Part shown: positions 1 to 52,077 of the stretch, piece after piece
How the letters are laid out: every line of letters starts with the position of its first letter
How positions within the stretch are numbered: the stretch's first letter is position 1
Notes under the pieces: generated by a model
Seen by the model: only the letters and a program-made list of their open reading frames with translations
Database searches by the model: none
What the model was told of the DNA's origin: nothing
Made by a program: the position numbers and the translations under genes
NCBI GenBank assembly: GCA_965644295.1
Contig: CBFFRP010000257.1
Span: 1-52,077 of the forward strand
Source: Paraphysomonas bandaiensis
Lineage: Eukaryota > Protista > Chrysophyceae
Direction of reading: 5' to 3'
DNA length: 52,077 nt

Positions 1-16
1 TGTATACACATGTATC

Positions 17-2643
17 ATACATACATACATACATACATACATACATACATACATACATACATACATACATACATACATACATACATACATACATACATAC
101 ATACATACATACATACATACATACATACATACATACATACATACATACATACATACATACATACATACATACATACATACATACATACATACATACATAC
201 ATACATACATACATACATACATACATACATACATACATACATACATACATACATACATACATACATACATACATACATACATACATACATACATACATAC
301 ATACATACATACATACATACATACATACATACATACATACATACATACATACATACATACATACATACATACATACATACATACATACATACATACATAC
401 ATACATACATACATACATACATACATACATACATACATACATACATACATACATACATACATACATACATACATACATACATACATACATACATACATAC
501 ATACATACATACATACATACATACATACATACATACATACATACATACATACATACATACATACATACATACATACATACATACATACATACATACATAC
601 ATACATACATACATACATACATACATACATACATACATACATACATACATACATACATACATACATACATACATACATACATACATACATACATACATAC
701 ATACATACATACATACATACATACATACATACATACATACATACATACATACATACATACATACATACATACATACATACATACATACATACATACATAC
801 ATACATACATACATACATACATACATACATACATACATACATACATACATACATACATACATACATACATACATACATACATACATACATACATACATAC
901 ATACATACATACATACATACATACATACATACATACATACATACATACATACATACATACATACATACATACATACATACATACATACATACATACATAC
1001 ATACATACATACATACATACATACATACATACATACATACATACATACATACATACATACATACATACATACATACATACATACATACATACATACATAC
1101 ATACATACATACATACATACATACATACATACATACATACATACATACATACATACATACATACATACATACATACATACATACATACATACATACATAC
1201 ATACATACATACATACATACATACATACATACATACATACATACATACATACATACATACATACATACATACATACATACATACATACATACATACATAC
1301 ATACATACATACATACATACATACATACATACATACATACATACATACATACATACATACATACATACATACATACATACATACATACATACATACATAC
1401 ATACATACATACATACATACATACATACATACATACATACATACATACATACATACATACATACATACATACATACATACATACATACATACATACATAC
1501 ATACATACATACATACATACATACATACATACATACATACATACATACATACATACATACATACATACATACATACATACATACATACATACATACATAC
1601 ATACATACATACATACATACATACATACATACATACATACATACATACATACATACATACATACATACATACATACATACATACATACATACATACATAC
1701 ATACATACATACATACATACATACATACATACATACATACATACATACATACATACATACATACATACATACATACATACATACATACATACATACATAC
1801 ATACATACATACATACATACATACATACATACATACATACATACATACATACATACATACATACATACATACATACATACATACATACATACATACATAC
1901 ATACATACAAACATACATACGTATATACATACATACATACATACATACATACATACATACATACATACATACATACATACATACATACATACATACATAC
2001 ATACATACATACATACATACATACATACATACATACACATACATACATACATACATACATACATACATACATACATACATACTATACGTACGTACATACA
2101 TACATACATACATACATACATACATACATACATACATACATACATACATACATACATACATACATACATACATACATACATACATACATACATACATACA
2201 TACATACATACATACATACATACATACATACATACATACATACATACATACATACATACATACATACATACATACATACATACATACATACATACATACA
2301 TACATACATACATACATACATACATACATACATACATACATACATACATACATACATACATACATACATACATACATACATACATACATACATACATACA
2401 TACATACATACATACATACATACATACATACATACATACATACATACATACATACATACATACATACATACATACATACATACATACATACATACATACA
2501 TACATACATACATACATACATACATACATACATACATACATACATACATACATACATACATACATACATACATACATACATACATACATACATACATACA
2601 TACATACATACATACATACATACATACATACATACATACATAC
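17..2643. repeat. (ATAC)n tetranucleotide microsatellite, ~2.6 kb
   Basis: Near-perfect ATAC/TACA repeat with only a few interruptions around 1908-1925 and 2035-2095. The YIHT/MYVC ORFs are translations of this repeat. Confidence 0.99.
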
Positions 2644-2727
2644 AGGGAGGTGTGTGGTATGTGGTAGGTGGAACTTTGCATAGTTTTAGAACAGAGCGGG
2701 TGTCAGTCACTCTGGATTATTTGGAGA

Positions 2728-4154
2728 ATGGAAGAGAGTGTTGAGAGGAGCGGAGATGATGTCAATTTATGTTTCAGTTGTAAGGGTAATAAAGTTAAGA
2801 TCAAAAGAGAGAAATATGAGAAGAAGTGGAAGAAAGTGGAGCGGCCGTGTAGGACCTGTAGCGGCACTGGTGTCATTCATCGTAAGCTTACTAAGAAACG
2901 AAAGAAAGTCGTGAAGTCTTATCCCTCATTCGTTGCTCCTGGACCATATCCTGTGGGCGATGAGAGCTCTCCTCTCTATGCACTGAGAGAGGACGAAGAG
3001 CTCTCTTATCTAATCGGAAACTGGAAAATATTTCAGAAATTAGGACGACATCGATACAGCACCGACGATCTAGTAACGAGCTACTTTGCTATGCAAGAGG
3101 CCCGAGCTCTTGGTTACGAATCTCCTACTATGTTAGATATGGGATGTGGATTAGGCTCGGTGCTGCTTTGTAACGCATGGTTCTTCCCTGAATCACTGTG
3201 TGTGGGAATTGAAGCACAATATGACCGCTATGAACAAGCTAATAGATCGATTTCTTTCAATGTTGGGGAGTTTCCTGTTCATCAGACTCGTGTACGGGTA
3301 AGTGAGTCTTGCATTGCATCACTTGAATGTGTTTCGTATTGGTAGTTTGTGATATATGGTGTTGTGTTAATTGTCTATTTGTGAAGGTTCTACTAGGTGA
3401 CTTGCGTGTGAATGACCTCCTAGAACTCCAACCCACAGGATTTGATGTAGTCACTGGCACTCCCCCCTATTTCAACCCAAATCTTTTAGGACAACCAGGA
3501 TGTAAGGAAACGGCAGCATGTCTCTTTGAAGTACGGGGAGGAGTCGAGGAATATTGTGCGGCCGCGGCTAGGCATCTCCGACGTCCTCCCACTAGTTCGA
3601 ATGATATGAAAGTCTTGCCGGCAGCTAGCATTCCAGGTGAAGACACACCCCACGCAGGAAAATTCTTACCGAGCATGTTCTTCATGGTCAACACCGCACT
3701 TGCATCCAGTAGAGTGTATCAAGGGTGTGCTGCTGCGGAGCTGTCTGTAGTAAAGCGTCTGGATGTAATCCCCCGGGCAGGGAAGCCCCCCCTTTTCTGT
3801 GTGTTTGCGATAGTCTCTAACGATTGGTTGGAGTACTCCGCAGAGTGTTTCCCAGCGCTCTCACCGTATCGTCCGGAAGATTTGCCAAATTATGCTGCAG
3901 GAAAACCTCCTTCACGTGTGTCCGGCAGTTTTCGTGGAGAAGCCGTTGAAACTTTAGTTGTACGACAGGAAGATTCCAACCATACACAAGAATATATAGA
4001 GGTACTTCGTGCGTTGGGAAAACCCTCAACTGCGGATAGAGAAAAGTACGACGTGACAACTGTTGAGAATGCTTCCAGTATACAGCAGTCACGTCATAAT
4101 TTGGAACCAGATGATAGTAGCCATAAAATAGTCCAGTCATCTTCCACGTGCTAA
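2728..4154 (+). CDS. Class I SAM-dependent methyltransferase, TrmN6/YfiC-like N6-adenine MTase family, with N-terminal CxxCxG...CxxCxGxG zinc finger (~445 aa, 2 exons)
   Basis: Exons 2728-3297 and 3387-4154; GT..AG phase-0 intron 3298-3386 joins the two ORFs in frame. Motifs: HRYSTDD, MLDMGCGLG (motif I), GIEAQ, GDLR, FDVVTGTPPYF (motif IV). Confidence 0.8.
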
Positions 4155-5398
4155 GAATTGAAGGACGTTTGCATAGTGATGCCTTGTAGATAGTTCATTA
4201 ATGTACATACTTACATCATTACCTTGCTTCCATTAGGAATACGATGTTACAATGAATTTTTTCTCCACGTTAATATACATATGTAATGTATAGAAAAGAT
4301 TCATTACATCAGAATTAGTTGATTCGCGCTTAATGAGACAGTACTACCTTATCAAGTTCATTGCATACGCTGAGTTGAGATGTCTTATAGCTAATATCTG
4401 ATTGGTGATTGTAGTAGATTGTGATCATCGGTTGGCCTCAGGATAAGCACCTAACGTTGCGCTGTGTTGTCATTCTGAAACAGACTTTCACTGTCATCAT
4501 GTCACCATCTTCTTTACCCTCATTGAGCAAAAATATATGTATTTGATCCTTTTCCGTACGGGCATGTGAGATTGTTATTGCCTCAGCAGGTTATATTATG
4601 TTTAATACTATCAATTTTAGATTAACAGGTGATACATGGAGTTTAGAATATATCAGAATAATTCAGATATATTTAGTAATTCTTTTTTAGAAAATTTCTT
4701 CAATTCAAAATTACAACACGTAATAGTATATAATATACTATAATATATTTATTATATATATAATATTTCTTTAAACCACTTTATTTATTATTTTATGTAT
4801 TCTATATTTTTTTTAATTTATGTATTTTCTCAACGACTTCGAACTAACAAATCCAATACTGCGACAAAAATATTGCAATATCACTTTTCTTTAGTTATAT
4901 CTCGCATCTTGTATACTTCTAAATTTCTACTACTTTCAATATTGCTACTATTTTTTTTCTTCTTTCATAACCTAATAAGGAGTACACCAAATATATATAA
5001 AGCGAAAGCGAAATGCTAGATGAAAAGAAAGGAAATATAAAAGCAAAATGCTTTCGTCGTCGTTGTGTGTGTGTCTTCGTCGCCTCCTAGAAAGCAGCGT
5101 TATGAATAATTGCAGAATTGTCGGATATTTTTTGATCAATTAATTACAGTTAGCTGGAGTCAATTATTCTTATTATTATGATTTGCTGACCCAAATTCTA
5201 TTTTTTCTATTTCAGTCATTGACGATTAATTGATACTCATCCTAGTATGGCCCATCGATGATATCCGTGAACTCAACTCTAGCATACTACATTTGGGACC
5301 ATCATTACTTCTTGTCTCGTACTACTTACACTTATGTACCGCCGTCTTTTCAAACAATACATATTTTTGTTATAGTTGGACGTTAGCAAACCACAGTA

Positions 5399-6464
5399 GT
5401 TAATGTCTGATTATTTGCAATAGGCGTGTAAGAGTCAGAACCAATGTACCAAAACAATTTAACTCACTAGTGCTTAACTTTGATATATATCCTACTATTT
5501 GGCGCTACGAAAGCTGCTTGTGCGTCACCGCAAGTACCAAGGCGCAACCACTTTCGCTCTCTGTCCTTAAGGTGAACTAGCCCGGATACTTGACTTCAGC
5601 AGCAGATAGCCCGATACCCCGGATGCCCTTGAGGTGGGCCTATTCCCGGATGTCTATGCCCCATTCCGAGGGCGTGGCCATAGTGTAGGCTGGCTGGTGC
5701 ACCACCTCTAACACCGAGATATAGCACTGATTCTACTACCCACCCACCCGTGTACCAACGTAGCTGACCACATATATGAATGTCTGATTATTACATGAGA
5801 ACGGTTGTGTACAGAAACTAGTTTTACATCTTAGCTGACCACATAGATCACGCGCAGATTCTGTTGCCCCACCCACCTGTGTTAACCTTTGCTGAGATTA
5901 CGCGGGATTTCTCATAACTATGCATGACTTATATATATATGTAATTCGCGCAGTTTCCAGTAGGATCATGTGTACCTTCCCATTATTATCTAACAAAGAT
6001 TACGCGGGACTTCTCGTGACTATGCATGACTCATATAGGTCTAGTGTGACATTGGCCACCCCCCCTCCCTCCCCTAGAATGCGTGGGGTTTCTCGTAATC
6101 TCATATAGGCTATGCAAGTATAGTGTAGATCTAGCTAGAGTTTTCTTGGTGCCGACACACGAAGAATACGCTGAAATTTTTATTTACAATTTATACTTAC
6201 TTAGCTTATAGTCAACAATAGCACTTCACTAGGGTACGCTCTCGGAATGGGGCAGTCTGTTTATTCGTCAAGGCCCAAAGACGTCTACACAAGTGACACT
6301 TATTATTAGTGTCCCTTGTACCACGCAAGCATTCGGCTATGAGTGGGCAGAACAATACCTGCTGACTATACAATATGCGGCTAACGTAAGTTTCCGGGAG
6401 AAATATCCGCGGTATTTATCCCCAGAACAACACCACGAAAAGGTGCTAGTCCGACTTTGTTGAG
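5399..6464 (-). mobile_element. Structured SINE-like retroposon, copy A (interrupted by a TIR element at 5657-6254)
   Basis: Matches the dispersed family end to end: 5' end CTCAACAAAGTCGGAC at 6464, 3' end ..GCCTATTGC..AGACATT at ~5400. Confidence 0.85.
5657..6254. mobile_element. MITE / non-autonomous TIR element (~598 bp) nested in SINE-like copy A
   Basis: 19-bp TIRs TGCCCCATTCCGAGGGCGT (5657-5675) and ACGCTCTCGGAATGGGGCA (6236-6254), 1 mismatch. Flanks GTCTA/GTCTG suggest a 4-5 bp TSD. Removing it restores the host repeat. Internal short direct repeats are present. Confidence 0.85.
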
Positions 6465-6477
6465 GAGCTTTAGTAAC

Positions 6478-6570
6478 ATTAAGTAGTAGGATATCAGAGT
6501 GAAGCACTAGTTAGTTATATTATTTGTTACATTCGTTCTGGTTCTTACTTTTACACGCCTATTAAGCAAT
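6478..6570 (+). mobile_element. 3' fragment of the SINE-like family (copy B)
   Basis: AGTAGGATATCAGAGTGAAGCACTAGTTAGTTA...CACGCCTATT matches the 3' part of the other copies. Confidence 0.7.
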
Positions 6571-7189
6571 TTGCTACTTATAAAAGTAGCATAGGTTGTA
6601 CCTTACAAAGGTAATCAACGATGAAATGAAATCATAAAAGATAACATTTCTTGTGGTGTTTTTTCATCTAGGACCAAGCTAGTGTGATAGAAAATAACAT
6701 AAACTGAACAATAATTTCACTCTATGCTGATTAGATCACAAAAAGTTAGAAACATAATATAGTAACATACAAAAGCTTATAATCAAAATCACTTGTCATT
6801 CACTGTCAATCGCCAAGTTCATGTTGTCTCAACTACCAACCATTTCCATGCAACCTTATACGGTTAATCTATTTCAGTTTCACTATCATGACATTAGTTC
6901 TCATAATATAGTTCTGTACAAGACATATTAATATATATCGCATATAAAATTTTTATACATGGTAATGTAAAACAAATATATTTTTCCAACAAAGGTATTA
7001 TATACCAAATGGAGATATATCCCATTTGGTAAGAGAATATGCATTCATGTGGTGGCACCTAACACCTAACTGGTAAAAACAGCGGTGTACTTGACTCTCG
7101 TCAGAGAAATCTACCTAATAAACTGGTTCCCTCTACATGAATAAAATATACTTAATGCAATCTACAATGCAATGGCAGACAAAATAGTT

Positions 7190-9680
7190 TCAGACTGTGA
7201 TAGACACAGGTATCCAATATGCACATTTTTTACGTTCATGAGGAAAAGTGATACTAATATCTTCCGCTTTGGTATTAATGAATCGTTTTCTCAATTTCTC
7301 AGTCAGCCATTTCTCTGCCGACAAGGACAGGAACACCAAAGGACTCAAGTGTTTAGCAATCACCACCTTTTCGTTAATACCTTTTAGTTTTTTTAGTCCT
7401 CCGATGCAAATATAGTCCAGTACCTCTTTTTGTTTTCGCATCAAGCCTTTGCAAGATTTGTTCTCCGGAAACGAAGAGATGAATCTCTGGAGGTATCCTA
7501 CGGGACACCAACGACACTCGAATCCACTTATTTCCTACTGATGAATCATATGTGGAACAAAACTGCTTCCACTCATCCCACTGGCGGAAGCCTGGTCCAC
7601 ATGTTCTTCGAACAGGGGTTTTCTTTTTCGGAAACTTGGCAGTGATGATGCCAGGACTCAAACTCATCAACACCTCCTTGACAGTAATGCCTTTGTCATT
7701 TTTTGACTGTATGGCAACAGGTTTGTGATGGTTGTCGTGTTGATTCTTCACAACAAATACGATATCCACACCACTAAACTGATCGATTCCGAAAAATACA
7801 GTCTCAGTATTCATACTCTCGATGGAAGATCATCCTTATTAATAAACGCCAGGGAAGGAATAAATTTTCCATTTTCAAGATTTACTACTTTGGTTGCATC
7901 GCATATATACTCGTTGAGAAGAGTGTATGGGAATTGTGTCTGGTCCATACCGTCATAGAGCGGACGTAAAAAATCCCCCAACAGAACACCTTCCATTGTA
8001 CCTATGCCCTTCCTGATATGGAAAAAAGTTGTCAATGCAACCCAATAGGAAAACATTTCTTCAGCAATCGCACCGCTCTCATTACTAGTCTGATAGAGGA
8101 CGATGTTAATTATTTGGTCAATAGGTCTACTAGAAATATAGCTTAACAAGCCGTCGTAAACTAAGGGCTCAGTGCCTTTTATGTTTTTAACCGTGCCCGC
8201 GCACTCATCCGCTGATGCCACAATAACGCCATCCACAATAGCCTGTGATAAGTCCGTGTCACCTCGAAGCAAGAGTGTCCCATTACCACAAATCGTAGTT
8301 TTGATTAGTGATGGTATGAGCAAAGTGACTGCTTGGTCCCCGGCATCTGGAATGGCTTTGTTCTTTGAGAACATCTCATCAATTCGACGCTGAATATTAT
8401 TTCTGACCAAGCTCAAACACCGATCACATAATTCGATCAGTCTATCTGGTGTCGTGAACGCATTGCTACATGTTTCTACAACGACACTTCGGAACACAAA
8501 CTCGACGAAGAAGTAAGGGCGACCACGGAACTTGTCAAGTGCCTTCATCACTGGCTGGGCGAAAATCTTTTCTGACATATCCCAATAGTACTGCAACAAC
8601 TCTTTCATTCAACCACAGGTCGTTAAAGAAGATTTTATTGGAACCTCTTTGATTCTATGTCTTAGTAGAGATGACAACACCCCGTTCTCCGATTTCACTT
8701 TCGAGATGGATAGATGCGTTCCGGTCATCAACATGGACCACTTGCTACAATGGCGAGTGAAGCTTCCCATTGCACAAGTGACCCCATAAAATAAATCCCG
8801 TAACATAATGTTGTCAACAGCCTCCGCACTGCCAAACTTACTATTTCGAATGAACAATCCAGGGCATCGGTCCAGCAATTCTTTAATTTCATCAAAGCAA
8901 AGCAATAGCCCCTCATCATTAGTTCTGTGCAACACTTCCGTGCTAGTTGTTTCTTGAGAGTTGTTGAAAACTACCTCATATCTCCGATATACATCTTCGC
9001 GATACTAACGAAGTTTTATTTTTGTTTCATCCAAATCTGTTCTGTTCTTTTAAATATATCTTTACATTTCGAGCAAAAAAATGACTTGAGATGTTCACAG
9101 GTGCCGTTCCGATTAAATCTCAATGCCAATTCTCTGAGCCGAGGTGTGTCCAGATCGTACCTTTTCTTGCCGATTTCAAGAGCGGAAACGGTCGCATCCG
9201 TGTAACAACATATCAAGAGCTTTATATATAGAAGGGCCTCAGCTGAAATATCTTCGTCACCACTGCCCTTATCTTGACTTCTTTTCAACGGAATTAGTTG
9301 GAGAGCAAATCAGACCAAGGGGCTGTCAAAGGACTTACCCCATCTGGCTTATTAGCCACCCTTATTAATACAACGGTCATAAATTATCCAGTTGCATACG
9401 CCAAACGAGTTTTACCAATACCAGAAGTAGCGGCACAACAAAATATGGACCTGTCCTGTTCCACAGCACTTCGTGACTGCCTGATATCATGAAAAAACGA
9501 TTCGACATCAGTTCCAGCAAGGTACAACTCTTGTGTGATTAATTTAATATCATCAGTGGAATCTAACGGCAGAGGCTGGATGGTTAAGATAACTGAAATC
9601 ACACATTTTTCTGTGATTGGCAAGACGATCTTCAAGTGGCGCAAGGTCACGAACTATTCTCTCAACAAAACTTTCAATGC
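7190..9680 (-). pseudogene. Decayed Crinkler(CR)-type P-loop NTPase + PD-(D/E)xK restriction-endonuclease-fold gene
   Basis: Collinear minus-strand ORF fragments carry Walker A (CAATSGIGKTRLAY), Walker B (LLLCFDEI), a sensor-like strand (MLMTGT) and a C-terminal REase signature (GVDIVFVV...VAIQSK). The frame is broken by in-frame stops (e.g. TGA at 8609-8611) and frameshifts. Confidence 0.7.
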
Positions 9681-9868
9681 TGTTCATTGTTTATGTAAAG
9701 GCAGTTATTTAATGGCCCCGTAAACATGACCCTTGCGTCTGGGTACGCAGCGTGTGACTATCATTGTAACTATAACTCCTTCTTCAAATAATATTTACAG
9801 GATCGCTTTTAGTGGTGGAAGATCAAGAAGCTATTCTCGCAGCTTAATAAATGAGAGCTGCATTATTA

Positions 9869-10433
9869 CGCTGCTCTCATTGCGCTGCTCTCATTGCGCT
9901 GCTCTCATTGCACTGCTCTCATTACGCTGCTCTCATTACGCTGCTCTCATTGCACTGCTCTCATTGCGCTGCTCTCATTACGCTGCTCTCATTACGCTGC
10001 TCTCATTGCGCTGCTCTCATTACGCTGCTCTCATTACGCTGCTCTCATTACGCTGCTCTCATTGCACTGCTCTCATTGCACTGCTCTCATTACGCTGCTC
10101 TCATTACGCTGCTCTCATTGCGCTGCTCTCATTACGCTGCTCTCATTACGCTGCTCTCATTGCACTGCTCTCATTGCACTGCTCTCATTACGCTGCTCTC
10201 ATTACGCTGCTCTCATTGCACTGCTCTCATTGCACTGCTCTCATTGCGCTGCTCTCATTACGCTGCTCTCATTGAGCTGCTCTCATTGCGCTGCTCTCAT
10301 TACGCTGCTCTCATTGCACTGCTCTCATTACGCTGCTCTCATTACGCTGCTCTCATTGCGCTGCTCTCATTGCACTGCTCTCATTGCGCTGCTCTCATTA
10401 CGCTGCTCTCATTGAGCTGCTCTCATTGCGCTG
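9869..10433. repeat. 13-bp minisatellite (CTGCTCTCATTRCR), ~43 units
   Basis: Tandem 13-mers with variant endings ACG/GCG/GCA/GAG. They generate the spurious 'RCSHYAALITLLSL' ORFs. Confidence 0.97.
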
Positions 10434-10803
10434 GGTCTAACGAGGTAGTCTGTCGACTCTTTCTCTGTGAGGGGTCTGTAGGTCAGTCAACTGTGACAAT
10501 AATTTTGAAAAAAAAATAAGAAAAAGCCGCCAAATATGCTCAAAGCAAATGTTGCTTCTGCTTTCGTAAGCACTTCGGCTTTCGAAAGCCAAAGGGCTCT
10601 GGCTTTCAACTACAAGATTTCAGTAGTTTTACGGAATGAAAGCAAAAAATGTAACAAAAACGTGGTTTTGGTTGTATCGCAAACACTCTAATATCCTGGA
10701 TATCGAATCCAAAACCGCACAGGATGGAATGAATAGAAATACTCTTCAGCTATGCCATATACGTACAGAGTACATAGTGGCAGTTGAAAAAAAAACTTCG
10801 AAA

Positions 10804-10897
10804 TTCCTTGTCGGGGAATCGAACCCCGGTCTCCCGCGATCTGAGAGATCACAGGACGCTTGACAGGCGGGTATACTGACCACTATACTAACAAGGA
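10804..10897 (-). tRNA. tRNA-Asp(GUC) with 22-nt intron at the canonical 37/38 site (intron 10839-10860)
   Basis: Reverse complement TCCTTGTTAGTATAGTGGTCAGTATACCCGCCTGTCA[AGCGTCCTGTGATCTCTCAGAT]CGCGGGAGACCGGGGTTCGATTCCCCGACAAGGAA folds as a full cloverleaf. A/B boxes are present and an oligo-T terminator follows. Confidence 0.95.
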
Positions 10898-12807
10898 TTT
10901 GCTGATGTCACACCTACTTTTTACAAAATATAAAATATTCATTTTAGTTTTTCAACTCAACAAAAAAGAATGCGAAGGATTTACAAAGTGACACAATATC
11001 ATAGAGAGGACATGATAGGAAGGGAAGCACTTACTCCCAAGCCTAACATCACAGCGTTAATTTGTCTTAGAAGTAGAAGGTAGGGGATACTGCATGCTGA
11101 TATTCAGACCTCATAGAGAGCAGTGACGCAGTGCGAGTGGGCATGAAAACAACTAAGAACCAAGTTGCAAGCACTTTATACGAATGAATATGCAGCTTAA
11201 CTGAAGCTCAACCTGAGATATGTTTTAGTTTTTCCCGCTGTGTTTGTTACATTACACTATTACAGGTACATCTAATGGTGATACATCTTTAAGGAAGTGC
11301 TTCACGAATTTTAACTCTACAATTGTGTGGATTAAATGCGACAGTAGAAACTTGGGCTATGCTGAAGCGCATGTGCCTCTAGTATGATATACTCACTCTA
11401 TGTCGTATGAGGACTACTTTGCTATTTTGATGGTCAATGTGCTGAACCCTGAATATAAAAGTATCTAGTTGAAGCTAGTAATATAATCAAAATTTGTGAC
11501 ACAATCAAACGGTTTCTCAATATCTGCTTCATGCAGTTGTCTAGACTGTATCTCCTAGAATACAGTAAAGTTTATGATTATAACTTGCATACAGAGAATA
11601 ACCCAGTTGCCATGCAGTACTCCTAATATTCAAAAAGGAGAATATTTGCTTCACTAAGCCACATGAATATCCAAATATATCATTATTATCAACGTCAATT
11701 AAGTTAGTACTTTATAAGTCAAATATTGTTACGGTAGTAGGCTGCTGGAAGTAAATACATTTCTCAACTTTCGTTTATATGGGGGTTATGTACTCAGATC
11801 GGGTCAGGATTAATAGCTCTAGTACTTACTATGGTACTTAAATGCAGGCTGCGCAGTCCCAGTTAATTTAATCCATTCAACTGTTGATCTCACATAATCT
11901 AATGTTTCGTTTTAATATCCATTCAGTGGTTACACTTGCCCCAATACCTATGCTCCAACAACCACTCTTCACTTTAAAATTATAGGGTCAGCGGTGGAAT
12001 GAAAAAGCAGGTTAGCTCTCCTTATAAATGAAATGTATAAATGAAATGTATACGTAAGGAAATAGGCATATTGCATGAGTGTGATATCTAGGCTCGCGTA
12101 ACAATTTATTGGTTAACCCATATCTACCGATCCACATCAACGAAAAATAACATAGAATCGGTTACTAACCTTAAGTTCCTCACTAACTACAATGTTAATA
12201 CAGATTTTGAAAAGGAGTTTTAGATATTTGTCTCGACTGGACGGAAGAAAGCACAGAACTCTCAAAGTATATGACGGGATCCTTAATGTCATCTATGCAA
12301 TTTGCATGAGTCATCACCTTCTAATCCTCAAACTCTTTAAAGTTTGCTATACCTGCAAAGATTCTGGAAGAAATAACCGTAAAATGATAAGATGAGATGG
12401 AGTTCTTCTTGATATGTCAAATGATAACAAGATACTCCGAATCTCTGTTGGGACATTAGTCAAAGGAAGGCCCCAGCAACTAGTAGCGGCTCCTCTTTAC
12501 CCTAGTGCTGACTGATTCTACGTATCTCCAAGTGGAATTCAATCACAGGTATAGTGGTTTCTGTGAAGCTGATGCTAGCCATTGGGATAAGATTCAACCC
12601 CAACAAAATATATGATTTCTAGATTTATGTCTGTATGAGTTCCACATCCACAGCTGTGGACAGAGTAGGGGTTTTAATAGAAAGTCGCTATAGATACGAA
12701 GCAGTATGTAGTATGTATGACTTTGAGTAGTCGGTTTTTAGGAATGCCAGCTTGGAAACCCCGAGTTTTCTATATACTGCAAGAGCATAATAAAAAAATG
12801 TTTGAAA

Positions 12808-12901
12808 TTCCTTGTCGGGGAATCGAACCCCGGTCTCCCGCGATCTGAGAGATCACAGGACGCTTGACAGGCGGGTATACTGACCACTATACTAACAAGG
12901 A
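12808..12901 (-). tRNA. tRNA-Asp(GUC), second identical copy (intron 12843-12864)
   Basis: Identical to 10804-10897 including the intron; has its own T-run terminator. Confidence 0.95.
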
Positions 12902-13053
12902 TTTACTGATGATGTGATGATGGAATTTTGTAAATATAAACTTCATTTGTTTTTTGGCTTGTAGTTATATTGTGTATGTCATCATGTCATAGTCTAGAAG
13001 CATACACTATGCATTCCATGCTTTTGGGTGCACTGCAGTGTGAAGCGGCGAAC

Positions 13054-14940
13054 ATGACTGAACTAATCATAACGGGCAATGATTTAACTATAACTTCCTT
13101 AGCACATGCCTCTAGATGTCCCGGCAGAGTCACTATAAGTGAAGAGGCGAGAAAGAAGATATCTGAGTGTCGTGAGTTCGCAGAGACAGCTGCTGCAAGA
13201 GGAGATGAGGTCTACGGCCTGTCGACAGGGGTGGGCATGCGCAAGAAACGAAAGATAAGCAAACAGGATGTCATTGTATTTAATAAGCGAATGATACGAG
13301 AGCATGCGAGTGGACAGGGACCCTCACTGCCTGCAGACATCACTCGAGCGACTGCTATATGCCTCCTGAATAATATCGCTAAAGGAAGAACTTTCATACG
13401 TGAGAGTATCGCATCTATAATTTCACAGCGATTGTCTGATGGGCCTGCTTTTCAAGGATTGCCTACCTATGGGAGTACTGGCATCGGAGATGTTTGTCCT
13501 TTGTCTCACATGGCTATGGATATATATGGGGACACAGACCCTGCTCCTGGTGAGGCCCTCCCAATGATTACTCAGAGCTCATATGTAACCGCTCATGCTG
13601 CTCTGGCTGTGCATGATACTGCTGTACTTTTGAATGAATTGACAGTGCTAGCAGCTATGGACGTCGAAGCTTTTGCTGCTAACCCATCCCCGTATAACCC
13701 TGTATCTGGAACATTCAGACCATATGCCGGATACCAGAAGACATTATCTACCCTCCATGAGTATTTATCCGATAGCTCTTTACATTCTACCCCTCCTAGA
13801 CATCTTCAGGCGCCTTTGTCTTTCCGCTGTGCTGCAAGTGTGCTTGGAGCCGCAGAGGATGCTCTGTTGTTTGTGGAGTCCCAAGTAAATATTGAGCTCT
13901 CTGCTCAGCAACAAAACCCTCTTTGTCTCCCGGAGGAGGATCGTATGGTACCCTGTGCTCATTTTGATATGCAACCCCTAGCATCTGCTTTGGACTTCAT
14001 GCGTATTGCTCTCGCTCCATGCCTCACTGCTCAACTGGAGAGGTCCATCAAGCTGCTGCAAGCGAGGGAGACTGGACTGACGGATGGGTTAGAGGCGTAT
14101 GGTGACGAGGGTGGACATGGGATGTCCGAGATGGCGTTTGTACTACAAGCAATGGTGACTGAGGTAATGCTTTACGATGTTAAATGGGGTGATATGGCAC
14201 TGCTGCGTTTTTGACCTTCCTTAGCGGCAGGACTGGCTCGTGAAGTCATTTAAGTTATTTTCGTCTAAGTAGTATCTAGACTCACTAGTTTTTACATTGA
14301 TAGGCTAAACTGTTGGCAGCTCCAGTTTCTTTTGAAGTGGGATCTGCAACACAGGTGCGTGCGTCCGCTGTGTTAGTGCCTTAGACTTCACTCCATTCAA
14401 AAATGTGCATTGTGTCTTAAAACTTAGTTGATGTCAGTATCTAACACTCTAGGCGGAAGGAATAGAGGACCGGATTACGATGGCAGGTTTGGCTGCACGG
14501 AGGCTTATAGACATGGTGCATCTTGCTACTCGAGCCGCGGCTGTAGGAGTCGTCATAGCATGTCAGGTGTGTGTTTATATTTTCACACTATTTCTTGTTT
14601 TATCATTGTATTCCTGCTATGTCTGCCGTTGTTGTTGAATATAAAGCGCACACTCTTACCAACAGACACCAGTACAAAATGTGCATAATATTATTTAGTG
14701 GTGCATGGAATGTTTCGACCACCATTCATATTGTATACATTGGTGAAGTCTGCTCATGATTCTATCCAGGCAATTGACTTGAGAGGGGTAGATAGATTAG
14801 GGAGCACACTGAAAAAAGTTCACAAAAGTGTAAGAACCATTATTCCGAAAATGGGTGTTGGAGAATCACCACCAATGGAACTGGAGCCTCTCGTCAAACA
14901 GCTTGGGGTAGGATTTTTATCATCTACTGTAGTTCAGTGA
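13054..14940 (+). CDS. Aromatic amino-acid ammonia-lyase family (HAL/PAL fold) lacking the MIO-forming ASG; ergothionase-like (~481 aa, 4 exons)
   Basis: Exons 13054-14163, 14304-14354, 14453-14566, 14770-14940 (all GT-AG, in frame). Motifs: VYGLSTGVG, GSTGIGDVCPLSH, LQAPLSFRC, QNPL, GIEDRITM, QAIDLR. Confidence 0.88.
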
Positions 14941-15892
14941 GCTTAATTAGCGTTGGGAATATGGAGTTTTGCCGACCTCTTTTTCTGATAAGATAATTAG
15001 CTTAAACTTGGAAATAGATGAGTATTTGATAGATTTCTCACATAGATACAGCTTTTAGCTCTATATTGAATGTCTGATTACTAAGAAGCGCAAGCTTGTG
15101 CGTTGCCGCGACCAACCTCACAGCTCGCGCGACACTATGCATAACATGACTCTCATCTAGTTACTATTGCATGCACCGACAAGTGCTCAACTATACAATA
15201 TAATATACTATACAACACGATTTAGTTAGCTACATGGGCATACGACGAGTTGCGTGTTTAAGCCGGATCATACGCTCCTGCCCAATTTACTTGTCCTAAC
15301 ACAAACAACTTGCGGTCGGTGTCTTCGGCATATGTCTCCTGTATATGCGGCAGATCTTTAGGGCCCTCTTCAAGGTGGTGTTCACAGCAGCAGGTAGTCT
15401 GGAAGGGAGAATAAAGTAGCTCTAACGCCGGGTCCTCCCATGGTCACGAAGCGGTCTCACTGGTGCAATTTTGCACACTGACGCATGAAACAGACATCTA
15501 CCAAAATCTCTTACAAATTCAAGCTGACTCCGATGTCTTCCCTCCATTGTGTGCACTTGTCCAGCACATGCATCCACCTTGCACTCTTCTCCCGAGTGAC
15601 TTACACTAGTAGGAAACCGTGCACCTTCCCCGCTCGGATGAAAACCTACTAAGCAAGAAATAACATAAAAGCACCACAAATGTACCTGACACTGCTTGGA
15701 GAACAGTGCCAGAGCCTTGATATAATCTCAATGACCTGGGTCAGGAGAAACCAAGACTAGGCAGTAGACGTGTGAGAAGACATGACAGGTCCAATCACAT
15801 CATTGTCATTGCCATGCATCCATGAGGAAAGTTTGACGCATTACCTCGGTCATTGGCCACACAGATACCGAATAACGTGAACTCATACTCAG

Positions 15893-16796
15893 CATCACTC
15901 ACTTAAAGCAAACGCAGTGAGCAAGCAGAATGTTGATATACCTGACATCTGCTGACTTCAGGTTTTTTGAGTTCTTAAGGTGAACATCCCGGATGCTTAA
16001 CTTCAGCAGGCAGCCCTTCTGGTGGGCCTGTCCCGGATGCCCTTGAGGTGGGCCCATTCCCGGATGCCTGTTTATTCAGGGCCCAAAGACGTCTACACAA
16101 GTGACACTTATTATTAGTATTAGTGTCCCCTCAACAAAGTCGGACTCGCACCTTTTCGTGGTGTTCTGGGGGATAAGTACCGGAGTTATTTCTCTGGGAA
16201 ACTAACGTGAGCCGCAAACATAGTCAGCAGATATTCTTCTGCCCACTCATAGCCGAATGCTTGTGTGGTACAAGGGACACCAATAAGTGTCACTTGTGTA
16301 GGCGTCTTTGGGCCCTGACGAATAAACAGGCATCCGGGAATGGGTCCACCTCAAGGGCATCCGGGACAGGGCCCACCTGAAGGGTAACCGGGGTATTGGG
16401 CTGCCTGCTGAAGTCAAGCATCCGGGATGTTCACCTTAAGAACTCCGAGCGGAAGTGGTCGCACCTTGGTGCTTGCGGCGACACACAAGCAGCTTCCGTA
16501 GCGTTAAATAGTAGGATAAAAAAAATGTGTACTGATTAGTTACAGGTAGAGGTCTAACTAGTTTGTCTAGCATTCATCTAGCTACTAAGTTAGTGCAGGT
16601 TTTTAACGCCTATTGCTAATAATAAGACTTTCAATATATTATTAGTGTCCCTTGTACCACACAAGCATTTGGCTATGAGTGGGCAGAACATATATCTGCT
16701 GACTATGTTTGCGGCTCACGTTAGTTTCCCGGAGAAATATCTCCGGTACTTATCCCCCAGAACACCACGAAAAGGTGCGAGTCCGACTTTGTTGAG
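15893..16796 (-). mobile_element. SINE-like copy C (3'-truncated; interrupted by inverted copy D)
   Basis: 15893-16129 and 16640-16796 join into one family copy. Confidence 0.85.
16130..16633 (+). mobile_element. SINE-like copy D, inserted in copy C with a 12-bp TSD
   Basis: Starts CTCAACAAAGTCGGAC, ends ..CTAATAATAAGACTTTCA. TATTAGTGTCCC is duplicated at 16118-16129 and 16640-16651. Confidence 0.9.
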
Positions 16797-16915
16797 GGAG
16801 CTTTTAGCTCTAATTGCCTCCGAAATTTCGTTATTTGGCGTAATTTAGAGGACATCAGTCATGAATATAGTATATTTGAATCAAAATAAACGGGAATCAA
16901 CTTGTAAACATAGTA

Positions 16916-17403
16916 GTAAATATCTTATTATTAGCAATAGACGTTTAAGAGGTAATTTCGCATTGCAACTCTGATACCCTACCATTTAACGATACGAGAA
17001 AGCTGCTTGTGCATCACCGCAAGCACCAAGGTACAACCACTTTCGCTCTATCACTCAAATCAAACGCAGTGAGCAACGATAATGTTGATTTATCTCACAT
17101 CTGCTGACTTCAGGATTTTTGAGTCCTTAAGGTGAACAGCCCGGATGCTTGACTTCAGCAGCAGATAGTCCGATACTCCGGTCACCCTTGAGGTACCTGT
17201 TTATTTTTCAGGGCCCAAAGACGTCTACACAAGTGATACTTATATTAGTGTCCCTTGTATCACCCAAGCATTCGGCTATGAGTGGGCAGAACAACATCTG
17301 CTGACTATATATAATATGCGGCTAACGTTAGTTTCCCAGAGAAACCTCTTCGGTTCTTATCCCGCAGAGCACCACGAAAAGGTGTGAGTTCGACTGTGTT
17401 GAG
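16916..17403 (-). mobile_element. SINE-like copy E with a degenerate 17-bp TSD
   Basis: Flanks AACTTGTAAACATAGTA (16899-16915) and AGCTTTTAAACATAATA (17404-17420) are 14/17 identical. Confidence 0.85.
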
Positions 17404-18095
17404 AGCTTTTAAACATAATATTAGGTTGCAATCATGTTTTTATGTTTACAGGAGTTTTAGTAAGTTTTGGCTGTTGAAATGCTATAATACCACCCTCCAC
17501 TCATAAGAGAAACCTGAATTTTTTAATTCATTAAGATCTAAACCATAGTGCTACTGTTCACTTATTCAAGTATTTAGACCTCCTATGTTAAAAATATGTA
17601 TAAAATACAACATAGCTAATACTCTTTATAATAATTACAAGTAAGCTTATAAATAATTTATTCGTTTCAAAGTAACAGCAGAGCAATACAATAATTTTGC
17701 TGTTGACATCAATCTAGTGTCGCTAAACTAAAAATTGAATCTTTTGCTGTCCATTACATTATACTTTGTCATCTTATTATTAAAAATAGTGTTGCTTTAA
17801 AGTTATTATAAAAATAGACTTCGAACAAAAAGCAGCTACTGCTCTAAGCAGTTTGCAGTAAGATTTCAGAACCCTCATCTCTGCAGACAGAGTGCTCTAC
17901 TGCAGTCCTGTAATATTGCACTAGCTCTGCCTATAGAAGTTAATGTACAAGAATGATGAGGAGAACGCACACATAAAAGACAATGCGTGTAACATCTATG
18001 CATAAATTTTATTGATCGTTAATTATTGTAATATATATATATTAATATGGCTACAAGAGGACAACACAAAGTCTACACCTACAATAACGGAATCT

Positions 18096-18507
18096 CTCAA
18101 CAAAGTCAGACTCACACCTTTTCGTGGTGTTCTGGGGATAAGTATTGGAGATAATTCTCCGGGAAACTAACGTGAGCCGCATATTATATAGTCAGCAGAT
18201 TTTGTTCTGCCCACTCCTAGCCAAGTACTTGTGTGGTACAAGGGACACTAATAATAAGTGTCACTTGTGTAGACGTCTTTGGGCCTTGACGAGTAAGCAG
18301 GTATCCTGGAATGGGCCCATCTCATGGGCATCCGGGGGATTGGGCTGCCTGCTGAATTCAAGCGCCCGGGCTAGTTCACTTTAAGGACAGAGAGTGTAGG
18401 TGGTCGCACCTTGGTGCTTGCGGTGACGCACGAATAGTAAGATCATATCAAAGTGAAGCACTAGTGAGTTAAATTGCAATTTGTTCTGACTCCTAAATAA
18501 GACATTC
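18096..18507 (+). mobile_element. SINE-like copy F with a degenerate ~14-bp TSD
   Basis: Flanks ACAATAACGGAATC (18081-18094) and ACAACTAACTGAATC (18508-18522). Confidence 0.85.
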
Positions 18508-18874
18508 ACAACTAACTGAATCGAAGCATATCCATTACTTTTAATTTTTAACTTTCGCTTTTCGTCATCATCTGTGATGTAGGAGTCGTATAAGATCTAC
18601 TTAAACGTCAAAACTAGCAGGAATAGATCATTTTACTGGAAGTATTTGGAAAAATTCTTTAATAAATATACAATGACAGGGAAAAAACATATCCCTTGTA
18701 ACTACATAAAATATAACAATACACTACTCCTACACACAATGTGCACTGTATAAACAATGAGTGAAATCATCATAAAAGTGCCCACTAAAAACCGAAAACC
18801 AGACATTTGCACGAGGCTCATGATGCGTACTCCACATGTGTCTGTGTTATACATCAACAGCGTCATACATATAA

Positions 18875-21800
18875 CTACACATTATGATAAGAATCATACA
18901 CATCATCATCCATCCCCATTTTCTTCAGTTGTCTCCGGAGCGCAGCTTCTTTCGCCCGGGTTTCTTTTTCAGTTCGCTTTAGTTCTCGCCATAGCCTTTC
19001 ATTATATTTCGGATCCTCAGGATTAGCGACATTCTCTTGTTGCATCCAAGGACGATTCGATCTAGATGTTTCATTTTTTCGCGAAGTGTTGGCGCTTTTC
19101 GGTCGAACTGAGGATGTTTTGCTCGACGGACCGCGACGAGTTGCACTTGCAGATTTAGGACGCGACGATTTCCATGTAGCTGTTTTCCCCGTCGACAATC
19201 CCACACCAGACACTCCAAACTCAACAGTACCATCAGTGCCGAAGGAGTTGTTATCGTCAATGACATCGATATTATCTTGGGTTCGTGGTTTCTGTTTAGA
19301 CTTGGACTCTCGAAATCCTTCTCCACGTGCATTAGATCTCTTCATATGGACTGACATACCTACTAAATTCTTCTCATTCTGGCTGCGGCCCACAGGTGTT
19401 TCGTGCGACAAATTAAAGTCGATATTTGTGGCGGTGACCTTCGACTGATTTTGAGAATCTCGGTTTGAGTGTGTTCGCGGTTTCACCACTTCTTCAATCA
19501 CTTTTGCATCGGTGTATACATCCGGTTGGAGACTCCTACGCATCCAAGTGTAATTGAGGGGATTATCGTCAGTGGTCTCAGTTGGGGCAAAGAAGCCCCC
19601 CATTGCCTCAATATCACGCGGTGTGGGAGAGGGTGCAAGGTCTTCCGCAGTGATAGGCCTGTACAACGGACGGGCAGGTCGTACAGACGCGCTGCTCGAA
19701 CTTGGTCTGGTGCTACCGATTCCGCTTTTTGACCTCAAGCGTGGATCTGACACAATTTCATTGTGAAACTCTTCCTCATCCCACTCTGGAATAGCACTGT
19801 CATCCCCTCCACCTGAATTATTATCCGCCTTTTCCGTAACCGGTGTGGGATTCGCAACTTGCTGTGGAGATTCCTCAGTATCGACCGAATCTTTAGTGGA
19901 ACTCCGCGTCCACGCTTTATACGAACGACGGGGAATATCACCGTTGCTCATGCTCACTCCATTATTGCTCTCGCCTTTTAATTTAGTAGCACTTGTTTTA
20001 TTACTTCCTGATGTGTGTCTTGCACTGGCACTGTGCGGTCTGGAACTCTTTAAAGTGCTGCCATTCGATCCTCGCTCAACTACATTGGCATTTATGATTT
20101 TTGTTCCCGATTCCGTAACCTTGACTTTACTGGGTTCACTGCGTTTCACTTTAAGAGTCTTCTCCTTTGGTACATCCATCGTTTTTCGCTTATTCGAAAT
20201 CGATGGACGAATGGGTGAACCAGGCTTCGGTATATACAGTAAAGCCTCTAGTGGAATTGCATCTACAATGTCAGCACCATTCGGGCCAGTAACGGAGACT
20301 CCAATACGTCGGGTTTCTTCAGCAGAGGCACACGACACAACACGACCACGCTTCCCGGCGATACTCAAAAAAACTGACGAAGACGGTCGATCCCACCAAT
20401 CAAATCTCTCGTAGGCGCGACAAAGTAAATCAATGGACTGTACACGCACTTCCATGTCATTCACTATTTCTTCAATGGGAATATCAGCCAATGAAAGCGG
20501 TGTGGAAGTATCTTCCTGAGGTGGAGGGCAACGCTTCACACACATCGATGGAACATAGACACACCGGCCGCAAATAGCTTCAACATCATCGTCGTACTCC
20601 CGCAGCATATCGAGAACTTTGTGGCTTTTATTCTTGGGGCATGGTGCGTCATCCCGAAAGTTAACCCATTGCATTCCTGTCAAGTCCTTTTTCTTTGCTC
20701 CAGCGGGAGGGCGCATAGTCACAGCACATACAGCGTTACCAATTATGTCACAAATGGCAGTCATATCTTCAAAGGATGCCGACCATGCATAAGCCCGGTG
20801 TATAGGCATGTAAGCTCTCAGTAACTTTTCAGACGATGCCAGCTTGACATAGTCACCTTCCCGTAGACTGCAACTTTTAGAGTTTTCTTTCCCCGTACTC
20901 ATTTTTGGAGGAGTCTGAATCACCATGCTGTCCACTTTGTCGGGAGAAAAGCTCTTTGAGAGTACATCCTTCGGGCGCATACCACGATCCCACCATTCAT
21001 CCAAATGTCGTAATACCTGTCGGTACACTCGGCAGCGAGCACGCAATATTGATGGCTTCAGCCGCATTGAAATGCTGTCGTCATCCAAAAACATAAAGTC
21101 CTCCCCTGTAAGTGATTCGAATCGTTCGACCGGAAACTGCAAGGCTTCTGTTAATTTCGATACCCAGTCCGAAATCCAAAATGCTGGTCTGCTACCTCCA
21201 CATGAAAGATTCGTTGCTGCCGCATCCAATATAACTTTTCGGATCTTTTTCCATGTGCCATGTACCAGTCCAACGAGCTGCTTTATGGCTGTGACTGATT
21301 GAATCTCACTTAAACTGAACTGTTTTGGGGATATCTTCATCGCAGCATAGTTTACCAAATTATTATCTCTGGCATACTCAGTCAATACAGCAGCTAACAG
21401 TGCAGGATTTTGCAACGAGAGCAAAACGCGTTCGCTACTGGCAGTGGGAAGATCATGTGCATGAGCATTTAATACTACACCCAATGCATCCAAGACAAGA
21501 GCAGCTTCATGTTTATGCAGCGATATGCTGGCATTCTCCTCGAGCAACGCAATTTCAAACGCTTCGTCAACTACTCTTTTTTGCGTATCTGGAAATATAT
21601 CGATCTCCTTAAAATCAAAACCACTGCATTCGTCCAAAACTGCACGATCTTTATTCTTTCTTGGTTTCACAGTTTTAGACACTTTCTTCTTAGATGTGCA
21701 AGTACCACTACTGCCGCTGACACCGGCAGACTTTGATCTCGATAATTTATGTTTCCCCTCTTTATGAGCACTGCTATTTGTCTTTTGTATAGAGGAATCG

Positions 21801-23644
21801 AATAGTGAGGGTTTTGGTCGATTAGATGTCCTTCCACCTCGCTTAACCTCACTGCTGGACTCGTGCGATCGACCCAGGGCTTTGGATTCTACTTCGGTAC
21901 CAATGGAAGAGTCGACTTTGGAAGTGTTGAGTCCAGGCGCATTTCTTGAAGCATGTGAAATACCAGCAGGTATACTTTGCAAGTCTCGCGACTTTGATTC
22001 GGACTTTATCTCCTGACCCCCTCGGTCGAATATTTCCGACTCAATGGATCGTTTAGTCTCAGAACTACGTACAGACTGTACCGCAGAAACTGAAGACTTT
22101 TCCTCTACTTGGTATGAATCATTATACTTCGGCTCTGCCATAAAGCTACTGTCTTGCAGAGGCTCGCCACTGGTAACCATTGAACCGTCATATTTAATAC
22201 CCGCTGCCACCTCCTTCCGGCTGGCTGATTTTTTCATATTATGCTCATTAAGCCCTGACGTCACTTCCTCGATGGCTGTTTCTTTCATGACAACAGAGAC
22301 TTCTAAGTGACCACGAAATAAATGCTTTCGACCTGTATCGTGAATATCAACTGATATGGTTTCCTGTGAATTGATAACGATATCACCCAGAGGAAACGTC
22401 GCTGCTCCGACTAACTGGTCATCTCGTACTAAGTTGGCATTGTACACCTCCAATGAAAGCACATCACTGTCTCCCCTATCATGTGAGCCCCAGGATTGTC
22501 TAAATAGACCGACAGCATTCACATTCTTCCACGATACATCTTCATTCGCCTCCCATACCACCTCCGTTTCGTATCTCCATCCTCCAATAGAGAGTACTAC
22601 GTAAGGATCATTCTTGCCGCTCCACTTAACTGACTTCATGCCCGTGGCATGAATCTCAGAGACATGCAAACATAGCGGCGACATCGCCGGATAGAAATCA
22701 GGTCGCGGAGGACTGCCTGGAGGAGAGTGCAGTATCTGAGCATACAGCGTGTCAACCTCGCACTCAGATGTGTCTACAGATTGAGATGAAGACATATAAG
22801 AATCTAATGATCCTTTGTGGTCGCCTCTGAGCGTACGACGGGGAGTAGAACAGGAAGAGCTGGAAATGGTCACTTGTTCCATAGTCGAAGGTGCACGAGG
22901 TGGACGACCTCCACGATTTTTGCGTTTGCTGTGAAAAATAGAGTGAGTGCAAAATGGAATAATCCAAACTACTCAATTGAATGCTTCAATGAAATTCCCA
23001 TCCTATTACTGATAATCATATATGGGTAATAAGATCATACTACCTCCTAAATCCTTGCTTAATAGTATCAGCTGCCAACGCCATAACTAGCTTCTCCTCC
23101 GATGTCACTCGCCTCAGTTTCACCGCAGGTTTACACGCCCGGTATCGCCTGTAAATCTAGATTACTAAGAACGGACGAACAGAGCTTTGTGAACAGCAGA
23201 TATTTCGACGATTGAAAAGCTCGCATACTAATAGAGTACTTAGCACATACCACTATTACGACATTACCTGTAGGTTGATTGAATAGTTTCCGCAGCCAGC
23301 TGCATGACTAAGTTGCCTTCGGATTCTTTATCTCGCACAATATGTAATTCATCGTCATCATCAGGCTCTTCTACTATGCCAGTGACTGGAATCTCTATTA
23401 ATGCCGCGAATGGTAAATTTACAACTTTCTGTTGACTTGTTTTGACTGGAATCCATCCGTCCCAAGCATCGATATCCGCACGATCAGGAACCCACAACAC
23501 AGTGACTATAGTGCCGGCGATTTCGTTGAGATCCTCCTCATCGATATCGTCTCCATTACTATAAAATCTTAAAAACTGCTCGAGTTCATCTCGTTCGATA
23601 ACGAGAACCTTGTCACCCCTCTTAAAGTCAGAGGGCAGTCTCAT
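18875..23644 (-). CDS. ~1511-aa protein: SH3/KOW-like repeats, two IQ-like motifs, C2 domain, possible SAM-like domain, long disordered regions
   Basis: Exons 23644-23268, 23148-23044, 22928-18875 splice in frame (GT-AG). C2: LHVSEIHATGM..NDPYVVLSIG..LSLEVYN..DDQLVGAATFPL. IQ-like: AAETIQSTYRRY and AADTIKQGFR. SH3-like: FKRGDKVLV..IAGTIVTV, LREGDYVKL, MEVRV..IAGKRGRVV. Confidence 0.85.
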
Positions 23645-24227
23645 ACTAACACTAATACTACACTGATATCGTTACAGATCAGATCATAATCACTCTAACC
23701 ACACAGTGAGCTGATGGGACGGATTGGGGTCGCAGCTGTAGCTAATTAAGTTCCATATATTACTCGAGGCTAGTAATGCTGATAGACGGAGTTGTAAATA
23801 CATACCTACCTACCTACAACTACGAACATACATACACACATTCACCCTACCTACCTACATACGTGCAACATGTACTGCTGTACCTATAGTAGAGTACATA
23901 ATGTGACTCTTCACTGGTACACTTCGCACAGCATAACTGTGTATTCCGTATTCGGCGTATACCTGGCATACCTGGATGTCTAGATGCAGGAGTTGTTGAT
24001 CCAGCAGTGTGGAGGTCGAGGTGTGTGGCTGTTGTGGGTACACATCCGCATCGAGCTACAGCACTGAACTGTTCTGTGATCCAAGCCACCCATTAGAACT
24101 CACTCAACATAAATTAGTCACATAGATGTGTTGAGTATAGCTGTATAATATCAGCCATTCATAGTTGATTCTTATTCATAATTGATTTGACGCGCATCTC
24201 ATATTAATACTCTTAACTGGCAGCAGC

Positions 24228-27200
24228 ATGGAGAAGACTGAGTATGGACTCTTATACGACGGAGCCGATCGTCCTACCAAGAAACAACGATATGGCGTCC
24301 TGGCTCTGATATTTATCATGCTTATTTTGATCATTCTTCTTTTTATTCTGTACGCGAATGATGATGACGACAACAGCAAGAAGGTGCGACGTGTTTAATG
24401 AACTGAACGACAGTGTGTGTAATGATAGCGTGGTCCTTCTTGTTAGGTGTACATCGCAGACACGATATCATCTGTGAACGCAGAGCAAGCTATTTCAGCT
24501 TCTGCTATAGGGTATGCGCTGTCATTGACAGGAACTGGAAAATCAATTCTTGGGGGCGGAACATCTGTCTATAAAGATGTTACCATTATGTCTACTTTAT
24601 GCCCAAAGTTCGTCAATATTGATTCCATATTTGAGGATTCATTTGTATCTACTGCGGCAGATACAACAAAAGGTTGGGGCCTGTAAATATACACAAATAA
24701 ATGATGTATTGTAATGGTGTATTGTATCTCTTACCTTCGATATCAAGGTTTATGTAGTATTTCATGGACTTACAGAATATATGTATGCAGGAACTACGAC
24801 AGTTAGTCTTCTCTCTTCAACTTCTCCGAAAGATGTGTCTCTCAGTTCATCTGCTGATTTTGATGGGGATGTGTATGACATAGCTACCTTGGATGCAGCG
24901 AATGGCGTATTCGCCATGATCAATCAAGATGTTAGCCAGACTGAAGATGATGCCACAATTGCTGCAGGTTGAACATGACTCTAGATATAGAAGAGATGAG
25001 TTACATATATGGCATATTAATATTCACATTGCAATGAGGAAACGTGATGTCATAGTGCAATCGTGCTGATAACTGCCATCCATTTTCTGAGCAATGATTT
25101 TGACAATGATATATGGTGAAAATTGTTTTGCGTGGTGTAGTTCGTGTGTATGTTATTAGGTTTTCTGAACTGTGCATTGCAATGAGGAAACGTGATGTCA
25201 TAGTGCAATCGTGCTGATAACTGCCATCCATTTTCTGAGCAATGATTTTGACAATGATATATGGTGAAAATTGTTTTGCGTGGTGTAGTTCGTGTATATG
25301 TTATTAGGTTTTCTGAACTGTGCATTGCAATGAGGAAACGTGATGTCATAGTGCAATCGTGCTGATAACTGCCATCCATTTTCTGAGCAATGATTTTGAC
25401 AATGATATATGGTGAAAATTGTTTTGCGTGGTGTAGTTCGTGTATATGTTATTAGGTTTTCTGAACTGTGCATTGCAATGAGGAAACGTGATGTCATAGT
25501 GCAATCGTGCTGATAACTGCCATCCATTTTCTGAGCAATGATTTTGACAATGATATATGATGAAAATTGTTTTGCGTGGTGTAGTTCGTGTATATGTTAT
25601 TAGGTTTTCTGAACTGTGCATTGCAATGAGGAAACGTGATGTCATAGTGCAATCGTGCTGATAACTGCCATCCATTTTCTGAGCAATATAGAGTCTGTTG
25701 TGCGTTCTGTGGTACCGGCATCGTCACTGTTGCTGATATGTTTTCTATTTAGGGGTTGTGTCAACTGATGGCACAATTACGTTCGGGACCCCGGCTGTGT
25801 ATGGGGGCGTTTATTCACTCTCTCCCGCCATCACCCGTCTTTCGGACAATTCATTTGCGGTGTGTTACTTCGATAACACAGATGCTGGTGCGCCAGTTGC
25901 TATCACAAGATATGGTAAGTCTCATTACCTACGTGATAGTTATGCACGAATCGCGTATCTACATATAGTTAAGGGCAAATATTTTACAGCTCTGGATATA
26001 TATAATTTTTCTTTGCATGTGTATATATCTGCGTCTGTTCCACTAAACTCTATCCACAGGTGTCGTGGACAGTGCCACTCTTGCTGTGTCCCTTTCTCCT
26101 GAGGTTGTATTTGCGGATAATACTCAGTATGGTGTGCACTTTACCGTCGTCGGTCTCTCAGCTACGTCGTACGTTATAGGATATTATAATGGCACTCAAT
26201 TTAGTGACGAAAATGTTGCATATGGTCCGTTACAAGTAATGTCGGTCAATATAGACGGCGCCATTGATGGTGAAACTGAAGCCAATGGAAATGTTGTTTT
26301 GGGCAACCCCAGTACATTAGATATCAAAGTAGCTTTTGACATTGCTTCTGCTCGCGTGAGCGAAACTTCAGCGATTTTGACATATGCGGAGATGTCTTCT
26401 AATTTTGGAATCACCTCTACACTCGTATCACTTGATAGCGATGGGTCCGTTTCTTTCGGGTCATCTTTAGCTATGACTTCGGGAAGAGCAATATATTATG
26501 TTCAAAATGGCTTGTTAATGGATCTCGATGTAGTGGTAATGGGAAACTCTGAAAGTGGCTCGAATGGAGCATCTGCAAAATTTGCAGTGATGTATAGTGA
26601 CATCACGAATAACGGAAAATTGACCACTACTGTAGGAATGGTACGTCAATATTGTCGTAGCAATGTACATGCATTTTATCATGAGCTAAATATACTGCTG
26701 TGTGTATATAGATCACACGATCTGCAGAACTTATCCGTGCATCCCCGGATTTCATCTTAAACTCTGGCAACGCTGACCCGGATACCATGTACACATGGGC
26801 GGCTCTTGCACCATCCGCTGCTTCCACCGCAACGGATGGGACAGTTGCACTAATTTCGGCCATAACACCAATGACATGCAATGCTGTGGACGTAACTGTC
26901 AGGTAATTACATCTATTGAGTAAAATGCAAAAAATCCTACTACAGAACGCCTCAGCCAATTACAGCACCCTCAGTCTTGATGTGGTGCTATATATATTAT
27001 TGACGTGTTTAACGATGCACGATGTGTTGTGCGATACATGTGGCTAATGATTGAGTACGACCTGAGACGCTGAAGTATGGTGTCGATAATTGTGTTATTA
27101 TACGAATGAAGCCACGTTATCTCTTGTTCTGACCAATTTATGTTGATATATATGAAGGTGCATGTTGTGTTGTGCGATACATGTGGCTAATGATTGAGTA

Positions 27201-28476
27201 CGACCTGAGACGCTGAAGTATGGTGTCGATAATTGTGTTATTATACGAATGAAGCCACGTTATCTCTTGTTCTGACCAATTTATGTTGATATATATGAAG
27301 GTGCATGTTGTGTTGTGCGATACATGTGGCTAATGATTGAGTACGACCTGAGACGCTGAAGTATGGTGTCGATAATTGTGTTATTATACGAATGAAGCCA
27401 CGTTATCTCTTGTTCTGACCAATTTATGTTGATATATATGAAGGTGCATGTTGTGTTGTGCGATACATGTGGCTAATGATTGAGTACGACCTGAGACGCT
27501 GAAGTATGGTGTCGATAATTGTGTTATTATACGAATGAAGCCACGTTATCTCTTGTTCTGACCAATTTATGTTGATATATATGAAGGTGCATGTTGTGTT
27601 GTGCGATACATGTGGCTAATGATTGAGTACGACCTGAGACGCTGAAGTATGGTGTCGATAATTGTGTTATTATACGAATGAAGCCACGTTATCTCTTGTT
27701 CTGACCAATTTATGTTGATATATATGAAGGTGCATGTTGTGTTGTGCGATACATGTGGCTAATGATTGAGTACGACCTGAGACGCTGAAGTATGGTGTCG
27801 ATAATTGTGTTATTATACGAATGAAGCCACGTTATCTCTTGTTCCGACCAATTTATGTTGATATATGTGAAGGTGCATGTTGTGTTGTGCGATACATGTG
27901 GCTAATGATTGAGTACGACCTGAGACGCTGAAGTATGGTGTCGATAATTGTGTTATTATACGAATGAAGCCACGTTATCTCTTGTTCCGACCAATTTATG
28001 TTGATATATGTGAAGGTGCATGTTGTGTTGTGCGATACATGTGGCTAATGATTGAGTACGACCTGAGACGCTGAAGTATGGTGTCGATAATTGTGTTATT
28101 ATACGAATGAAGCCATGTTATTACTGACATTCCATAATTGTTTGATGGTTGTTGTTGTATTACATTCAGGTTATCGGTCATGGATATTTTGCCTGCACCA
28201 GTTGGATTGGTCTACTCGAGCACCGATTCCCAGAAAAAGGGCGATGTAATTTTTTCTGGCACTATGAGTGGATATTCTAATCTTGTCACTGGAGCGATGT
28301 ATTACACCAATACGTTAGGAGAAATTCTTGGAGGAGATTTGTACTATGGCTCACCTACCGGAGTATATGATTCATATTATGAGCATTCATCCAGCAATAC
28401 ACTTCTGGATGCTTCGACTTCACTGGTTGGCATTGCCATCAGCCCTGATACTTTGCTCCTGAAGATGCACGGTTAG
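24228..28476 (+). CDS. Type II membrane protein (~604 aa, 7 exons) with beta-rich repeats; host gene of the two intronic arrays
   Basis: Exons 24228-24383, 24447-24672, 24776-24967, 25753-25914, 26060-26640, 26712-26902, 28170-28476 give one open frame. N-terminal TM segment GVLALIFIMLILIILLFILYA. Confidence 0.8.
25028..25687 (+). ncRNA. Tandem array of 5 putative box C/D snoRNAs (68 nt each, 148-bp period) in intron 3
   Basis: Units start at 25028, 25176, 25324, 25472, 25620. Each has terminal stem ATTGC/GCAAT, C box ATGAGGA and D box CTGA preceded by GCCATCCATTTT, complementary to the conserved LSU rRNA segment GAAAAUGGAUGGC (recalled, not searched). Confidence 0.8.
27040..28116 (+). ncRNA. 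Tandem array of 8 putative box C/D snoRNAs (76 nt each, 143-bp period) in intron 6
   Basis: Units start at 27040+143n up to 28041. Each has terminal stem GTGGCT/AGCCAC, C-like ATGATTG, guide TGAGTACGAC + D' CTGA (complementary to LSU rRNA GGUCGUACUCA, recalled) and D-like ATGA. Boxes are less canonical than in the first array. Confidence 0.62.
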
Positions 28477-28879
28477 CGGGATATAATTAGCAACTTATAT
28501 AGTATTAGTAAACGTGGGGTTGAGAGGAAAGTTGGAATCACTTCTCATAAAATAATGTTGCAGTCAACTGTCAACATTGGAATTATTTAGTGAGTACCTT
28601 TGCATACTTTGAAATGAAGTTTTTTTGCTGGCTGCTTACTACACACTGGAAATGAAATTTGATATCGCCTATAATGTAACTATTTTACAAGTTTTGGTTA
28701 CATAATAACCTCTGAATACCTGAATTACGCTTAACATTACAAATCGAGTGGGGATATACTATACATGTCTTTGGACAAGGATTTATTTTCAGAATAGTGG
28801 GTTTAGTAATCATGCGATCTTAATGACTAGTACCTAGTAGTAATACGGTATCTACGCAAGTGTTTAATTGCTGAATAAC

Positions 28880-28998
28880 GATACTGCACTATATTGCAAT
28901 AGTATTGTTGGGCCGGCTTAAAAACTTCATCAATATTATTGGTGAGGTACTATCTGACTACAGTATTGCAATATGCAATATATTGTTCCCTAGCCCTG
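28880..28998. mobile_element. Partial copy of the hAT-type MITE at 31024-31156
   Basis: Shares internal sequence (GTATTGTTGG..TTAAAA..CTTCATCAATA) and the right TIR CAATATATTGTTCCCTAGCCCTG. Confidence 0.65.
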
Positions 28999-29069
28999 AT
29001 ATTCTCCTGGCCTTGACATTATATGTCTCACGCGTCTTGGGGTGACAAAGCTACTAATATTGACTAGTA

Positions 29070-29538
29070 GTGAATGTGTGATTATTAGCTAAAGGCGTGT
29101 CAGCGTCAGATCTAATGTAGCATTGAAAATCTATCAAACTAGTGGCTAACTCTGATATCCTACTATTTACCGCTACGAAAGCTGCTTGTTGGTCACCGCA
29201 AGCAAAAAGCACTAAGGTGCAACCAGTTTTGCTCTCTGTTCTTATGATGAATAGCCCGGACGCTTGACTTCAACAGGCAGCCCAATCCCCCGGATGCCCT
29301 TGAGGTGTTTGAGGTGGGTCCATTTCAGGATGCCTGCCCATTCGTCAGACCCAAAGACGTCTACGCAAGTGACACTCATATTTTAGTGTCCCTTGTACCA
29401 CACAAGCACTTGGCTATGAGTGGGCAGAACAATATCTGCTGACTATATAATATGCGGCTCACGTTAGTTTCCCGGAGAGATATCTCCAGTACTTATCCCC
29501 AGAACACCTTGAAAAGGTGCTAGTCCGACTTTGTTGAG
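29070..29538 (-). mobile_element. SINE-like copy G
   Basis: Both conserved termini are present; short internal variant. Confidence 0.88.
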
Positions 29539-29760
29539 GACCTAGCAATATATTTTAACCCCCACTGTTGGGTCGAGTTGCAAGATAGTTATATTGTTAC
29601 TTTAGAAATGCATAATATTATTATTCTAATCATAATTCATATTTTTCTAAGATGGGATAACTACTGTATTTTAGGAATGGCACTGCACATTAAAGTGTAG
29701 CCGTTATAAATCAAATGTAATTGGTATTATTTGCAGTGCATAATTGTAGTTAGTAGTTCC

Positions 29761-29976
29761 CTCAACAAAGTCGGACTTGCACCTTTTTGTGGTGTTCTGA
29801 AGTTTGTCTACAAGAATCCGGTCTGTTTGATTTAAGGACAGAGAGTGAAAGTGGTTGCACCTTGGTGCTTGCAGCAACGCACATTCAGCCTCCATAGCGT
29901 TAAATAGTAGTTTAGTACTAGATAGATTTCTGTTTTGTTTAAACTCTTACAAGCCTATATTGCTAATAATCAGATA
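29761..29976 (+). mobile_element. SINE-like copy H (large internal deletion)
   Basis: 5' CTCAACAAAGTCGGAC joined to the 3' part TTAAGGACAGAGAG..GCGTTAAATAGTAG..TTGCTAATAAT. Confidence 0.75.
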
Positions 29977-29998
29977 TTATATCATATATATATAGAGA

Positions 29999-30730
29999 GA
30001 GACTACCCCCCGCCAAAAGAACAATTTAGACCCCCAAACCCACCAAACAAATGACACAACTCTAATAACGCCAACACTACCCTTCAAGCGTTCTCTACAG
30101 TGCTAACCTATAAGTTTCTCACTTCGGACCCGACGATGCCTCAGCCGAGAATCACAGCTGGGCGAATGACCACTTCTTCTCCCCCCATGCAAACCCCAAC
30201 GTAGACGACTCCGTCAGCTCTATTTACGTCCAACTTATACACAGCAGTCAGCGGCTCTCCGAGACTCTAAAGATTCTACGCCTCTACCTCGCACCATCTC
30301 CTTCTTGGAACACTATCCTCCCATCTACATAACTCTGACCCTCCATTAAACATCGCGGACCTCTACCCCAAAGGGCGTTCTCCTGAATAATCGCACCGAC
30401 ACTGAAGGGCTACATGTCCGTGTACAGCTCTCACACTTACTTAAGGACTCAAAAGTCCTGAAGTCAGCAGATGTCAAGTATATAAACATTCCGCTTGCTC
30501 ACTGCGTTTACTTTGGGCGATAGAGCAAAAGTGGTTGCACCTTAAGCAGCTTTCGTAGCGTTAAATAGTTAGTTAAATTGAAACTCTACATTAGTTCTGA
30601 CTCTTAACGCCTATTGCTAATAATAAAACATTCACTACATACATATATAGACTACCCCCACCAAAAGAACAATTTAGACCCCAAACCCAACAAACAAACG
30701 GCACAACTCAAATAACACCAACACTACCCT
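29999..30730 (+). repeat. ~80-bp direct repeat (29999-30082 and 30649-30730), each copy following a SINE-like 3' end
   Basis: AGACTACCCCC..CCAAAAGAACAATTTAGACCCC..AACACTACCCT occurs twice. Confidence 0.8.
30440..30635 (+). mobile_element. SINE-like copy I (3' half)
   Basis: CTTAAGGACTCAAAAGTCCTGAAGTCAGCAG...GCCTATTGCTAATAATAAAACATTCAC. Confidence 0.8.
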
Positions 30731-31023
30731 ACATGCTCTCAGCACAGCTACTCCAAATATTGCCATCTAAATCCAAGCCCTAGCGTATTCTGTGTTTTGA
30801 AATAATGCGGGCTCCAGGCTCCCATAGTTATCTAAACCGCTTAGCACCCACATAGCTATTTTTCAGTACAATATAGAATATAGTATAGCACCAGGTGTGT
30901 TAGGTCCCATATACTCGTACTCATGTTTCGTTAGAAATCTGGCTATAGCCTGGCAAATCCATATCAAACACGTAATGAAGCCCATTGTTTTGATAACAGT
31001 AATGAGTCCAACATAGTTGATAT

Positions 31024-31156
31024 CAGGGCTAGGAAACAATATATTGAATTGCAATATATTGTAATTGTATTGTTGGACCTGTTTAAAATCTTCATCAATA
31101 GTATTGTTGGAACGCTCTCTAGCAATAGTATTGCAATATATTATTTACTAGCCCTG
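31024..31156. mobile_element. hAT-type MITE (133 bp) with a perfect 8-bp TSD
   Basis: 23-bp TIRs CAGGGCTAG(G/T)AAA(C/T)AATATATTG. TSD GTTGATAT at 31016-31023 and 31157-31164. CAGGG ends with an 8-bp TSD are typical of hAT. Confidence 0.92.
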
Positions 31157-33658
31157 GTTGATATTATATATCTTGACTGCGTTTGCCATACATCTCGACA
31201 TAAACACCACCGCGTTACACCACATCTCGTAATGAACAACTAATGCATTCTACAGCCACCAAAAGCCATCGACTTCTGTATTACAGAAACTAAGTACTTT
31301 TTGAACGCTAATATGCACAGATTTATTACAACATTGAGTTCTCAATGAACGACCTTCAGACAGGTCAATTGTAACAGAAACTATTGCAGTGAAAAGTAGT
31401 TCTGCAGCCTCAGATAGAACGACGAAGACGTCTTTAGCTAGTTTTACTACACAACTAATCGTTAACATTCTATTTTCTTAGTCACTGCTAATGTTGATCC
31501 TAGCAAAGGGAACTAAGAAATATTTCTTGATCGAGGATTATCGATAAAAGATAGATCATTCCTTCGATGTTGAATATAAGAGGTCTGGGAATACATCAAC
31601 TTTATTCACACTCAAAGAGAACTTCACAACGTGACATTTTCTATCTTGAAAATTAATCTGACCAGATATCGCTATTCCCCTACTGAAAATCGTCTACAGT
31701 ACTAGCCTTTGCAAATTTAACATTAATAAGACCACAAGTGTGAAGGGAGGATCACTGCAGGTCGGAGGGAACGAAGAATCCTCACCTACTCCGACCACAT
31801 TTTCTATGTATACACCTACTCATACCTAATCGATGTTGAATGTCACATATATATCTGCCTACTAATGCCAGAAATGTCTTATACGTACTTTAAATGTCGC
31901 ACATCTCATTTCAATAGCCATTGTTACTTCCTTCGCACACCACAGCGCTACATTAGAATGTACGGAGCTATATTCGGTCGAATATACAAAAAAATTCTCT
32001 TCATTGCGCTGAATACAATCTCATTAGTGCATCCACGCTAGCTATAGTTTTCGAAGACTTGAAGCGTTCAGTCCCCCACTTGATAAATTCGTCTCGATAT
32101 ATCCCATCATCAATATCTCTCGAAAACTACAACGCATTAGCAACGATAGTTATAGAGAATAAGACTTTATTTCTACAAATTAGTACCTTAACAAACAAAG
32201 CAGTAGATATTGAATCGGCAAGTGCTTGAATTTCCTCGCGCCCGTTAGCCAGGTCGATGGGTGACATGTGTTTCTCCGATATGCCCCACAGTCTAAAGAG
32301 CTCAAAAACTTAAACACAGCAATTCCATGCACAATAAACAGTACCGTTTCAAGGCTTCTAATGTCACTTCAACACATAGTCCGACATCTTCTTTCCCGAT
32401 TTCATTAACTCCGACAGTTTTAAATATATCTGCTCTTGAGTTAGCGCAGATTGATAAGACATTGTATGGAAGTCAAAAGTACCGAATATATATCCCAAAC
32501 GCACGCTCCACTCAGTATCACAGAGTAAGACAATACACATTAATACTTCCTGACTGCTGCATCTGTAACATTTCAAAAATATTAGAATCAACTTTTACGA
32601 CGGACTCACATATCGTCCTGTTCGAAAATGCTCCACAGAGTAGAAGACAGCGTGTTTATATCAGCCAAATGGCCTCGCAAACCCTGACAAGAGCTCATAA
32701 AGAACTATAAATAATAGATATAATATACCGTGTTTAGTAAAGAAATGAGCTCCGATTTAACCACAACGGGCGCAAAGTAGTGGTTCGTGTAGGCATTAAC
32801 AAGACTCTCAACGGCAGAGCTTTTCAATCGTAAAACACTTCTATCGATCGACTGCAGCGCAATTAAAACATCAGAGGCTAACGGTGCAGCTTATGGACCT
32901 TATCCTTTAATGTCGACTCATCTGAGAATGTGACCCCCATCAGACCCTTCGCCTCAACAGATATACAGAAAGATAGACAGACAACTGTAGACAGAGCAGA
33001 ACTATACCCTACACAACCAATCCATTCATAGATAATGAACTATGACGCTAGAATCAATGAAAGTGCGGTCATTAACGATCTCAGTATCTCACCGCAAAGT
33101 CTCATCAGTTGAGAGTTGGAACAATGGACTCCACCTACTGTATTTGGTGCACTACACTGTACTGTGTACATACGAAACTGAACCGGAAAATACAACTCCG
33201 ACTACAGCAGTATTCCTACATGGACGTACTTATACTGTACTACGTATACCAGTACAAGTACAGCAGTACGTCAATGTCCAGCACGCACAGCAGAAGTGAT
33301 GTACAGTGTATAGTGCTGTGGGTATGTACAGTATACCGTAGGCTATACCTCTGTACATATAGCTACATACATGTACAGAGTATCTGACACTGTTTTTGAA
33401 TGTGTTTTTGAACGTTGAGTTTAACTACTCGAACTGTTGTACGTAGGAAGTGGTACACGCTGTACACATGATAGATATGATACTGTACTCCCGCTGCACT
33501 GCCTCTGTATTATAGTAGTATATGAAGCGGTTGCTTTGTTTCTTTCACTGGTATGGGTGTGGAGCCTTAACAAGAGTGACGATATATATTACAGCTGAGA
33601 TATGATCTGAATTCTCATTCTTCTCGTGTTAGTGATACTAAGTTGCTAGTTGTTTGCG

Positions 33659-36311
33659 ATGTTTTCTTCTGGTGGTGATTCATTAGTGCAGAGGCTGCAT
33701 ATATCAAGAGACATATTCAGGAAAGTGTCTCATCAACAAGTGAGATACTTAAATGATTTATTGGATCGACCATTCCCTGCCTTACTAGAAGCTGTGTCAA
33801 AGTTCCCCTCAGAGAAACTCACCAGTGAGCTCGGGTACTATGGCATACCTCTACACGCCGGGGAGTACCCCTTCTCATCGTTGGAACAGTTTCTGCAAGA
33901 TATAGTGCCGAACTGGAGTCGATCGTCTGGTGAACGAATGAGAGTACTGCGTGCGATATCCAGGTACCAGCCGTTGTCTTGTTATATTAAGTTAATACTA
34001 TTCATGTTTGTCCTCAGGAATGAAGCAACTCAAATTGTTAGTATCCCCCTCTTTATTGGGCTATGGAGAGGTCTAGAACATAACAAGCAGTCATCTGAAC
34101 CATCGCAAACCGAATTGGCTGTAAATCGAAGCCGTCAAATTGTAGAAATGCGATTTATTGACGTTCATTTTATATATGCCTTGATTGGTAATCGCTTGCC
34201 GTCAGTGATCCAGAAAGAAGTGTTATTTATGCGCTGGGAAGAACTGCGCCGGGCAATGACCAACGTTGATATTAGGCTTTCAGAAAATGTATTTCTTATT
34301 TTTCAGAAGTCTCTTGTTGATAGTGGGATATATCTTCCTTGTCCGGAGAATAAAGTCAACCTTTATGTTCTACTTAGAGTGGCAGAGTATTTTCGAAACC
34401 GCGAAGAACAAGTAGCAATTCCCCCTGCTGTAGAAGAGGAACATAGTAGTACCCCATCATCAGCAATACGTTGTATAAATGCCCTAACTCCGAAATGGTT
34501 GCATGTTATGGAACGATTGAGTGAAGGACAAGGTTCCCAGCGCACCATGGTTTCGTACGATAGGTTTGTGCGCGCAGTAAAAGATGTGGGTGGGACAGTA
34601 ATGTCTTCTCGTGATCTACTTGACTTTTGGGTATATCTTGTCAAGCACAGCGATGCCACTCCCCGATTAGACACAGCTGGATCGGTTAACTTCTCAGATG
34701 TGGCCTTGCCGCTGTCCGCCATTGATGCTGTAATGTCACCCCCGGAATCCAATTACTCCTCACTCTCTGCCTTAATGAGGGATGAGTATCATCCACATGT
34801 TGCAAAGCTCTACGCTGATAATCCAAATAAACAGGATCACCTCACTTCATTACTAATTTCTCCTGCAGTTGCGAGCACTGAACATTATAGCCCAAATATG
34901 CGGACAATGAATAGTTTTCCTTGGCAAAAGAATGAGGCCGATGCAGTCAGCAACGTGAAAATTCGAGTACTCTCTGGCCTCAAGCGTGCAGGTAGAATAC
35001 TATCACATTTTAGTGTAATGTCTGCGTCTACTTATACTGTTTATATATATGAACGGCGTAGTATGAATCATTTACATTAAGTTAACGTATATTTAAATAT
35101 ATGCAGGGGCGGATAAGCAGACGGCATTTGCTCATGCTTTATTTTCCAGCGAACGGAAATTCGATAACACTGCACTTCCTCGAGGCGTCCTTCTCGAAGC
35201 CTTTGCTTCTGCTGGAATTCATCTAAACCGCTCTGATGCTCAAGACATATGGGAAGAAGCGAATTGTACCCTTCCGGCCCCACTGAAGGCCAAAGATTTG
35301 CTACGGTGGCTGGAACTTGGCCATGTTCAGCCACCTCCAATGCAGGACACTACAGCTTCGCCGAATGGCCGCCAAAACGGTACTCGAAAGGGTAGTTCCC
35401 TTGCTGAGCTTGCTGGTGTACAAAACAAGCGATTTGTAACTCACCACGCGCCGGCGTGGGCCTCTCCTAGAAGTGATATCGCCGTATCTCGTAGCGGATA
35501 CGATGACCATTACACACCTGGAAGAGATGCCCCACCGTCAGATTCACTTCCGAATTACAGTCCATCTTATGATCTGGGAGTAACTGGTGATTCTCTGGTT
35601 CCAGATAGCGTTTCCGCTGACATTAGCGATCGCGCAGATTCAGTTCCTTCCATCGATGTGATTGAGGCCATGGAAGTGATTCTTCGCAACCGTGCCCGGC
35701 TTGCCTACGAGTTTCGCACTTTGGGGATGGGTTCTGGAATCGTAAAAAGTTCTTCTCTGATACCGTTGCTGAGGAAAACACCGTACTGCATCCAACTAAT
35801 CGAAAGTGACATGGCAGTGTTGCTGAGTAAAATGGCAGGTTGCAGTGAACCGGAAGATCCGTTTACTGTTTACTTACGTTTCAACGATTCTATTGCCAAT
35901 TTAGAGGTCGAAGTACAGAAATATCGCTCGGCTAACTTGGACTCTAAAATTCAGGGCATTCAGCGCAAGTTGGAGCTGAGCCGACAAATATGCGGAAACC
36001 GTGATTCTTTATGTGGTCACGCTCAACTACTTCGCCAACGCCTGAAGAATTCACGACAACGTGGACATGTGGTCACCTGGGATGGCGTTCCTGATGTATG
36101 TTCTCCTCACGAATTCATGACACTTATGAACAGTATCGATGTGCATTTTACACTGGAGGAAACTGAGCTTATTTATAATAGGTTACGCCTTCAATCACTT
36201 CAGGCGAAGAGGCATTGTGGATATGATAATGACGCTGAGTCAATAGGATGCCAAATAGAACATGGATTTTCACTGGGAGATGCAATTGCTTTCCTTGCAT
36301 CGTTGCTGTAA
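33659..36311 (+). CDS. Hypothetical protein (possibly degenerate EF-hand-like helical repeats)
   Basis: Intron 34992-35106 joins ORFs 33650 and 35298 in frame. A probable in-frame 54-nt intron lies at 33964-34017. No recognisable family. Confidence 0.75.
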
Positions 36312-36555
36312 TGGATCTCAACGTACAGTGTGCATGTGTATGTGCTGCGTTCATGAGGAAGATATTACTAGTTATTGTGGTAGAATACGAAGCAATAATG
36401 TGATTGAAATTAGAAGCTATTTTTGAAAGTTAAAATTTAGCAATACACACAATTCGTTGGCAATTTGGACTGCAAGTAAATGAATTGATAAGATAATATA
36501 TATTGTTTTCCTTGTCGTAAATGTGAAGTTACGTACTGGTTGTCGGTAAATGCAA

Positions 36556-36654
36556 TTGGGATCTATTATTGAACCTAGTCAATTTAGTGTAATTTCCTAG
36601 GCACACCAAAAAGAGTGTAAAAATCTAATCAAGGGGTTGAAAATCTAGTCATTA
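36556..36654 (+). mobile_element. Terminus of an AT-rich TIR-element family with ACCTAGTC subterminal motifs
   Basis: TTGGGATCTATTATTGAACCTAGTCAATTT..CACCAAAAAGAGTGTAAA..GTTGAAAATCTAGT; inverted homologue at 42745-42840. Confidence 0.65.
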
Positions 36655-37754
36655 AAAAATTCAAATTTTCAGTTTACAATGACCAAGTTATTGTATGAAA
36701 ATATTCTCTTTGTTATATAGTAATAGCGGTGTGATTAGACTTGCTATATCTTATACCTAATTTATTTTGTCCTGGCTCCTGGCTCAGACCATTGAAATTA
36801 TAACGAGGTTTTGACACTGACATCCAGGCAATGCCAGGTTTATAAATTCTATATTTGTGATTATTTTAGTAATAGTAAGTTTTTATCCAAGTTGAGAAGA
36901 TGTCCGGTTCCCTATCGGAGTAAATCATTATGAAGATGAGTGAAAAGTGTGCCTGTACTGAATGAGTGCATTCATTCGAGAATAGATATTAGAGTCAGCT
37001 TGTAGTAGTAACGGTTTTGGTAGAAGTGTGCATCATGTGTCAGTGGAAGGAAGCTGTGCAGCCGTTTTGTTGTATGGCGCTAGAGCTACTCAACACCCCT
37101 CACCAGACTACTTAAAGCAAACTACATACTGCAATTGTGAGGAAGCCCCCCAAGTTTTATACCAGGACATTAAAAAGTATAGTCTATGCACACTACTAGA
37201 TCATTACCACATAAAAGAAAGTATAATGCTAATAATGTAAAAGCTATAAATTATGAAATGCTATAAACTGTATTTATATTAACCTTAACCCTAACCCTAA
37301 GTATTAAATGATTCAACCTACTAGTCAATTTTAGTGTTAAACATGGTCGTACTTATATCCATTTATTACACACTCTGTGACTAAGTCGAGGTAATACCAA
37401 ACCTGGTAAAGCGATTTCACCAGGTTTCATATCTAAGTATTGAGTTAATTTGTATCTGAGAGGTTAAAGATAAAGAAAAAGTCGCAATTATAGTTGTTAT
37501 TAGAAGTATTTATTGCGTTACAAGTTGGCCCTGCAACTTATCGTATTCTCGTATAGCTGCATTTGCCACTGTTGAGATTGCAAACGCCTTAATCAAATAG
37601 CCTGATTTTGGATACATTGCATACGCATATATAGCCATCTTCATCACTACTTCTTACAGTAGTATTAGTACATATGCTCGAAGACAATATAACAATGGAT
37701 CCATTGGCAGTGTTCTTGAAAAGAGGAGTGGTCAATAAAGCTGTCAACATGATC

Positions 37755-38066
37755 CTCAACAATGTCAGACTCGCACCTTTACGTGGTGTTCTGGGGACAA
37801 GTACCAGAGATATTTCTCCGGGAAACTAACGGGAACCGCATAATATTATATAGTCATCAAATATAAACATTCTGCTTGCTCACTGTGTTTGCTTTGAGTG
37901 ATGAGCAAAAGTGGTTGCACCTTAGTGCTTTGTGCTTGCGGTGACGCACAAGCAGCTTTCGTAGCATTAAATAGTAGGATATTAGAGTTAAGCACTAGTT
38001 AGTTAAATTGTTTTTTTATATTAGCTCTAACTCTGACATGCCTATTGCTAATAATAAGACATTCAC
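37755..38066 (+). mobile_element. SINE-like copy J (internal deletion)
   Basis: Both termini are present; the 3' half is nearly identical to that of copy K. Confidence 0.85.
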
Positions 38067-38529
38067 TACTATATCGGTGACAGATGTCGTAGACTCATTC
38101 CGCAAGTTATGCTAGGGTATGCTACGTTTATATTGATTGTACAGATTGTCATATATGAAACGATTCATTCTGTACTACCACAGAGTCTTTCGTGGGGCAT
38201 AATAAGGGAAAGTAAAAATGCAGGTACTGCCCATTTACTTCATAATACTGTTGCACTCTAACTATTTTACATTGCTTTGGACTATATAGATTATATGAAC
38301 TCAATGAACTAGGTAAGACACCCTACTCGTAGTATCATACTCTTCGTAAAACTTAACATCTGACATTGAAGCACATTAAATGCAAGGAAGAACATTTATA
38401 TTACTATACTGAGCACTACATATTATCGCACAAAGAACTATTGTTCTTTTCATATTTCATTCATTACATGTGCGCATGAACTTCTGATAAAAAGAAACTT
38501 TAAGCAAAGCTACAACAACTGCAACGAAT

Positions 38530-40970
38530 TTAAGTAGAAGACACCGTTATCGCTGGCTTGAAAACATTAAAACTATCTTCCGCGGAACTGAGAATAACCC
38601 CTGGTATTTGTGGATGGTGATGAATTTCCTTGACGTTATTTTGTCCTTGATGGATAAAAAGTAACTGAGGAGGGAAATCCTCAATAGTAGTAGGTGGGCC
38701 AGCAGCTCCCGAAGTCATATCCTCATCGGACTCCACAGATAGATCCCACACAGTCACCTGCACCATTGTGTGACATATACTGAATGTCCTTTCCATGAAT
38801 GAAGCTTGTAAATACCAGTACAAGCGATAAACACATGCATAATGCAAAATTATCAAGACACCATGATATAAATTACGCGGCAATAATAATGCACACGAAC
38901 CTGATTATCAGCACTCGATAAAGTGAGCATGGACTCATCATGGGGCGCCCATTCAATGGAAGTGACTGCTTGTGAATGAAATCTGAAATGGGCTAGTGGT
39001 TGTGTTTCTCTAATTGCTCTTAGATCCCACACCTACAAAGCCGTTCATAACATAGTCCACAACATCAATATTTCATATAAAGTAGGAAAACATTCTTCAT
39101 TGTGCACAAACTAAACAATGAACCATTCAATATCTTCATCCTGCATGACATCGTGAAAAGCAGGATTACCTTAAACGATCCGTCGTCGCACCCAGACGCC
39201 AAGAGGTAATTTACGTTGCTATTCCAAGATATCACATTTACATCATCAGCATGTGCTGGAACTGTAATTTGAGGACCGCTTGTACCTATCACCAAATCAT
39301 TTTAAGGTCAGAAAATGCATAGTAAATTAGACAGCATAACATCTCCCACATAATGCACTACACATGAGTGTCAGCACACTGCAGGCACATCATACCTCTA
39401 GTATCCCATATACGAACTGTTTTATCTGATGATGCAGACGCAAAAACTGTTCCCTCAGTTGGACTCCACTGAATATCTTCTACACTGCCAGTGTGTCCAG
39501 TGTACGCATTGCTCACCTGGACATACACATCACCACAACATATTCATATCCATACTACGCATACTCAGACGACAAAGCAAAAGCTTTCCGGAATACATTT
39601 ATAACAACATGAACCAGATTACTATAATTGTAGAATATCCAGATTACTCAACACTTACCCTCCAAGAAGATGCAGGCGCACTGCCTGCACCAGTAGAATT
39701 CCACACATGAATCGCTCCAGCACAATCCCCTGTGCCCAACTGACCGGCAGTGACACGGCTCCAATCCAATGCATAACCTTCTTCACGGTGCCCCTTAAAA
39801 GTGTAGGCCGGCTTACTGGGCGGGTGAACGCGAGGGCCTTTAGAGAACATGGACTGTGCAGGGCGAGCGAGGTCGTAGATATGACCTTTCGAGGTTTCAG
39901 ACATTGTTGCAACGATTCCAGGATATTGCGGCATACTCCTGCAGACAAAGTGATGAAATGGAGAAATGTCAAGCAACGCGATGGTAACATAAAATATCCA
40001 ATTCACAGATAACCTGTAAGCAATACAACAAGTATAACCTGATGCGGTTGACAGCCCCGGTGTGGTTTACATTCATGTGTTCTAATGTTGGGTCTTCATC
40101 CTCGGCCTCGTCTTCGCTCTCACTATCGGACTCTATAACACCACACATGCTCATATTGATGTCCATGCACATAGTTATTACATAGCTACTAATTCTCTAT
40201 GGCATAACATGACATATAATATATGACATGACTTGGGTGCCCACGACACACCCCACATAAACCTAATTAGGGATCACACCTGGATTGACTTGAGTCTTGT
40301 GAACATCTGATATTTTAAGGAGGGTAATTTTGTTTCTCTCTGCACGATCCGCCTGGGAACCGGCCACTAGCAGCATAGACAACGGGAACTACACAATAAG
40401 TAATTAAACAGCAATACATGACAGCACGATCATAAAGCGGACAACTACACTCATACAGGAATTCATACTCAACAGAAAATAAAACGTAAGAAGAACATGA
40501 ACAAGTAGTGATTGGAATAGATCAATTCATACCCTTTGTCTCCCCTCTCCCAGACTGTCTCTAACAACATCAAATGACAAGCAAGGCCATTCTGTTCTCA
40601 ATGAATGATATGTAACATATGCACTCGGGTCATACTCTAACACTTCGTCTTCGGCAAGAGTGTCAATTCCAGGTCTCCACACCCGTCTGAGGTGAGAATG
40701 TTACCGACCACCTCATGATAAGCAGTTAAGTACTTACGCAGGCTGTGTACTGGCAGATGCACTCGGCTTGGTTTCAGCGGAAGACTCCGATTCCTCCACC
40801 ACCATGCCTTCCAGTTCATCGTCCTTGTCCTCGACTACTTCCTCGTCTTCATACTCATCGCCAAAGGGATCCTCGAACACGAGGTCTTCCTGTTCCATGG
40901 AGTCGTCATTCGGGTCTCCTTTAACATGGAGATGTGAGGAATCATTTTCTGCCGGACGCTTAGAAGACAT
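38530..40970 (-). CDS. GRWD1: Glutamate-rich WD40 repeat protein 1 / ribosome biogenesis protein Rrb1 (multi-exon)
   Basis: Acidic N-terminus ([13 protein letters not shown]), [95 protein letters not shown], all on GT-AG exons. Confidence 0.95.
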
Positions 40971-42081
40971 AATACGCTGTATGTATAGGGGCGATCCCGA
41001 CCAGTATGGAATATGCACAATACAGAAATATTCGATTACGACACTCGGACACTTCACTTCATCCTAATAATCTTCATCCTCATCAGCTTCATTATGGAAA
41101 CAAATGGATGGTGAGTGCAGCTCTACTTCACAGCCAATCAATTATGTCTAACCTTTTTTGATTCGAGAAAATATGGAAATGTTTTTTAATCACTGTACTG
41201 TGCGCGTGTTACGGTACGAGTAGAGCAGCAGTATCACGCTGGCCAGGAGTATCCCTGCATCCATATCTTGATCTACATATGAAATAAATTAGACCACTTA
41301 ATGACTCTTCTCTTTGAGGAAACGCTTCATTTAAACGTTCATAGTAGTCACTTATACTCCACCTTCGCTGGCTTGAATGGGAGCGATTCAGTGGCATTCT
41401 TCGTGTTGAGGTTGTAGAGGCCGTGAGAGCAAAGGACTGATTGCTGTTTGGTAGCAACTACTTATTGTGGTGTGATTCAGAGTACACTACCAATCCGTAT
41501 AGGAATGTTACACTGCTTGGCGTGCCATCATGGAGACGATGTTTATCTATAGACAGAAATCTTACCTTTGACTTACTCAGAATTATTCACGAATTGTCGT
41601 CATGCTCCGACGTACCCCGGTACTAATGGGACTTATTTGATGCGAATTTTTATGTTTTCGTATAAATTCTTTGCTAGCAATTGGTTTAGAGACGATATCT
41701 AATATCTTTTCCCTGGTGCACATAGAAGCCTGAGTACAATTCGTCATATTGTATTGAACTAAAACCAGAGGAAGTGTATTTCGCGCTTAAGACTATAATT
41801 TGAACTCTATACCGTAAAGCGACAATCTTCTTCGAAGAGTCCATTTGTTCGTATCCAGTTTGTGCTATATTGTTGTGACTGGCAGTGGGGGCAGAGGCCT
41901 GAACCTTTATTTCGTATTACTTACAGGTTGTGGTAGAAGAGTTTATTTCTAGATCAGCATCAACACAAAGCAAAGTCGCTTGCAATGGGTATTATTTCGT
42001 TAATAAAAAATATCATATCAATAGGATGTCATGAATAGTCGAATAGTATATGCTGTGTTGGTAAACCGGTTTAACATGCAT

Positions 42082-42534
42082 TGGAAATATTTTTTAACTA
42101 AGTCTAATTGATTGAATTACCTAGTCACGCTAATTTTGGTGCTAAAACATAGTCAAAGTAATAAATAATCTAATTTAATATATGTTTTCATTAATTGATG
42201 ACTAGGTGAATACCATATAATGCTAGTCACAATAAACTGAAAATATAAATTATTATTTAATGACTATGTTGAGTTCTGAAATATGAGAAATAGGATGTGA
42301 TATATATTGTGCAATTGAAGTGAGTTAATGGTGTGCAATACGTGAAGTTAACTCATATGTGTGACGGATGATTATAGTTACAAAGGAATTAAATTCAGAA
42401 TACCCTAAAACACCTCTAGTCAACCTAGTCATTGTAAGCTGAAAATATGCATTATTAAATGACTAGGTTTTTACACCAATTTTGGTGTGACTAGGTAGTT
42501 CAAATATTTTTGACTAGGTTGAATAATATTTCCC
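42082..42534. mobile_element. Degenerate MITE with TIRs and multiple ACCTAGTC/GACTAGGT subterminal repeats
   Basis: Left end TGGAAATATTTTTTAACTAAGTCTAA vs reverse complement of the right end GGGAAATATTATTCAACCTAGTCAAA. Confidence 0.6.
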
Positions 42535-42744
42535 GACTATATAAGATATAGAACTGACAGATGAACATATGATAAACAGATGTTGCTGAGAACAGATGTT
42601 TCATCAGATGTTACACGAATATGTAGTGAAGTGTTCAGAATAATAATAATAATTTCTTACTCGAAAGTGCACTGTGTTCAACAAAGCAAGGTTAAGGTTT
42701 ACGTGTAGAGCAAAGTTAACTTCAGTGAAATGTCCAATACTAAA

Positions 42745-42840
42745 ATACTAGATTTTCAACTCCTTTTCTAGGTCTTTACACTCTTTTTGGTGATCCTAGG
42801 AAAATACAACAAATTGACTATGTCCTGCAATAGATCCCAA
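42745..42840 (-). mobile_element. Inverted homologue of 36556-36654
   Basis: Reverse complement aligns over ~95 bp. Confidence 0.65.
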
Positions 42841-42987
42841 CATTGATTGATCAAACGACCTCATCAAATAGCAGCTAACATTAGAGTGATCCTCAACAGA
42901 TTTGTTGCCTTTACACAAACCAATCAGAAGGATGGTATCTTGTGAGGTCAAGCACCACACAAAAGACATCTATAATTCACGGTAGTT

Positions 42988-43518
42988 GTGAATATCTTAT
43001 TATTAGCAATAGGCATGTCAGAGTTAGAGCTAATATAGAAAAACAATTTAACTAATTAGTGCTTAACTCTGATATCCTACTATTTAATGCTACGAAAGCT
43101 GCTTGTGCGTCACCGCAAGCACAAAGCACCAAGGTGCAACCACTTTTGCTCATCACTCAAAGCAAACACAGTGAGTATATATCACCGGACATCTGCTGAC
43201 TGCAGGATTTTTGAGTCCTTAACGTGAACAGCCCCGATGCTTGATTTCAGCAGGCAGCCCGATACCCCGAATGCTCTTGAGGTGGGTCCAGTCCCAGATG
43301 CCTGTTTATTCGTCAAAGCCCAAAGACGTCTACACAAGTGACACTTATATTATAGTATCCTTTGTACCACACAAGCATTTGGCTATGAGTGGGCAGTGGA
43401 CAGAACAATATCTGCTGACTATATATAGTATGCGGCTCACGTTTTAGTTTCCCGGAGAAATACCTCAGGTTCTTATCCCCTGATGACCACTAAAAGGTGC
43501 GAGTCCGACTTTGTTGAA
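42988..43518 (-). mobile_element. SINE-like copy K (full-length long variant, ~530 bp)
   Basis: Both termini and the long internal segment are present. Confidence 0.9.
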
Positions 43519-44197
43519 GGTACTTTTACCACAACGTCCTCGTTCCTCCTCCTTACCAGCTTTAGATTGATACAACAATAAAGGTGTATTTAAATTATTC
43601 AGATTGATCGATGATCCCTTAATATGTCACCTATGATTGTGATGCTGTTAGAGACTTCTAATATAATGTGAAGAGTACAAAAGTCTGTCACGGAAATATT
43701 TACTGGTACCTAACAGATTATTACTGTTCCATATCTGACCTTGACAACTCATGTTAGATTTCAGCTACTTCTTACCCCATGCTCTCCTTGTATCTCTTGT
43801 GTTATGTGTTAGATACAGTTTATAATTATAGTATTTTATAGTCCTTAACGGACTGAAGCTTCATGAATACACAGACTGCTATAACTATGAAGGGCAGCTT
43901 GTATATTTGAGTCTGGATTTATATACAACATAATGATTTTTGATTGTGGTGAAAGTGAGGTCATCCCTAGATTATACACATTCACTAGTAGTTGCTACAA
44001 CTGCCTGTGTAAGGAAGCAAAATTACAATAATTTGTGCTAAGCTTGGTTACGATATATTTTCTTTTCCTTACCTTCCTTCCTCCTCCAGGCCGGCCATAC
44101 AAAAAATATCCAACAGAATACTATTCTCCAAAGACGATTTTCTCACCTCAAACACCTAAACCCATCTCTTTTACTACATCAACGGAATATAGCACAC

Positions 44198-45611
44198 CTA
44201 GACTTCCACCGCTTCCATTGAGAGCTCGCCCTTCATTACGGAATTCAGATGTGCGGATATTGCCTCGGCGTTAAAATCCCCTCTGAAAGGAAACTTATTC
44301 ATCTCATCGACTTGCACCACAACCATTCCAGGTAGAGAATCTGTAAGAGTACATCATACGTGGTATATAAAGAGGAAAAGCAATTTAAAACTATACATGA
44401 TATGGGCGTGCATCAAAATATACTATCAAGTGTCATTCGCTACTTGATCAAGTAAAACATACAATAACGCCATATATAGTCAAACCAAGGATGAATAATC
44501 AACATCAATGGAAGAATACTACAGCACCTGGGTCTACACCAAAATACTCAAGTTTCCCTTTATCTTCAGCAAGAATGTTGATGAATTGTACCTCGCCTCG
44601 GAATTCACTTGCAACTTCTGTGGCAGTGGCGATGGCACTCTCGTGATGAGGGGCATCACGGTCAGTAAAAACAAGTGCATGAGTCTGCGTATGTTTTGTT
44701 ATAGCGAACTCGCGAAAACAAATTCAAACATTGAGGATACATAGCACGCATGAGCTATAAATTACTGCATTTTAATGTGTATACAACAATTGATAAGTTG
44801 CCCAAGAGACAATAGCGTATCTTAGTAGAAACAGAAAGTGCGTAATACATACCAGAATGCGTGGAGCAAATATTTTTCTAGCATCTCTGTTTGAAAATAC
44901 TGAAACCAGTGGGTACGTGTATTCCTTCACAAATTTTAAAATATCATTCTTTGAAAATGATCTCTGGTTGAGGTGAAAATCTGCCCGGGGTTCGTCGAAA
45001 TGCTTCAGAACCACAACTGATTCACCAGTGACATTATAATGGGAGGCAAGCTCCTCAGAAGTAGTTATAAAAAAATTAATATAATTAGTCATCTCCGCCA
45101 CGGAATAATACATCTTCGCTAATGCAGAATCCACGTTTGCAAAGAATCCAACAACGATTACATCGAAGCCATCTTGAACTTCTTCAAGGCTAGCCAGAGA
45201 AGTAAGTAATGTTGCTGGAGGCCCAGAGTGTTTCTTGGCCCAAGAAACAATTCCATCAGTGTCTCTAGGACCGAGATACTCTTCATATTCATGGTACTTG
45301 AAGAAATATATTGTTGGAAAACCGCTGATCATAAATCGTCGGGTAATTTCGTCGTTTTCTGTGGCATCAATTTTAGCCAATTTAATATTCACCGATGCAT
45401 CTTTCAATGCAATAGCAGCTGCGTCCCACTCGGGGGCTAACTGCTTGCAGTATCCACACCATGGCGCATAAAACTCGACCAAAAGAAAGTCATGGGATGC
45501 AACGGCATTGTCAAAGTTAGAGTCGTTTAGAACTAGGACCCCATTCTCTGAGTTGATGTCTGCCCATGCTAAAGCAAGACAGGATAAGCCTAGTATGATG
45601 TTCATTCTCAT
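44198..45611 (-). CDS. Protein disulfide-isomerase family protein, a-b-b' only (~352 aa, 3 exons)
   Basis: Signal peptide; VLVLNDSNFD..LVEFYAPWCGYCKQLAPEW..LAKIDAT..GFPTI. Exons 45611-44853, 44684-44528, 44340-44198; ends ..MEAVEV*. Confidence 0.88.
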
Positions 45612-46008
45612 CAACAATAGTTAATATGACAAATGTGGGAACAGTCCCTAGCTGATTGATATTGTGAATGCCATGTACACATGTACATGTACGTGATGCA
45701 CAGAGCAGGATACTTGTGGCAGAGAAACGGCATTTTGTACAGCTACCGTGCAGCAGTTCATCTGGTTCGTTGCTATCTTTATACGGCAGCAGTATACCTG
45801 TATACTCTGTGTATCACTCAGCAGTGCTCTGGCATACCACACCGCATGCAGACGAAAGATTCGTTGATTTTTGGCGACATGAGATTTTTTATCATTCTAT
45901 AGCAACTCCATACAATCAGACTGACTATATGTGCTGATGTACCTTAGCAGCCTGCCTGTTGTAACTGCGTTAGAAAAGAATTCATAATACGTGTGGGTCT
46001 GGTAGATC

Positions 46009-48379
46009 ATGTCAGACACAGGAAAAGGCACTGTTGACCTTCTTAATGTGGATTACGAGGATGTGCTGCACTTGTATCGTGGATGGAGGCACGCGGAAGG
46101 ACAGTTAAAAGATAAAAACAAGGAGTTAAATGCCCTAAAGAACCGAATAAAGCAGTTACAAGATTCCCATGTAAAATTCAGAGGCCAAATTCAGGCCCTT
46201 GAGTCGGTGAAGGAATTAACAGTTACACTGAAGACTCAACTTGCTGCTCTGGAAGAAGAGAACAAACAATTAATCATTGAAAATTCCACTCTATCAGAGG
46301 TTAACAACCAAGCAGAGGAACTGTTAGTTGTAGGAGAGACTTCGTCAAAAAAACTAAGTTCTCAATTAAATAAGGTATCCTTGGAGGCGGCTGAATACAA
46401 AGGCCGGTGTGAGGAATTGACTTCAGCCCAAGCCCAATTTGAGGCTGTTCTGTCTGAAGAACAGGCGGCACGATTGTCTGCTGAGTCGAGACTCAAGTCG
46501 ATGGAAAAACAAGTTGAGCAGTTAGTAAGCGAAAATCGAGAATACAAATGGAAGCTAGATACTGCGCAGTCGAAGTTGGAGCAGTGTGATAGGGAGTTAG
46601 CACATGCAGCGCAGCAGCTGTCTGATTTGTCTGAAGAAGTTGCTAATATCGCAACTATGAAAGAAAAAGTCCAGTTTGCCGAATCGGAAAAAAATGTGTT
46701 AAAAGGTGATATCACGCGGTTGCTTCGATTGTTAGAACACTACCCAGCTGCAAGAGGGTTTTTGAAGCAATGGCAAGATAGCGAAGGGATGTCATTCACC
46801 GGAAATCTTCATACACGTCCTTCTAAAGAAATGGACATATTGTATGATGATTATGATAAGAAGAGTGAGTGCAGCATTACGCCTCATGAGTTGGCACATT
46901 TGAGGAGAGTTCATGGGGTGGAACACGACACGCATGTGATGTTTTCCACTATGGAGGTACGCGATTGAAATGTGTTTCTAAGTTGTATAGATGGTCTCAT
47001 ATACAAATCACTGTGAAATGCGCTTATACTCCGGTGTATACCTACAGGAAGAGCTAGAGCACTGGTCCCCACAAGAAGCTGTATTGCATGGGTTTGAATT
47101 TCTAACTAATAAGGTTCCTAGTGCTCCTGTAGACATTCTCCAGACTTTTATTCGCCGAATGAATAAGGTCAGATGATACTATGCACTAAGTGTTAACACC
47201 AGTAATTTCGTAACTGATGCAGATATGGTTACGTCGAGAGAAACGGAAAGTTCACAGAATTAAAGAAAAGTGAGTCCAAATACGTATTCGAATATTCTAT
47301 CATCATGGGTTTACTTATTTAAAATGTGTTTTAGATATGAAGGCAGAATTTCCGATCTTAAACGACAATTGTCAAATGCAAAGTATGTAATTATGCCGCA
47401 TAATTTATTGCACACGATATATTTAGTTACTCTTGTACTCTAACTTAGGCCGTATCATGGCGTTATGGCGGAAAGAAAGATTCGATGCCTCAATAACCAA
47501 GTAAAAACAATTCGTGGGAAGAAATTAACAGGGCGTCCGAAAGTGTGGACAGAAAACGACAGCGACGACGATGATTTATATCTATACGAACAAGATGTAG
47601 GAGAAGATGAGTCCAGAAGTCGCAAGAGTACTTGTGCGGCGGCGGAAGTGGGTTGGGTATCAACTACATCGAAGTCTTCCCGATCCCATTCACAACCACC
47701 ATGTTCACGGTGCGTGGACACTTCACCCTCTACAACCCATAAATCTCGTGGCAATACATTGAAAAAATTTGATAAAATATCCGCTAAAGAATTGCTGGGG
47801 GCATCATTAAATTCCTTGGAGGCTGTGGGGCGGCATAACAACACGCAACAAAAGTTGGTATCTTTTGATTTAGGTAATTTGGGGGGTTCGGCGTCCTCAA
47901 TGCATGACCACCTTTCTGAGCCAAGTGCTGAGTACCTTCGAGGAGCGCTGTGGCTAGGCCGGAACATGCTCATGATAACCGAAGAAACCGTTGAACAGTT
48001 GGATTTACACCGTTCTCAATTTTTACGTGAAGTGTCATCGGTTGCTCGTGAGGACAACTCATCTCGGGCAGCACATAGGCTGTCACTGTTAGCGGCATCA
48101 GGCATCACAGATGCTCTTAGCACCGTGTACCAAAGTAGAGCCCAGAGTCGCAAGATGCTGCAGGTAATGTGCTGCATTGAGTATGATTTAAAACTGTTGA
48201 CTATATGATGTGGTTGGTATAAGTAGCTACGTGTGTTGAATCGGCTCATAGTATTTTAATAGGACGCTGCTGCTATTTCGCCTGGAGATAAAGAGGCCAT
48301 GAGGAATTTTTTAATGAATCTTCCAGTTGAATCTCTACTCTCACAAAGCTTTGACAGAAAAGATTTCACTCAAGAATAG
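46009..48379 (+). CDS. Coiled-coil protein of unknown function (6 exons)
   Basis: Heptad-rich N-terminal ~240 aa. Exons 46009-46956, 47048-47167, 47223-47269, ~47335-47382, 47450-48162, 48263-48379 splice in frame. Confidence 0.8.
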
Positions 48380-50117
48380 CGTTTTTGTGCAGTGGATTTT
48401 TGAAAGTGTTTTTGTATGTCAATTGCAAAGTATTGCTAAGGTGCTGCAATGATATGTGGTCGAGAAGTATTAATTCAGTTAGTATAACGTATGTATAATC
48501 AATATGAGAGAATAAAGTGAACTTCGTATTACGTGATAATATTATAGTTTGCAGTGAGCGTCCTATCCTTGTGAAGTATATCGCTTCTGTATTGACGGAG
48601 TGCTATGTGGCGTCATGCCTTCTTATGAGATTTATGCGTTCAGCCTACACACACAGAAGCGAGGAAGAATGTCAGGGTTAGCAATCTCTCTAAAGTCATA
48701 AACTTTTCGACATTTGAGCGAACACACGTTAATGGTCCAATAGTAAGTTTGAACCGTTCAGTTTGCAGTTTGCACCGCTTATTATTATGCATAGTAAGTA
48801 GTAACTACTCTACGCACTCCAATTATTCCTTGCCAGCATCAAATTAACGGTATACAACATTTCAATTATTTTGCAACCCTGATATCACAATTATATGAGG
48901 CAGAGTATTGAGTATTGTTTATTTTGTGCAGTACGTTGAAGCATATATATTATGTAAAACCTATAACGAAATCTTTTAGAAAATATAATTACGATATGAT
49001 TTCTCTTTGTTTGTTAAGAGTAAATTCCATTTTAATTTACGTATCACAGTTGTAAAGTCATAACATAGATATCATTTGTGAATAGTGCATATCTATGAAA
49101 ATTCACTTTAAGTTGTATTAACAGCGCTATCAAGATAAGATACGGTGTCAGATGAACAGAACAGGCATGTCAAGGCGGCAATTCGGGTTCTAAGTTTGTC
49201 TTTCAGCGTGTGGAATACTCCCTGTTGATTGACCAGGGTTACAGGTCCTGTGTACATAGGTGATATATCTTCTGGTATTTCCCCAATTCTAACTTCGCCC
49301 GCCCCGCAACCTGCTGATCGTAGTTTCATCAACATTGGTACACAGGTAAACGTACCGGTTGAGTCCGTGTTTGACATATACACGGCACGAATTCATTCGT
49401 GTCTATTGGATTGGTACATACACACACATATCGTTCCATCATATCCGACTCAAAAACTCTACCATTTGGCTTCGTTTTTGGTGCTGAATCCAAATCAGCG
49501 TTCACTATTCAAAAGTGCTTTCGAAGAGGGATTGTGACTGCACATTTCACAGCCATTAAATTAAAAAGGATTCCGTTATTCTTTGACTGTCCACACAGCT
49601 CCATCCCATTCGGACCATACGACGTACACAGCACAGTAGTAAGGCATAATCAGTTATCGAAGAAACTCGACAATGAAGCAAAATGATATCGTCGCAAGCA
49701 TTCAAAGTTCTTTAGTATGATTCTATCCCAGTGGTTAGTCAGCAGTACCATATCTAGATGTGGATATCCAGATGCATATCTACTGCACCATGTAGGATTC
49801 GGTATTAAAAAATTACTGTATTCTGCAGTATTCTGGATTTGGAGGTGGTATGCTTTCTATATCTTATTTTTCGGAAGTGTATTGAGGCAAAACTACTCTA
49901 CATTACTGAGATACAATTACGGCTGGAATACACATAATTGTTGTCTCAATATTGGAGGCATCTTTGAAAAAAAATACACAAAGGATGCTGATACGCCATA
50001 CCATACACAGCACAGCATATTACACGCATATATATATTCGATAAGTGATAGTAGTTAGCCCGACCATCCATCTGTTACATACGTTTCTGACAGTTAACTG
50101 TGGATTGGGTCGGTGTG

Positions 50118-51384
50118 ATGCGGCTGCTGCTGCTATTGGCTTTACAGTCTGTTTGTGTCACATGTGAGCTGGCGCTCTCATTCAGCAGCAGTGGTGTGGT
50201 TACTCCCACTCAGGATTTCTTAATAAATATTCCGGACGACTATCGGTTCCCCTCTGAAGAAGCCGCTTACTTTAAAATCATTAATAGAGATAGCGTTATA
50301 TTGGAGTACCCTCTAGCGGACATAGAGGAGGGCGTGGAGGTAGACATCGATGGAGAGCATCTCAACTCCGGTGATAATGATTTGGATATTATTCTTTACT
50401 CTGATTCAGGTAAGTCGAGGAAGAAATTGTTATTTGAAAGTCTCATATATTAATACAGGAGATGTCATTCAAAGGAGCACTATTACTGTATTTGTACCTG
50501 GTGATTCTAAGCTGGATACTCCTTCCATATCACCTTCACCTCTAGCAGACCCTTCTCCACTTCAGTCGACCGCGTCGTTTGCTCTCTACGTTCGATTTCA
50601 TCAGGGTGCCAAAAGACTATCAAATGTCATAAGCAACCTCATCCACCCGCATATACTGGCCGCCACAGGAATGGCTGCTGGTGCAGGGGCTGTTTCTTTG
50701 TCCTACTCGCTTGGAAGCCGAATAGTTAGAACACAATCCATAGAAAGGCGTATGCCTTCACAGCTAGAACGTATACCGGAGAATATTCCTAGTTCTTTGC
50801 TGCCGGCTGATTCTGACAACAGAAAAATCACGTCGATCACGTCTGGCGAGAATAGTGTGAGCTTGACGTATCCCTCTCATGCCAATTCAAAACCACAACC
50901 AATAAATCGAGAACAAGCAAAGATTTCGGGACCGAAGCCTTTCTCACCGCTTATGCGACCCCAACCTCACCAATTCAATGTCCTATCTTCTGTAGATTTG
51001 GAGAGTATTCGTTTGCGTACATTGAGAACACTGTTCACCACTCGGAGTCAACTTCAACGCGCTCAAAGTAAGTTGCAATCAGCTGTCAATGATAGACTGG
51101 ATTCGCTTTCCCCAGATACTCGACAAGCGACACTCCTTGCTATACAGAGTAGCGCAATTGTTGTAGCAATGCAAGCAGCCAAGTCTTTCGCGACCTATGC
51201 GGTACGTTCGCTTCGTAAAAAGCGCCCGGAGAAAGCACCGACGATTGTGCAGCAAAGATCTTTCAAAGCTGAATTAAATTTGAAGGAGGAAATTATGCAG
51301 GAATGTGATAGACTGAAATTAAAATTGATAGAGAAAGTTAGAGGATTACGTGAGGTTGTGAAGAAATCATTATTTGACAAGTAG
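50118..51384 (+). CDS. Hypothetical protein with signal peptide and internal hydrophobic segments (2 exons)
   Basis: MRLLLLLALQSVCVTC signal peptide; a 49-nt GT-AG intron (50410-50458) joins the two ORFs in frame. Confidence 0.75.
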
Positions 51385-51464
51385 GTACGTATTGGATATG
51401 TTGTAATCAAATAAAATCGTATTGATTACCTTTATCACTTGGGTGCAAACTATTCGATATTTAT

Positions 51465-51570
51465 TAGTGTTAGTGTTAGGGTTAGTGTCATTCGATTGCT
51501 AACCCCAACCCTAATCCTAGCCCCAATCTAATCGAATTAGATTAGGGTTAGGGTTACGGTTAGGGTTAGG
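51465..51570. repeat. Degenerate subtelomeric telomere-like repeats in both orientations
   Basis: TTAGTG/TTAGGG units, then CCCTAA-like units, then TTAGGG units. Confidence 0.8.
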
Positions 51571-51907
51571 AAAGTATGCGAGAATGCGATAGACGGAATA
51601 TTAAAGTGATGGGCAAACTTCGAGTATAATGTGTGTTTGTCAGGATATGTTGTAATCAAATAGGGTTAGGGTCTTTTAAGGTAGATGCTAAGGTGCAGAG
51701 TGGATAATTCTCATTTCCGTGGAGAAGCCATCCTTGAACCTGGAGCGTTTTTTCGGCGCAAAGTGTGATGCGATGGAGCACAGCCAGGCAAGTGGCGGCT
51801 CGAGAGGCTTCAGACAACTGCATGTGAGGGGGGGGAATGGTGTCATAGTGTAACATTAAGTGCTGTTGGAATTCTGTCACAATGTCTAGTTCGCCTAAAC
51901 TATTCGA

Positions 51908-52055
51908 TTAGGGTTAGGGTTAGGGTTAGGGTTAGGGTTAGGGTTATGGTTAGGGTTAGGGTTAGGGTTAGGGTTAGGGTTAGGGTTAGGGTTAGGGTTA
52001 GGGTTAGGGTTAGGGTTAGGGTTAGGGTTAGGGTTAGGGTTAGGGTTAGGGTTAG
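51908..52055 (+). repeat. Telomere (TTAGGG)n, ~24 units
   Basis: G-rich strand points toward the sequence end; one TTATGG variant. Confidence 0.97.
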
Positions 52056-52077
52056 CGATACGTAACTGAACGAAGGC
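52054..52077 (+). other. Oxford Nanopore adapter remnant (technical sequence)
   Basis: AGCGATACGTAACTGAACGAAG closely matches AGCAATACGTAACTGAACGAAG, the reverse complement of the ONT ligation adapter. Confidence 0.9.

What the first reader, a model, noticed from the sequence alone, without database searches (positions are those of the whole stretch)
25028..25687. Intronic 'minisatellite' that appears to be 5 tandem box C/D snoRNA genes
Seen: intron 3 of the 24228-28476 gene holds a 148-bp tandem repeat that begins and ends on a complete 68-nt module (5 modules, 4 spacers), on the host-gene strand. Each module has a 5-bp terminal stem ATTGC/GCAAT, C box ATGAGGA (25034-25040) and D box CTGA (25087-25090) preceded by GCCATCCATTTT. 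The two substitutions I found between units are both in spacers. Established: this is box C/D snoRNA architecture, and GAAAAUGGAUGGC is a conserved LSU rRNA segment (from memory). Inference: the D+5 rule predicts 2'-O-methylation of the U in GAAAAU*GG, and a single snoRNA was recently amplified within one intron. Intronic snoRNAs are usually one per intron, so a homo-polycistronic intron would need endonucleolytic processing.
Basis: partly seen in the sequence, partly recalled or inferred. Interest (0 to 1): 0.8.

Follow-up and report, generated by a model that had tools for sequence, protein, structure and literature searches.

The report
Five tandem snoRNA genes in an intron
The 148-bp "minisatellite" in one spliced intron of a protein-coding gene is five identical copies of a small guide RNA gene predicted to direct methylation of one uridine in large-subunit ribosomal RNA; it is real, but it is a small example of something this genome does in many places.

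Summary
Window 25027-25688 holds five identical 70-nt modules and four 78-nt spacers, and both substitutions lie in spacers.

- **Box C/D features.** Each module has a 6-bp terminal stem, C box AUGAGGA and D box CUGA. A 13-bp antisense element abuts the D box and matches this organism's own LSU rRNA. The D+5 rule points to the U of GAAAAU*GG.
- **Intron setting.** RNA contigs from three studies show the array lies in a spliced GT..AG intron (24968-25752) on the host strand.
- **Copy number.** Unitig depths in a separate DNA run reproduce 5 modules, 3 spacers with A and 1 with G.
- **Uniqueness.** This array is the genome's only source of the guide.
- **Relatives of the RNA.** Two metagenome contigs carry box C/D RNAs with the same guide. 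One shares the C box and has a covarying stem. The best Rfam match is vertebrate SNORD123, below threshold, with the same guide.
- **Host gene orthologue.** A colinear orthologue of the host gene has the same intron at about 47 nt, with no snoRNA.
- **Second array.** Intron 6 holds a second array of 8 x 76-nt modules.

The mature RNA and the methylation are not shown. This scan had already noted tandem snoRNA arrays on other DNA of this genome. I re-checked two: U14-like (about 57 copies) and U24 (at least 29 copies). This is a new member of a known kind, of moderate interest.

The parts
24228..28476 (+). Host protein-coding gene with 7 exons: 24228-24383, 24447-24672, 24791-24967, 25753-25914, 26060-26640, 26712-26902, 28170-28476. 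It encodes a protein of unknown function with a hydrophobic N-terminal segment.
   Evidence: Six GT..AG joints appear in RNA contigs of runs X8, X13 and X16, from three studies. The reading frame is continuous across all joints by my arithmetic. No Pfam family matches any exon.
24968..25752 (+). Intron 3 (785 nt), which holds array 1. There are 59 nt from the 5' splice site to the first module and 64 nt from the last module to the 3' splice site.
   Evidence: Joint 24965>25751 (cut +2, GT..AG) is seen in X8, X13 and X16. Sequence.
25027..25688 (+). Array 1: five 70-nt box C/D modules and four 78-nt spacers, period 148.
   Evidence: Depth ratios in DNA run X4.
25027..25096 (+). Module 1. Modules 2-5 at 25175-25244, 25323-25392, 25471-25540 and 25619-25688 are identical, except that the last base of module 5 differs.
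   Evidence: Each module is a full-length but sub-threshold Rfam SNORD123 match, 29.6 bits against a gathering score of 45.
25034..25040 (+). C box AUGAGGA, one departure from RUGAUGA at position 5.
   Evidence: The same AUGAGGA occurs in the metagenome homologue L055.
25066..25069 (+). Internal CUGA, a possible D' box. No convincing C' box follows, and no target was found for the element upstream of it.
25074..25086 (+). Antisense element UGCCAUCCAUUUU: 12 Watson-Crick pairs plus 1 G-U with LSU rRNA AAAAUGGAUGGCG. The fifth position upstream of the D box pairs with U at C543:451.
25087..25090 (+). D box CUGA, followed by the 3' half of the terminal stem (GCAAUG).
26903..28169 (+). Intron 6 (1267 nt), which holds array 2.
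   Evidence: Joint 26898>28166 (cut +4, GT..AG) is seen in X8, X13 and X16.
27016..28121 (+). Array 2: period 143, 7.7 copies. It is best read as eight 76-nt box C/D-like modules (27040-27115, then every 143 nt to 28041-28116). Each has stem GUGGCU/AGCCAC, C box AUGAUUG and D box AUGA. A 10-bp element ahead of an internal CUGA matches LSU GUCGUACUCA.
   Evidence: Under this reading every substitution but one (28116, G-C to G-U in the stem) lies in a spacer. There is no Rfam match.

Best explanation
Array 1 is five head-to-tail genes for one box C/D snoRNA of about 68-70 nt. They sit in sense orientation inside intron 3 of an expressed, spliced protein-coding gene.

Shown: the intron is transcribed with the host pre-mRNA and is spliced out.

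Inferred:
- The spacers are cut by endonuclease and/or the debranched intron is trimmed by exonucleases up to each snoRNP. That snoRNP forms on the kink-turn made by the terminal stem with the C and D boxes.
- Each RNA then base-pairs through UGCCAUCCAUUUU with LSU rRNA AAAAUGGAUGGCG.
- Fibrillarin then 2'-O-methylates the U of GAAAAU*GG.
- The five copies arose by recent in-place tandem duplication, or are kept alike by unequal exchange. The effect is five guide RNAs per host transcript.

This is one case of a genome-wide habit of keeping snoRNA genes as tandem arrays.
For: - **Anatomy.** Five identical modules have a 6-bp stem, C box AUGAGGA and D box CUGA.
- **Target.** There are 13 contiguous pairs (12 Watson-Crick, 1 G-U) with the organism's own LSU rRNA, directly abutting the D box. 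A Watson-Crick run of this length was reached by 3 of 300 shuffles of the unit.
- **Uniqueness.** The guide occurs nowhere else in the 62.5-Mb genome apart from one non-rRNA chance site and the rRNA itself. BLAST and the SNORD123 model find no second locus.
- **Homologues.** L055 lies in an intron that follows an IMP-dehydrogenase-like exon (my reading of its translation). It has the identical C box, an identical 17-nt guide region plus D box, and a terminal stem of different sequence that still pairs (AUGUG/CACGU). L085 has C box AUGAUGA, the same 12-nt guide plus D box, and a diverged second copy 242 bp away.
- **Rfam.** All five modules give full-length hits to SNORD123 with the same antisense element, at 29.6 bits and E = 0.007.
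- **Splicing and strand.** The GT..AG joint is present in three RNA data sets.
- **Copy number.** Depth ratios of about 5:3:1:1 in DNA run X4 match the assembly.
- **Genome context.** A U14-like array of about 57 units and a U24 array of at least 29 units, the latter above Rfam's threshold, are confirmed here.
- **Precedent.** Several snoRNAs per intron are known in rice and Drosophila (PMC2780460).
Against: - No mature small RNA is shown. All available runs are contigs, mostly from polyA or total RNA libraries. The only RNA-library contig in the array (X8, 25445-25622, depth about 4 against about 248 for exons) spans module plus spacers. It therefore looks like unspliced precursor, or DNA carry-over.
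- The C box departs from consensus (G for U at position 5).
- There is no recognisable C' box, and no target for the D' element.
- The Rfam hit is below the gathering score.
- Folding energy of the module is not unusual (z = -1.3), as expected for C/D RNAs.
- Methylation of this U is not known to me in yeast (from memory).
- Nothing tested here shows that all five copies, rather than only the 3'-most, mature.
Confidence: 0.8

Rival explanations
1. The array is an ordinary intronic minisatellite, and its box-like motifs and rRNA complementarity are coincidence.
For: Short motifs such as CTGA and ATGA-like strings are common. The module's folding energy is unremarkable. The Rfam score is below threshold. 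That both substitutions lie in spacers is not significant (chance about 0.22).
Against: The 13-nt rRNA match is rare in shuffles (3 of 300), and it lies exactly against a CUGA that is followed by the complement of the module's 5' end. The same guide plus D box with a proper C box recurs in two unrelated metagenome contigs, one with a covarying stem. The array begins and ends on whole modules.
Confidence: 0.05
2. Only one copy is a working snoRNA gene, most plausibly the last one, which lies 64 nt from the 3' splice site. The other four would be young duplicates that are degraded with the intron, so the array would give no extra dosage.
For: In animals and fungi, intronic snoRNA maturation depends on distance to the splice sites (PMC2780460). 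Only the outer modules lie at such distances, 59 nt and 64 nt. No conserved spacer motif that could serve as a cleavage signal is shared with the other arrays. The copies are so alike that selection on each one cannot be judged.
Against: Arrays of 29 to 57 units elsewhere in the genome are hard to explain without use of the internal copies. Intronic clusters are processed in rice and Drosophila. All five modules are intact.
Confidence: 0.12
3. The copy number is an assembly artefact of a collapsed or expanded repeat.
For: Tandem repeats of 148 bp are error-prone in assemblies. The short-read contigs I could lay cannot span the array.
Against: Unitig depths in a separate DNA run fit 5 modules, 3 A-type spacers and 1 G-type spacer against single-copy flanks: 138.1, 77.7, 27.7 and 27.7.
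Confidence: 0.03

Closest known systems
SNORD123 (Rfam RF01156), a vertebrate box C/D snoRNA
   Same: It has the same overall length (70 of 70 model positions aligned without gaps). Its antisense element GCCAUCCAUUU next to the D box is the same, so it would have the same predicted LSU target uridine. Terminal stem, C box and D box are in the same places.
   Different: The score of 29.6 bits is below Rfam's gathering score of 45. The C box here is AUGAGGA, not AUGAUGA. SNORD123 is a single-copy gene in a non-coding host (SNHG18, PMC12354670). It was listed with target 'Unknown' in PMC1636440. Shared descent as opposed to convergence on one target is not established.
Intronic snoRNA gene clusters of rice and Drosophila
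   Same: Several snoRNA genes lie in one spliced intron on the host strand, so each must be released from the intron by cleavage and trimming (PMC2780460, which cites Liang et al. 2002 and Huang et al. 2005).
   Different: Here the intron holds five identical copies of one snoRNA with identical spacers, in a stramenopile-like protist. A second intron of the same gene holds another such array. I could not read the two primary papers to compare copy numbers.
Multi-copy, linked or tandem snoRNA genes of Euglena and trypanosomatids
   Same: Modification-guide snoRNA genes are kept as repeated, linked units (PMC2784804).
   Different: Those clusters are described as independent or polycistronic units, not as arrays inside an intron of a protein-coding gene.
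Other tandem snoRNA arrays in this same genome (U14-like on C434, U24 on C375)
   Same: They are near-identical head-to-tail units of one box C/D snoRNA plus a spacer (earlier scan notes).
   Different: Those arrays have 29-57 or more units. This one has 5, and its neighbour has 8. No spacer motif is shared.

Membership tests
Box C/D snoRNA (methylation guide) | C box RUGAUGA close to the 5' end | tested here: met
   AUGAGGA at 25034-25040, with one departure (G for U at position 5, which I infer would face the D-box U as G-U instead of U-U). The identical variant is in homologue L055, and AUGAUGA is in L085.
Box C/D snoRNA (methylation guide) | D box CUGA close to the 3' end | tested here: met
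   CUGA at 25087-25090 in every module.
Box C/D snoRNA (methylation guide) | Short terminal stem bringing the C and D boxes together | tested here: met
   CAUUGC/GCAAUG, 6 bp (5 bp in copy 5). The minimum-free-energy fold keeps it. L055 has AUGUG/CACGU at the same place. L085 shows no clear proximal stem.
Box C/D snoRNA (methylation guide) | Antisense element of 10 or more nt to rRNA ending next to the D or D' box, with the target at the fifth pair | tested here: met
   13 pairs with the organism's own LSU rRNA at C543:446-458. The fifth pair is at U451.
Box C/D snoRNA (methylation guide) | Accumulates as a stable small RNA bound by fibrillarin, Nop56, Nop58 and Snu13 | not testable with these tools
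   Only contigs of public runs were available. They cannot show RNA ends or small RNAs.
Box C/D snoRNA (methylation guide) | The target nucleotide is 2'-O-methylated | not testable with these tools
   This needs RiboMeth-seq, primer extension at low dNTP, or direct RNA sequencing.
SNORD123 (Rfam RF01156) | Score at or above the family's gathering score (45 bits) | tested here: not met
   29.6 bits for modules 1-4 and 25.1 bits for module 5. I therefore do not file it as a member. It has the same guide and would act on the same site.
Intronic snoRNA gene cluster | Two or more snoRNA genes in one spliced intron, in sense orientation to the host gene | tested here: met
   The intron 24968-25752 is removed at GT..AG in three RNA data sets. 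The modules are on the + strand, like the host gene.

The most novel reading that the evidence does not exclude
In this lineage, introns of an ordinary protein-coding gene would have acquired snoRNA genes and then amplified them in place. The evidence is that the same two introns are about 47 nt and empty in an orthologue. Tandem amplification inside introns would then be this organism's general way of setting guide-RNA dosage, and it would need a splicing-independent cleavage pathway for the internal copies.

A side consequence concerns vertebrate SNORD123, which was published with no known target. The shared guide suggests it is an ancient guide for the same LSU uridine. That uridine may be the human site called 28S-Um2031, though the numbering is from my memory and unverified.
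Probability: 0.3. Interest if true: 0.55.

Novelty: new member of a known kind. Interest (0 to 1): 0.4.

Why it matters
The arrays show that what looks like intronic satellite DNA can be functional RNA genes. They also give a clean natural test of how several identical snoRNAs are released from one intron.

Together with the larger arrays elsewhere in this genome, they point to copy-number amplification as a way of supplying rRNA-modification guides in a little-studied protist lineage. I found no paper that mentions both snoRNAs and Paraphysomonas, the name earlier notes give this genome.

The empty orthologous introns suggest gain in this lineage, although loss in the relative is not excluded. 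The shared guide with vertebrate SNORD123 offers a testable target for an RNA published without one.

Tried and rejected
1. **Second snoRNA in the spacer.** I looked for a second snoRNA or an rRNA-complementary element in the 78-nt spacer. No good match and no box arrangement turned up.
2. **Target for the element upstream of the internal CUGA.**
   - There is no match of 9 nt or more in the rRNA pieces I could collect.
   - There is no exact site in the whole genome, and near-matches are no more frequent than for the reversed control.
   - Three loci share one 1-mismatch variant, but they are unrelated to each other and match no RNA family.
3. **Shared spacer motif as a possible processing signal.** Local alignments among array 1, array 2, the U14 array and the U24 array are no better than shuffles.
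4. **Spacer derived from the present intron flanks.** No significant similarity.
5. **Host protein function.** No exon matches a Pfam family. The word-based protein search with exon 5 found a single relative, annotated as hypothetical.
6. **Literature search by guide or target sequence.** It returned only primer and oligonucleotide matches, nothing on snoRNAs.
7. **Published target for SNORD123.** I found none in the papers I could read.
8. **The 112-nt reading of array 2** (D box CUGA followed by CCA). I rejected it because copies 6 and 7 carry CCGA there and copy 8 lacks it, whereas the 76-nt reading is intact in all eight.

The 80 metagenome loci other than L055 and L085 lacked a C box and were treated as chance matches.

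I took no contig for human.

Exons were searched one by one, by reference.

Full report
**1. The observation**

Tandem Repeats Finder reports a 148-bp repeat at 25027-25687 with 4.5 copies, 99% matches and no indels. Read in register, it consists of five identical 70-nt modules separated by four 78-nt spacers. The modules are at 25027-25096, 25175-25244, 25323-25392, 25471-25540 and 25619-25688.

The only differences are G/A at 25148 and A/G at 25560, both in spacers, plus the last base of module 5. The array starts and ends on a whole module.

The terminal stem is 6 bp, not 5, in copies 1-4. By length, both substitutions would fall in spacers by chance about one time in five, so that detail carries little weight.

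**2. Independent support for the array**

All runs on offer were contigs, so copy number can only be read from unitig depth. I laid one DNA run (X4), whose organism label differs from that of the best holders. Its depths are:

| Piece | Depth |
|---|---|
| 69-nt module unitig | 138.1 |
| Spacer piece with the A variant | 77.7 |
| Spacer piece with the G variant | 27.7 |
| Single-copy flanks | 27.7 |

These ratios are about 5: 3: 1: 1, exactly what the assembly shows. I count this as support and not proof, because such depths are approximate.

**3. The setting**

RNA contigs from three studies give six GT..AG joints. The studies comprise one run labelled with an organism name (X8, RNA by guess) and two marine metatranscriptomes (X13, X16). 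The joints define a seven-exon gene on the + strand, and the reading frame runs through every joint to the stop at 28476.

| Intron | Coordinates |
|---|---|
| 1 | 24384-24446 |
| 2 | 24673-24790 |
| 3 | 24968-25752 |
| 4 | 25915-26059 |
| 5 | 26641-26711 |
| 6 | 26903-28169 |

Array 1 lies in intron 3. It begins 59 nt after the 5' splice site and ends 64 nt before the 3' splice site. The modules are on the host strand.

No exon matches a Pfam family, and exon 1 encodes a hydrophobic segment.

**4. What each module is**

Reading 5' to 3', each module contains:
- stem half CAUUGC, then one A;
- C box AUGAGGA;
- 25 nt, then an internal CUGA;
- UAAC;
- the antisense element UGCCAUCCAUUUU;
- D box CUGA;
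- stem half GCAAUG.

The genome's rDNA is assembled in pieces. The piece on contig C543 is an Rfam LSU match and reads AGCCCUGAAAAUGGAUGGCGCUUAAGCG. The antisense element forms 12 Watson-Crick pairs and one G-U with it, directly against the D box. The fifth pair falls on the U of GAAAAU*GG.

Against 5.5 kb of the organism's rRNA, a Watson-Crick run of this length was reached by only 3 of 300 shuffles of the unit. That figure does not yet require the run to abut a D box.

I find no second guide function. The element before the internal CUGA has no rRNA match. It has no exact genomic site, and its near-matches are at control frequency. Three identical near-matches proved unrelated to each other.

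**5. Is this the working locus?**

The 13-mer complementary to the guide occurs in the genome only in the LSU rRNA and at one non-rRNA site. The guide itself occurs only in these five modules. BLAST with the whole unit and the SNORD123 model find no other copy. If the organism uses this guide, it comes from this array.

**6. Relatives of the RNA**

Rfam at relaxed threshold gives full-length, gap-free matches of every module to SNORD123 (29.6 bits, E = 0.007, gathering score 45). The same antisense element is aligned in each.

One scan of metagenome contigs for 'ATGA, 30-55 nt, guide plus CTGA' gave 82 stretches. After filtering for a C box, two remained.
- **L055** lies in an intron that follows an IMP-dehydrogenase-like exon (my reading of its translation). 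It carries the identical C box AUGAGGA and an identical 17-nt guide region plus D box. Its terminal stem has a different sequence that still pairs (AUGUG/CACGU). One copy is visible before the contig ends.
- **L085** carries C box AUGAUGA and the same 12-nt guide plus D box. A diverged second copy (GCCCUCC...) lies 242 bp away, in what looks like a repeated exon-plus-intron unit. A U14-like hit is on the same contig.

So this guide is used by box C/D RNAs in other eukaryotes, which supports a real and fairly widespread target site.

SNORD123 was published with 'Unknown' target (PMC1636440), and I found no later assignment in the papers I could read. A human site 28S-Um2031 is mentioned in PMC8393311. 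My from-memory count places the predicted uridine near that number. I could not verify this and offer it only as a lead.

**7. Age and origin**

The word-based protein search with exon 5 found one relative, a JGI hypothetical protein with 50% identity. Its 11-kb contig, L120, carries a colinear orthologue of all seven exons at 40-60% identity.
- Intron 3 sits at the same place and phase in that orthologue but is only about 47 nt.
- The same holds for intron 6.
- Neither guide occurs anywhere on that contig, and it has no matching tandem repeat.

Together with the IMPDH-intron location of the L055 homologue, this suggests the snoRNA gene changes host genes over evolutionary time. The two arrays in this gene are then lineage-specific: a gain followed by amplification, or less simply a loss in the relative.

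The copies differ at 2 positions between spacer copies, out of 312 spacer nt. Either the amplification is very recent or the copies are kept alike by unequal exchange.

**8. The second array**

Intron 6 holds a 143-bp repeat with 7.7 copies at 27016-28121. I read it as eight 76-nt modules with these features:
- stem GUGGCU/AGCCAC;
- C box AUGAUUG paired with D box AUGA, where I infer that the U-for-G change in the C box is matched by A-for-C in the D box;
- a 10-bp element ahead of an internal CUGA that matches LSU GUCGUACUCA.

A longer 112-nt reading fails because its D box is mutated in copies 6 and 7 and absent from copy 8. There is no Rfam match. This array is the subject of a separate note of the scan, and I did not pursue it further.

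**9. Genome context**

Earlier notes of this scan report many tandem snoRNA arrays on other contigs of this genome and call it Paraphysomonas. I did not verify the name. I did re-test two of the arrays. The U14 model finds about 57 evenly spaced units on C434. The U24 model finds at least 29 units at 300-bp spacing on C375, above Rfam's threshold. The present arrays are therefore small members of a genome-wide pattern that this scan has already found on other DNA.

**10. Mechanism**

Shown:
- the sequence anatomy of the modules;
- the complementary rRNA site;
- transcription and splicing of the host gene;
- the array's position inside the removed intron.

Inferred from established box C/D biology:
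- a kink-turn forms from the stem plus the C and D boxes;
- the core proteins bind;
- each unit is released by cleavage in the spacers and exonuclease trimming;
- the fifth-pair nucleotide is methylated.

One RNA-library contig spans module 4 with both spacers at about 1.6% of exon depth. This fits an unprocessed precursor but could be DNA carry-over. I found no shared spacer motif that could serve as a cleavage signal. Whether the internal copies mature as well as the outer ones is open, and it is my main rival reading.

**11. Comparison with what is known, and verdict**

Several snoRNAs per intron are known from rice and Drosophila (PMC2780460). Multi-copy linked snoRNA genes are known from Euglena and trypanosomatids (PMC2784804).

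This is a new member of that kind, in a lineage with no snoRNA literature that I could find. It adds two points of interest: the empty orthologous introns and the shared guide with SNORD123. It does not pass Rfam's threshold for SNORD123, so I do not file it in that family.

I score interest at 0.4 rather than 0.8, because the arrangement has precedents and recurs many times in this genome.

Noticed in passing
window 27016-28121 (intron 6 of the same gene): A second tandem array, 143 bp x 7.7 copies. I read it as eight 76-nt box C/D-like modules with a non-canonical but mutually compensating C box (AUGAUUG) and D box (AUGA). A 10-bp match to LSU GUCGUACUCA lies ahead of an internal CUGA. Unitig depth in DNA run X4 suggests about 9 copies against 8 in the assembly.
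   Followed up: partly
L120:1847-1893 and L120:2912-2957: In a colinear orthologue of the host gene on a metagenome contig, introns 3 and 6 sit at the same positions but are only about 47 nt and carry no snoRNA. Intron 2 appears to be absent there.
   Followed up: partly
L085:200-560 (minus strand): A metagenome contig from another eukaryote carries two diverged copies of a snoRNA with the same guide, 242 bp apart. Each follows a similar short exon-like segment ending in GT, so it looks like a repeated exon-plus-intron snoRNA host gene. A U14-like hit lies on the same contig.
   Followed up: partly
Rfam SNORD123 consensus against LSU rRNA: The vertebrate snoRNA SNORD123 was published with an unknown target. 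Its consensus carries an 11-nt element next to its D box that is complementary to the conserved LSU segment AAAUGGAUGGC, pointing at the same uridine as here. A human site 28S-Um2031 is mentioned in PMC8393311. Whether it is the same nucleotide rests on my memory of the numbering.
   Followed up: partly
window 16-2644: A (CATA)n microsatellite of about 657 units (2.6 kb) lies at the start of the contig.
   Followed up: no
window 51542-51570 and 51908-52055: TTAGGG telomere-type repeats lie at the contig end, so the host gene is about 24 kb from a chromosome end.
   Followed up: no
window 10804-10897 and 12808-12901 (minus strand): Two tRNA-Asp(GTC) genes of 94 nt, a length that suggests an intron. 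They have identical Rfam scores and lie 2 kb apart, which suggests a local duplication. A 14-bp minisatellite of about 40 units lies nearby at 9865-10433.
   Followed up: no
G000 contigs C525, C543, C545, C516, C653: The rDNA is assembled in fragments. On C525 an LSU piece that is 99.8% identical to C543:1-419 stops just before the predicted target site and abuts an SSU gene, so it is a rearranged copy or a misjoin. Several further contigs carry partial SSU-like matches of lower score that may belong to organelles or other organisms.
   Followed up: partly
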